A stretch of DNA of 32,000 nucleotides. Source: Vallitaleaceae bacterium (GTDB lineage Bacteria; Bacillota; Clostridia; Lachnospirales; Vallitaleaceae). The stretch spans positions 876,058 through 908,057 of the forward strand of contig OZ223259.1 in NCBI GenBank assembly GCA_965140555.1. The letters are read 5' to 3'. Of this stretch, positions 1 to 32,000 are shown piece after piece (position 1 is the first letter of the stretch; each line of letters opens with the position of its first letter). The notes under the pieces were generated by a model. The model ran no database searches. It saw only the letters and a program-made list of their open reading frames with translations, and had not been told where the DNA came from. Made by a program: the position numbers and the translations under genes.

Positions 1-974
1 CCTTGCGTTCCTAGATAAGGTAACTTTGGGGTGACTAAGTTCTTTCCTACTAAATATCCCATTCGAATAGCATTCGTTGCTAAAGGAATATAGCTATATG
101 CGTCACTTGGGTTATGATAAACAGCACAACTATCACCTGCTGCATATACATTAGGTTGGCTCGTTTGCATATACTTATTTACCACAATTGCGCCGTTCTC
201 CAATGTATCCAATTCACCCTTTACAAGGTGTGTATTGGGCTTAAATCCGATACACAAAATAACCATATCTGCTTCATAAGAACCTTTATCTGTTAACACC
301 TTTGTAACAGCACCTGATTCATCCCCTTCAAAACCAGTAACACATTCTCCAAGAGCAAGCTTGACACCTAAGTCAGTAAAAGCGGCTTCCGCGTCATCAG
401 TCAAGTCTTTATCCAAATATTTACTTAGAATTCGATCAAGCGCATCAATGAGGACCACTTCTTTGCCGTTTTCCTGAAAAGCCTCTACCAGTTCAACGCC
501 AATATATCCGGCGCCTACAACCACAACTTTTTTTGCTTCTTTTGCCTGCTCAATAATCACATTAGAGTGATTAAAGTTTTTAGACAATAATATATTCTTG
601 AGCTCCCGTCCAGGCAACGCCGGATCAATTGGCCATGAACCTGTGGTTAATATCAATTTGTCATAGCTATCTGTCATTATCTCTCCTGTTGTTAAATTCT
701 TAACCTTCACAGTCTGAGCTTCATAATCTATATCCATAACATCATGTTCCATTTTCGTAGTAACGCCTAGATCATTTAAGGCTTCCGGCGATGAATAAAA
801 GAGTCCTTCCGGATCCTTCACCACACCTTGCACATAAAGAGCTATACCACAAGATAAAAATGATATATTGTTATTTCGTTCATATACGATAATCTCTGCA
901 TCCTCATAGTCTTTAGCCGCCGTTACTACAGCCGCTGTTCCTGCATGAGTACATCCTACAACGATAATTTTCAT
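1..974 (-). CDS. nox: NADH oxidase / NADH peroxidase-family flavoprotein disulfide oxidoreductase; 3' end runs off the window
   Basis: Absent from the ORF track because no stop lies inside the window. My translation from ATG 974-972 gives MKIIVVGCTHAGTAAVVTAAK...NISFLSCGIALYV (redox Cys in SFLSCG), a second dinucleotide fold KKVVVVGAGYIGVELVEAF, and VYAAGDS near the window edge. AGGAGG at 981-986 lies 6 nt upstream. Confidence 0.85.
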   Translation of the reverse strand, partial: MKIIVVGCTHAGTAAVVTAAKDYEDAEIIVYERNNNISFLSCGIALYVQGVVKDPEGLFYSSPEALNDLGVTTKMEHDVMDIDYEAQTVKVKNLTTGEIMTDSYDKLILTTGSWPIDPALPGRELKNILLSKNFNHSNVIIEQAKEAKKVVVVGAGYIGVELVEAFQENGKEVVLIDALDRILSKYLDKDLTDDAEAAFTDLGVKLALGECVTGFEGDESGAVTKVLTDKGSYEADMVILCIGFKPNTHLVKGELDTLENGAIVVNKYMQTSQPNVYAAGDSCAVYHNPSDAYSYIPLATNAIRMGYLVGKNLVTPKLPYLGTQ

Positions 975-1024
975 AAACATCCTCCTTTGTTAAATAATAA
1001 TCAAATACGATTATGTCAAATTCA

Positions 1025-1040
1025 CGTCTTCTAGAAGACG
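1025..1040. repeat. Perfect 16-bp palindrome CGTCTTCTAGAAGACG just downstream of the nox -10
   Basis: The sequence is self-complementary as read. Outer arms ATGTCA (1013-1018) and TGACAT (1048-1053) extend it, and the outer arm overlaps the -10 box. Confidence 0.6.
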
Positions 1041-1051
1041 CTAACAATGAC

Positions 1052-1080
1052 ATTATACATCAATCGATAATGATTTTCAA
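1052..1080 (-). promoter_or_regulatory. Sigma-A-type promoter for nox (TTGAAA-N17-TATAAT)
   Basis: On the minus strand, TTGAAA (1080-1075), a 17-nt spacer, then TATAAT (1057-1052). This gives a leader of about 70 nt before the SD at 981-986. By-eye consensus match only. Confidence 0.5.
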
Positions 1081-1097
1081 GTAGAATTATTTATTAC

Positions 1098-1787
1098 CTA
1101 CAAGCGATTAAATCGATATCCCACGCCCCAGACCGTTTCAATAATTTTGGGATGTGTATAATCTTTTTCAATTTTCTTCCGAATCTTTTGAACATATACC
1201 GGTACTGTTCCGATATCCCCGTACTCATCTTCTCCCCAAACACGTTCAAAAATTGTCTGCTTGCTATGAACAATATCCGGGTTCTTCATGAAGAACAAGA
1301 GTATATCAAACTCTGTCGTAGTCATTGTCACTTCTTTATTATTAACAAAAACACGTCTGGATTCTTCATTGATTTGAACACCATTAAATTCAATGACACC
1401 ATGTTGTGTCGATACATTTAGCAAACGATCATAGCGCGATAACTGATTTTTCACACGAGCCACCAACTCATTTGGATTAAATGGTTTGGTCATATAATCA
1501 TCGGCACCTAATTCAATTCCTTTAATTTTATCCATGTCGTCACTTCGTGCCGACACCACGATAAAGGGTATATTCAACTTTTCTCGAATCATCATTAATA
1601 TATCATAGCCATTGATATTAGGAAGCATTATATCCACGATAATCAGCTGATATTGTTTTGTCATTGCTTCCTTTAATCCTTTATGTCCATCAGTCTCTAT
1701 AGTGACCTCATATCCGTTAATTTCTAAAAAATCTTTCTCCAATGATGCAATTTGCATATCATCTTCTATAATTAATATTTTTGCCAT
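1098..1787 (-). CDS. OmpR/PhoB-family response regulator (REC plus winged-helix)
   Basis: N-terminal receiver (MAKILIIEDD...IIVDIMLPNINGYD...KPF) and C-terminal trans_reg_C-like domain (TTTEFDILLFFMKNP...VWGVGYRF). The SD GGAGG sits inside the 3' end of the upstream kinase gene, with a 2-nt gap. Confidence 0.9.
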   Translation of the reverse strand: MAKILIIEDDMQIASLEKDFLEINGYEVTIETDGHKGLKEAMTKQYQLIIVDIMLPNINGYDILMMIREKLNIPFIVVSARSDDMDKIKGIELGADDYMTKPFNPNELVARVKNQLSRYDRLLNVSTQHGVIEFNGVQINEESRRVFVNNKEVTMTTTEFDILLFFMKNPDIVHSKQTIFERVWGEDEYGDIGTVPVYVQKIRKKIEKDYTHPKIIETVWGVGYRFNRL

Positions 1788-1789
1788 TG

Positions 1790-2965
1790 CTATAGTTCCT
1801 CCTTGTTCTTCTTATCCAATGTAAAGGTGATTTTAGTCCCTTCACCTAGTCTTGATTCTGCAGTAATCTTACCTCCATGAGCTTCAACGAGTTGTTTTGC
1901 TATTGCCAATCCTAGTCCCGTACCACCGACTTCTTTATTCCGTGTTACATCTTCTCTATAAAAAACATCAAAAATCTGATCAACATTTTCCTCGCTGATT
2001 CCACGTCCATTATCTTGAATCGCTACTTGAACACCCTCTCCAAAATCAGAAGCAGTAATATGAATCTTAGGGTTCTCTCTATCACCATACTTGACCGCAT
2101 TCGATAATATATTAGCCATAATTCGATATACCATTTTCCCATCAATAGGTATATATTTTTCCTTTTCAATGGACATTGTATAGGTAACTGCAATCCCTTC
2201 TTCTTCTAGTTCCAACTGCTTTTCTATAATAACATCTTGAAGAAATTCACAAATGGGTAACTCTTCAAAATTATATTGCATCTGGTTAATATCTAGTTTC
2301 GAAAATAAAAACAAATCATCAATAAGCTTATTGGTATATTGGGCATTGGACTCGATGATCGAAAGATATTTTTCTCTCTTTTCTTCTGTTTGTGCAACAC
2401 CTGTTTGTATCGCATCCACATAGCCTACAATGGATGTAATCGGCGTTTTCAGGTCATGGGATATTCCCGCAATGAGTTCCTTCCTATTCTGCTCATAACG
2501 TTCCTTTAAGTCATTAGCTTTCTTCAATTCTACACTCATTCGATTAAAGGAAACAATAAGGTCTCCTACCAAATTATATTGGTCTTCTTCAACGGTATAT
2601 CCATAGTGCCCTTTGGCAATTTCATCTACCGCACGTCTTAATCGTTCTAGCGGCTTCATTAAACGTGTTCTCATTTGTATAGAAAAGAATAACGTACTAA
2701 GCTCTTTTATTAGCATTACCGTACTGAAAATCACGAGAATAAATAAAGGAAGCTTCAATCTTACAAGCATGAACACAAGGTAAAAGATTACCAGCATAAT
2801 TCCCAAGAAAAACAAAGGAATCCACTTTAAAAAGCGCTGCATTCGCTCAAATTCACGCATTGCTTGCTTGATTTCTTTTTCACTTGGGGGTGTATTAAAA
2901 AAACCGCTGATACGAATGGTATGAATAACGCGGTCCTTGTTTTTATTGTCTTTATTAGGTTCCAT
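1790..2965 (-). CDS. Sensor histidine kinase, intramembrane-sensing type (2 TM, HAMP, HisKA, HATPase_c)
   Basis: H-box ELIAGISHDLKTPITSI, N-box ILSNAVKYG, G-boxes DNGRGI and GGTGLGLAIAK. The two TM helices (WIPLFFLGIMLVIFYLVFMLV and LPLFILVIFSTVML) are separated by only about 3 residues. AAGGAG lies 5 nt upstream of the ATG at 2965. Confidence 0.9.
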   Translation of the reverse strand: MEPNKDNKNKDRVIHTIRISGFFNTPPSEKEIKQAMREFERMQRFLKWIPLFFLGIMLVIFYLVFMLVRLKLPLFILVIFSTVMLIKELSTLFFSIQMRTRLMKPLERLRRAVDEIAKGHYGYTVEEDQYNLVGDLIVSFNRMSVELKKANDLKERYEQNRKELIAGISHDLKTPITSIVGYVDAIQTGVAQTEEKREKYLSIIESNAQYTNKLIDDLFLFSKLDINQMQYNFEELPICEFLQDVIIEKQLELEEEGIAVTYTMSIEKEKYIPIDGKMVYRIMANILSNAVKYGDRENPKIHITASDFGEGVQVAIQDNGRGISEENVDQIFDVFYREDVTRNKEVGGTGLGLAIAKQLVEAHGGKITAESRLGEGTKITFTLDKKNKEEL

Positions 2966-3010
2966 CGTAACTCCTTCTTAAACATAAGGTAAAAAATTAA
3001 TCTATATACC

Positions 3011-3037
3011 ATCATACCACGATAGTATAGTATCGTG
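3011..3037 (-). promoter_or_regulatory. Candidate extended -10 promoter (TGgTATGAT) for the kinase/regulator operon, overlapped by a 7-6-7 inverted repeat
   Basis: On the minus strand, TGG-TATGAT occupies 3019-3011. The inverted repeat CACGATA-N6-TATCGTG occupies 3018-3037, immediately upstream, in the spacer/-35 position. The -35 itself is weak. Confidence 0.35.
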
Positions 3038-3062
3038 ATAAAAAAAGTTTTAAAATTCCTTT

Positions 3063-3104
3063 AAAAAAAGCATGGGTTGTTTCTAAAAACAACCCATGCT
3101 TTTT
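3063..3104 (-). terminator. Rho-independent terminator downstream of the chemoreceptor gene (bidirectional shape)
   Basis: A 13-bp perfect stem (GCATGGGTTGTTT 3070-3082 pairing with AAACAACCCATGC 3087-3099) closes a 4-nt loop. It is flanked by A7 (3063-3069) and T5 (3100-3104), so a U-run follows on either strand. Confidence 0.8.
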
Positions 3105-3124
3105 ATCTTATAAATGACCTATTA

Positions 3125-4909
3125 TTATTCGTGTTCTAGCTTAAAACGCTCCATTAATTCGTTTAGTAGCCTTGTATTATCGGATACTTCTTTTGCAATC
3201 GCATCCAATTCACCAATGATTTCTTTTTGCGTTGTCATACTTGCATTAATTTCTTCAGATGCTGCTGCATTTTCTTCTGTTACAGCTGAAATGGACTGTA
3301 TAGCATGAAGCGCCATTTCTTTTGACTGATTAATACTGGTAAAGGATGTTTTGACGTCTTTCATCTTCGCTCCTGATTGTCGCGTTAAATTTGACGTTTC
3401 ATTAAATGTCTCTCGAACATCCTGCATTTTTTCAAATGCCTGTTGAATGGATGTATTTGAGTAATCCATATTCGCTTTTGATGCATCAACACTTTCTGTT
3501 ACCAAGCGAATAATATCATTAATTTCCTTTGTTGATTGGGTTGTCTGTTCTGCTAGACTTCGAATTTCACTAGCTACAACAGCAAACCCTTTACCTGCTT
3601 CTCCTGCACGCGCCGCTTCAATAGAGGCATTCAATGCCAGAAGATTGGTTTGTCCTGCTATTCCTTCAATAACAACAATAATCTCATTAATATTATTGGA
3701 ATGTTCATTCAAATTATCAATATCAGAATTTAATTTTTTGATCACATCTAACGTATTGGTGAATTCCTGAACAAGTTCCGTTACCGATGTTTCTCCGACT
3801 TCCTGCTGGCTTTTCACCTTTTCAGAAAAAGCCATAACCTCTTCTGCCAGTTGATTACTCGTATCAATATGCTCATTCAATGCTTCGAGACTATATACAC
3901 TCTCTTGTGCATCGCCTGCTTGCTCTTGCGCTCCTTGAGCAAATTCATCAATGGCATTAACGACTGCATCTGAATTTTCCTTGGTCATCGACGATATTTC
4001 CGTCATGTCAGATACATGTTTATTTAACGTTCGTGTAAATCGTTGAATTTCTTGAATCACTTGCATCAATTCCATTGATAAGTGTTGAACCGATTGAGCC
4101 ATACTTCCGATTTCATCTTTACGTTTTGTCAACTGCACCATATTTGCATTTTCAGCAAAATTCAATTCTGAAACTTCTTTCAACTGATCATTAATGCGTC
4201 GTATAGGCCGTGTCAGGCTTATACTATATAACGTTGCACCAACAACACCAAGAACTAACATCAAAATAGCAACGCCGACGATAATCAACATATTTTGAGT
4301 AATGACTTGTTCATTTTCTATACGTTGATCCGCAATATAATGGTCAATATCATCAACATAGTTCCCTGTTCCGATAACCCAACCGAAAGGTTCATACAAT
4401 TTTGAATACCCACGCTTCGGAATTGGTTCAGTTCCGCTTGGTCTTCGAAACTTATAATCTACATATCCGCCACCATTCTTGGCCTGACTTATAAATTCTT
4501 GTATAATATATTTATCATCAATATCTTGGAGATCCAATCGATTTGTCCCTTCGCTATCGCCACCTAACAGGACAATATTATTACCCTCTAAATCATCTGC
4601 CCAAAAATAACCGGCGTTATTTTCTCCATAAACTGCATTACGAATAATATCTGCTGCAATAAGTTTTCCTTCATCTTCTGTAATCACACCGGCATCTATT
4701 TGATTCACAATACCGTCTAATTCGTTAGTCACAATATCCACTTGATCTTTTAACATCTTGTCATATTGATCTCGCATATACGTTTCCATTGTACTGATGT
4801 TCTCATGCCCCGCTTTATTCAATGCATAGTATGAGAAGCCGCTGACAACCAAAATTGAGATAAAAACCAATAAATTCGTAATTAATATTTGCTTAGTCCT
4901 TAGATTCAT
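3125..4909 (-). CDS. Methyl-accepting chemotaxis protein with a periplasmic Cache-type sensor domain
   Basis: Two TM segments bracket a Cache-like domain ([17 protein letters not shown]...[12 protein letters not shown]...[13 protein letters not shown]). A HAMP region follows, then the conserved signalling hairpin [43 protein letters not shown] lies 7 nt upstream. Confidence 0.9.
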
Positions 4910-4935
4910 AGCACAACCTCCTTTTATTTTCTATT

Positions 4936-6777
4936 CTAATCCATCATTAACTTGAGTCCTTTTACTTCATCACTCATTCTGTCTCGAACATCTCCGCTTG
5001 GATTAAAGAGGCTGTCATATCGATAGAAAGAATAACCTATATTCGAATCCACGTCATTAATAGTTTGAATCATTGACATGAGAATACGCTGACTTTCAAT
5101 CCATTCATTGATTCCACCCTTTGCCCATTTGTCTTCCAATCCGACTTTATAAGCTGCTAAACCAATATACAAGTCGACATCTTCATTTCTTTTATTTGCA
5201 TACCATTGACGCACTAGCGTTTCATAAGGGGAGGTCTCATTATCATATCCATAATAGATTTGAGGACATATATAATCCACATATCCTGAAGCAGACATCC
5301 ATAAATCTACATCTATATATTGCTTCTCATAGTTGTTTGTCATGTTCCCTTGAGGACTTATTCCAAAGAGGACATCTTCATCATGTTCTTTTACCGTTGT
5401 ATAAACTTGTCTGACCAGTGTATTCACCTGTTCTCTTCGCCACTGTGCTTGAGTTTCATTCCCATTTGACTGATACACCTCATAGTCATCCGCATCAAAA
5501 CTCATATCTGTTGTCGGATAAAAGTAATCGTCGAATTGAATCCCGTCAACAGCATAGTTGTCAATAATTTCCGCAACACCTTCAGCAATAAGGTCACGAA
5601 CGTCTTGTCGCGCAGGATTTAGATACAATCCATTTCCCAACTGAATGACCTCGCCGGTTCCTTCTTGATACCAAGATTCTATGACGGTACCTTTAGCTAA
5701 CGGATTACGACTCACATTGCTACGAATTCGGTATGGATTAATCCATGCATGAATCTTTATTCCCCGCTCATGGGCTTTATCTATCATAATAGAGAGCGGA
5801 TCATAACCAGGATCTTTCCCCTCCGTACCTGTCATCATATAGGACCATGGGAATACTTTTGAAGGATAGAACGCATCTCCCATAGGACGAACTTGAGCAA
5901 ACACTGTATTAAGGCCTAAATCCTTCACATTATCCATAACTTTATCGATGGACTCAGAAAACTGAGCTTCAGATTTATTCTCTAATATTGGCTGCAATTC
6001 AAGGTAAGACAACCATATAGCACGTACTTGATCCGTGTTATGTGCCGTAGTCTCTCCTTTTGAGGGTTCTCTACTCGGCCCCTTGTCCGATTGTTCCTTG
6101 TCTTCCGAATCTTGATTCTCTTGGCTACGTGTCGTCTCATCTAAGGCTTCTAATGACTTATAGTCAACGACACCTTCCTGAACTAGATAATCAATTAATC
6201 GTTCTCCTGAATCTTTTCTATGTGCAAAGACAACTTGATACGATAGATGAACCATATCCGCTCGTGTTAACGTTGCTTGATTGTCACTTTCAAATCTGTC
6301 ATAATCCTTATAATCTATAATTCCTAAGAGATTTGCTTTCTGTACTGCTTGATCCCATACAAAATCCCCTTGTTGGTCATCGTAACCTAAAGCCCTCAAA
6401 AGCATCGTCATATATTGATTGGCTGTAAGGGCGCTATCTGAGCCAAACTCAGTTGCACTCATTCCAATCATGATTTTATTGTTGTATAAAAAACGAATGT
6501 GGGGCTTTGCCCATTCATGAACATCCTGAAACGGAATCGACTGCGACATAAGAAATGCATTACTCTCTTGTCCAAGTAGACGTACTAACATAACGGCACC
6601 TTGACTTCGATTTGTCAACGCATCCAGTTCATATCCATTATCTGTTCCTTGAAAAAGCCCTAACATATGAAGGACATCTGCTTCTTCTTGGGCTTGATCT
6701 GTCTCTGCTGCCCATATACCTTGACTGAATACAAGCATCATCATGATAAAAATTGTTGCTTTTAGTTTAACTGTCAT
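4936..6777 (-). CDS. Secreted glycoside-hydrolase-like family 10 (GHL10/YngK-like) protein with N-terminal SLH-like repeats
   Basis: Signal peptide MTVKLKATIFIMMMLVFSQGIWA; SLH-like repeats (LGLFQGTDNGYELDALTNRSQGAVMLVRLLG; HEWAKPHIRFLYNNKIMIGMSATEFGSDSALTANQYMTMLLRALGY); an acidic/Ser-rich linker; then a TIM-barrel-like GHL10 region (AIWLSY...LGLNTVFAQVRPMGDAFYPS...KAHERGIKIHAWINPYR). The family call is from memory of PF02638-like sequences. Confidence 0.75.
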   Translation of the reverse strand: MTVKLKATIFIMMMLVFSQGIWAAETDQAQEEADVLHMLGLFQGTDNGYELDALTNRSQGAVMLVRLLGQESNAFLMSQSIPFQDVHEWAKPHIRFLYNNKIMIGMSATEFGSDSALTANQYMTMLLRALGYDDQQGDFVWDQAVQKANLLGIIDYKDYDRFESDNQATLTRADMVHLSYQVVFAHRKDSGERLIDYLVQEGVVDYKSLEALDETTRSQENQDSEDKEQSDKGPSREPSKGETTAHNTDQVRAIWLSYLELQPILENKSEAQFSESIDKVMDNVKDLGLNTVFAQVRPMGDAFYPSKVFPWSYMMTGTEGKDPGYDPLSIMIDKAHERGIKIHAWINPYRIRSNVSRNPLAKGTVIESWYQEGTGEVIQLGNGLYLNPARQDVRDLIAEGVAEIIDNYAVDGIQFDDYFYPTTDMSFDADDYEVYQSNGNETQAQWRREQVNTLVRQVYTTVKEHDEDVLFGISPQGNMTNNYEKQYIDVDLWMSASGYVDYICPQIYYGYDNETSPYETLVRQWYANKRNEDVDLYIGLAAYKVGLEDKWAKGGINEWIESQRILMSMIQTINDVDSNIGYSFYRYDSLFNPSGDVRDRMSDEVKGLKLMMD

Positions 6778-6995
6778 AATATTACCTCTATCTTGTGTTT
6801 ATTTTTATATATCGTCATATTATCCCATGAACTTTACATCTATATCCTCAATACTAAAATGCCATTCGATGTATCTCCATTATAAGATATATTTCAATAA
6901 AAAGCGTGAATAAAATGTAAACCTTTCTATTTGCTATGTATTCATAAACGTTAATGGGATGCTTTTACGCATTGTCTTCTATGAATCTATATTAC

Positions 6996-7023
6996 AAAAA
7001 AGAGACCGGAAACTCCGATCTCC
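6996..7023 (-). terminator. Rho-independent terminator for the 49-aa ORF
   Basis: The minus strand reads GGAGATCGGAGTTTCCGGTCTC followed by TTTTTT. The stem is 8 bp with one mismatch (7002-7009 with 7015-7022), and the U-run corresponds to A6 at 6996-7001. It lies 21 nt after the stop at 7044. Confidence 0.55.
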
Positions 7024-7043
7024 AAATTCAAGTTTATATCTTA

Positions 7044-7193
7044 CTATTTTTCGTTTTCATCAATCCAATCTTTAGCATCTTCTATCGCTTCTGCATGAGG
7101 TATATGTACATTAGTTTCCTCTTCAAAACTCTCTGCATCAAGAACCGCTTCAGTTTGGTTTGGATTATATTCTCTTTGTTTTTTATCTTCCAT
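7044..7193 (-). CDS. Small acidic hypothetical protein, 49 aa (below the ORF-track size cut-off)
   Basis: My translation: MEDKKQREYNPNQTEAVLDAESFEEETNVHIPHAEAIEDAKDWIDENEK. AGGAGA (7201-7206) lies 7 nt upstream of the ATG. A consensus promoter lies upstream and a terminator downstream. The C-terminal AKDWIDENEK resembles small DUF3787-like clostridial proteins, but that is from memory and unverified. Confidence 0.6.
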   Translation of the reverse strand: MEDKKQREYNPNQTEAVLDAESFEEETNVHIPHAEAIEDAKDWIDENEK

Positions 7194-7252
7194 GTGACAC
7201 TCTCCTTTACTGTGCATTTCTATTCGTCATTGACGTTTTTGATTCTACACCT

Positions 7253-7281
7253 ATTATCGCTCTTTAAAAAGGAATTGTCAA
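7253..7281 (-). promoter_or_regulatory. Sigma-A-type promoter (TTGACA-N17-GATAAT) for the 49-aa ORF
   Basis: On the minus strand, TTGACA (7281-7276), a 17-nt spacer, then GATAAT (7258-7253). It lies about 45 nt upstream of the SD. Confidence 0.55.
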
Positions 7282-7319
7282 TAGTATATAATAATTATTA
7301 TCCGTTACTATGTTCTACT

Positions 7320-8414
7320 TTATGAAAGATACCCTTCTGCTTTAAGCAATTCTGCAATTAACACAGCACCTCCTGCGGCACCACGCAATGTATTATGAGA
7401 CAGACAAACAAATTTGTAATCAAATTGTCGGTCCTCCCGAAGACGTCCGACTGAAATACCCATTCCACGCTCATAATCCCGATCAAGTCCGGTTTGAGGA
7501 CGATTGTCTTCTTCCATGTATCGAATAAACTGTTCCGGTGCTAAAGGTAGTTTTAACGCTTGAGGTTGACCGCTATAAGTATTCCAAGCTTGAATCATCT
7601 CCTCTTTCGTCGGTTTCTTTTCAAAATTTACATAAACAGCTGCCATGTGACCATCCAATACCGGAACTCGAATACATTGAGCTGAAACAAGCGGCTCTGT
7701 TGCATGAACAATGGCATCACCGTCAATATGACCCCATATCTTCATCGGCTCCAATTCACTTTTCTCTTCTTCGCCACCAATATAAGGAATAACATTATCA
7801 ATCATCTCCGGCCATGTCTCAAATGTTTTTCCTGCCCCACTAATTGCTTGATAGGTGCAAACAATAATATCTTTAGGACCGTAAGCCTTCAATGCTTCTA
7901 TTGCCGGGACATAACTTTGAATGGAACAATTCGGCTTTACTGCTATAAATCCTTTTGTTGTATTCAACCGCTTCTTTTGAAACGGAATGATATCTAGATG
8001 TTCGTTATTCACTTCCGGTATTACCATAGGTACATCCGGTGTCATACGATGGGCTGAATTATTCGAAATAACCGGGACTTCTGCTTTTGCATAGGATACT
8101 TCAAGGGCACGAATGTCGTCTTTAGGCATATCTACGGCACAAAAAACAAAATCAACTTCCTTGGCAATGGCGTCCACATCCATAGCATTATAGATTATCA
8201 TTGGTTTAATCCACTCAGGAATAACCTCTTTTTGAGCCCAACGATTTCCTACTGCCTCTTCATAGGTCTTTCCTGCTGACCTGGGACTTGCTGCAAGTAA
8301 TGAAATTTCAAACCATTCATGTTGATGTAGTAGCGTAATAAACCGTTGACCCACCATTCCTGTTGCGCCAATAATTCCGACTTTCAATTTTTGATTCATG
8401 ATTATCTCACTCAT
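7320..8414 (-). CDS. asd: Aspartate-semialdehyde dehydrogenase
   Basis: KVGIIGATGMVGQRF NAD(P)-binding motif, active-site KPNCSIQSY, and C-terminal LSHNTLRGAAGGAVLIAELL. The true start may be the second ATG at 8399 (MNQKLKVGIIG...); neither ATG has a strong SD. Confidence 0.9.
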   Translation of the reverse strand: MSEIIMNQKLKVGIIGATGMVGQRFITLLHQHEWFEISLLAASPRSAGKTYEEAVGNRWAQKEVIPEWIKPMIIYNAMDVDAIAKEVDFVFCAVDMPKDDIRALEVSYAKAEVPVISNNSAHRMTPDVPMVIPEVNNEHLDIIPFQKKRLNTTKGFIAVKPNCSIQSYVPAIEALKAYGPKDIIVCTYQAISGAGKTFETWPEMIDNVIPYIGGEEEKSELEPMKIWGHIDGDAIVHATEPLVSAQCIRVPVLDGHMAAVYVNFEKKPTKEEMIQAWNTYSGQPQALKLPLAPEQFIRYMEEDNRPQTGLDRDYERGMGISVGRLREDRQFDYKFVCLSHNTLRGAAGGAVLIAELLKAEGYLS

Positions 8415-8467
8415 TTCTCATTAGTTTTTGTCTTTCTTAGGAAGACATCTGTTTTTATCTTGTGGAT

Positions 8468-8496
8468 ATTTTACCACTCTTCCTATTTGAAGTCAA
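8468..8496 (-). promoter_or_regulatory. Sigma-A-type promoter (TTGACT-N17-TAAAAT) for asd
   Basis: On the minus strand, TTGACT (8496-8491), a 17-nt spacer, then TAAAAT (8473-8468). It sits immediately after the ilvE stop codon. Confidence 0.5.
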
Positions 8497-8499
8497 TAA

Positions 8500-9564
8500 C
8501 TATTCAATGCTATCAATGAAATTGTGTGTATCTTCAATCAAACCAAGTTGTATACCTGTTAATTCTTTGTACAACATCCCCGCTACATCACCGATTTGTT
8601 TATTTCCAATGACATAGCGTCCGTGGGCATCAACTAACTCCCCAACAGGAGATATAACCGCAGCTGTTCCTGTCCCGAAAACTTCTGTAACACGGCCATT
8701 TTTAATACCGCTAATAATTTCTTCTATATCCACAACGCGTTCAATGACGTCATATCCTTTGCTTTTACACAATATAATCACACTGTCACGAGTAATCCCC
8801 GGCAGTATGGAACCGGATAAGGACGGTGTTACGATTTGCCCGTCTATGACAAAAAAAACATTCATTGTCCCTACCTCTTCTACATGCTTATGTTCTTTGG
8901 CATCCAACCATAATACTTGTGAACATTGATAAGACTCACATTTTTCATGAGCTATAAGACTCGCCCCATAATTACCAGCCGTTTTTGCATAGCCAACACC
9001 ACCAATGACGGCACGAACATACTCTCTCTCAATATAAATACTCACGGGATTTAATCCCTCATTGTAATAAGGACCCACTGGCGATAGAATAATCATAAAC
9101 GTATACCCTCGTGAAGGATGTACTTTAAGGGATGCTTCCGTAGCAAAAATAAACGGACGTATATAGAGGGCATTTCCCTCGCCATCCGGAATCCACTCTC
9201 TATCTAATGACACAACCGCTTTAACCGCTTCAACAAAATCTTCTTCATTTATTTTGGGGATACACATTCTTTCATTTGAACGATTCATACGCCTTGCATT
9301 CATCTCAGGACGAAATAACAATACCTTTGCATCGTCACTCTTATAGGCTTTCAAACCTTCAAACGTTTCTTGTCCATAGTGTAAAATCATTTGAGACGGG
9401 TCCATTTGAATCGGTCCGTAAGGAATAATTCGAGGATCATACCATCCTTTTTCCTCTTCATAATTCATCACAAACATATGATCTGTAAATTGGGTACCAA
9501 AATCTAATGCCCCTGCCTCCGGCTTCATCTTTGGACATGTTGTCTTCTCTATGCGAATCTCCAT
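8500..9564 (-). CDS. ilvE: Branched-chain amino acid aminotransferase (class IV PLP enzyme)
   Basis: The 354-aa translation has typical IlvE blocks (FTDHMF, HYGQETFEGLKAYK, LYIRPF, VRAVIGGVGYAKTAGNYGASL, LPGITRDSV, EVFGTGTAAVISPVG). Confidence 0.9.
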   Translation of the reverse strand: MEIRIEKTTCPKMKPEAGALDFGTQFTDHMFVMNYEEEKGWYDPRIIPYGPIQMDPSQMILHYGQETFEGLKAYKSDDAKVLLFRPEMNARRMNRSNERMCIPKINEEDFVEAVKAVVSLDREWIPDGEGNALYIRPFIFATEASLKVHPSRGYTFMIILSPVGPYYNEGLNPVSIYIEREYVRAVIGGVGYAKTAGNYGASLIAHEKCESYQCSQVLWLDAKEHKHVEEVGTMNVFFVIDGQIVTPSLSGSILPGITRDSVIILCKSKGYDVIERVVDIEEIISGIKNGRVTEVFGTGTAAVISPVGELVDAHGRYVIGNKQIGDVAGMLYKELTGIQLGLIEDTHNFIDSIE

Positions 9565-9599
9565 ATCATCTACTCCAATCCTATTCCGTTCAACACGCG

Positions 9600-10067
9600 C
9601 TACTTTTGTTCCTTAATCGCTACATTCAACTCTATCTTTCCTTCCGGAAATGACAAAGGAATTCCAATCATTTGACTATCTCCCACATTTAACGATAAGT
9701 CACTACTCAAAAAGATAGTTGGAGGTGTAATATCAAGCATAATTCCCATCTCAGAAAATACCGTCATGGCATTTCCCATCATCATATTCATCAATTCACC
9801 TAATGCACTCCTTGCCATATCATCTAACTCAGATACCGGCATTCCCATCATCATTTTCGAAGCGAGCTCCTTAGCAATACCCGTCTCCATTGCCAATATG
9901 ATCTGTCCATGAAGCTGTCCTGTAATACCAAGCATCACAATAAAAACTTCATTCTTATATTTTGTCTCTGTCAAGAATGGCTTTCCAACCTCTAATTGTA
10001 AACTACATGTTTGCTCCAGCACAAAGGTTGAAGCACGAATTATCGGGTTTAAATATTCCACATTCAT
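9600..10067 (-). CDS. cheX: CheX/CheC-like chemotaxis phosphatase-family protein
   Basis: Size is 155 aa. The N-terminal YLNPIIRASTFVLEQ and the GELMNMMMGNA motif are typical of CheX-like proteins. GAGGT lies 6 nt upstream. Confidence 0.75.
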   Translation of the reverse strand: MNVEYLNPIIRASTFVLEQTCSLQLEVGKPFLTETKYKNEVFIVMLGITGQLHGQIILAMETGIAKELASKMMMGMPVSELDDMARSALGELMNMMMGNAMTVFSEMGIMLDITPPTIFLSSDLSLNVGDSQMIGIPLSFPEGKIELNVAIKEQK

Positions 10068-10107
10068 TTTCTTACCTCATTGTTTTCTTACGGAAATGTT
10101 TTTTTTT

Positions 10108-10136
10108 ATTATCACACATTTTGCACGAATATTCAA
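10108..10136 (-). promoter_or_regulatory. Sigma-A-type promoter (TTGAAT-N17-TGtGATAAT) for cheX-ilvE
   Basis: On the minus strand, TTGAAT (10136-10131), a 17-nt spacer ending in TGT, then GATAAT (10113-10108). It directly follows the glgD terminator. Confidence 0.5.
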
Positions 10137-10138
10137 CG

Positions 10139-10173
10139 AAAAAAAGCCTTATCAATATTCTTGACAAGGCTTT
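10139..10173 (-). terminator. Rho-independent terminator after glgD
   Basis: The minus strand reads GCCTTGTCAA-gaata-TTGATAAGGC followed by T7. The stem is 10 bp with one mismatch (10146-10155 with 10161-10170), and the U-run corresponds to A7 at 10139-10145. Confidence 0.8.
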
Positions 10174-10185
10174 CTTTTGCTATTC

Positions 10186-11307
10186 TCATATCTTTACACC
10201 TTTTCCGACAATAAAAGGGTACGTATTTTCACCTTTCAAAATTTTACCCTCAGACACTTCAACCTCTTTATCCAAAATTACATAATCTAATTTTGCATTC
10301 CTTTTGACAACTGTGTTTTGCATAACAATGCAATTATCAATGACCACGCCCTGCTCTACTTTAACGCCCCTGAAAAGGACACTGTTTCGAACCGTTCCTT
10401 CTATAATACAACCATCAGCAACAATAGAATTGGTAACTTCTGCTTCATCATTATACTTAGCAGGGGTTTCATCTTTGATTTTCGTAAATACGCGACCATT
10501 TTCCATAAACAGTTCCCGTCTGACCTCAGGATCTAACAATTCCATATTCGTTCTATAAAAAAGAGGTATAGAATGCATGGAACGCCAGTATCCATGGTAT
10601 TGACACCCATGTATATGTAATGAATCTAACTTTTTAATAATAATATCCCGAACAAAATCATAATACCCTTGTGCAGCACTTTCTTCCAACAGTTCCATAA
10701 GAAGCGTTCGTTTTAAGATATAAATCCCCATAGATGCTAACTGTCCTTGAGGATTCCTAGGCTTTTCATATAATTTACGGATGCGATTTTCTTGATCCAA
10801 CTCTAAGATTCCATAGAATCTAAGATCTTCTTCATTTAAATCACTCATATCACGATAACATAACGTTATATCCGCGCCTGCTTTTTTGTGATTTTCCAGC
10901 AATTCATTGTAATTCATTTTGTAAATGCAATTACCACTTGCAATAAGTACATATTCCGCTTGACTACGACGTAAGAACGTCATATTGTGATACATACCGT
11001 CAGCAGATCCTTTATACCATCCTGAATTTTCGCCAGAGAGATATGGTGGGAAGAAAAACAGACCACCGCGTCGTCGGTCCAGATCCCACTCCTTACCTGA
11101 ACCCAAATGATCCATAAGGGAACGGTAACTGTATTGCGTGAGTATCCCGACTTTATTCACCCCTGAATTTATCATATTCGATAGAACAAAATCTATTGCT
11201 CGGTATCGTCCTCCATAAGCAATGGCTGCAACAGAACGCTTCGCCGTAAGTTCTTTCATTTTTTCATTTTTACCGCCGGTAATTATAATGCCTAATGTAT
11301 TATTCAT
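10186..11307 (-). CDS. glgD: Glucose-1-phosphate adenylyltransferase, GlgD subunit
   Basis: A GlgC paralogue with a degenerate N-terminal motif ([43 protein letters not shown]), located immediately downstream of glgC. The track starts at GTG 11316. I prefer ATG 11307 (MNNTLGII), which has GGAGG 8 nt upstream. Confidence 0.88.
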
Positions 11308-12583
11308 TCTCCTCACCTCCTGCTTGAACTGTAGCTCCTGAAAGTACCGTTAATTGTTTAAAGTCCTCAGGGGTAACGCCTTTTTCTATTACAACATTTT
11401 TGCCTAATACGGCGTTGGCAGGAATAATTGAATTTTCAGCAATGACCGTGATTCCACTATTGTATAAAGAGGGTTTTAGCTGATTAACAATCTCATCTCC
11501 AAAGCCGATATGCCCGTCTTCTTGAATCGTTACCTGCTCTCCGACAATCGATTTTTTAATATGTGCATTTTTCTTAATAACTGAGTTCGCCATAATAATA
11601 GAGTCTTCCACAACTGCACCGTCTTCAATATACACTCCGGGGAATACAACGGAGTTACGCACTGTTCCGTAAATCATACAACCTTCTGCAACAATAGAGT
11701 GTTTGACACTCCCACTAGGTCCGATATAATTAGCAGGCATCACAGGATTAACCGTAAATATCTTCCATACTTGATCAAACAAATCAAATTCCGGAACGCG
11801 CTTTATTAAATCCATATTCGATTCCCAATAAGCCTGAATAGTCCCTACATCTTTCCAATATCCTTTGAATCGATAGGCATAAGCTTCTAGTTTGTCATCA
11901 ATCATTTTAGGGAGAATATTATGTCCAAAATCATGACTCGACTGTGTATCTTTCGCATCTTTTATCAAATAGTCCCGAAGTATCTTCCATGTGAAGATAT
12001 AAACTCCCATCGATGCGAGATTATTCTTAGGATGCTCCGGTTTTTCATCAAATTCTATAACTCTATCTTCTGCATCTGTATTCATGATACCAAATCGATT
12101 AGCTTCTTCAATAGGTATTTCAAACACCGATATGGTTGCCGCTGCTTTCTTTTCTTTGTGATAGGATAACATTTTGGAATAGTCCATTTTATAAATATGA
12201 TCACCAGAAAGAATAATAACATATTCCGGATCTTCTTTTTCTATATAATGAATATTTTGATAAACTGCATTGGCCGTACCTGTAAACCAATCACTATTGT
12301 CACTTTTCTTATACGGAGACAAAATTGTCAACCCGCCTGTAATCCGGTCCAAGTCCCATGGCTTTCCTATTCCGATATGTGCATTCAACTCAAGGGGTTG
12401 GTATTGAGTGAACACACCAACTGTATCAATTCCTGAATTTACACAGTTACTCAAAGGAAAATCGATAATACGATACTTTCCTCCATATGATACCGCTGGT
12501 TTTGCTGTCGTTGTTGTCAAAACCCCTAGTCTGGATCCTTGCCCTCCGGCAAGTAATAGTCCAACAATTTCTTTTTTAGCCAT
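11300..12583 (-). CDS. glgC: Glucose-1-phosphate adenylyltransferase, catalytic subunit
   Basis: [42 protein letters not shown] plus C-terminal left-handed beta-helix repeats. The track start at 12598 adds MGDGR. I prefer ATG 12583 (MAKKEIVG), which has GGGAGA 7 nt upstream. Confidence 0.9.
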
Positions 12584-12621
12584 CCTTCCATCTCCCATCT
12601 CTGTAATCGGCGTATATGTTC

Positions 12622-12630
12622 ATTTTACCA
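12622..12630 (-). promoter_or_regulatory. Candidate extended -10 element (TGgTAAAAT) upstream of glgC
   Basis: On the minus strand, TGG-TAAAAT occupies 12630-12622, about 25 nt upstream of the glgC SD. No good -35 is present, so this is tentative. Confidence 0.35.
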
Positions 12631-12639
12631 TAAAATGCG

Positions 12640-14919
12640 TCAATGCGTACAGTCCTTTAACAACATATTATATATGGATTCTAGCTTTACCGGTTTTTCC
12701 ATATAAGCCATTACATGATCGTTTTTTTGCGTTTCTTCCTGAGCCAACGGTGTATTCCCTGATAGAAAAATGACCTCGACATCGGGATTGATTTGTATGA
12801 GTTGTTCTAACACACTTGCTCCTGACATATGTGGCATAATTACGTCTAAAATAATACGATCAATATCTCTATAATGCTCCTTATAATAATTCACAGCATC
12901 TATCGGTTGAGAAAAGGATATAACTTTCATCCCTTTATTCGTTAAGTACACCCCTAATAACTCATTAATTAACGGCTCATCATCAACAACCATAACCCAA
13001 AGAGCTTTATCCTCTGAAACAACCAAAGTCTCCTGTTCACCCGTCATGTATTTCTCTCGATTTTGAATCGTATCTTCACATTTGATACACGGAATATATA
13101 CCTCAAATGAAGACCCCTTATCCGGAACACTATTAACTCGAATACCACCCTTATGTTGTTTAATAACGCCGGCTACTGTTGCTAATCCGATACCTGTACC
13201 CATTTTTTTGGTAGAGAAAAATGGTTCAAAGATATGCTCAATAATATGCTCCTCCATTCCCACACCACTATCTGTAATCACCACGCGTCCATAGCATCCT
13301 TTTTCAAGTTCGCCCAAAGGCGTTACCAAACGTTCCTCCAATACAACACGGTCCACATTAATCTGTATCGACCCATATTCAACCAAAGCATCCTTGGCAT
13401 TGATGCAAATATTTAATATGGCATTTTGCATGAGCGATGGGTCAACTTCAACTTCAATACTCTCTGTTTCTGCTGAATAGGTGATTTCTACTTCTTTTCC
13501 CATACTATGTTTAATAATTTCATACAAACTTTCTACCATTTGCACAAGATTTTTATGTTGTAGTTCCATGGGACTTTGCTTACTAAAGGCTAATAGTTTT
13601 CGAACAATATCTGAAGTTGTCTTAATAATAGTGTCAAGTCGCTTAATATCGACTCCCGCATCTAGAGGATTCTGATGTTCTAATAGAAGATCAACATATC
13701 CCCGCATCATCATCAACTGGTTGTTAATATCATGAGCAATGCCTCCTGCCAAGCGCCCTACTGACGTTAACCGTTCATTATGCTGGAGCATTTGCTCTGC
13801 TTCTTTTCTGGTGGTTATATCCATACATGTACCTGACATAATCCACGGCAATCCCTTTTTGGTAAATTTCATAACCTTCCCGCGGTCATGGAACCATACC
13901 CAACGACCATCTTTATGCCGCATTCGATACGTACTGTCAAACATTCTACTTCCACCATCGACTTGTCTCTCAATCTCTTGAATAACTGTTTGCTTATCCT
14001 TTGGATGCATGAGTGATACCCATGTATCAAAGGTTGTGGGCATAAGTTCTCGTGCCTCATATCCTAGCATATCAAACCAAAAAATATTATAATCGGTTTG
14101 CCCGGTTAAGATATTCCATGACCATGTTCCTATTTGCGCTGCTTCAACTAATTCCTGATAACGTTTGCTACTTTCCTCTAGTTTTTCCTGTATGGATTTT
14201 TGTTGAGTTAAATCGTAGAAGTAAGTTCCAATTTTACGGGTATTTTTTTCTTCGAAAAAGTACACATACGCCCTTATCCATCGCCATATTTCACCTTTAT
14301 AAAAAAAACGTCCCAAAAGCTCTATATGTCCTTCGCCCTTTTGTATAAACTGTTGAACTTGACTCTTTATAATTTTCACATCATTTGGATGTACAGATTC
14401 CATAATATCATTTAAATCCATGTTTACAAAAAGATTGTAGCTTTCCATAAAGCGTTCGATATCACCTGTAATTTTAGTAATCCGCCACTTATCCTTCTTA
14501 GACCATATACAACGTATCATAGGGCCTAGTTGAAACAATGCATCGCTTTCATACATCATCTGCTTAGGTGTCAGCTTTTTCTCCAACAATAGCACAAATT
14601 CGTCCTCTGAAATTTTTAATAATTGAGCCTTGATCCATATTCCAATACGCTCAACGAACACTTGATGTTGATAGCGTCTGAGCCCTTTGAACATATGCGA
14701 TTCTTTATTGATGGATTCAATCATATCATGAACATGAAGTTCTTCCATCATACATAGGACATTCTCTCGTGTATGCTCTAATCGGAATATAACAAATAAG
14801 CTTGTATCAACTTCTACAAACTTATAAGTGTTTCTATTTTCATGAGATTTAATACATTGGAATTGAATATATCCTGTAGCTTCAGTATAAACACTCTCAC
14901 TATCTGTTATATCAAGCAT
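12640..14919 (-). CDS. Cytoplasmic hybrid sensor histidine kinase (PAS repeats, HisKA, HATPase_c, C-terminal receiver)
   Basis: No TM segments. PAS-like blocks (AAQIGTWSWNILTGQTDYN...YRMRHKDGRWVWFHDRG), H-box LAGGIAHDINNQL, HATPase (VVITDSGVGM...GTGIGLATV) and a receiver domain (VMVVDDEPL...IILDVIMPHMSG). GGGAGG lies 5 nt upstream. Confidence 0.85.
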   Translation of the reverse strand: MLDITDSESVYTEATGYIQFQCIKSHENRNTYKFVEVDTSLFVIFRLEHTRENVLCMMEELHVHDMIESINKESHMFKGLRRYQHQVFVERIGIWIKAQLLKISEDEFVLLLEKKLTPKQMMYESDALFQLGPMIRCIWSKKDKWRITKITGDIERFMESYNLFVNMDLNDIMESVHPNDVKIIKSQVQQFIQKGEGHIELLGRFFYKGEIWRWIRAYVYFFEEKNTRKIGTYFYDLTQQKSIQEKLEESSKRYQELVEAAQIGTWSWNILTGQTDYNIFWFDMLGYEARELMPTTFDTWVSLMHPKDKQTVIQEIERQVDGGSRMFDSTYRMRHKDGRWVWFHDRGKVMKFTKKGLPWIMSGTCMDITTRKEAEQMLQHNERLTSVGRLAGGIAHDINNQLMMMRGYVDLLLEHQNPLDAGVDIKRLDTIIKTTSDIVRKLLAFSKQSPMELQHKNLVQMVESLYEIIKHSMGKEVEITYSAETESIEVEVDPSLMQNAILNICINAKDALVEYGSIQINVDRVVLEERLVTPLGELEKGCYGRVVITDSGVGMEEHIIEHIFEPFFSTKKMGTGIGLATVAGVIKQHKGGIRVNSVPDKGSSFEVYIPCIKCEDTIQNREKYMTGEQETLVVSEDKALWVMVVDDEPLINELLGVYLTNKGMKVISFSQPIDAVNYYKEHYRDIDRIILDVIMPHMSGASVLEQLIQINPDVEVIFLSGNTPLAQEETQKNDHVMAYMEKPVKLESIYNMLLKDCTH

Positions 14920-14992
14920 TGGACCTCCCTGTCCTCACTCCTACTATAGCCTAAGACCATTATAACATACTCTTAAACTCGATGAAAGCTCT

Positions 14993-15874
14993 CTATCGGT
15001 CTTCTCGTATACTATTCGATATAAAGGCTATTGCCATCATTCCCGGTCCTACATGGGAAGCAATCGTTGCTGACAAGCAGGTTACTATGACAGGATTTGT
15101 TATGCCTGCAGCCCTGAAACTTTCAATAATACGCTCTGCTTCTTCCGGAAGATGTGCATGACCTACAACAATCATTTGTTTGTCATCCGACAGATTTTCC
15201 ATTACTTTGTTCAGCATATACTTATAGGCTTTGGCCTTGCCCCTTAACTTACTAAACGATACTAATTTACCACGATGATCCATCGAAAGAACGGGCTTCA
15301 CGGATAGCATAGTACCCACATATGCTGATGCCGCCGGTATTCGTCCCCCATTTTTTAAATGCATAAGATCGTCTACAACAAACCAATGATTGGCTTGCAA
15401 TTTAATCGATTCTATATGTTGAAAAATCATCATTGTTTCCAACTCTTTTTCAACATCATGAACGGCTTCTATAACAAGTGCCGCCAGTCCTATTGATGCT
15501 GCCAATGAGTCAATAATATGTATCGATGCCTCTGGGTAATCTTCTTTAACCATATCAGCCGCAAGAAATGCATTCCCAACTGTCCCGCTTAGCCCTGAAG
15601 AAAGACCGATATAAATTATCTCGTTATCGTTCTCAATTTGCTTTTTAAAGCACTCGTAAAATGTCATCACATTAATCTGAGATGTTTTTGGCATTGTTCC
15701 ATTATCAAGCTGTTCATAAAAAAATGTATGTGAAAACGTATCACCTAGATCGTCCACATACTCTCTATCCGCAATATTAACCGGCATTCCTAAAACAATT
15801 AAATGTTTCTCATGGGATCGGACAAAATCCAAACTGAGATCCGAACTTGAATCAGTTATGATTATCGTATTCAT
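14993..15874 (-). CDS. DegV-family fatty-acid-binding protein (FakB-like)
   Basis: IIITDSSSDLSLDF at the N-terminus, a typical DegV length of 293 aa, and HVGPGMMAIAF near the C-terminus. GGGAGG lies 6 nt upstream. Confidence 0.88.
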   Translation of the reverse strand: MNTIIITDSSSDLSLDFVRSHEKHLIVLGMPVNIADREYVDDLGDTFSHTFFYEQLDNGTMPKTSQINVMTFYECFKKQIENDNEIIYIGLSSGLSGTVGNAFLAADMVKEDYPEASIHIIDSLAASIGLAALVIEAVHDVEKELETMMIFQHIESIKLQANHWFVVDDLMHLKNGGRIPAASAYVGTMLSVKPVLSMDHRGKLVSFSKLRGKAKAYKYMLNKVMENLSDDKQMIVVGHAHLPEEAERIIESFRAAGITNPVIVTCLSATIASHVGPGMMAIAFISNSIREDR

Positions 15875-15904
15875 AGTTTTCCTCCCGAAATATATCTCCT
15901 TTCT

Positions 15905-15933
15905 ATTTTACGTGAAGACCTTTACCTTGTAAA
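15905..15933 (-). promoter_or_regulatory. Sigma-A-type promoter (TTTACA-N17-TAAAAT) for degV
   Basis: On the minus strand, TTTACA (15933-15928), a 17-nt spacer, then TAAAAT (15910-15905). Confidence 0.5.
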
Positions 15934-16033
15934 GCGAATTAACACGACCCATTTGCTCTATGAAAAAGTTATTGTTACTACATATAGAAGTCAACAAAAC
16001 TAAATCTTCCGTCTTTTCCCCGCAAAGAATCCA

Positions 16034-16042
16034 TGCTATAAT
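16034..16042 (+). promoter_or_regulatory. Extended -10 element (TGcTATAAT) for the SEC-C gene
   Basis: TG at 16034-16035 and TATAAT at 16037-16042, about 38 nt upstream of the ATG at 16080. The -35 is weak. Confidence 0.45.
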
Positions 16043-16079
16043 AGCAGTATCTATCGTGTATTAGAGAAAGGAAAACATT

Positions 16080-16583
16080 ATGCAATTATATGAACAATGG
16101 AAAGAGCTCGCATACAAAGAGCGTACTCCCGAAGAATATGACGCTTTCTGGAGCGACTATTTACCTAAAGAACAAGAAGTCTATACAACATTACTTCAAC
16201 AACACGGCACTGTAACTGAAGGTACTATCTCTGATTTAGCAGCCACCTTCAATTTAGAACCTGTTGTCTTTGTCGGCTTTCTGGATGGAATTAACACCAG
16301 TTTAACCACAGCTATTGACCTCGAGCCGTTAACCGAAGACGATACGGTACGTTTATCTATAGACTTTCCCTTGCTCTATCACAATATGCTCGAGGCTACA
16401 GCAGAATGGCTCTATACCCTTCCCGAATGGGATGACATCTTGACTCCTGAAGAACGCAAGGGTATTAAGAAGGCTTACAACCAAAGCAAGATTGTTGTGA
16501 AAGACCGTAAAATCGGACGCAACGAACCTTGCCCATGCGGAAGTGGTAAGAAATACAAACAATGTTGTTTAAAAAACGCATAA
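16080..16583 (+). CDS. SEC-C metal-binding motif protein of unknown function
   Basis: The C-terminal [13 protein letters not shown] is the SecA-type SEC-C zinc motif. I do not recognise the N-terminal 140 aa. Confidence 0.7.
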
Positions 16584-16599
16584 GACCAATACGCTAGTA

Positions 16600-17391
16600 T
16601 TATTGCTTAGGAGGCATAGGAATAAATTTATTCGTATGCCTTTTGTATTGTTTAAAATCTTTCCGGTCTTTATATTTCTCTTCTAACAACGGCACACCGG
16701 ATACAAAATAGAGCAATAACGTCATAATAAGTGGTGATACATATAACGCTAAACTACTTACCGAATCAACCGCCATCGTGGTAATTCCCCACCATAAAAG
16801 CGCCTCTCCGAAATAATTCGGATGTCTTGTATACGCCCATAACCCTTCCGTCATCAATTGACCTTTATTGGATTTTCTGTTTTTAAATTTTCTTAATTGC
16901 CAGTCGCCGATAACCTCAAATCCAAAACCTACCAAAAAAATCACAATTCCGGCAATTAATAATCCGGACATACTATTGTTTGGTTTGGATATTCGATAAA
17001 TTATAGGCTGCGCCACAACCAGCATAAAAAACATTTGAAGCATAAAGACTCTTAAATACGCCATTATATACGGATGATCCCCAAATTTTTTACGCATATC
17101 AACATATCGAAAATCTTCACCTTTACCTATATTCCGAGATCCAATATGCAGTGCCAATCGACTTCCCCATAAAATCACACATACAGGTAGTACATAATCA
17201 AGTCCTTCCGGGTTTGCTCCAGGTTCAATTCTCTGAATAACAGAAAGACCTATTGCTAAAATTGCAAATCCTAATCCCCATCCTATATCCACAATTGAAT
17301 TATTATGTATTATTGTTGCAATAATAAAAAGAACTGTAAAATACACCCATAGAATACCTAACGACAAAACAATCAACATTCCATAACTCAT
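16600..17391 (-). CDS. DUF1295 / steroid 5-alpha-reductase-like polytopic membrane protein
   Basis: Multiple TM helices and the C-terminal [20 protein letters not shown] motif typical of the DUF1295/ICMT-like superfamily. Only 19 nt separate it from the upstream DAK2/DegV gene. Confidence 0.75.
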
Positions 17392-17410
17392 CCTATCATC
17401 CTTTCTTTGG

Positions 17411-19255
17411 TTAATGTCTCCGTTCCTTTATTTTTTCTATAAATGACAGAGGTAATGTCTGTTCAACTGCAAATGCTACAGCCACAGCTCCTTCTCCGGC
17501 ACTCATGGCAATAATCGTTGATGAAGCACATATATATGTAGGTTCAAATCCTAAGTGCTTTTCTAGAATTCTACCTATATTTTGGGCTTCTTCTTTTTTA
17601 TCAACATAGACGATACTATACGCAGTAATCGTACATTTCTCATGATATTTGAGAATTTCTTTAATCAAGGCTTTTCGGCTACCGTTCTTGGACCAGGCCA
17701 GTCGTCCTAATGCCCCTTCTCCGTCTTTATTCAACGAGATTAGCGGTCTGAACTTAATCTTCTCTAATATATTACCCATCTTTACGGTAAGACGCCCTGA
17801 ACGAACCATAGGTTGTAAATCTGCGATTCGAACAAGTATTCTTACATTGCCTCGGGCTACATTAAGGAAATCAACAACTTCCTGTACAGACTTCCCTTTA
17901 TTTAATTCACCGGCTGCCATATATGCTAATAGACCTTGGGCTGCAGAGTTTTGCTTAGAATCGATTACATGGACTCTTTTACGTCCTTCATTCATCGGCT
18001 TTGCAACCTTCATAAAATTATTATAGGTTCCGCTTAATTTTCCTGATACATTAATGACTATAAGAGAGTCATAATAGCTTAATAAATATCTTAAACGATT
18101 ATCTATGGTTGCCACATCCGGCTGTGATGACGCAACCGTCTCTCCTTGATTTACTGCTCTTATTACATCTTGATTATGAATGGTCAACTTGTCAAAATAC
18201 TCACTCTCATCAATACTAATCCGCAAGGGTATTGTATGTATTTGCAACTGCTCAAGCAATGTTGGCGAGAGATCTGCAATAGAATCAACCACAATCCCAA
18301 CTTGATGTTGACGGTGGTAAGCAACCTCCACCTGCTCTTTCATATCATCAATCTTTTGATATCGAATGGATCCTTGCTTTTCTAAGAGTTGTACAACTTC
18401 TCGCGGTTGATTCGTATGAATATGAACACGTGTGACCAGTTTATTCCCTGCAACCACAATAGCATCTCCATAAGGTTTTAAGATATCCTTAATCCTTACC
18501 TCCGGATTATTAACTTTGTATAACACTTCTGTACAATAGCGATATGCAGGTACTTCATCTCCTACATGATTGTGCTCATGTACGCTTCTAATCTCATCTT
18601 CATCAATCTCTTCATCGGCCATTTCTTCTAACTGAAGATGCGTCTGTCGACTTTTCAAAAATTCCAGCATACCTTCAATAAATAAGACAAAGCCTTTGGC
18701 TCCTGAGTCAACAACTCCCGCTCGCTTTAGAATATCTAATTGTTGCTTTGTATGATCTAATGCAATGGTAGCTTCTTTGTAACCATATTCAATGACATCA
18801 ATAAAACTTTTACCTTTTGCCCGCTCCAACTTCAATGACTCTGTAAAAATGCGAATAACTGTTAATATAGTGCCTTCTACCGGTTCTCCCAATGCTTCAT
18901 AGGCAAAATCCAACGCCTGCTGATTAGCCGAAACAAAATCATCAATACTTACGTCTTCTTGACTATTGATTCCCTCACTGATACCTACAAAATATTGTGC
19001 AAAAATAACCCCCGAATTACCTCTAGCACCACTTAATGCAGCCTCAGCAAGTATTCCAAAGGCTTCCTTAAAATTATAATTGTCGTTTGCTCTATATAAA
19101 ACAGCTTTCATTGTAGAGAATAAATTGGTTCCGGTATCTCCATCAGGTACCGGAAACACATTAATCTGATTTAAATACTCTTTCTGTCCCATGACATTTT
19201 TTGCTCCTGAAAGGTAAGCATAATAAAGTCGTTTTCCCTCGATAGTTTCTGTCAT
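17411..19255 (-). CDS. DAK2-domain (FakA-like kinase) protein fused to a full-length DegV-like domain
   Basis: Dak2 motif [14 protein letters not shown] and ARGNSGVI; a central His/Cys cluster (HEHNH...YRYCTEV...RVHIHTN); C-terminal DegV-like [16 protein letters not shown]...YSIVYVD...GEGAVAVAF. The track starts at 19273. I prefer ATG 19255 (MTETIEGK), which has AAGGAGG (19262-19268) 6 nt upstream. Confidence 0.85.
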
Positions 19256-19474
19256 TCTAGTCCTCCTTAACATGTTCTCTCATATATATATAATCCGGCG
19301 TTGTATTATTAATTAATAATAATTATTACTCATCAATTATACCTTATTCTTTAATTGGTATCAATCACGAAATAAAGCTAGAAAAATTATGTAAACTTTG
19401 CTAAAATAGAATAAGTTTAACGCATCACTGCGACATTGCTTTCTCAGATAAAAATAATGAAAGAAGGTATTACT

Positions 19475-20533
19475 ATGAACACTCCGGTTATAGAAACGAA
19501 TTTTGCTTTTGAATTCATTTACAACCTAATGGGGATTGCTTATTACGAAACTAAAAACCCATCCACCGAAGATTTATCCACACAACGTTTTGCCCATTTT
19601 GTGACGGGTTACATTCACGAAATCTATAATGATATTCCACATATGGTCCGTAATGACATACACTTGTTCTTAAATGATTTCAGTAGCTTCTATGTTTCTT
19701 TATTACATATAGTTATTAATGAAACGATTCAAACACCTTTAGAACTTATAGAACGTCTTCGCAATATGGATATACATGAATTTTTAAACCTCTATCTAGA
19801 AGGAAATGAAATTCCACTCCAAACAGATTCCCCTAAAGACGCGTTGGATTCAGCTTTGGATGAGCTCACTAAATCCCGTCATGACTTAGCTAAGGATAAG
19901 GAACTCTTCTATGAATTTCTTGAGTTTGGTAGCGTCATCATGAAACGACTTGACGAATCTTTTTCCTACTATTACCGCCATTTTTTCCAACCACAAGAAG
20001 CCGAATTGGATCGCCAACTTAAACGCCTTCAAAAACATCATCAAATGATCTATGATGATAATCCTGAAGGATTCATTAACTCGATTCTTTTTCAAAGCAA
20101 GGAGTCTCTCAATGATTCGCAAACAGAAATCCATATCTACCTAGGCTATTATTATGGTGATCGAATTTCTGTCGCCTACGGAAGCAAGCATGAAGTATAT
20201 TTTTTCTATGGCGCAAGCGCCGAGAAAAAACTCTATTCCGAAAACCACCGTATCCAATATGATGAGTTAATCAAATCCTTAGCCGATGATACACGACGTA
20301 ATCTCATACGGTTTTTAATGAATTCCCCTCATTATAATAAGGAAATAGCTGATCATCTAGGCATCACTACTGCCACAATCAGCTATCATATAAGTCGTCT
20401 CGTTGATATAGGTATTATCCACTTGAAATATCAAGAAGGTAAACGTATATACTATCAGGTAGATATGGATCGATTCAATCAATTATTTGATGGTCTACGT
20501 CGTTATTTGATTTCGTCTGTAACCGACTACTGA
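19475..20533 (+). CDS. ArsR-family winged-helix regulator with a large unrecognised N-terminal domain (about 270 aa)
   Basis: The C-terminal LADDTRRNLIRFLMNSPHYNKEIADHLGITTATISYHISRLVDIGIIHL is an ArsR/SmtB HTH. The track starts at TTG 19436. ATG 19475 has AAGAAGG 8 nt upstream. The N-terminal domain may be DUF5937-like, but that is from memory and unverified. Confidence 0.7.
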   Translation: MNTPVIETNFAFEFIYNLMGIAYYETKNPSTEDLSTQRFAHFVTGYIHEIYNDIPHMVRNDIHLFLNDFSSFYVSLLHIVINETIQTPLELIERLRNMDIHEFLNLYLEGNEIPLQTDSPKDALDSALDELTKSRHDLAKDKELFYEFLEFGSVIMKRLDESFSYYYRHFFQPQEAELDRQLKRLQKHHQMIYDDNPEGFINSILFQSKESLNDSQTEIHIYLGYYYGDRISVAYGSKHEVYFFYGASAEKKLYSENHRIQYDELIKSLADDTRRNLIRFLMNSPHYNKEIADHLGITTATISYHISRLVDIGIIHLKYQEGKRIYYQVDMDRFNQLFDGLRRYLISSVTDY

Positions 20534-22098
20534 TTCAACAAACGCTCAAAACTCATACCATATTGATCAGCAATCCTTTTGGCGTAACTACGACCTAGCG
20601 GTTTACCCATTTCAATTTTATAGGGTGCATGCTCCATATCCCGACCTGCAATGAAACTTATCGGTTGCATGTTCGGGATTTCTTGTTGTATAGAATCTGA
20701 AAGTTCATGTAAATGGGTATTAAATATCACATAACTTTTCTGATCATATATTGCATGAAGGGTTTCTATTGCAATTTGCAAACTTTCATGATGGGATGTT
20801 CCTGAAAAAGATTCATTCATAAAATAAAAAGCCTGTCCATCTCCCGCGTCATAAAGCATTTTAAATCGACGACATTCTTCCCCCAATCGGCCATATTCCA
20901 CCGTATCTTTCTCTTCTCTAGGAAAGTGTAGATAGATACCGGACACATAAGGTAACATCGCTTTCTCTGCGGGCACAGGAAATCCCAATTGGGCAAACCA
21001 GATACATTGTGCCAAAGCTGTCGTTATCGTCGTTTTCCCTCCTCTATTTGCTCCTGTAAGAATCAGAATCCTCCTATTCTCATCAAAGGATATACTGTTA
21101 TTTACAACCAATTCCTTATCTTTGGTATACCCTAGTTGCAAATTGTACAGTCCTTCAATGGCTCCTCCCGTTTTCCACTCAGGAAACGTCCATCGATGCC
21201 CTCGTTTCTTTAACTGCTGAACATGGCGATAACCAACTATATAATACGGTAATTCCATTTTCATTAGACTTAAATATTCCAAAATCTTCTCAATAAACTG
21301 ATCACAAAAACGAATCAACTGTAGCATCGCCGGTTCAATAATCTTCTCCAATTGGTTCAGCGCATCCGGCGGTGCAATAGACTCTCTGGCAAAAATTTTA
21401 CGCGGAATGAGCATGACTTCTCTTACGCCCTTACCTATATAATACTCCATTTTTTTATTAAAGCGACTGTACTTGAATTCCTCTTCGCTTAATTCAAGCA
21501 AAATCGCTTCTATCGGTTGTAAGTACTCATCCAAATTCAAGCCGATTTTCATACTCTTTATTTCAGATTGTAATGTTTTGATATGATGTACATCTTCCAA
21601 AAAAGCTTCATATATTGATGAGGAAATAATCTCTTTATACATCTGATGCAATTGTCGTAGTCCATCGGAAGCCAGTGGCAGTTTTTCAAGTGCTGCTATT
21701 GCTTGTCCAACCATTTTATGAATGAGCAACACCTCTTCCATACGCTTCATCAAATTATAAACTGTTGCCTCTTTTTCAAAAGCGAATTTACTCATCGTTA
21801 AAAGATGGTATGCTTCCTCTCCTACGCCATAGAGTTCAAACAGTATATCCTCATGGTCTAAAAACTCTTTCATAATCCCTTGCCTGTAAACCGTATCTTT
21901 TTGGTGTACAGGATACTCTTGAATCAATGCACGTATGTTAATTTTATCCTCACTTTGCAAAATTTCTTCCAACACATCAATGGTCATATCATCCATATCA
22001 TCATCTGATAGTCGTCCGGTTGCAGACTCTCGACTGTGTTCCCAAAGTAAACTAATTCCGACAGAAGGCAGCTGATTTATAGGCATCTCTAAACGCAT
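20527..22098 (-). CDS. MutS-II-lineage ATPase paralogue B (MutS domain III/V only; no mismatch-binding domain, no Smr)
   Basis: Walker A ILTGANRGGKTT, FPVPAEKA, Walker-B region FYFMNESFSGTSHHESL, NTHLHEL, and a MutS2-like C-terminal YKIEMGKPLGRSYAKRIADQYGM. The ATG at 22098 overlaps the upstream paralogue by 10 nt; AAGGTGA lies 6 nt upstream. Confidence 0.8.
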   Translation of the reverse strand: MRLEMPINQLPSVGISLLWEHSRESATGRLSDDDMDDMTIDVLEEILQSEDKINIRALIQEYPVHQKDTVYRQGIMKEFLDHEDILFELYGVGEEAYHLLTMSKFAFEKEATVYNLMKRMEEVLLIHKMVGQAIAALEKLPLASDGLRQLHQMYKEIISSSIYEAFLEDVHHIKTLQSEIKSMKIGLNLDEYLQPIEAILLELSEEEFKYSRFNKKMEYYIGKGVREVMLIPRKIFARESIAPPDALNQLEKIIEPAMLQLIRFCDQFIEKILEYLSLMKMELPYYIVGYRHVQQLKKRGHRWTFPEWKTGGAIEGLYNLQLGYTKDKELVVNNSISFDENRRILILTGANRGGKTTITTALAQCIWFAQLGFPVPAEKAMLPYVSGIYLHFPREEKDTVEYGRLGEECRRFKMLYDAGDGQAFYFMNESFSGTSHHESLQIAIETLHAIYDQKSYVIFNTHLHELSDSIQQEIPNMQPISFIAGRDMEHAPYKIEMGKPLGRSYAKRIADQYGMSFERLLNQ

Positions 22099-23678
22099 TT
22101 CTCATCACCTTCTTTCTCTTTACCTGTCAATTGACTATACGTCACCCCATATCTTGATGCAATTTCCATAGCATAACTTCGCCCTAACGGTTTACGCACT
22201 TCCATTTCATAACTGATTTGATGATTATTCATCTTCGTCACCAAACTCTTAGGATATTGAGGTGTATGTATTAAATGTTCCTCCGTTTGTTCGTCTATCC
22301 AGTGCGTAACTTCATCATATAATTCATGTAGATGCGTATTATACACAAAAGGTATCCCCTTTGACAGCAACGCTTTTACTGCCTCTGCCGCTATACTCAA
22401 ACTCTCTAAATGACTCGTTCCCGCAAAGGATTCATTCATCAAGACTAACGTTCTGGGATTTGTTTCTTTAAATAGTGCGACAAACATCTCACATTCTTTT
22501 CCAAATTTACCTTTATCCAGATTTTCTTTCTCAGACACGGGAAAATGGGATAGAATATTATCTGCCAATCCCATATGTGCTGACGCTGCGGGCACATAAA
22601 GACCAAGTTGTCCCAACAGTTGTATCTGCCCGATACATTGAGTGAACGTTGTTTTACCGCCTCGATTGGCTCCTGTTATAATATAGGCTTGATTGCTTTT
22701 ATCCATGTCAAAATTATTAGTAATAATCGTCTCTTCCTGATCTCTCAATGCAAGATTGATATTATATCCCTTTATAAAATGTAAATTGTAGTCTCCTTCA
22801 TGAAAGGTCGGCTTGCACATTGGCAACCCTTTGCTTTCCATCTGAGTAATAAGCCTGTGACCAGATTCATAAAATGTCACTTCATCATGTAGCTGAATAA
22901 ACGGTGTAATATCCATGCGGGTATATGTTTTGACAAAATTCTCCATCTTAGGTTTATGTTCTCTTAATGCATACTCAATCTCTTCCAATACTTTATAGTT
23001 TAAACGTCCGATACGAAAAACAGGCACATAACTGGCTATCCGTTGTCCTAAGAACTCCGGATTTAAGGACAAGGTGTCTGATACATGCCTGAATGCTTTT
23101 GGATAACGGTGATGATGCGTTTCAACACTCGTCACCTGAGCAAACTTCGGACGAAGTCCTGATGTCATATTCACACTCAACACGGCACTTTTAATTTGAG
23201 AAAAAATATATTTGATTTCGCGTAAATCTTTTTTCATTGTTTTAAATGTATCCGTTTCCAGATTTCTTTCCACATCTTCTTTCAGACACAAAAGACCTTG
23301 AGACGTCAGCGGATAAAACCTTAGAATTTGGTTTAGCTCCTCTAACGCCTCAATAGATTTTTCCATCAATATCACCAAATCAATAATACGATACAAATTG
23401 GATTGCTCATATAACTTTGCATTATATAATGGTTTCAAATCATAAAATCGTTCCAATGCTTCCGATAACTCCTGCATCAGACCTTTATTTTGATAGAAAT
23501 CTTCCAATATTACCTGGCGATAGTGAATGGTCTCTTTGTCCATGCATAATGAAAAAAGAATCTCATCATTTGCAAGGAGTCTATCATAGACTCCTTGCAA
23601 ATTGAGATTCTCAATAATCTGTCGATCTAACGTATGTCGATTACTCTCCGGCAACCATATGATACTATTAAACTCCAT
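22089..23678 (-). CDS. MutS-II-lineage ATPase paralogue A (MutS domain III/V only; no mismatch-binding domain, no Smr)
   Basis: Walker A IITGANRGGKTT (nt 22647-22673), LYVPAASA, Walker-B region LVLMNESFAGTSHLESL, NTHLHEL, and C-terminal YEMEVRKPLGRSYAMEIASRYGV. The SD GGGAGA lies immediately after the adenosyltransferase stop. Confidence 0.8.
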   Translation of the reverse strand: MEFNSIIWLPESNRHTLDRQIIENLNLQGVYDRLLANDEILFSLCMDKETIHYRQVILEDFYQNKGLMQELSEALERFYDLKPLYNAKLYEQSNLYRIIDLVILMEKSIEALEELNQILRFYPLTSQGLLCLKEDVERNLETDTFKTMKKDLREIKYIFSQIKSAVLSVNMTSGLRPKFAQVTSVETHHHRYPKAFRHVSDTLSLNPEFLGQRIASYVPVFRIGRLNYKVLEEIEYALREHKPKMENFVKTYTRMDITPFIQLHDEVTFYESGHRLITQMESKGLPMCKPTFHEGDYNLHFIKGYNINLALRDQEETIITNNFDMDKSNQAYIITGANRGGKTTFTQCIGQIQLLGQLGLYVPAASAHMGLADNILSHFPVSEKENLDKGKFGKECEMFVALFKETNPRTLVLMNESFAGTSHLESLSIAAEAVKALLSKGIPFVYNTHLHELYDEVTHWIDEQTEEHLIHTPQYPKSLVTKMNNHQISYEMEVRKPLGRSYAMEIASRYGVTYSQLTGKEKEGDEKCV

Positions 23679-23687
23679 TGTCTCTCC

Positions 23688-24281
23688 CTACTGACGCAAT
23701 GTCATCTCTTCCTCTTCAATCTTGAACACATAGTTCAAATAACGCGCAGTCTGGAACAAATAATCGGCTAATCGATTAATGTATTGATAATCCACAGGTA
23801 CTTGCTGAATGACCTTTTGTTCCAATAACTCCTCAACATGCCTTACAAATACACGTTCACATCGCCGTGTAACACTCCTTACAACGTGGGTATATGTTGC
23901 AGTTACATGTCCGCTCATATAAATAAAATGATGTAGAACACCTGTTTTTTGCGTCATTGTATCAATACGCTGTTCCAAATAATCAATTTCTTCTTTGGAT
24001 ACAAGCTCCTGTCCGAATCCTGTTGTGACATCACTCCCTATGCGAAACATTGCATATTGTATGTTCGCAAGATCTTTGCAAAGCACATCAAACAAATCCC
24101 GGTCCACATTATCAGCCAAATTACTGACTTCGTTATTGATTAGGCTTCTTAAATGCCCGACTCCACTGTTGATTTCATCAATACTGCCTTGAAGTTCAAT
24201 CAGCAGACTTCCTTTCGATACTTTATCTCCATAAAAATTGGAAGTTTGACCATAATCACCTTGTCTTGTATAAATCGGCAT
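23688..24281 (-). CDS. PduO-type ATP:cob(I)alamin adenosyltransferase (MMAB family)
   Basis: N-terminal MPIYTRQGDYGQTS...KVSKGS, then GSIDEINSGVGHLRSL, VVRSVTRRCERVFV and INRLADYLFQTARYLN match the PduO N-terminal-domain pattern. GGAGG lies 5 nt upstream, directly after the AKR stop. Confidence 0.88.
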   Translation of the reverse strand: MPIYTRQGDYGQTSNFYGDKVSKGSLLIELQGSIDEINSGVGHLRSLINNEVSNLADNVDRDLFDVLCKDLANIQYAMFRIGSDVTTGFGQELVSKEEIDYLEQRIDTMTQKTGVLHHFIYMSGHVTATYTHVVRSVTRRCERVFVRHVEELLEQKVIQQVPVDYQYINRLADYLFQTARYLNYVFKIEEEEMTLRQ

Positions 24282-24296
24282 TTTTGCCTCCTTTTT

Positions 24297-25250
24297 CTAA
24301 TGTAGGCTATAACTCGCTTGTTCTATGCGCATCATATCCTCTTTCGTTAATTGTATATCTGAAACGCCTAGTGCACATCGAAGCTGTTGTGGATTTCTAA
24401 GTCCTACAATAGCACCCGTAACAGCCTCATGTTGTAATGTCCATGCAACTGCCACTTGCGGCACTTGGCATCCTTTTTCCTGTGCTATTTCCTGTAATGT
24501 ATCAACGACTTGCAAATGCACTGATAATTGAGGCTCATTAAACGCATCGGCTGATTTTCTCCAATCATCTTCCGGCAGACTAAGGATACGATCACGCGTC
24601 ATCTTCCCGGTTAGCAATCCACTCGCCATTGGTGAATAAACAATCGTCCCAATTTGATGTTCTTTACAATAAGGTAAAATATCGTTTTCAATATCCCGTG
24701 ACAGCATATTATAAGGCGGTTGTAGTGATGTTATCGGCGCTATATCCGCTATCCGTTCCATTTGACTCACCGTGAAATTGGATACACCAAGATAGCGAAC
24801 CTTACCTTCTCGAACCATTTCTGACATTTCTGCCCAGGCTTCTTCTATGTCTTCTTCCGGATGTGGCCAATGAATCTGTAACATATCAATAACATTGACG
24901 CGTAGACGTCGCAGACTACTCTCCACTTCCTTGCGAACACTCTTAGCTGTTAATTTGTGTTGAATTTCATTTTTGTCATTCCATGTAATTCCAAGTTTAG
25001 TAAAAATCAACGGTCGGTTATGCATATGTTTTAATGCTCTTCCGATAACCTCTTCACTGTGTCCGCATCCATAGATAGGTGCCGTATCAATCCAATTAAT
25101 GCCTTGATCCACTGCTCGAATAATGGTCTCAATCGATTCATTATCTTTTTGATTTCCCCATCCTAGTCGTCCGGGTCCACCTATAGCCCAAGTACCCAAT
25201 CCTACTTGTGAAATTACTAAGTCACTATTTCCTAATCGTTTTTGCTTCAT
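24297..25250 (-). CDS. Aldo/keto reductase
   Basis: KRLGNSDLVISQVGLGTWAIGG, IDTAPIYGCGHSEEVIGRAL, LQIHWP and YLGVSNF are typical AKR blocks. The track starts at 25304. I prefer ATG 25250 (MKQKRLG), which still overlaps the upstream regulator gene by 26 nt. Confidence 0.85.
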   Translation of the reverse strand: MKQKRLGNSDLVISQVGLGTWAIGGPGRLGWGNQKDNESIETIIRAVDQGINWIDTAPIYGCGHSEEVIGRALKHMHNRPLIFTKLGITWNDKNEIQHKLTAKSVRKEVESSLRRLRVNVIDMLQIHWPHPEEDIEEAWAEMSEMVREGKVRYLGVSNFTVSQMERIADIAPITSLQPPYNMLSRDIENDILPYCKEHQIGTIVYSPMASGLLTGKMTRDRILSLPEDDWRKSADAFNEPQLSVHLQVVDTLQEIAQEKGCQVPQVAVAWTLQHEAVTGAIVGLRNPQQLRCALGVSDIQLTKEDMMRIEQASYSLH

Positions 25251-26145
25251 AAGATACACCATCCTTTGAATATATACCCATAAGTTGTGCATATAGTCCA
25301 TCAAAGTTTGTAGCGGTTATATCTGCCTGGCTCTCCAAATGTACCCCCGATGAGAGCGCCTGCCCCCCAACCGCAATGAACATTTCCGGCTTATGCTGTT
25401 GGATGATTTGCATCAGATTATCAAGCGCATCAAGATGATAGGTCAATGTTGCTGAGATAGCAATGAGTGCAGGATTCATTTTATCGAGAAGATCAAGAAC
25501 CTCCTTCGTCGGTATACGATTACCGATAAAAAAGGGATCAAATCCTAGCAATGCAAAATAGTCTGCAATCATACGTATCCCAAAAGTGTGCGATTCACTT
25601 GATAAGGACATACAAATCACTGTTCTACCTTTTCCAATCGGATATAGCGGTTCTAATATCGTCGTGGAAATACGTGAAATCATTGTATAAAAAACACTCG
25701 ATATGAAGTGTTCTTTAGCAACAGAAATCTCTCCGTCTTCCCAAAGTTGTCCTGTTCTAACAAGCAACGGTACAAAGACTTCCTCGTAGATCTGGATAAT
25801 TCTTACGCGATTCATCTCAAGCGATGTCATCAGTGCAATGGCTTCTCGATCTTTTTCTGATAATAGTAGCTGCCACAACTCTTCTTGCAATTGGGCTAAA
25901 AAAAGACCGTCAAACCCTGCCTCTGACTCCGACTCATGTGAGCGTCCTAAAAGATAGTCGATGGATGTATAAAATTGGTCCGCAATGGATGCCAATATAT
26001 CTTGATTAGGAAAACGGGTCTTCTTCTCATAATTAGCAATAGTTGTCTGTCCAAGACCAAGTCGTTTGCCTAATGTCTGCTGACTCATATGATGTTTTTT
26101 CCTTAAATCCTTTAATATATCACCAAATTCATTCACTGTAGCCAC
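25225..26145 (-). CDS. XRE-family HTH regulator fused to a CarH-like cobalamin (B12)-binding module
   Basis: GTG start with AGGAGA 5 nt upstream. Cro/C1 HTH at residues about 7-68. W135-x9-E145-H146 (nt 25708-25743). E184-S-H186-T-F-G189 (nt 25579-25596), then 41 residues to S231 and 26 residues from T233 to G260-G261. Confidence 0.85.
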   Translation of the reverse strand: MATVNEFGDILKDLRKKHHMSQQTLGKRLGLGQTTIANYEKKTRFPNQDILASIADQFYTSIDYLLGRSHESESEAGFDGLFLAQLQEELWQLLLSEKDREAIALMTSLEMNRVRIIQIYEEVFVPLLVRTGQLWEDGEISVAKEHFISSVFYTMISRISTTILEPLYPIGKGRTVICMSLSSESHTFGIRMIADYFALLGFDPFFIGNRIPTKEVLDLLDKMNPALIAISATLTYHLDALDNLMQIIQQHKPEMFIAVGGQALSSGVHLESQADITATNFDGLYAQLMGIYSKDGVSYEAKTIRK

Positions 26146-26156
26146 CTCGTTCTCCT

Positions 26157-26212
26157 ATTATATCACGCCTCGTGATGTACTAACAAGATACGCCGTGCCT
26201 CTTCTTGTTCAA
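26157..26212 (-). promoter_or_regulatory. Promoter region of the five-gene operon (two competing -35/-10 assignments)
   Basis: Best consensus is TTGTTA (26186-26181)-N18-TATAAT (26162-26157), but it abuts the SD and would leave a leader of 6 nt or less. The alternative is TTGAAC (26212-26207)-N16-TATCTT (26190-26185). A second inverted repeat AACAAGA (26182-26188)/TCTTGTT (26203-26209) overlaps the alternative boxes. Confidence 0.4.
26162..26176. promoter_or_regulatory. Operator-like palindrome ATCACG-N3-CGTGAT immediately upstream of the regulator SD
   Basis: Perfect 6-3-6 inverted repeat (26162-26167 and 26171-26176). It lies between candidate -35 and -10 boxes, or at about +2 to +17 of an alternative promoter. 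Confidence 0.45.
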
Positions 26213-26503
26213 TCTAATATATACCGCCATATTCACCAAGTTCTTTATGCAAAATAAAGCCTCTATAACATAGTACGAGACTTTGCACCTTTTCGGATTC
26301 CTTTTTCAGTTGTTCTACAGCTAAACATTATATAAAAGAATAAATGGTTGACTCTTTTCATACCTCGTCTCCTTTATATCCCTATTAAACTTGAACTCTC
26401 TCAAATATGGTGAAATTGCTTAACATTTCTGTTAATTTCATGTAATCTTTTGTGATACATCTATCATATCATAGGTTCACCGATTAATCAAAGAAAAGAA
26501 CGG

Positions 26504-26532
26504 TTGCACCAAATGAATTTGTGTGATAAACT
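26504..26532 (+). promoter_or_regulatory. Sigma-A-type promoter (TTGCAC-N17-TGaTAAACT) for the ABC-F gene
   Basis: TTGCAC at 26504-26509, a 17-nt spacer ending in TGA, and TAAACT at 26527-26532. The leader to the GTG at 26618 is about 80 nt. Confidence 0.5.
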
Positions 26533-26617
26533 TTATCAAGTTATAGTTTTTTATTAGATTTAGGTCGTGGCTAATGTATCGATTCCTTCAGTACATGACC
26601 GATAATGGAGGTTCACA

Positions 26618-28234
26618 GTGTTAAGTGTAAATAATGTCAGTTTAAGATTCAGTGATAAACAACTTTTTAAAGATGTTAATCTGAAATTCACCCACGGTAA
26701 CTGTTACGGTATTATTGGTGCAAATGGTGCCGGAAAATCAACATTCCTTCGTATCTTATCCGAAGAAATCGAACCCAATACAGGTGATATTGCCATTACA
26801 CCCGGCGAACGATTAGCTGTATTGAAACAAGATCACTTCCAATTTGATGAAGAAACCGTTATGGACACTGTCATTATGGGTCATGACCGCCTTTATCAAA
26901 TTATTCATGAGAAGGAAGCATTATACGCCAAAGAAGACTTTACCGAAGAAGACGGTATTAAGTCGGCTGAACTCGAAGCAGAATTTGCGGAATTAAATGG
27001 ATGGGATGCAGAATATGACGCTGAGAAATTGCTCATAGGATTAGATATTCCCAAAGATATGCATACATTGAAAGTCGGTGATTTAAACGGTTCCGACAAA
27101 GTCAAAGTATTACTTGCTCAAGCCTTATTTGGTAATCCACACATTTTATTATTGGATGAGCCTACAAACCATCTTGACTTTAAGACCATTATGTGGCTTG
27201 AAGATTTTCTCATTGATTACCCCAACACTGTTATCGTTGTTTCCCATGACCGTCACTTTTTGAACAATGTCTGTACACATATTGTGGATATTGATTTCCA
27301 AAAAGCCAATATGTATGTCGGTAACTACGACTTCTGGTATGAGTCCAGTCAATTAATGGCCCGTATGGCATCCGATCAAAACAAAAAAGCAGAAGAAAAA
27401 ATTAATGAATTAAAGGCTTTTATTGCCCGCTTTAGCTCCAATGCATCGAAAGCCAGACAGGCAACTTCTCGAAAGAAAATGCTTGATAAAATTAAAATAG
27501 AAGATATAAAACCCTCATCACGACGTTATCCTTTCGTCAACTTTGCTTCTGAGCGAGAAGTCGGCAAAGAGATTCTACGTGTGGAAGGATTATCTAAGAC
27601 CATCGATGGTGTTAAAGTTCTTAACAACATTACGTTCACCTTAAATCATAACGATAAAGTCGTTGTATTAAGCCGTAATGAATTAGCACGTACGACATTA
27701 TTCAAAATTCTCATGGGCGAAATGGAACCGGATGAAGGTGAATATAATTGGGGTGTTACCACAACGGTTGCCTATTTGCCAAAAGATAACAGTGAATACT
27801 TTGAGGATTGCCATATGAACCTTGTGGATTGGCTCCGTCAATACTCCAAGGAAAAAGATGAATCGTTCATTCGTGGATTTTTAGGTAAAATGCTATTCAG
27901 CGGTGAAGAAGCCCTCAAAGACGCTTCCGTCTTATCCGGTGGAGAAAAGGTTCGGTGTATGCTATCAAAAATGATGCTCTCCGGCGCCAATGTTGTTATA
28001 CTAGATGAACCTACAAACCACCTTGACTTAGAATCCATACAAGCTGTCAATGACGGTCTTATTGCATTCAAAGGAAATATTCTCTTTTCCTCACATGACC
28101 ATCGTTTTATAGAGACTATTGCAAACCGTGTATTCGAAATTACACCAAATGGTCTTGTCGATCGTTTATCAACCTTTGATGAATATCTAGAGAATGAAGC
28201 GCTTCAAGAAGAAGTTAATAAAATGTACGAATAA
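26618..28234 (+). CDS. ABC-F family ATPase (YdiF/YbiT-like translation-associated type, no TM domain)
   Basis: Two ABC cassettes (GIIGANGAGKST...LLLDEPTNHLD; LSGGEKVRCML...VILDEPTNHLD) are joined by a charged linker (QNKKAEEKINELKAFIARFSSNASKARQATSRKK). GTG start with GGAGG 6 nt upstream. From memory, the N-terminus is very close to B. subtilis YdiF. Confidence 0.88.
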   Translation: MLSVNNVSLRFSDKQLFKDVNLKFTHGNCYGIIGANGAGKSTFLRILSEEIEPNTGDIAITPGERLAVLKQDHFQFDEETVMDTVIMGHDRLYQIIHEKEALYAKEDFTEEDGIKSAELEAEFAELNGWDAEYDAEKLLIGLDIPKDMHTLKVGDLNGSDKVKVLLAQALFGNPHILLLDEPTNHLDFKTIMWLEDFLIDYPNTVIVVSHDRHFLNNVCTHIVDIDFQKANMYVGNYDFWYESSQLMARMASDQNKKAEEKINELKAFIARFSSNASKARQATSRKKMLDKIKIEDIKPSSRRYPFVNFASEREVGKEILRVEGLSKTIDGVKVLNNITFTLNHNDKVVVLSRNELARTTLFKILMGEMEPDEGEYNWGVTTTVAYLPKDNSEYFEDCHMNLVDWLRQYSKEKDESFIRGFLGKMLFSGEEALKDASVLSGGEKVRCMLSKMMLSGANVVILDEPTNHLDLESIQAVNDGLIAFKGNILFSSHDHRFIETIANRVFEITPNGLVDRLSTFDEYLENEALQEEVNKMYE

Positions 28235-28250
28235 ACCCTTTTCTAAAACT

Positions 28251-28302
28251 AAAAGGCGGTTACATCGGCAATATATAGTTGCCGACGTAACCGCCTTTTT
28301 TC
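28251..28302. terminator. Bidirectional Rho-independent terminator between the convergent ABC-F and acnA genes
   Basis: An 18-bp stem with one mismatch (AGGCGGTTACATCGGCAA 28254-28271 pairing with TTGCCGACGTAACCGCCT 28279-28296). T6 follows on the plus strand and a T-rich tract follows on the minus strand. Confidence 0.85.
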
Positions 28303-28307
28303 TATTT

Positions 28308-30983
28308 CTATTCGTTCACTGCAATCATATCCAAAAGAACTTTATTCAATATTCCTCCGGACAGATAGTAGTCTATATCAACAGCACTGTCTAAACGTAC
28401 TTTCACAGGTACCTTTTGATTTGTACCATCTTTATGGGTAACAAGAACAGTTGCCAGTCCCATAGGTTTTAGCGGTTCTAAATCAACAACCGAGAAACTC
28501 TCATAACCTGTCAGACCCAATGTTTCCATGGTATCTCCTTCTAAAAACTCTAAAGGTAAAACACCCATTCCTACAAGATTACTTCTATGAATGCGTTCGT
28601 AACTTTCTGCTATAACGGCTTTGACGCCTAATAATGTAGTCCCCTTAGCCGCCCAATCTCTAGAACTTCCTGTCCCATACTCTTTACCTGCAAGCACAAC
28701 AAGAGGAATACCTTCTTGCTTATACTCCATGGCTGCATCATACACTGCAAGTACCGGTTCATTTTCACCTTTTGATGTATAGCCACCTTCTTGACCGTGA
28801 GCCAATCGATTACGAATTCGAATATTGGCAAAGGTTCCTCGCATCATGACCTCATGATTCCCTCGACGAGAACCATAAGAGTTGAAAGAATATACAGGAA
28901 CGCCCATTTCTTTCAAATAACGCCCTGCCGGACTATCTTCTTTTATTGCACCTGCCGGTGAGATATGATCCGTTGTAATAGAATTCCCAAGAGCCAAAAG
29001 GGCTTTTGCACTCAATACGGACTCAGCCTTCTGTTTCTTCTCCAACGTCGTGAAAAACTCCGGTTCACGTATATAGGTTGATGTCTCTTCCCAAGGGTAA
29101 AGCAGACTATCCGTTATATCGATGGCATTCCATTTACTATTGGCGGATTCCACATTTTTATATCGTTCTTCAAACATGGTATCTGTCACGGTCGTCTTAA
29201 CAACATTATATAAGTCTTCCTTCTTAGGCCATAAATCTTTTAAGAACACTTCCTGTCCATCTTTATCCACACCTAAGGCTTCCGTTTCAAAATCAATGTC
29301 TACACGACCGGCCAACGCATAAGCGACCACTAACATAGGTGATGCCAAGTAATTTGCTTTAATGTGCTGATGAATACGTCCCTCAAAATTTCTGTTACCA
29401 CTTAATACCGACGCCGCAACCAAATCGTTATCCACAATAGCTTTTGTAACATCGTCTGCTAAAGGTCCGCTATTACCGATACATGTCGCACATCCATAGC
29501 CAGCGACATGAAATCCTAAAGCTTCAAGAGGCTTCATAACCTCAGCCGCATTAAGATAATCCGTTACGACTTGTGAACCCGGTGTCAAACTGGTTTTTAC
29601 ATAATCCGGAACGGTTAACCCGCGCTTTACTGCTTCCTTCGCAATTAAACCCGCACCGATCATAACTGACGGATTCGATGTATTCGTACAGCTAGTTATC
29701 GCTGCCAATACAAGGGATCCATGGGTTAAGGCACCCTTTTGAGATGTTTCCTTATCTACCTCTGCCGTTGCCACACCATATCCGCCATCTGCTACCGGTT
29801 TCTTAAGGCAGTCATAAAAGGTGTCTTTCATAGAAGACATGGGAATTCGATCTTGTGGACGCTTGGGTCCTGCAAGGCTAGGTTCTACTTGGCTTAACTC
29901 AATGTGGATATGTTTGCTAAAGGTAACTTGATCGTCATGTTCTTGACCGTAAAGACCCTGTTTCGTCAAATAAGTCTTAATTAATTGTATATGTTCTTCA
30001 TCCCGACCTGTCAAACGCATATAGTCTAATGTCTCATCATCTACAGGAAAATAGCCCATCGTTGCACCATACTCCGGCGCCATATTCGCAACCGTTGCTC
30101 GGTCCGGTAATGAGATGCGTGTAACACCCTCACCATAGAACTCAACAAACTTACCGACAACTTTTGCTTCACGTAATCGCTCCGTTACTGTCAATGCTAA
30201 ATCTGTAGCTGTGACGCCTTCACTTAAAGCACCTGTCAGCTTAACACCAACAACCTCGGGGGTATTAAAAAACAGCGGTTGTCCTAACATACCGGCTTCT
30301 GCCTCGATACCACCAACACCCCATCCAAGGATACCGATTCCGTTAATCATCGTCGTATGAGAATCCGTTCCGACAAGCGTGTCAGGATATAATACAGCTT
30401 GTCCGTTCTCTGTATTTTTTGTAACAACTGTCGCTAAATATTCCAAATTAACTTGATGAATAATTCCCGTCGCAGGAGGAATAACCCTAAAATTTTCAAA
30501 GGACGATTGTGCCCATTTTAGAAAACGATACCGTTCTTTATTTCTCTCAAACTCTCGGTTTACATTAAACTCAAGAGCACCTGCATGTCCGGCTTCATCC
30601 ACCATCACTGAATGGTCAATAACCAAATCGACAGGCACACGTGGATTAATTTCAGACGGGTCTTTCCCATGACGTTTAAGAGCCTCACGCATAGCAGCCA
30701 AATCAACAACTGCCGGCACTCCGGTAAAATCTTGAAGTACAATACGTGACGGAATAAATCCCACTTCTTGAACATCCTCATTTTTTCCCCAGTGAATCAA
30801 TTGTTCTAAGTGTTTATCATGAATCAATTCACCATCATAATGGCGTAAGGTATTTTCAAGTAGAATCTTAATCGACTTCGGCAAGTGATTAAGGGATTCC
30901 TTTTCATGCACCTTATCTAAGCTGTAATATTGATAGGTCGTATCGCCTATCGTAAGTGTGTCCAACCATTTTGTATTATCCAC
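28308..30983 (-). CDS. acnA: Aconitate hydratase A (IRP-type aconitase)
   Basis: The 891-aa translation has hallmark blocks: VGTDSHTTMINGIGILGWGVGGIEAEA, ITSCTNTSNP, GCATCIGNSGPL, VLSGNRNFEGR, SRDWAAKG. GTG start with AGGAGG 7 nt upstream. Confidence 0.95.
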   Translation of the reverse strand: MDNTKWLDTLTIGDTTYQYYSLDKVHEKESLNHLPKSIKILLENTLRHYDGELIHDKHLEQLIHWGKNEDVQEVGFIPSRIVLQDFTGVPAVVDLAAMREALKRHGKDPSEINPRVPVDLVIDHSVMVDEAGHAGALEFNVNREFERNKERYRFLKWAQSSFENFRVIPPATGIIHQVNLEYLATVVTKNTENGQAVLYPDTLVGTDSHTTMINGIGILGWGVGGIEAEAGMLGQPLFFNTPEVVGVKLTGALSEGVTATDLALTVTERLREAKVVGKFVEFYGEGVTRISLPDRATVANMAPEYGATMGYFPVDDETLDYMRLTGRDEEHIQLIKTYLTKQGLYGQEHDDQVTFSKHIHIELSQVEPSLAGPKRPQDRIPMSSMKDTFYDCLKKPVADGGYGVATAEVDKETSQKGALTHGSLVLAAITSCTNTSNPSVMIGAGLIAKEAVKRGLTVPDYVKTSLTPGSQVVTDYLNAAEVMKPLEALGFHVAGYGCATCIGNSGPLADDVTKAIVDNDLVAASVLSGNRNFEGRIHQHIKANYLASPMLVVAYALAGRVDIDFETEALGVDKDGQEVFLKDLWPKKEDLYNVVKTTVTDTMFEERYKNVESANSKWNAIDITDSLLYPWEETSTYIREPEFFTTLEKKQKAESVLSAKALLALGNSITTDHISPAGAIKEDSPAGRYLKEMGVPVYSFNSYGSRRGNHEVMMRGTFANIRIRNRLAHGQEGGYTSKGENEPVLAVYDAAMEYKQEGIPLVVLAGKEYGTGSSRDWAAKGTTLLGVKAVIAESYERIHRSNLVGMGVLPLEFLEGDTMETLGLTGYESFSVVDLEPLKPMGLATVLVTHKDGTNQKVPVKVRLDSAVDIDYYLSGGILNKVLLDMIAVNE

Positions 30984-30996
30984 TTGTAATCCTCCT

Positions 30997-31311
30997 TTAT
31001 CTAATAAGCCACTGTGCCAAGGTCGCCGTTACTATCGACAGCACTATCGGAACCATCGTTCCTCCAAATCGATAAGCTACTAGTACCCCTACACTAAAAG
31101 CTGTTAAACTAATAAACCAATTATTACCCACACTTGTTATAACTCCCGGGAAAATCAAAGCCCCTAACATAGCATAAGGTACGAATTCAAGAAAGCGTAT
31201 GAGAAAAGCCGGTATTTGGAGTCGGTCCATAATCCAAAAGGGAGCCACTCGTGGGATATACGTAACAAGTAACATCCCCACAATAAGAAAAACATACTGC
31301 TTAACCGTCAA
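30997..31311 (-). CDS. azlD: Branched-chain amino acid transporter subunit AzlD
   Basis: A 104-aa hydrophobic protein (LIVGMLLVTYIPRVAPFWI...). It overlaps the 3' end of azlC by 11 nt, the typical AzlCD arrangement. Confidence 0.8.
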   Translation of the reverse strand: MTVKQYVFLIVGMLLVTYIPRVAPFWIMDRLQIPAFLIRFLEFVPYAMLGALIFPGVITSVGNNWFISLTAFSVGVLVAYRFGGTMVPIVLSIVTATLAQWLIR

Positions 31312-31993
31312 GATTATAACCCCCTCGCTCTTTCCTATGACTTAGTACATACCCGAAGAGTGAAGCACTTAGCATCGCAATTATAAGATTCCACCCGGAT
31401 TCTAATTGCCCGATACTTTCTAAAAGTGTATTCAATCCTCCGGCGCAAATAGCAACCATCAATGGTATCCGATCGCTTTTTATCGATGGAACTAATAAAA
31501 TACCAAAAAGTACATACAATGTAATTCCCATACTTTCTTGAAGAAGAGGCGGCAATAAATCACCCACAAAAAAACCAATCACTGTTGCCACATTCCATGA
31601 CAAATAAGCAGCTCCTTGAATTCCTAGTAACATAGGATGCTCTAACGTCTTATCTAAGGATGTAAGTGCATAGCTCTCATCTGTTACCCAGAAAGCAATT
31701 AGAGGTCTAAATGGCTTTGATTCGGGCTTTAATCGGGATGCAACAGAAGCACTCATAATTAAATGCCGCATATTCATAATCAACGTTGCTATAATAATTT
31801 GAATCAGTGGCATCCCCAATGCAATCCCATTGACTGCCATAAATTGACTTGCGCCTGTATATACGATACTCGATAGTCCAACGGCAACCAGTAACGGTAC
31901 ATCTGAATTTGATGCAACCAAGCCAAAAGCAATACCTACCGGAATATAGCCCATAATAATAGGCGTTGCCTTCATAACACCCTTTTTAATCAA
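31301..31993 (-). CDS. azlC: Branched-chain amino acid transporter subunit AzlC (5' end uncertain, close to the window edge)
   Basis: Polytopic membrane protein with AzlC-like blocks (IIMGYIPVGIAFGL, YTGASQFMAV). The track start is a TTG at 31993. The frame stays open to the window edge, so the true start may lie outside; ATG at M7 is another option. Confidence 0.8.
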   Translation of the reverse strand: MIKKGVMKATPIIMGYIPVGIAFGLVASNSDVPLLVAVGLSSIVYTGASQFMAVNGIALGMPLIQIIIATLIMNMRHLIMSASVASRLKPESKPFRPLIAFWVTDESYALTSLDKTLEHPMLLGIQGAAYLSWNVATVIGFFVGDLLPPLLQESMGITLYVLFGILLVPSIKSDRIPLMVAICAGGLNTLLESIGQLESGWNLIIAMLSASLFGYVLSHRKERGGYNLDG

Positions 31994-32000
31994 TATTCCA

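What the first reader, a model, noticed from the sequence alone, without database searches (positions are those of the whole stretch)
20527..26212. Five-gene operon linking a B12 sensor, AdoCbl synthesis, an AKR and two MutS-like ATPases
The genes run regulator (25225-26145), AKR (24297-25250), PduO-type adenosyltransferase (23688-24281), MutS-like A (22089-23678) and MutS-like B (20527-22098), all on the minus strand. Junctions are a 26-nt overlap, a 15-nt gap, a 9-nt gap and a 10-nt overlap. Each downstream SD sits on or right after the preceding stop, and I see no internal terminator or promoter, so the sequence supports a single transcription unit with translational coupling. Inference: the regulator, once loaded with the product of the operon-encoded adenosyltransferase, gates expression of the AKR and the MutS-like pair. 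CarH regulons classically encode protection against photo-oxidative damage (carotenoids, photolyases). An AKR (reactive carbonyl detoxification) and a nucleic-acid-associated ATPase pair would be a different, undescribed output. I do not know this gene combination as a described system.
Basis: partly seen in the sequence, partly recalled or inferred. Interest (0 to 1): 0.78.

Follow-up and report, generated by a model that had tools for sequence, protein, structure and literature searches.

The report
B12-sensor operon with MutS-like pair
A vitamin-B12-binding repressor of an uncharacterised type (a CarH-like light/B12 sensor fused to a phage-repressor-type DNA-binding domain) heads an operon encoding the enzyme that makes its own cofactor, a reductase and two MutS-like ATPases of unknown function; the core recurs in related bacteria, giving the first regulatory clue to what these orphan MutS relatives do.

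Summary
Five minus-strand genes occupy exactly the stated coordinates, with junctions of -26, +15, +9 and -10 nt and no convincing internal terminator.

- **Regulator.** It is not CarH proper. It has an XRE/Cro-type HTH fused to a CarH-like B12 module. The Wx9EH motif and the ExHxxG lower-ligand His are conserved, and the modelled fold matches only B12 photoreceptors.
- **Operator.** I found a conserved candidate operator, CAC-N5-GTG, abutting the -10 box. It occurs once in the 32-kb window, at this operon's promoter, and in 22 of 74 metagenomic regulator loci (about 1 expected by chance).
- **Conservation.** The five-gene set is not conserved as a whole. The AKR occurs only here and in a 90%-identical sister contig. 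REG-MutSA-MutSB recurs in at least 5 species, REG-ATR-MutSA-MutSB in one further lineage, and REG-ATR alone in another, all at the same chromosomal slot.
- **Wider family.** More distant regulators sit next to photolyase, mevalonate-pathway genes and efflux pumps, which resembles a light regulon.
- **MutS pair.** Seven Vallitalea-type species keep the pair without the regulator or the operator. A sub-threshold match to the B12 "reactivase" KamC proved generic to short MutS-like proteins.

Best reading: a light/AdoCbl-gated, self-repressing operon with modular cargo. The function of the MutS-like pair remains open.

The parts
26157..26186 (-). Promoter of the operon: -35 TTGTTA (26186-26181), 18-nt spacer, TG-extended -10 TATAAT (26162-26157)
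   Evidence: 10 of 12 match, TG present. The same -10/operator architecture lies upstream of orthologous regulators.
26162..26176 (.). Candidate operator: perfect palindrome ATCACG-agg-CGTGAT (core CAC-N5-GTG) in the promoter spacer, overlapping the extended -10
   Evidence: only GC-containing 6-bp palindrome in the 500-nt upstream region. (only exact TCAC-N5-GTGA in the 32 kb); the same motif abuts a -10 box upstream of REG in 8 of 10 and 22 of 74 related loci, against a background of 0.012-0.038 per kb per strand.
25225..26145 (-). REG: XRE-type HTH + CarH-like B12-binding sensor (four-helix bundle + Rossmann). Probable real start is GTG 26136.
   Evidence: Alignment A2: invariant G132, W135, E145, E184, H186, G208, P212; H146 in 11 of 12. 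PDB sequence hits CtMerR and CarH. Model pLDDT 83; Foldseek top hits are all B12 photoreceptor domains.
24297..25250 (-). Aldo-keto reductase (YdjG/AKR11-like), lineage-specific insertion
   Evidence: Pfam 278 bits; YdjG model 208 bits, below its 550-bit cut-off. Present after REG only in the window and sister contig L093. Absent from 88 + 80 related loci.
23688..24281 (-). PduO-type ATP:cob(I)alamin adenosyltransferase
   Evidence: TIGR00636 135 bits, above the 108-bit cut-off. Orthologs directly follow REG in L091 (54% identity, 4-nt overlap), L100 (50%) and L093 (92%).
22089..23678 (-). MutS-like A: lever + clamp-like + ATPase (MutS domains III-V), no domains I/II. Walker A GANRGGKTT; Walker B N415-E416.
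   Evidence: Model pLDDT 76.6 with full-length Foldseek matches to MutS/MSH2/MSH3/MutS2. Clamp-like segment net +6.
20527..22098 (-). MutS-like B: paralog of A (28% identity), same architecture and motifs, translationally coupled to A (10-nt overlap)
   Evidence: Always found immediately after the A-type gene in 12 species.
19436..20533 (+). Convergent 365-aa protein with C-terminal ArsR-type wHTH and an unassigned N-terminal ~270 aa. Conserved neighbour; membership in the system uncertain.
   Evidence: Conserved in the convergent position in every syntenic locus, including L091, which lacks the MutS pair. Overlaps the MutS-B 3' end by 7 nt.

Best explanation
This is a self-repressing operon gated by adenosylcobalamin and, most likely, light. 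Its first gene encodes a functional analogue of CarH built on a different DNA-binding scaffold: an XRE/Cro-type HTH fused to a CarH-like AdoCbl-binding photosensor module.

**Proposed mechanism**
1. With AdoCbl bound, in the dark, the regulator oligomerises.
2. It occupies the palindrome ATCACG-N3-CGTGAT, which overlaps the extended -10 box, and blocks transcription of the whole unit.
3. Photolysis or shortage of AdoCbl releases it.
4. All five genes are then expressed from the one promoter, with translational coupling at the tight junctions.

**Cargo, which is modular across lineages**
- The PduO-type adenosyltransferase regenerates AdoCbl and so closes a negative-feedback loop that resets repression. 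It is orthologous in four lineages at this locus.
- The MutS-A/MutS-B pair is the conserved output in this clade. It is a heterodimeric MutS-type lever/clamp ATPase lacking the mismatch-binding and connector domains.
- The AKR is a recent addition in this lineage.

**Function of the MutS pair**
My preferred reading is a nucleic-acid or ribonucleoprotein clamp deployed in the light/photodamage response. It sits where photolyase and isoprenoid genes sit next to more distant members of the regulator family.

**Shown computationally:** gene structure, domain identities, sensor motifs and fold, operator conservation, neighbourhood conservation.
**Inferred:** AdoCbl binding, light response, repression, the feedback role of the ATR, and the function of the MutS pair.
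For: **Structure of the unit**
-.

**Sensor**
- Pfam B12-binding_2 + B12-binding.
- Conserved GxxW135, E145-H146, E184-x-H186-xx-G189 and G208-xxx-P212 across 12 family members. These match the published light-responsive signature GxxW/EH/GxxH/GxxxP (PMC11796333).
- The modelled fold's best PDB matches are exclusively B12 photoreceptors: CtMerR, TtCarH, LitR and photocobilin, with target-normalised TM 0.73-0.81.

**Operator**
- The only TCAC-N5-GTGA in 32 kb sits in the promoter spacer.
- CAC-N5-GTG plus a -10 box lies upstream of REG in 8 of 10 loci and 22 of 74 metagenomic loci, against about 1.2 expected.
- In loci where REG is last in an operon (L094) or divergent from a DICT gene (L090), the motif sits at that promoter instead.

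**Cargo conservation**
- REG-MutSA-MutSB in L009, L010, L018, L011 and L012, and in L095-L099.
- REG-ATR-MutSA-MutSB in L100.
- REG-ATR in L091.
- REG-AKR-ATR in L093.

**Light-regulon flavour of the wider family**
- Neighbours include photolyase, HMG-CoA synthase, an IDI-2-like FMN_dh protein and a GHMP kinase.

**Dependence of CarH on a PduO adenosyltransferase**
- Established in M. xanthus (PMC9304148).

**MutS pair**
- Full-length fold match to the MutS lever/clamp/ATPase.
- Basic clamp tip on MutS-A.
Against: - No experiment supports any step.
- Only one palindrome is seen, whereas CarH tetramers use multiple repeats, so the oligomeric binding mode is unknown.
- The G of GxxH is Ser183 in the window protein.
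- The His next to the Trp (TtCarH H132) is absent.
- The relatives are anaerobic Clostridia (Vallitaleaceae-like), some from dark habitats, so AdoCbl availability rather than light may be the physiological signal.
- Seven species carry the MutS pair with no regulator, operator or B12 gene nearby. The pair's link to B12/light is therefore clade-specific, and its function cannot be read from the regulator.
- Both subunits carry N-E instead of the canonical Walker-B D-E, so they may be slow switches rather than motors.
- The MutS-B clamp is not basic.
- Internal promoters cannot be excluded by consensus scans.
Confidence: 0.55

Rival explanations
1. Cofactor-reload machine. The MutS-like heterodimer is not an output. 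It is an ATP-driven chaperone that strips spent (photolysed or oxidised) cobalamin from the regulator's B12 domain, and the co-encoded PduO adenosyltransferase re-adenosylates it. This would be analogous to B12-enzyme reactivases and to the MutS-like 'lysine 5,6-aminomutase reactivase ATPase KamC' named in NCBIfam. The operon would then be a photoreceptor plus its own maintenance kit, with its real targets elsewhere.
For: - NCBIfam names a MutS-like protein as a B12-enzyme reactivase. MutS-A matches that model over residues 56-459, beyond the ATPase (80.7 bits, E 1e-22).
- ATR and the MutS pair are adjacent and coupled in the window and in L100.
- In L091 the only cargo is the ATR, so the theme at this locus is cofactor handling.
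- The regulator overlaps MutS-A by 11 nt in L001.
Against: - The KamC match is far below the cut-off (80.7 and 55 bits vs 300).
- It is equally strong (64-84 bits) for unrelated short MutS-like proteins in L044, one pair lying next to flagellin genes. It is therefore generic.
- Seven species have the pair with no B12 gene nearby and variable neighbours. No XRE-B12 regulator was returned from any named Vallitalea species.
- Most regulator family members (74 of 80 metagenomic loci) manage without a MutS pair.
- I found no literature on KamC in the library.
Confidence: 0.15
2. Dark B12 homeostat. The regulator acts as a protein-based AdoCbl sensor, doing the job of a riboswitch, in organisms that rarely see light. 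Low AdoCbl derepresses the adenosyltransferase to restore the coenzyme pool. The MutS pair and the AKR are passengers that happen to lie downstream at a permissive chromosomal slot.
For: - The REG-ATR two-gene unit in L091 is a complete feedback loop on its own.
- No cobalamin riboswitch is present in the leader.
- The relatives are anaerobic Clostridia/Vallitaleaceae.
- Cargo varies strongly between lineages.
Against: - The sensor carries the residues that distinguish light-responsive CBDs from enzyme CBDs, and its fold matches photoreceptors only.
- Distant family members are next to photolyase and isoprenoid genes.
- The REG-MutS pair junctions are tight or overlapping in several lineages diverged to about 40-58% identity, which argues for selected co-expression rather than hitch-hiking.
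Confidence: 0.2
3. Adjacency without co-regulation. The downstream genes are driven by their own internal promoters, and the regulator controls only itself or distant targets.
For: Promoter-like hexamers exist on the minus strand inside the unit, for example 25446-25417, 23705-23677 and 22367-22338.
Against: - Their number equals the shuffle expectation.
- The junctions are -26, +15, +9 and -10 nt, with SDs at or over the preceding stop.
- The same order and tightness are conserved across lineages.
- No terminator is present.
Confidence: 0.1

Closest known systems
CarH / LitR (MerR-family AdoCbl photoreceptor repressors; TtCarH PDB 5C8D/5C8E, CtMerR 8JBS)
   Same: - Two-part B12 sensor: a four-helix bundle with Wx9EH and a Rossmann domain with the lower-ligand His.
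- Predicted fold matches these structures best.
- Repressor logic, with the operator over the promoter.
- The wider family neighbours photolyase and isoprenoid genes, as CarH/LitR regulons do.
- Dependence on a PduO adenosyltransferase is known for M. xanthus CarH (PMC9304148).
   Different: - The DNA-binding domain is XRE/Cro-type (HTH_3), not MerR.
- The operator is a short palindrome (CAC-N5-GTG), not tandem 11-bp repeats.
- It scores 46 bits against the 400-bit CarH cut-off.
- There is no His after the Trp.
- The adenosyltransferase is inside the operon.
- The outputs are a MutS-like ATPase pair and an AKR, not carotenoid genes.
Putative light-responsive HTH-CBD clusters from database mining (SignatureFinder, PMC11796333)
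   Same: It carries the published signature (GxxW, EH, GxxxP; SxxH in place of GxxH) and an HTH output domain. That paper lists HTH fusions, and DICT, among predicted architectures.
   Different: That work gives no operator, regulon or gene-neighbourhood analysis for HTH-CBD proteins, and characterised only MerR-type and photocobilin examples. The cargo, the operator and the ATR coupling are described here.
MutS4A/MutS4B (and MutS3) orphan MutS subfamilies (Lin, Nei & Ma 2007, PMC2190696)
   Same: Short MutS proteins with only the core and ATPase domains, occurring as two adjacent paralogs whose stop and start overlap. Function unknown.
   Different: - Phylogenetic placement in MutS4 versus MutS3 or a new branch was not tested.
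- Here the pair sits under a B12-sensor promoter.
- Both subunits have N-E in Walker B.
KamC, 'lysine 5,6-aminomutase reactivase ATPase' (NCBIfam NF052383)
   Same: MutS-like ATPase of similar length (model 508 positions). MutS-A aligns over most of the model. It provides a precedent for a MutS-like protein working on a B12 protein.
   Different: - Scores are far below the cut-off.
- There is no aminomutase nearby.
- The same weak match is given by unrelated short MutS-like proteins.
MutS2 / RqcU (endonuclease MutS2, ribosome-collision sensor; PDB 7VUF, 7QV3)
   Same: Lacks MutS domains I and II. The lever/clamp/ATPase core matches by sequence and fold.
   Different: It has no KOW or Smr domains, is a heterodimer of two paralogs rather than a homodimer, and is about 250 residues shorter.

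Membership tests
CarH/LitR (MerR-family B12 photoreceptor) | N-terminal MerR-type winged-helix DNA-binding domain | tested here: not met
   Pfam gives HTH_3/HTH_19/HTH_31 (XRE type) and no MerR hit. The N-terminus matches the ICEBs1 Xre-family regulator and the P22 C2 repressor in the PDB.
CarH/LitR (MerR-family B12 photoreceptor) | Whole-protein score above the NCBIfam CarH equivalog cut-off | tested here: not met
   NF052513 scores 46.2 bits against a 400-bit cut-off.
CarH/LitR (MerR-family B12 photoreceptor) | Wx9EH motif in the helical bundle, and lower-axial His in E/DxHxxG | tested here: met
   W135-x9-E145-H146 and E184-S-H186-TF-G189. W135, E145, E184 and H186 are invariant; H146 is present in 11 of 12.
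CarH/LitR (MerR-family B12 photoreceptor) | AdoCbl-dependent oligomerisation and DNA binding, reversed by light | not testable with these tools
   Requires purified protein, UV-vis, SEC and EMSA.
Light-responsive cobalamin-binding domain (SignatureFinder signature, PMC11796333) | GxxW, EH, GxxH and GxxxP motifs | tested here: inconclusive
   G132-QL-W135, E145-H146 and G208-NRI-P212 are met. GxxH is S183-ES-H186 in the window protein; it is G in P0123, P0143 and P0144.
Light-responsive cobalamin-binding domain (SignatureFinder signature, PMC11796333) | Fold resembling the TtCarH CBD | tested here: met
   Model pLDDT 83.2. The top 50 Foldseek PDB hits are all CtMerR, CarH, LitR or photocobilin, with target-normalised TM up to 0.81 and rmsd 3-4 A over about 210 residues.
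PduO-type ATP:cob(I)alamin adenosyltransferase | Score above the TIGR00636 / Pfam PF01923 thresholds over the full domain | tested here: met
   135.2 bits against a 108.45-bit cut-off. PF01923 scores 134 bits over profile positions 1-171 of 171.
Aldo-keto reductase superfamily | Full-length PF00248 match and the catalytic Asp/Tyr/Lys/His tetrad | tested here: met
   277.7 bits over profile positions 2-289 of 291. The motifs IDTAPIYG (D, Y), IFTKLG (K) and QIHWP (H) are visible in the translation; these were read by inspection, not aligned to a structure. It is not an ortholog of YdjG (208 bits against a 550-bit cut-off).
MutS1 (mismatch-repair MutS) | N-terminal mismatch-binding domain I and connector domain II | tested here: not met
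   Only MutS_V, plus a weak MutS_III in A, is detected. The proteins are 529 and 523 aa. Equivalog scores are 100 and 54 bits against a 480-bit cut-off. The fold match covers the lever/clamp/ATPase only.
MutS2 | C-terminal KOW/Smr domains; score above the TIGR01069 cut-off | tested here: not met
   60 and 55 bits against a 400-bit cut-off, with no Smr hit.
MutS4A/B (Lin et al. 2007) | Two adjacent paralogs with overlapping stop/start; only MutS core and ATPase domains | tested here: met
   10-nt overlap. 28% identical paralogs with the same architecture. The arrangement is kept in 12 species.
MutS4A/B (Lin et al. 2007) | Phylogenetic placement inside the MutS4 clade | not tested
KamC (lysine 5,6-aminomutase reactivase ATPase) | Score above the NF052383 cut-off; location in a kamDE lysine-fermentation cluster | tested here: not met
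   80.7 and 55 bits against a 300-bit cut-off. No aminomutase is present in the window. Control proteins in L044 score 64-84 bits.
Known anti-phage defence systems (PADLOC) | Match of MutS-A or MutS-B to a defence-protein model | tested here: not met
   No hit for MutS-A. MutS-B gives only weak P-loop hits, with E >= 5e-4.

The most novel reading that the evidence does not exclude
The MutS-like heterodimer and the operon-encoded PduO adenosyltransferase form a dedicated repair-and-reload system for a B12 photoreceptor. The ATPase pair would clamp the regulator's cobalamin domain and eject photolysed cobalamin. The transferase would rebuild AdoCbl, and the AKR would possibly reduce a carbonyl by-product of the cleaved adenosyl group. 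This would be the first recycling machinery known for any cobalamin photoreceptor. It would also give the orphan MutS3/MutS4-type proteins a protein-remodelling role rather than a DNA role.
Probability: 0.15. Interest if true: 0.85.

Novelty: new variant of a known kind. Interest (0 to 1): 0.6.

Why it matters
**B12 photobiology.** Characterised cobalamin-dependent transcription factors are MerR-type (CarH/LitR) or AerR-like. This locus gives an XRE-type family of at least 155 metagenomic members. It comes with a concrete, testable operator (CAC-N5-GTG over the -10), a built-in cofactor-supply gene, and a census of cargo. That makes it a ready-made system for EMSA and optogenetic work.

**MutS biology.** Short paired MutS paralogs (MutS3/MutS4-type) have had no function or regulatory context since they were defined in 2007. 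This operon states when one such pair is expressed: on loss or photolysis of AdoCbl. The conditions for seeking a phenotype follow directly: light, UV, and B12 limitation.

**Either outcome would be new.** The pair may act on nucleic acids in a photodamage response, or on the B12 sensor itself as a reactivase.

Tried and rejected
1. **KamC as specific evidence for a B12 role of the MutS pair.** Rejected. Control short MutS-like proteins from L044, one pair next to flagellin/FliS genes, score the same 64-84 bits.
2. **"An oxidoreductase always precedes the MutS pair"** (AKR here, Gfo/Idh/MocA in L001, rubredoxin reductase in Vallitalea). Rejected. Upstream genes in the other regulator-less loci are TyrRS, MFS, amylase, GGDEF-EAL and MscS. 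In L001 the oxidoreductase lies upstream of the operator/promoter.
3. **Anti-phage defence system.** No PADLOC model matches.
4. **Cobalamin riboswitch or other RNA element in the 472-nt leader region.** Nothing at gathering thresholds over the window or at E <= 1 over 26100-26700.
5. **Terminator between MutS-B and the convergent gene.** None. The two genes overlap by 7 nt, and the local RNA fold is weaker than shuffles.
6. **Trans-regulation of regulator-less MutS pairs by an unlinked regulator.** 0 of 7 have the operator motif within 400 nt upstream.
7. **Literature on KamB/KamC, MutS-like reactivases, or XRE-type B12 regulators.** Nothing relevant in the library.
8. **Locating the window's own genome.** Its proteins are in the protein database (a 3,632,899-bp contig), but no encoding contig is on record and no 100% match was found among species representatives.

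Full report
**1. Observation**

One search lists five minus-strand ORFs at the coordinates given. reproduces the four junctions: -26, +15, +9 and -10 nt. It also shows the SD-like sequences at or over the preceding stop codons.

- Regulator: HTH_3 + B12-binding_2 + B12-binding.
- Second gene: a full-length aldo-keto reductase.
- Third gene: a PduO-type adenosyltransferase above its curated cut-off.
- Last two genes: both carry MutS domain V.

The consensus scan found no credible internal terminator. Promoter-like hexamers are no more frequent than in shuffles (33 vs 29.3 +/- 5.5). MutS-B overlaps the 3' end of a convergent gene by 7 nt, and that region has no stable hairpin. The description is accurate.

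**2. The regulator is CarH-like in its sensor half but belongs to a different family**

Its DNA-binding domain is XRE/Cro-type. It resembles the ICEBs1 Xre-family regulator and the P22 C2 repressor in the PDB. The CarH equivalog model scores 46 bits against a 400-bit cut-off.

The sensor half carries the residues that matter for AdoCbl photochemistry. In an alignment of 12 family members:
- G132, W135, E145, E184, H186, G208 and P212 are invariant.
- H146 is present in 11 of 12.

This gives Wx9EH and ExHxxG. It covers three of the four published motifs for light-responsive cobalamin-binding domains (GxxW, EH, GxxH, GxxxP; PMC11796333). For the fourth, the window protein has Ser in place of Gly in GxxH.

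An AlphaFold model (pLDDT 83) finds only B12 photoreceptor domains as its best PDB matches: CtMerR, TtCarH, LitR and photocobilin. Target-normalised TM reaches 0.81.

**3. A conserved operator**

The only strong minus-strand promoter upstream is TTGTTA-18-TG-TATAAT at 26186-26157. Its spacer holds a perfect palindrome, ATCACG-agg-CGTGAT. This is the only TCAC-N5-GTGA in the 32-kb window.

The core CAC-N5-GTG abutting a -10 box recurs widely.
- It lies upstream of the orthologous regulators in 8 of 10 loci first examined, against a background of 0.012 per kb per strand.
- It lies within 200 nt upstream of the regulator in 22 of 74 metagenomic loci, where about 1.2 would be expected.
- In L094 the regulator is the last gene of a MacAB-type efflux operon, and the motif sits at that operon's promoter.
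- In Halothermothrix orenii it sits at the promoter of the divergent DICT-domain gene.

This pattern is what an autoregulatory repressor binding over its own promoter would produce.

Because the -10 lies so close to the annotated GTG, the real start is probably the GTG at 26136. That codon is preceded by GAGGTGG and is ATG in the sister contig L093.

There is no riboswitch in the leader.

**4. Neighbourhood conservation: the core is real, the five-gene set is not**

The MutS-A family has A-type orthologs (39-59% identity) in only about 11 species-level genomes, all Vallitaleaceae or "Eubacteriales" MAGs. I ran tblastn with the window's proteins against 88 loci and against 80 regulator-centred metagenomic loci. 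The window's chromosomal slot lies between an ABC-F gene and a convergent ArsR-type gene. At that slot the arrangements are:

| Arrangement | Loci |
|---|---|
| REG-MutSA-MutSB | L009, L010, L018 (=L001), L011, L012 (=L008), L095-L099 |
| REG-ATR-MutSA-MutSB | L100 (ATR 50%, MutS-A 55% identical) |
| REG-ATR only | L091 (ATR 54% identical, 4-nt overlap with REG) |
| REG-AKR-ATR... | sister contig L093 only (REG 90%, ATR 92%) |

So the adenosyltransferase is an orthologous, long-standing member of this locus. The MutS pair is the commonest cargo. The AKR is a recent insertion.

Seven further species, including Vallitalea guaymasensis and V. maricola, have the overlapping MutS-A/MutS-B pair with no regulator. 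Their upstream genes are all different, and none has the operator motif upstream. The broad 28-30% identical family, with over 550 genomic hits, consists of single genes in unrelated contexts.

**5. What the wider regulator family controls**

I clustered the ORFs flanking 68 metagenomic regulators and scanned the recurrent clusters with Pfam. They are:
- DNA photolyase (4 loci, directly downstream in L130, which also has the operator).
- HMG-CoA synthase, an FMN-dependent IDI-2-like protein and a GHMP kinase (mevalonate/isoprenoid pathway).
- HlyD/MacB/AcrB efflux components.
- GAF-GGDEF-EAL proteins.
- A second XRE-B12 paralog.

Photolyase and isoprenoid genes are the classic content of CarH/LitR light regulons (established knowledge). 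This supports a light-responsive role for the family and places the MutS pair in a cargo position.

**6. The MutS-like pair**

- The two proteins are 28% identical paralogs.
- The MutS-A model (pLDDT 76.6) aligns over about 570 columns with MutS, MSH2, MSH3 and MutS2. That covers the lever, clamp and ATPase without the mismatch-binding and connector domains.
- Both subunits have an intact Walker A (GANRGGKTT). Both carry Asn-Glu where canonical MutS has Asp-Glu, and this is invariant in the family. The E. coli D693N mutant at this position is a known Mg-coordination/switch mutant (PDB 3K0S appears among the hits; the interpretation rests on my own knowledge).
- The clamp-like segment of MutS-A is net +6 on an acidic protein, and positive in 8 of 10 orthologs. 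The MutS-B segment is neutral. This is weak support for binding a polyanion.
- The tandem, overlapping A/B arrangement is what Lin, Nei & Ma (2007) described for the orphan MutS4 subfamily (PMC2190696). I could not test phylogenetic membership.

**7. The KamC lead and its control**

NCBIfam's "lysine 5,6-aminomutase reactivase ATPase KamC" matched both proteins (80.7 and 55 bits against a 300-bit cut-off). This suggested the pair might reload B12 onto the sensor.

As a control I scanned three unrelated short MutS-like proteins from L044, two of them a pair beside flagellin and FliS genes. They score 64-84 bits on the same model. The match therefore reflects the shared short MutS architecture and is not specific to B12.

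The reactivase idea survives only on gene linkage: ATR next to MutS-A here and in L100, and REG overlapping MutS-A in L001. I keep it as the most novel reading, at about 0.15.

**8. Mechanism I consider most likely**

In the dark, AdoCbl-loaded regulator occupies the palindrome over the -10 and shuts off the operon. Light, or loss of AdoCbl, releases it. The operon then supplies more regulator, the adenosyltransferase that rebuilds AdoCbl, and the cargo. The new AdoCbl closes a feedback loop that resets repression.

CarH's dependence on a PduO enzyme is documented in M. xanthus (PMC9304148). The cargo is the MutS-like heterodimer in this clade, plus an AKR in this lineage.

Everything after the sequence-level evidence is inference.

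Rivals are a dark AdoCbl homeostat with passenger genes, the reactivase model, and independent internal promoters.

**9. Novelty**

HTH-CBD fusions have been listed among predicted photoreceptors by database mining. I found no description of any of the following:
- an XRE-type B12 regulator;
- its operator;
- an operon-encoded adenosyltransferase;
- a MutS-like pair under such control.

This is a new variant of the CarH kind of system, with a new output, and it gives the first regulatory context for a MutS4-like pair.

Noticed in passing
window 19436-20533 (+): A 365-aa protein with a C-terminal ArsR-type wHTH and an N-terminal region of about 270 aa with no Pfam match. It is conserved in convergent orientation downstream of the regulator locus in every syntenic genome (54-59% identity), including L091, which lacks the MutS pair. 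Its 3' end overlaps MutS-B by 7 nt.
   Followed up: partly
window 26262-26360 (-) and 26463-26491 (-): The 472-nt intergenic region upstream of the operon holds a second promoter-like site (TTGATT-17-TG-TATGAT). It also holds a 32-codon ORF (MKRVNHLFFYIMFSCRTTEKGIRKGAKSRTML) with a strong SD (AAGGAGA). No Rfam match. Conservation could not be checked, because the sister contig L093 ends 45 nt upstream of REG.
   Followed up: partly
window 17411-19273 (-): A 620-aa protein fuses Dak2 + FakA middle domain (fatty-acid kinase catalytic subunit) to a complete DegV/FakB-type fatty-acid-binding domain. It is apparently a single-chain fatty-acid kinase. A separate DegV gene lies at 14993-15874.
   Followed up: no
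window 22089-23678 and 20527-22098; alignment A1: Both MutS-like subunits, and all 10 aligned orthologs, have Asn-Glu (MNESF) at the Walker-B position where canonical MutS has Asp-Glu. This is the natural equivalent of the E. coli D693N switch mutant.
   Followed up: partly
L089 6211-6819/5681-6214 and L090 6250-6795: In Thermohalobacter berrensis and Halothermothrix orenii the XRE-B12 regulator is divergent from a DICT-domain protein, with an ECF-transporter S component as well in L089. The CAC-N5-GTG/-10 motif faces the DICT gene. H. orenii also has an AKR-ferredoxin fusion two genes away.
   Followed up: partly
L127, L140, L144 (about 7170-7810, minus strand): Some regulator loci carry a second, divergently oriented B12-binding-domain protein of about 180 aa without an HTH. 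Four loci have a full second XRE-B12 paralog next to the first (for example L108).
   Followed up: no
L044 9749-14622: One Lachnospiraceae MAG locus encodes three short MutS-like proteins: a 592-aa single gene, then a convergent overlapping pair of 538 and 498 aa. They lie immediately next to fliS and flagellin genes.
   Followed up: partly
L095 8879-12033: In this REG-MutS locus the MutS-A and MutS-B reading frames are each broken into two tblastn pieces. This may reflect pseudogenisation or assembly/frameshift errors.
   Followed up: no
L001 6101-7072: In the closest relatives a Gfo/Idh/MocA oxidoreductase lies 70 nt upstream of the regulator on the same strand. The operator and promoter sit in that gap, so it is probably not part of the regulated unit.
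   Followed up: partly

Follow-up and report, generated by a model that had tools for sequence, protein, structure and literature searches.

An overlapping pair of truncated MutS-like ATPase genes in an operon headed by a predicted B12-binding repressor

A 32,000 nt stretch of a Vallitaleaceae genome (GCA_965140555.1, OZ223259.1:876058-908057; hereafter the window, with positions counted from its first letter) carries two adjacent open reading frames, here termed A and B, which resemble the ATPase end of MutS. The locus raises the question of what such a reduced pair does, whether the two products act together, and what the neighboring genes say about function.

A and B are real genes on the minus strand, and both protein sequences are identical to public gene calls. 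Coordinates are given in Table 1. The junction, read from the sequence, is an overlap of 10 nt. The last codons of A are GAG AAA TGC GTT TAG, its stop occupying 22091..22089, the B ATG is at 22098..22096, and the sequence AAGGTGA ends 6 nt upstream of this ATG. A second in-frame ATG, codon 5 of B, lies 2 nt past the A stop; thus coupling of A and B holds with either start. The initial annotation of coupled genes with this overlap and Shine-Dalgarno sequence agrees with this reading.

Table 1. Features of the five-gene operon and its promoter region
Feature	Position in window	Strand	Remarks
Predicted sigma-70 promoter	26157..26186	(-)	TTGTTA, 18 nt spacer, TG-TATAAT; consensus match alone
Predicted palindromic operator	26162..26176	.	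ATCACGAGGCGTGAT (ATCAC-N5-GTGAT); overlaps -10 box
XRE-HTH + CarH-type B12-binding regulator	25225..26145	(-)	306 aa; Pfam HTH_3, B12-binding_2, B12-binding
Aldo-keto reductase	24297..25250	(-)	Pfam Aldo_ket_red 1.4e-82
PduO-type cob(I)alamin adenosyltransferase (makes AdoCbl)	23688..24281	(-)	TIGR00636 135 bits vs cutoff 108; Pfam Cob_adeno_trans 7e-39
MutS-like subunit A	22089..23678	(-)	529 aa
MutS-like subunit B	20527..22098	(-)	523 aa; start within last codons of A

Relation of A and B to the MutS family

The MutS motifs listed in the initial annotation are all present. GANRGGKTT, NTHLHEL and KPLGRSYA..IA are common to A and B, YVPA of A is PVPA in B, and A carries LVLMNESFAGTSHLESLSIA. 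The Walker A, Walker B, His-switch (THxxEL) and C-terminal HTH dimerisation motifs of both proteins align with those of Taq MutS. Walker A of A occupies positions 336–344, and Walker B of A has Asn415-Glu416 where MutS has Asp-Glu. The Asp to Asn replacement is found in the whole subfamily, which also shows an ABC signature of the form G-[KR]-[FL]-G-x-E-C. The ATPase motifs are all kept in both the A and B clades, and both nucleotide sites look competent. The Walker B Asn together with the variant ABC signature suggests a slow, switch-like ATPase. The C-terminal motif had been described as MutS2-like; it is present, but the pattern G-x-S-Y-A/G..[IV]A is not specific to MutS2, as Taq MutS has the equivalent PASKSYGVEVAAMAGL.

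Pfam MutS_V (PF00488) matches both A (78.1 bits) and B (56.7 bits) above the cutoff of 30.2. MutS_III (PF05192) gives a weak match to A (25.7 bits vs a cutoff of 34.1) and none to B, and neither protein is matched by the profiles MutS_I or MutS_II. With an AF2 model of A, Foldseek aligns MutS2, MSH and MutS proteins over approximately 550–600 columns at a probability of 1.00; matches include the T. thermophilus MutS2 core, MSH2/MSH3 and MutS. The initial assignment to truncated MutS-family ATPases is borne out by these results. The layout of A consists of lever helices (48–160), a lever return (230–282) and an ABC ATPase (299–520), with residues 164–186 forming a short, partly low-confidence beta-hairpin clamp-like insert. 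The B model (pLDDT 80, pTM 0.79) has the same secondary-structure layout. As modeled, A and B thus appear to retain no more of MutS than the lever, the ATPase/dimerisation domain and a clamp-like insert that is shortened.

BLASTP of A against B gives an E-value of 3e-57 with 28% identity over 481 aa, spanning the proteins from end to end, and a comparison of the two profiles aligns 516 columns at a probability of 100%; the similarity is well above what chance would give. With the matching model layout, this supports the earlier view of two strongly diverged paralogues of the same architecture.

No gene of the 32-kb window encodes Smr, MutS domain I or MutL; the initial annotation had noted that the pair itself has neither domain I nor Smr and no adjacent mutL. 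The C-termini of A and B extend approximately 10–20 residues past the dimerisation motif with no Smr. Scores against the MutS1 model TIGR01070 (A 77, B 51 bits) and the MutS2 model TIGR01069 (A 60, B 55 bits) lie far below the cutoffs of 642 and 400. Canonical mismatch repair of the MutS1 type, or endonuclease or ribosome-splitting activity of the MutS2 type, has in its favor the ATPase-domain homology to MutS1, MSH and MutS2. However, domains I and II, Smr and KOW are missing, there is no mutL nearby, and equivalog scores of 60–100 bits compare with cutoffs of 400–640. These activities are extremely improbable for A and B, since the domains that define them are missing, which in effect refutes them.

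Co-inheritance of the two genes

In the tree, each of the 12 distinct loci that bear a pair has B immediately after A, with an overlap of 1–38 nt in most pair-bearing relatives, and further pair loci were found in a metagenome scan. No locus with A alone or B alone was seen among those examined. The initial annotation had proposed a phylogeny to see if A and B form two sister clades that always co-occur. They do form two co-diverging clades (100/100 bootstrap, congruent topologies), always adjacent in the tree loci, and the mirror-tree comparison of A with B gives r = 0.976 with a slope of 1.0. In another lineage, two such units are fused in one 1106 aa protein, found on a single contig. Clostridia and Chloroflexota commonly carry single-gene short MutS relatives. 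In the tree, the duplication into A and B looks specific to a Vallitaleaceae-related lineage, the Chloroflexota members in hand being single genes. In the preferred explanation, A and B go back to a single ancient duplication of a one-gene short MutS, presumably homodimeric, and from then on the two copies would have shared inheritance and translation and would have diverged in step.

We infer that A and B form an obligate heterodimer, which is well motivated by the strict adjacency and by the two clades with mirrored topologies; the proteins probably work as a two-part clamp. It is very unlikely that A and B are separate homodimers with diverged roles, their adjacency being a leftover of tandem duplication. 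The complete ATPase and C-terminal dimerisation motifs in both proteins are compatible with homodimers, and the single-gene relatives presumably homodimerise, but strict adjacency, frames that mostly overlap, and trees that mirror each other at equal rates across a deep divergence argue against this, as do the lack of A-only or B-only loci among those examined and the independent two-unit fusion protein.

The operon and the reach of the regulator link

A and B are found at the distal end of a five-gene operon, in the order CarH-type XRE repressor, aldo-keto reductase, PduO, A and B. This B12-repressor/PduO context is not mentioned in the initial annotation. Operon junctions are overlaps or gaps of 9–15 nt, with no internal terminator. 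The predicted promoter shows 10 of 12 hexamer matches and an extended -10 TG and is 11 nt upstream of the regulator GTG. The ATCAC-N5-GTGAT operator is a single site in the window; in 1.94 Mb of fetched loci the strict motif is found at 22 sites. An equivalent palindrome is present just upstream of the regulator in loci L007, L010, L092, L093, L099 and L176, as well as in H. orenii (L173) and T. berrensis (L174), and is degenerate in L009 and L012.

The regulator matches the CarH structures 5c8a and 5c8d, and also 8jbs. Its W135-x9-E145-H146 and E184-x-H186-x-x-G189 motifs are invariant in 5 orthologues, and the protein is a predicted AdoCbl-dependent autorepressor. The aldo-keto reductase likely starts at the ATG at 25250, overlapping the last 26 nt of the regulator gene. 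None of the related loci examined has this gene in the operon, which makes it specific to this genome's version. The corresponding operons of L093 (50% identity) and L176 (54%) also contain a PduO orthologue. In T. berrensis the regulator's neighbor is an ECF S-component.

In all loci where A is at least 51% identical, the regulator lies directly upstream of it. Ten more distant pairs show neither regulator nor operator, none of the 33 dereplicated groups of single-gene relatives shows a conserved partner, and approximately 150 screened loci with distant pairs or singletons have no full-length B12-type regulator or PduO nearby. A single sub-clade carries the regulator link; thus the context says little about the ancestral function of A and B. 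The orthologous locus L176 has the regulator and PduO without A/B, therefore the regulator needs no A/B in cis.

The operon link could lack functional meaning, with a conserved two-gene cassette that in one lineage simply came to lie downstream of a regulator-PduO module under autoregulation and is read through; A/B would then do the job of the stand-alone family, unrelated to light or B12. This is quite improbable. The pair does occur in unrelated contexts, with the operator absent, in Vallitalea and other relatives, the regulator and PduO stand alone in L176, and locus composition varies with respect to both the aldo-keto reductase and PduO. Against this, the arrangement has been kept across approximately seven lineages in which identity has fallen to 51% for A and to 37–48% for the regulator, the regulator stop overlaps the A start by 11 nt in L007, and no regulator-linked locus has a promoter-length gap between the regulator and A.

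Possible functions and comparison with known systems

The preferred explanation, with a probability of roughly 0.45, is that A/B works as a heterodimeric nucleic-acid clamp gated by ATP and that light or loss of AdoCbl induces it. The CarH-type repressor, carrying AdoCbl, would bind the palindrome over its own -10 box, and A/B and PduO would be made once light photolyses AdoCbl or its supply runs low. The clamp may then act on damaged or branched DNA, or on stalled translation complexes, within a light or B12-stress response. To our knowledge, the biochemically studied MutS-family members, KamC excepted, all act on DNA or ribosome-RNA complexes, and CarH/LitR regulons typically carry photodamage-protection genes. 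The job of A/B would not be mismatch repair, since there is no mismatch-binding domain, MutL partner or Smr nuclease. The locus L176, having no A/B, counts against this explanation. Relatives named in searches are mostly Vallitaleaceae, which are largely anaerobic organisms of sediment or subsurface, so light may not be the relevant signal.

The main rival, in itself unlikely, is that A/B is a cobalamin reactivase or cofactor-exchange chaperone similar to KamC. ATP would be used to eject photolysed or oxidised cobalamin from the CarH-like regulator or from AdoCbl enzymes, and PduO would then re-adenosylate it, by analogy with the sets of reactivase and adenosyltransferase in pdu, eut and kam clusters. 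NCBIfam NF052383, the "lysine 5,6-aminomutase reactivase ATPase KamC", is a 508 aa truncated MutS-like protein. Positions 56–459 of A align to 44–438 of this model, nearly its full length, as do the relatives P0128 and P0159, whereas the MutS1 and MutS2 models match A mainly in the ATPase domain. A mutS-family gene is found within lysine-fermentation clusters (PMC3149608). A B12-binding protein and PduO are encoded beside A/B, PduO recurring in L093 and L176, and the other neighbors of the regulator are B12-themed. These companions (PduO, the ECF S-component) handle B12 and do not belong to DNA repair, which favors a B12 role. However, the model scores of A (80.7 bits), B (55 bits) and the relatives (57–120 bits) compare with a cutoff of 300, and those of A and B are no higher than with MutS1 or MutS2. 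No AdoCbl enzyme, including an aminomutase, is encoded in the window. The distant-pair and singleton loci without B12-type regulator or PduO, and L176 with both of these and no A/B, also argue against a KamC-like role, and a literature search found no primary paper on KamC activity. The initial annotation's caution about a DNA role, which it had drawn from MutS2 acting on collided ribosomes, was right, but for another reason: the B12 operon and the KamC reactivase naming.

It is also conceivable, if rather doubtful, that a B12 photoreceptor has its cofactor exchanged by the heterodimer, which would be a MutS-fold machine for this task. Light or oxidation would break the Co-C bond of AdoCbl on the CarH-like repressor, A/B with ATP would pry out the dead cobalamin, and PduO would re-adenosylate it, with reduction possibly helped by the aldo-keto reductase, so that the repressor is reloaded. 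If true, the operon would encode its own reset circuit, the idea of a MutS-like reactivase (KamC) would extend from enzymes to a transcription factor, and the recovery of the dark state of CarH-type sensors in vivo would be addressed.

KamC shares with A/B a size of approximately 500 aa, a lever and ATPase without domain I or Smr, and a B12 context. A/B differs in having no kamD/kamE neighbors, two paralogous subunits, a transcription factor and not an enzyme as B12 partner, and scores of approximately a quarter of the KamC family cutoff.

The best structural match of the A model is the T. thermophilus MutS2 core (7vuf; E-value = 1e-19, target-normalised TM 0.54). Lever, clamp and ATPase appear shared with this structure and with ribosome-bound B. 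subtilis MutS2 (7qv3), and the mismatch-binding domain is missing in MutS2 and A/B alike. Unlike MutS2, A/B has no KOW or Smr extension, has Asn for Asp in Walker B, and is a paralogue pair and not a homodimer. Co-evolving paralogous subunits are shared with MSH2-MSH3, MSH2-MSH6 and MSH4-MSH5, although for A/B the heterodimer is a prediction. MSH4-MSH5 also has no domain I. In contrast to the eukaryotic heterodimers, A/B is of independent origin and much shorter, and its two ATPase sites are equally conserved.

With CarH/LitR, the regulator shares a four-helix bundle and Rossmann B12 module, the Wx9EH and ExHxxG motifs, and a predicted autoregulatory operator over the promoter. However, its DNA-binding domain is XRE/Cro-type (HTH_3) in place of a MerR-type domain, the predicted operator has a simple palindromic form, and the operon cargo is PduO and a MutS-like pair, not carotenoid genes.

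The initial annotation made too much of the novelty of a heterodimeric MutS in bacteria. Adjacent MutS4A and MutS4B genes, the first stop overlapping the second start, were reported by Lin, Nei and Ma (2007, NAR 35:7591; PMC2190696). In these, MutS is reduced to its C-terminal ATPase part; they are found in Firmicutes (the Clostridia-class Thermoanaerobacter tengcongensis) and Chloroflexi, and their function is unstudied (PMC2190696). A/B is likened to them by the published description, with adjacent overlapping paralogues and a MutSac-centred architecture in both. The published MutS4 sequences include those of T. tengcongensis, Chloroflexus and Thermoplasma. The A/B family occurs in the same two phyla, Firmicutes and Chloroflexi, a match that is suggestive of MutS4 membership; among the matches listed there are no named Chloroflexus or Thermoanaerobacter proteins. 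Thus an overlapping MutS gene pair has been known since 2007, and what differs here is the operon headed by a B12 regulator, a link not reported for MutS4. The B12 sensor-repressor at the head of the operon provides a testable clue to the function of A and B.

Paralogous MutS-type ATPases A and B

The protein sequences of the two short MutS-type ATPases, A and B, are identical to those in public gene calls, and both open reading frames, which the initial annotation had described as a translationally coupled pair, are present with the same coordinates. The 3′ end of A reads GAG AAA TGC GTT TAG and the ATG start of B is situated within 'aaATGcgtttag', with AAGGTGA ending 6 nt 5′ of this ATG. The overlap and the Shine-Dalgarno sequence can be read directly at the junction, and every motif quoted originally is found in the A and B sequences. 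A and B share 28% identity over 481 residues (E-value = 3e-57) and a profile-profile alignment of the two families spans 516 columns, end to end, with 100% probability, in agreement with their description as diverged paralogues.

The assignment to MutS holds for the Pfam MutS_V profile, where A gives 78 bits and B 57 bits (cutoff 30), but for MutS_III only a match below threshold is found, in A. With NCBIfam, both proteins are equally distant from MutS1, MutS2 and KamC (NF052383, a truncated MutS-like protein); every score is far under the curated cutoff, and this is also the case for all sampled relatives. AlphaFold models of A (pLDDT 79, pTM 0.77) and B (pLDDT 80, pTM 0.79) appear usable, and both display a helical lever, a short beta-hairpin insert in place of the MutS clamp domain, a return helix bundle and an ABC ATPase. 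A Foldseek search with the A model ranks the T. thermophilus MutS2 core (7vuf) first, followed by MSH2, MSH3 and MutS, with ~550–600 aligned columns; these matches and the modelled lever fit the lever/core-like N-terminal region proposed earlier. As had also been noted, mismatch-binding domain I and Smr are absent from A and B, as are domain II and KOW, and no mutL is found within the window. Computation thus places A and B in the MutS superfamily without the domains that define MutS1 or MutS2, and a canonical MutS1 or MutS2 role is very unlikely for the pair. PADLOC gave no meaningful defence-system match for A or B, and a defence reading was therefore dropped.

The Walker B Asp is replaced by Asn throughout the subfamily, in all relatives; A has LVLMNES versus LVLLDE in Taq MutS. 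The ABC signature S-T-F-x-x-E likewise becomes G-[KR]-[FL]-G-x-E-C throughout. These replacements suggest altered Mg2+/ATP handling. Every catalytic motif is retained in both A and B, thus neither is a degenerate partner; a model with one dead ATPase site, comparable to some heterodimeric ABC proteins, was rejected as both clades retain every motif. The Walker B Asn and the variant signature are also possible diagnostic motifs of the short-MutS subfamily.

Positions of the operon genes and of other features discussed in the text
Feature	Location	Strand	Description
Regulator (gene 1)		−	306 aa; XRE helix-turn-helix and B12-binding module
Aldo-keto reductase (gene 2)		−	ATG inside last 26 nt of regulator gene
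PduO (gene 3)		−	PduO-type cob(I)alamin adenosyltransferase; 15-nt gap
A (gene 4)	window 22089–23678	−	529-aa open reading frame; 9-nt gap
B (gene 5)	window 20527–22098	−	523-aa open reading frame; 10-nt overlap with A
Asn415 of A	window 22434–22436	−	Walker B, equivalent to MutS D693; equivalent residue in B likewise
32-codon open reading frame	window 26263–26361	−	MKRVNHLFFYIMFSCRTTEKGIRKGAKSRTML
ArsR-type HTH gene	window 19436–20533	+	365 aa, convergent; C-terminal HTH; 3′ end overlaps B 3′ end by 7 nt
Dak2/FakA-middle/DegV protein (620 aa) and separate DegV gene	window 14993–15874, 17411–19273	−	Near each other
Locus without A/B	L176:7001–8553		Regulator and PduO; A/B absent
P0192	L170:6001–9321		1106 aa; two complete short-MutS units fused head to tail; another lineage
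Oxidoreductase of Vallitalea guaymasensis	L001:6527–7849		Rubredoxin-domain NAD(P)H oxidoreductase; precedes A-B pair, ~150-nt gap

Relatives and pairing

Relatives fall into three tiers by identity to A. Tier i (at least 51%) consists of A-B pairs with a B12-type regulator upstream, tier ii (39–45%; Vallitalea and relatives) of A-B pairs in unrelated contexts, and tier iii (27–32%) of stand-alone single genes of ~560–570 aa found in Ruminococcus, Lachnospiraceae, Oscillospiraceae, Chloroflexota and others. Short-MutS family members are common in gut Clostridia and Chloroflexota, the Chloroflexota branch having >3,500 protein clusters on its own. The A lever domain is rare: an exhaustive search of 1.84 billion representative clusters gave 212 matches. 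The single-gene relatives show no conserved operon partner across 33 dereplicated groups, and the XRE proteins adjoining some of them carry no B12 domain. Weak matches to the B12-type regulator at two loci (L061, L062) were rejected, as the HTH alone aligns.

A neighbour-joining tree was built from 12 A, 12 B and 32 singleton sequences. Each of the three groups is monophyletic with 100% bootstrap, and the branching pattern is identical within the A and B subtrees. The A-A and B-B pairwise distances correlate with r = 0.976 and a slope of 1.0. B is directly 3′ of A in 12/12 distinct pair-bearing loci of the tree, mostly with an overlap of 1–38 nt, and none of the loci examined has A alone or B alone. 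A/B is, by computation, a co-inherited paralogue pair. Taken together, these results make an obligate A-B heterodimer the most economical reading; that A and B form separate homodimers appears improbable. The pair offers a clean co-evolving system for asking whether bacteria evolved MSH-like heterodimers.

P0192 is a candidate independent "Rosetta stone", pointing to joint action of two different units, although it comes from one contig and may be a frameshift artefact. Its two units share 30% identity, and each of them lies closer to the singleton clade than A or B. The gene is found between comEC and rpsT/holA/gpr, with recG and radC upstream.

The neighbour of the pair in Vallitalea guaymasensis belongs to a type of enzyme tied to the oxidative-stress response of anaerobes; it is not conserved at other pair-bearing loci.

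A B12-type operon with a predicted operator

A and B close a compact five-gene minus-strand operon, a context that the initial annotation missed. The B12 module of the regulator matches crystal structures of CarH, the AdoCbl photoreceptor-repressor, and carries the CarH hallmarks W-x9-E-H and E-x-H-x-x-G, which are invariant in five orthologues. Just 5′ of the regulator gene is a promoter-like site (TTGTTA, 18 nt, TG-TATAAT), and the palindrome ATCAC-N5-GTGAT overlaps its −10 box; regulator gene and promoter-like site together span window 25225–26186 on the minus strand. A single copy of the palindrome is present in the 32-kb window, and 1.94 Mb of fetched DNA contain 22 sites of the strict motif. 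It is found upstream of the regulator gene at most regulator-bearing loci examined, with one exception (L175) where it is 1.3 kb away; Halothermothrix orenii and Thermohalobacter berrensis share it though their regulators are just 32–41% identical. Computation thus supports the operon structure, the CarH hallmarks and a conserved operator, and the conserved upstream palindrome is a strong phylogenetic footprint for the predicted autorepression of the whole operon. An Rfam scan of the window gave no match, so no cobalamin riboswitch is present there.

The 470 nt that separate the divergent ABC-F gene from the operon promoter contain a 32-codon open reading frame with a good Shine-Dalgarno sequence; this reading frame may be spurious.

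The regulator is directly upstream of A in all tier-i loci, in ~7 lineages. At one locus (L007) its gene overlaps A by 11 nt, and PduO lies between the two in the window and in L093. At ten distant A-B pairs, neither regulator nor operator is found (0/10). The orthologous locus L176 has the same flanking genes (ABC-F 83%, ArsR-like 60% and PduO 54% identical), and its regulator and PduO are most simply read as an AdoCbl-sensing feedback loop on the adenosyltransferase. The XRE and CarH-type regulator family is small (27 clusters, including H. orenii and T. berrensis), with the operator palindrome conserved over the −10 box. Where A/B is absent, the regulator neighbours PduO, a divergent DICT-domain gene or an ECF transporter S-component; in H. 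orenii an AKR+Fer4 gene is ~1 kb away. From this company, the regulator-PduO unit resembles a switch that serves AdoCbl homeostasis or responds to light. The family as a whole appears to be an undescribed kind of AdoCbl-responsive switch whose DNA-binding domain is not of the MerR type. In one sub-clade the A/B cassette came under this control, where it has stayed as the proteins diverged by roughly one-half. Fortuitous read-through as the source of the operon link is accordingly a lesser alternative and rather doubtful. Regulator, operator and PduO target form a compact, testable predicted switch, and the predicted input (AdoCbl or light) says when A/B would be needed.

The convergent ArsR-type gene shows 55–60% conservation at every tier-i locus and likewise at L176, so it is part of the local synteny and not of the pair; its ~270-aa N-terminal region has no Pfam match. 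The Dak2/FakA-middle/DegV protein and DegV gene are probably a fatty-acid kinase A/B system unrelated to the pair.

Proposed role and comparison with KamC and MutS4

The favoured reading, with a rough probability of 0.45, is that A/B acts as an ATP-gated clamp that engages nucleic acid as part of a response to light or B12 stress. Photolysis or scarcity of AdoCbl would derepress the operon, an A-B heterodimer would assemble, and nucleic acid would be its substrate; the ATPase would be slow and switch-like because of the Walker B Asn. The clamp is favoured because, to our knowledge, studied MutS proteins other than KamC act on DNA or ribosome complexes, and also because the pair and its single-gene relatives mostly lack a B12 context. 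Such a clamp would be a new branch of bacterial genome or translation surveillance.

KamC is annotated as a "lysine 5,6-aminomutase reactivase ATPase". A literature search for it, or for a reactivase resembling MutS, yielded nothing beyond one figure legend, which places a mutS-family gene in lysine-fermentation clusters (PMC3149608). A KamC-like cobalamin reactivase cooperating with PduO is a serious rival for A/B, although unlikely. The B12 theme of the operon and the nearly full-length alignment of A to the KamC model support it, but the scores are sub-threshold, L176 keeps regulator and PduO without A/B, and relatives elsewhere are in B12-free contexts. None of ten sampled clusters among the 212 with the A lever domain is KamC. 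Cobalamin exchange by A/B would mean a MutS fold repurposed for cofactor repair beyond KamC.

We know of no function assigned to the "short MutS" subfamilies (MutS3, MutS4 and relatives) since their definition in 2007. MutS4, defined as MutSac-centred proteins, is found in T. tengcongensis, four Chloroflexus-group species and two Thermoplasmatales, and its function is unstudied (Lin, Nei and Ma, 2007; PMC2190696). Among the matches listed in a homologue search with a Chloroflexia member, none is a named Chloroflexus or Thermoanaerobacter protein. In its published description, MutS4A/B shows the same paired, overlapping arrangement as A/B, and the phylum distribution matches. The paired arrangement is therefore already in the literature; of the initial interpretation, the co-inherited pair of MutS-type paralogues stands and the headline novelty does not. 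What is new is that a pair of this kind has been recruited into an AdoCbl/CarH-type repressor operon that has a defined operator and carries PduO; this turns an orphan short-MutS family into something testable.

Follow-up and report, generated by a model that had tools for sequence, protein, structure and literature searches.

CarH and class I LitR proteins, represented by those of Thermus thermophilus, Myxococcus xanthus and Bacillus megaterium, are AdoCbl-dependent light-sensing repressors, and a MerR DNA-binding domain is their defining feature (PMC9304148). The locus studied here raised the question of whether such a repressor could work on a different DNA-binding domain. It lies in a 32,000-nt window (the whole stretch of DNA analysed) from a Vallitaleaceae bacterium. 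A sequence-only reading of the window had described an XRE-type helix-turn-helix (HTH) fused to a CarH-like B12-binding module.

The regulator gene (25225..26145, minus strand) encodes a protein of 306 aa with a GTG start at 26145, and was supported by the ORF and its translation, three Pfam domains and full-length homologues. The translation was exactly as quoted in the sequence-only reading. The numbering was also correct, with W135 at 25741-25743, H146 at 25708-25710 and E184 to G189 at 25579-25596, and the spacings of 41 residues between G189 and S231 and 26 between T233 and G260 were reproduced. The range quoted for the helical motif (25708-25743) covered W135 to H146 but left the flanking L and F outside. 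A second GTG at 26136 would give a protein of 303 aa with the N-terminus MNEFGD. Homologues open with MKFGD or MQFGD, i.e., two to three residues ahead of the FGD motif. The second GTG may be the true start, as the N-terminus would then be like that of the homologues.

All three Pfam domains scored above their own gathering thresholds, as had been predicted. The XRE/Cro-C1 HTH DNA-binding domain (HTH_3, PF01381, E 1.8e-10) spans residues 11-65 (25951..26115, minus strand) and scored 41.1 bits against a gathering score of 23. Its matches in the PDB were ICEBs1 ImmR-type Xre, P22 C2 and SinR. The recognition helix QTTIANYE occupies residues 33-40. Q33 and T35 to E40 were invariant and T34 nearly so in an alignment of 23 homologues, and a similar helix was found in 124 of 158 full-length family members. 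The four-helix-bundle cap subdomain (B12-binding_2, PF02607, E 6e-10) spans residues 87-157 (25675..25887, minus strand). Helices were present in the AlphaFold model (mean pLDDT 85.7) at residues 80-95, 99-107, 113-136 and 142-160. The W135-x9-E145-H146 motif (25708..25743, minus strand) aligned to W131/H132/E141/H142 of TtCarH and to CtMerR, and is predicted to form a cap over the 5'-deoxyadenosyl group. G132 precedes W135 (GxxW), which is followed by a Glu (E136) and not by a His. The Rossmann-type B12-binding domain (PF02310, E 8.8e-13) spans residues 175-265 (25351..25623, minus strand) and contains the motifs E184xH186xxG189 (25579-25596), G208xxxP212, S231xT233 and G260G261.

The B12-binding module and its relatives

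Judged by sequence and predicted fold, the closest solved relatives of the B12-binding module (CBD) are B12 photoreceptor domains, namely those of CtMerR, TtCarH and the photocobilins, with the key residues aligned. The 50 best PDB matches of the regulator model in Foldseek all belonged to these three, which was the outcome expected of the structure check. CtMerR of Chloracidobacterium thermophilum (8JBS/8JBT) was the best match in fold (E ~3e-11), followed by TtCarH and the photocobilins, with TM-scores normalised to the target of around 0.8. It was also the best match in sequence (E 7e-11 when the single protein was the query, 3.4e-25 for the family profile). The photocobilins matched the family profile at 5e-21, with the methyltransferase corrinoid protein MttC close behind the photoreceptor CBDs (4e-18), and AerR was a weak match (4.8e-7). 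HMMER alignments placed W135, E145/H146 and H186 on the TtCarH cofactor residues W131, E141/H142 and H177 and on their CtMerR equivalents, as the sequence-only reading had expected.

Corrinoid proteins aligned to the family profile were without the W...EH cap. The NCBIfam corrinoid-protein models all scored below cut-off in the regulator (TIGR02370, 28.8 of 215 bits; MtgC, 34 of 370 bits; MtaC, 24.6 of 450 bits). No methyltransferase genes were found among the regulator neighbours examined. A corrinoid methyltransferase context had been suspected in Proteiniclasticum and was rejected, the neighbours being a photolyase and an ABC/FtsX transporter.

The signature of light-responsive CBDs given by Yu et al. 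2024 consists of GxxW, EH, GxxH and GxxxP. The regulator contains GxxW (G132-Q-L-W135), EH (E145-H146) and GxxxP (G208-N-R-I-P212), and reads S183-E-S-H186 at the position of GxxH. The same three elements are common to CtMerR and the regulator. The two proteins differ in that the DNA-binding domain of CtMerR is MerR and that of the regulator XRE, the identity of their CBDs is only ~20%, and the GxxH of CtMerR is SxxH in the regulator. The matching Trp of CtMerR and the GxxxP Pro of its neighbouring monomer touch the adenosyl group, and at GxxH a main-chain carbonyl provides the contact (PMC11796333). Because this contact runs through the main chain, a Ser in place of the Gly may, by analogy, be tolerated. 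Photocobilins (SasPcob, 8J2W/8J2X; AbDPcob, 8J2Y) and other modular CBD photoreceptors, such as photoglobin-CBD fusions, use the same light-responsive CBD type as a plug-in sensor. Outputs of this type include a bilin-binding domain, GGDEF and others, and no characterised one has an XRE output. The oligomeric responses of photocobilins and modular CBD photoreceptors differ (PMC11796333).

The regulator resembles CarH in its N-terminal DNA-binding domain, its total length of ~300 aa and its two-part B12-binding domain, in which a Wx9EH four-helix bundle and a Rossmann fold carry key residues that align one to one. The Wx9EH is intact, and the Rossmann motif with its lower-axial His reads E184xH186xxG189-x41-S231xT233-x26-G260G261. 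The CarH motif is D/ExHxxG/P-x41-SxT/V-x22-27-GG (PMC9304148). S-A-T had been read as a departure from SxL; it is not a deviation, because SxT is among the canonical forms of the motif, which is written SxT/V (PMC9304148).

Despite these likenesses the regulator is, by its sequence features, not a CarH member, as it lacks both a MerR domain and a His next to the Trp, and its predicted operator is a palindrome. As the sequence-only reading had stated, an XRE-type output replaces the MerR domain. HTH_3 occupies the N-terminus, and neither a MerR winged helix nor a MerR Pfam match was present. The NCBIfam CarH model NF052513 reached 46.2 bits against a cut-off of 400, over the CBD part only. The hosts of the regulator family are mostly anaerobic Clostridia and Spirochaetota. 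The conserved element upstream of the regulator is a single 15-bp palindrome and not a set of tandem direct repeats. The CarH operator, as Jost and co-workers are said to have described in 2015, consists of tandem 11-bp direct repeats bound by the tetramer. The same 2015 work reportedly described a salt bridge, R176-D201, in the TtCarH dimer. In the sequence alignment these positions are S185 and R210 in the regulator, so the TtCarH oligomer interface is not simply transferable. In TtCarH the Trp is followed directly by H132, a His that acts as upper ligand in the light state and without which the protein does not monomerise (PMC10442372). The regulator has E136 in its place. CtMerR has Arg at this position, yet goes from tetramer to monomer in the light (PMC11796333).

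XRE/Cro-C1 repressors such as P22 C2, SinR and ICEBs1 ImmR resemble the regulator in having the HTH_3 fold and a palindromic operator of the dimer type that overlaps a promoter. The C-terminal parts of these repressors are simple dimerisation or protease-sensitive domains, whereas that of the regulator is of the cofactor-binding photosensor type.

The XRE-CBD family and its predicted operator

The combination of HTH_3, B12-binding_2 and B12-binding was encoded by more than 111 species genomes, mostly of Clostridia, Halanaerobiales and Spirochaetota, which are for the most part lineages generally called anaerobic. About 140 of the 150 best cluster representatives were full length. The best identity to the regulator in a scan of species-representative genomes was 48%. 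Cultured carriers include Proteiniclasticum ruminis, Clostridium tetanomorphum, Thermohalobacter berrensis and Halothermothrix orenii. By sequence comparison the regulator is not a one-off but a member of a large uncharacterised family. The suggestion of a possible new class was borne out insofar as the protein type is uncharacterised, but the protein is not a unique chimera. The sequence-only reading had known of no characterised XRE-CarH chimera, and no XRE-CBD protein or XRE-B12 photoreceptor was described as characterised in the literature searched. Database mining in 2024 recorded light-responsive CBDs also fused to 'HTH' domains of unspecified type (PMC11796333).

G132, W135, E145, E184, H186, G208, P212, S231, G260 and G261 were invariant among 23 homologues. 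Wx9EH was kept in 151 of 158 full-length members (96%), and 150 of these 151 had GxxW. The residue after the Trp was E in 99 of the 151, Q in 18 and H in 2. The first position of GxxH, compared in 131 members, was most commonly G (63), with S in 19. A stand-alone second CBD of 220 aa adjoins the regulator in several loci.

The predicted operator is a perfect inverted repeat, ATCACgaggcGTGAT, of the form ATCAC-N5-GTGAT (26162..26176, not assigned to a strand), identified as a conserved upstream palindrome. It lies in a sigma-70-type promoter (26157..26186, minus strand) with a -35 box TTGTTA (26186-26181) and a TG-extended -10 box TATAAT (26162-26157). The operator fills the 18-nt spacer between the two boxes and overlaps the -10 box. 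This was the best promoter-like site between 20300 and 26700, with 10 of 12 matches. ATCAC-N5-GTGAT at 26162-26176 was the sole match with zero or one mismatch in the 32-kb window, and matches with two or three mismatches were at chance level window-wide. GTGATA half-sites lie further upstream of the regulator at 26452, 26523 and 26652. A lone GTGAT half-site was all that was found of a second operator considered before the Dak2/DegV-DUF1295 operon of the window.

The palindrome was the top-ranked upstream palindrome across the family. It occurred in perfect form upstream of the regulator in 15 of 81 loci (shuffles 0.01) and with at most one mismatch in 25 of 81 (shuffles 0.55), and its density upstream of regulator genes was 160 times that in the rest of the loci. 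It was always fused to a -10-like box, with the consensus TATCACAAnAnGTGATATAAT, and the fusion of operator to -10 box seen here, GTGATATAAT, was found again in distant genomes. A conserved palindrome fits the near-invariant recognition helix QTTIANYE. No B12 riboswitch or other known RNA was matched in Rfam at the gathering threshold across the whole window, including the 470-nt upstream region, so the regulator is the only B12-linked regulatory element seen in the window.

Downstream genes and neighbourhoods

Four genes follow the regulator on the minus strand. The aldo-keto reductase (24297..25250, PF00248, E 1.4e-82) has a likely ATG at 25250, which overlaps the 3' end of the regulator gene by 26 nt. 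Its YdjG-like NCBIfam match begins at residue 19, and its role is probably carbonyl detoxification. The PduO-type cob(I)alamin adenosyltransferase (23688..24281, PF01923, E 7e-39; TIGR00636 PduO_Nterm, 135 bits against a cut-off of 108) starts 15 nt past the reductase gene. Adenosyltransferases of this type make AdoCbl. The MutS-related ATPase A (22089..23678) has Pfam MutS domains III and V only, and no mismatch-binding or Smr domain was found by Pfam. The NCBIfam model of the KamC reactivase ATPase matches it over nearly its full length, with a score below the cut-off. Its paralogue, the MutS-related ATPase B (20527..22098; Pfam MutS_V, NCBIfam), closes the putative operon. The genes of the two ATPases overlap by 10 nt and the pair is conserved together. 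The five genes are tightly packed with no terminator predicted between them, and are inferred from this arrangement to be co-transcribed.

The sequence-only reading had taken an adenosyltransferase gene in the same operon as support for AdoCbl. The gene is real, on the same strand and two genes downstream of the regulator with gaps of at most 15 nt. No counterpart was found in the other 80 of the 81 loci compared, so PduO supports AdoCbl in this genome but not as a family feature.

No classic photoprotection gene was found among the operon genes of the window. Neighbours across the 81 loci included class II photolyase (13 loci), CrtI (7), CrtB (5), DUF1295 (13) and DUF2177 (11), and photolyase or crt genes lay within 8 kb of the regulator in 21 of the 81. 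Photolyase and carotenoid genes are likewise found in CarH/LitR regulons. These neighbours suggest a light regulon like that of CarH/LitR, and the family appears to turn on photoprotection genes in the light. The proposed survey of architecture and neighbourhoods returned a large family with photolyase and carotenoid genes nearby, and all of the computational checks put forward in the sequence-only reading gave the predicted outcome.

Proposed mechanism and alternatives

From the architecture, cofactor motifs, structural class, conserved operator and its position, and gene neighbourhoods observed here, the gene probably encodes an AdoCbl-dependent, light-released autorepressor, similar to CarH in the way it works but with another type of DNA-binding domain. 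That it binds AdoCbl, oligomerises, responds to light and represses is what we infer from these features. In the dark, H186 would bind AdoCbl base-off/His-on, and W135, E145 and H146 from the helical bundle, together with P212 of a neighbouring subunit, would form a cap over the 5'-deoxyadenosyl group. The capped AdoCbl would hold the B12-binding domains of two or more subunits together head to tail, and the resulting oligomer would offer two XRE HTH heads to the palindromic operator. The bound regulator would shut RNA polymerase out of its own promoter, because the operator takes up the whole spacer and extends into the -10 box. Such autorepression through promoter occlusion would be a further likeness to CarH. 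Light would cleave the Co-C bond, the oligomer would disassemble and lose its affinity for DNA, and the operon would be transcribed. The PduO adenosyltransferase of the operon would remake the AdoCbl chromophore. The full CarH photoresponse integrates redox chemistry with oxygen (PMC10442372), and with hosts that are mostly anaerobic it is uncertain what photolysis would lead to in vivo.

A dark-acting sensor of B12 availability would use the same parts, with AdoCbl as co-repressor and the cellular AdoCbl level, not light, as the signal. Plentiful AdoCbl would turn the operon off, including the adenosyltransferase, in a protein analogue of a riboswitch feedback loop. The PduO gene behind the predicted operator is consistent with this, as are a window without a B12 riboswitch, hosts that are mostly anaerobes of sediments, guts and similar habitats, and a family profile that scores MttC nearly as high as photoreceptor CBDs. 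CarH-type repressors also inherently require B12 for repression. However, the adenosyltransferase linkage was confined to this genome among the 81 loci, genes of B12 biosynthesis or transport were not recurrent among the neighbours, and the recurrent photolyase, carotenoid and DUF1295/DUF2177 genes suit light and not B12 homeostasis. The Wx9EH cap, a mark of photoreceptor CBDs, is lacking from the aligned corrinoid proteins. We consider a sensor of this kind unlikely. Regulation could also be B12-independent or differently liganded. CarA has a CarH-like fold that lost B12 dependence (PMC9304148), and the CBD could be a constitutive oligomerisation module or bind OH- or methyl-cobalamin in the manner of the AerR type, the signal coming from a partner protein or another ligand. 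The stand-alone 220-aa CBD beside the regulator in several loci is a possible partner, the His after the Trp is missing and AerR is a weak profile match. CarA has lost the Trp of Wx9EH, whereas in the regulator and 96% of the family both this motif and the His motif of the lower ligand are intact. HaAI-2E, which is without the signature, bound OHCbl only, whereas the signature-bearing proteins tested bound AdoCbl and were light-responsive (PMC11796333). We consider B12-independent or differently liganded regulation very improbable.

It is hardly credible that the regulator is an XRE repressor of a mobile-element or toxin-antitoxin type, with an incidental corrinoid domain and no relation to its neighbours. 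The HTH did give NCBIfam matches to the phage repressor RstR (56.9 bits against 80) and to HipB/MqsA-type antitoxins. These matches cover the HTH only and are all below their cut-offs, the window is without phage or toxin genes, and the regulator lies in chromosomal synteny with ABC-F, aconitase and the MutS-like pair that is conserved in related genomes.

If the light-released autorepressor is confirmed, a second repressor family, and a large one, would join the MerR-type CarH/LitR proteins in transcriptional B12 photoreception. Light sensing, with induction of photolyase and carotenoid genes, would then extend to many strictly anaerobic Clostridia, Halanaerobiales and Spirochaetota, an aspect of their ecology that is little studied. 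As nearly all members are without the disassembly His of TtCarH, the family could reveal what links Co-C photolysis to disassembly when bis-His ligation, and possibly oxygen, is absent. A 15-bp operator overlapping the -10 box would be simpler to transplant than the multi-repeat operator of CarH, and this would make it an attractive green-light (or B12) switch for synthetic biology, Clostridia included. To our knowledge few optogenetic parts for Clostridia exist.

A more speculative and very doubtful extension is that the five-gene operon is a self-contained unit of photoreceptor and chromophore recycling. The MutS-related pair would be an ATP-driven reactivase that ejects photolysed cobalamin, and the co-induced PduO would re-adenosylate it, resetting the dark state. 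If true, the operon would encode the first repair system dedicated to a B12 photoreceptor, and the switch would be reversible in vivo. The nearest named full-length relative of the pair is KamC, the reactivase ATPase of the AdoCbl-dependent lysine 5,6-aminomutase. The similarity is real but far under the cut-off (80.7 against 300 bits). The contexts of more distant single MutS-like homologues were uninformative. Vallitalea guaymasensis has the MutS-like pair with the regulator and B12 genes absent nearby. ATPase A directly follows the regulator in the closest loci (L001-L005).

Domains and structural relatives of the regulator

The regulator gene (25225..26145, minus strand) encodes 306 aa from a GTG start. 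The ORF and its translation were identical on re-translation to those of the sequence-only reading, which had proposed an XRE-type helix-turn-helix fused to a CarH-like adenosylcobalamin (AdoCbl) photoreceptor module. A second GTG at 26136 may be the true start, as it gives MNEFGD..., as in homologues. Three Pfam domains scored over their curated thresholds: HTH_3 (residues 11-65, E 1.8e-10), B12-binding_2 (residues 87-157, E 6e-10) and B12-binding (residues 175-265, E 8.8e-13). The last two make up the B12-binding domain pair (CBD). The cap motif is W135-x9-E145-H146. The Rossmann motif is E184-x-H186-x-x-G189, with 41 residues to S231 and 26 from T233 to G260-G261. Recomputation confirmed every residue number, nucleotide coordinate and spacing. 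The reading of S-A-T as a deviation from the motif was not correct, as S-x-T is a canonical form (D/ExHx2G/P-x41-SxT/V-x22-27-GG; PMC9304148). The regulator ends in a C-terminal tail of approximately 15 residues (YSKDGVSYEAKTIRK, 25225-25270, minus strand), present among homologues only in one of 90% identity. Its overlap with the start of the inserted aldo-keto reductase gene suggests that the tail arose together with the reductase/pduO insertion.

The first PDB matches of the single regulator sequence were photoreceptor B12-binding domains, those of Chloracidobacterium thermophilum MerR (CtMerR, 8JBS, E 7e-11) and Thermus thermophilus CarH (TtCarH, E ~4e-7). The N-terminus separately matched Xre-type repressors. 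A profile built from 23 homologues matched CtMerR (E 3.4e-25), photocobilins (E ~5e-21), the methyltransferase corrinoid proteins MttC (E 4e-18) and TtCarH (E 3.5e-10). W135, E136, E145/H146 and H186 aligned with W131, H132, E141/H142 and H177 of TtCarH, and G208...P212 with the GxxxP element. The corrinoid proteins in the alignment had neither the Trp nor the Glu-His. An AlphaFold model from the family alignment was confident (mean pLDDT 85.7). Its best 50 Foldseek PDB matches were all CtMerR, TtCarH or photocobilin chains (TM-score ~0.8 over the CBD, normalised to target). The alignments bore out the proposed likeness of W135, E145/H146 and H186 to the CarH cofactor residues. In the 2024 CtMerR crystal structure the lower ligand is His, the adenosyl group is packed by Trp and by the GxxxP Pro of the neighboring subunit, and Gly carbonyls hydrogen bond the corrin ring (PMC11796333).

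Family and gene neighborhoods

The regulator is part of a family that is large and uncharacterised. The same arrangement of three domains was present in 24 proteins from a word-indexed search; their sources call them only 'cobalamin-dependent protein' or 'XRE family transcriptional regulator'. When one genome per species was scanned, relatives were present in 111 genomes, mostly Clostridia (including Clostridium, Proteiniclasticum, Alkaliphilus, Natronincola and Vallitaleaceae), Halanaerobiales and Spirochaetota. Against 1.8 billion cluster representatives, an exhaustive profile search yielded 1,922 matches at E 1e-30 or better, and approximately 140 of the best 150 were full-length proteins of 280-320 aa. 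The architecture proposed from one sequence is therefore widespread. Wx9EH was kept in 151 of 158 full-length members (GxxW in 150 of those 151), the strict lower-ligand motif in 131 and a QTTIANYE-like recognition helix in 124. The residue following the Trp was Glu in 99 members, Gln in 18, Ala in 12 and His in only two. One uncultured Spirochaetales genome carries a tandem pair of XRE-CBD paralogues (locus L021, 6984-8891).

ORFs were called in all 81 loci carrying the regulator gene or a relative and clustered, and recurrent clusters were annotated. These included class II photolyase (13 loci; TIGR00591, 516 bits), CrtI-family phytoene desaturase (seven loci, over the NCBIfam cut-off), phytoene/squalene synthase (five), HMG-CoA synthase (five), type-2 IPP isomerase (two), DUF1295 (13), DUF2177 (11) and a Dak2/DegV fusion (14). 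In 21 of the 81 loci, a photolyase or crt gene lay within 8 kb of the regulator. The same gene set is controlled by CarH/LitR proteins in Thermus, Myxococcus, Bacillus and Pseudomonas. The neighborhood survey, which the sequence-only reading had suggested, thus points to light.

Proteiniclasticum and relatives encode a stand-alone B12-binding protein of approximately 220 aa divergently from the regulator (L045, L048, L050, L054, L060, L062, L063 and L073; ~7100-7800, minus strand). Its gene leads an operon that also encodes photolyase and an FtsX/ABC transporter. ExHxxG and GxxxP are present and the Trp of Wx9EH is absent. The arrangement recalls the CarA/CarH pairing in Myxococcus. A small DICT-domain protein gene precedes the regulator in four loci (L008, L016, L018 and L027), from Thermohalobacter, Halanaerobiaceae, Natroniella and a Clostridium MAG, three of which also have an ECF-transporter S component of unknown substrate. 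Among the partners of light-responsive CBDs, PMC11796333 names DICT domains.

At least 13 other genomes have the Dak2/DegV and DUF1295 pair, often with DUF2177, adjoining an XRE-CBD regulator. In the window the pair lies approximately 6 kb from the regulator (17411-19273 and 16600-17391, both minus strand). No full operator was found upstream of the window pair, where a lone GTGAT half-site lies near 19363-19367.

Predicted operator and promoter

The best-scoring promoter-like site of the region (26186-26157) lies upstream of the regulator gene and consists of TTGTTA, 18 nt and a TG-extended TATAAT. Its spacer is occupied by the perfect palindrome ATCACgaggcGTGAT (26162-26176), the sole operator match with 0 or 1 mismatch in the window. 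At the 81 loci, the 250 nt preceding the regulator were surveyed for all perfect inverted repeats of 5 or 6 nt. ATCAC-N5-GTGAT ranked first by far, with 15 loci compared to eight for the runner-up and 0.01 in shuffled sequences. With up to one mismatch it was found at 25 loci (0.55 in shuffled sequences). Upstream of the regulator, perfect sites were 160 times as dense as across the other 1.15 Mb of the loci. When the sites were lined up, the right arm always continued into a -10-like box (consensus TATCACAAnAnGTGATATAAT), often with a TTGACA-like hexamer directly upstream. This layout was seen in genomes as distant as Petrocella, Vallitaleaceae, Proteiniclasticum, Thermohalobacter and a Peptostreptococcaceae MAG. 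It is the classic arrangement for a repressor occluding its own promoter, and a palindrome fits binding by two XRE heads.

The Proteiniclasticum operator is situated between the regulator and a divergent operon whose last gene is photolyase. At L010 it is upstream of an operon containing both regulator and photolyase, and at L012 a second site precedes Dak2/DegV-DUF1295-DUF2177. No site with up to one mismatch was found at L014, L025, L028, L033, L036, L038, L051 or L064. At these loci, which are spirochaetal and in some cases clostridial, the regulator adjoins crtI, crtB or mevalonate genes, and these branches may use a different operator.

Three GTGATA half-sites in one orientation (26452-26457, 26523-26528 and 26652-26657, plus strand) are found in the interval separating the regulator from the divergent ABC-F gene, or just within the latter. 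TATCAC/GTGATA hexamers number four in 515 nt, compared to 0.32 expected (Poisson p ~3e-4). The extra half-sites could be plain coincidence, or they could serve a higher oligomer as auxiliary sites. A 32-codon ORF (MKRVNHLFFYIMFSCRTTEKGIRKGAKSRTML, 26263-26361, minus strand) with a strong AAGGAGA ribosome-binding site also lies in the 470 nt of intergenic DNA preceding the regulator promoter. No Rfam family matched in this region.

Putative operon and proposed mechanism

In the closest relatives (L001-L005; Clostridiales UBA2432, Eubacteriales and Vallitaleaceae MAGs) the gene order is aconitase, ABC-F, regulator, MutS-like A, MutS-like B and an ArsR-like gene. In the window genome alone, genes for an aldo-keto reductase and a PduO adenosyltransferase are inserted after the regulator and before the MutS-like pair. 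The reductase probably starts at the ATG at 25250, giving a 26-nt overlap with the regulator gene. Gaps of 15 and 9 nt follow, and the MutS-like genes overlap by 10 nt. No terminators were predicted between the five genes, and with such packing they likely form one operon behind the operator. The adenosyltransferase, previously cited in support of AdoCbl as cofactor, is a bona fide PduO type (135 bits, cut-off 108), while its place in the regulator's operon is likely from the packing.

The best-supported reading is that of a repressor released by light. In the dark, AdoCbl-bound CBDs would assemble into a head-to-tail oligomer keeping two XRE heads on the palindrome. Light would break the Co-C bond, the oligomer would fall apart and the operon would be transcribed. 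Induction of the adenosyltransferase in light would replace photolysed chromophore. The main doubt is the absence from the family of the His following the Trp, which TtCarH needs for light-induced monomerisation (PMC10442372). CtMerR, the closest solved relative, has Arg at this position, yet its tetramer still becomes monomeric in green light (PMC11796333), so this absence is not disqualifying. In addition, GxxH, one of the four elements of the 2024 signature, is SxxH in the regulator, and the hosts are mostly anaerobes while the CarH photoresponse involves oxygen-linked redox steps (PMC10442372). The chief rival is that the physiological signal at the window locus is the AdoCbl level, not light, so that the adenosyltransferase would be under feedback control. 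Among the neighbors at the 81 loci, genes for B12 synthesis or transport did not recur. The two readings are not mutually exclusive, since any CarH-type repressor reports both.

The regulator is thus predicted to act like CarH, yet it falls outside the CarH family, scoring 46 bits on the CarH equivalog model (cut-off 400). It lacks the MerR domain and the His following the Trp, and its predicted operator is palindromic whereas that of CarH consists of tandem repeats. No described XRE-B12 photoreceptor was found in the searchable literature, in agreement with the earlier statement that no characterised XRE-CarH chimera was known. The nearest mention is the 2024 SignatureFinder paper, in which mining alone found light-responsive CBDs fused to 'HTH' domains of unspecified type (PMC11796333). 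The sensor module and its modularity are already known; novelty, as predicted here, lies in the output domain, the range of hosts and the operator logic.

MutS-like A and B (20527-23678, minus strand) are adjacent paralogues of 529 and 523 aa, approximately 28% identical, with MutS domains III and V only. Their best full-length NCBIfam match was KamC (E 1e-22, 80.7 bits, cut-off 300), the model for the reactivase ATPase of AdoCbl-dependent lysine 5,6-aminomutase. This match is suggestive. In Vallitalea guaymasensis the pair has no regulator or B12 gene nearby, and a reactivase role is therefore treated as a long shot; there the pair adjoins a rubredoxin-type oxidoreductase.
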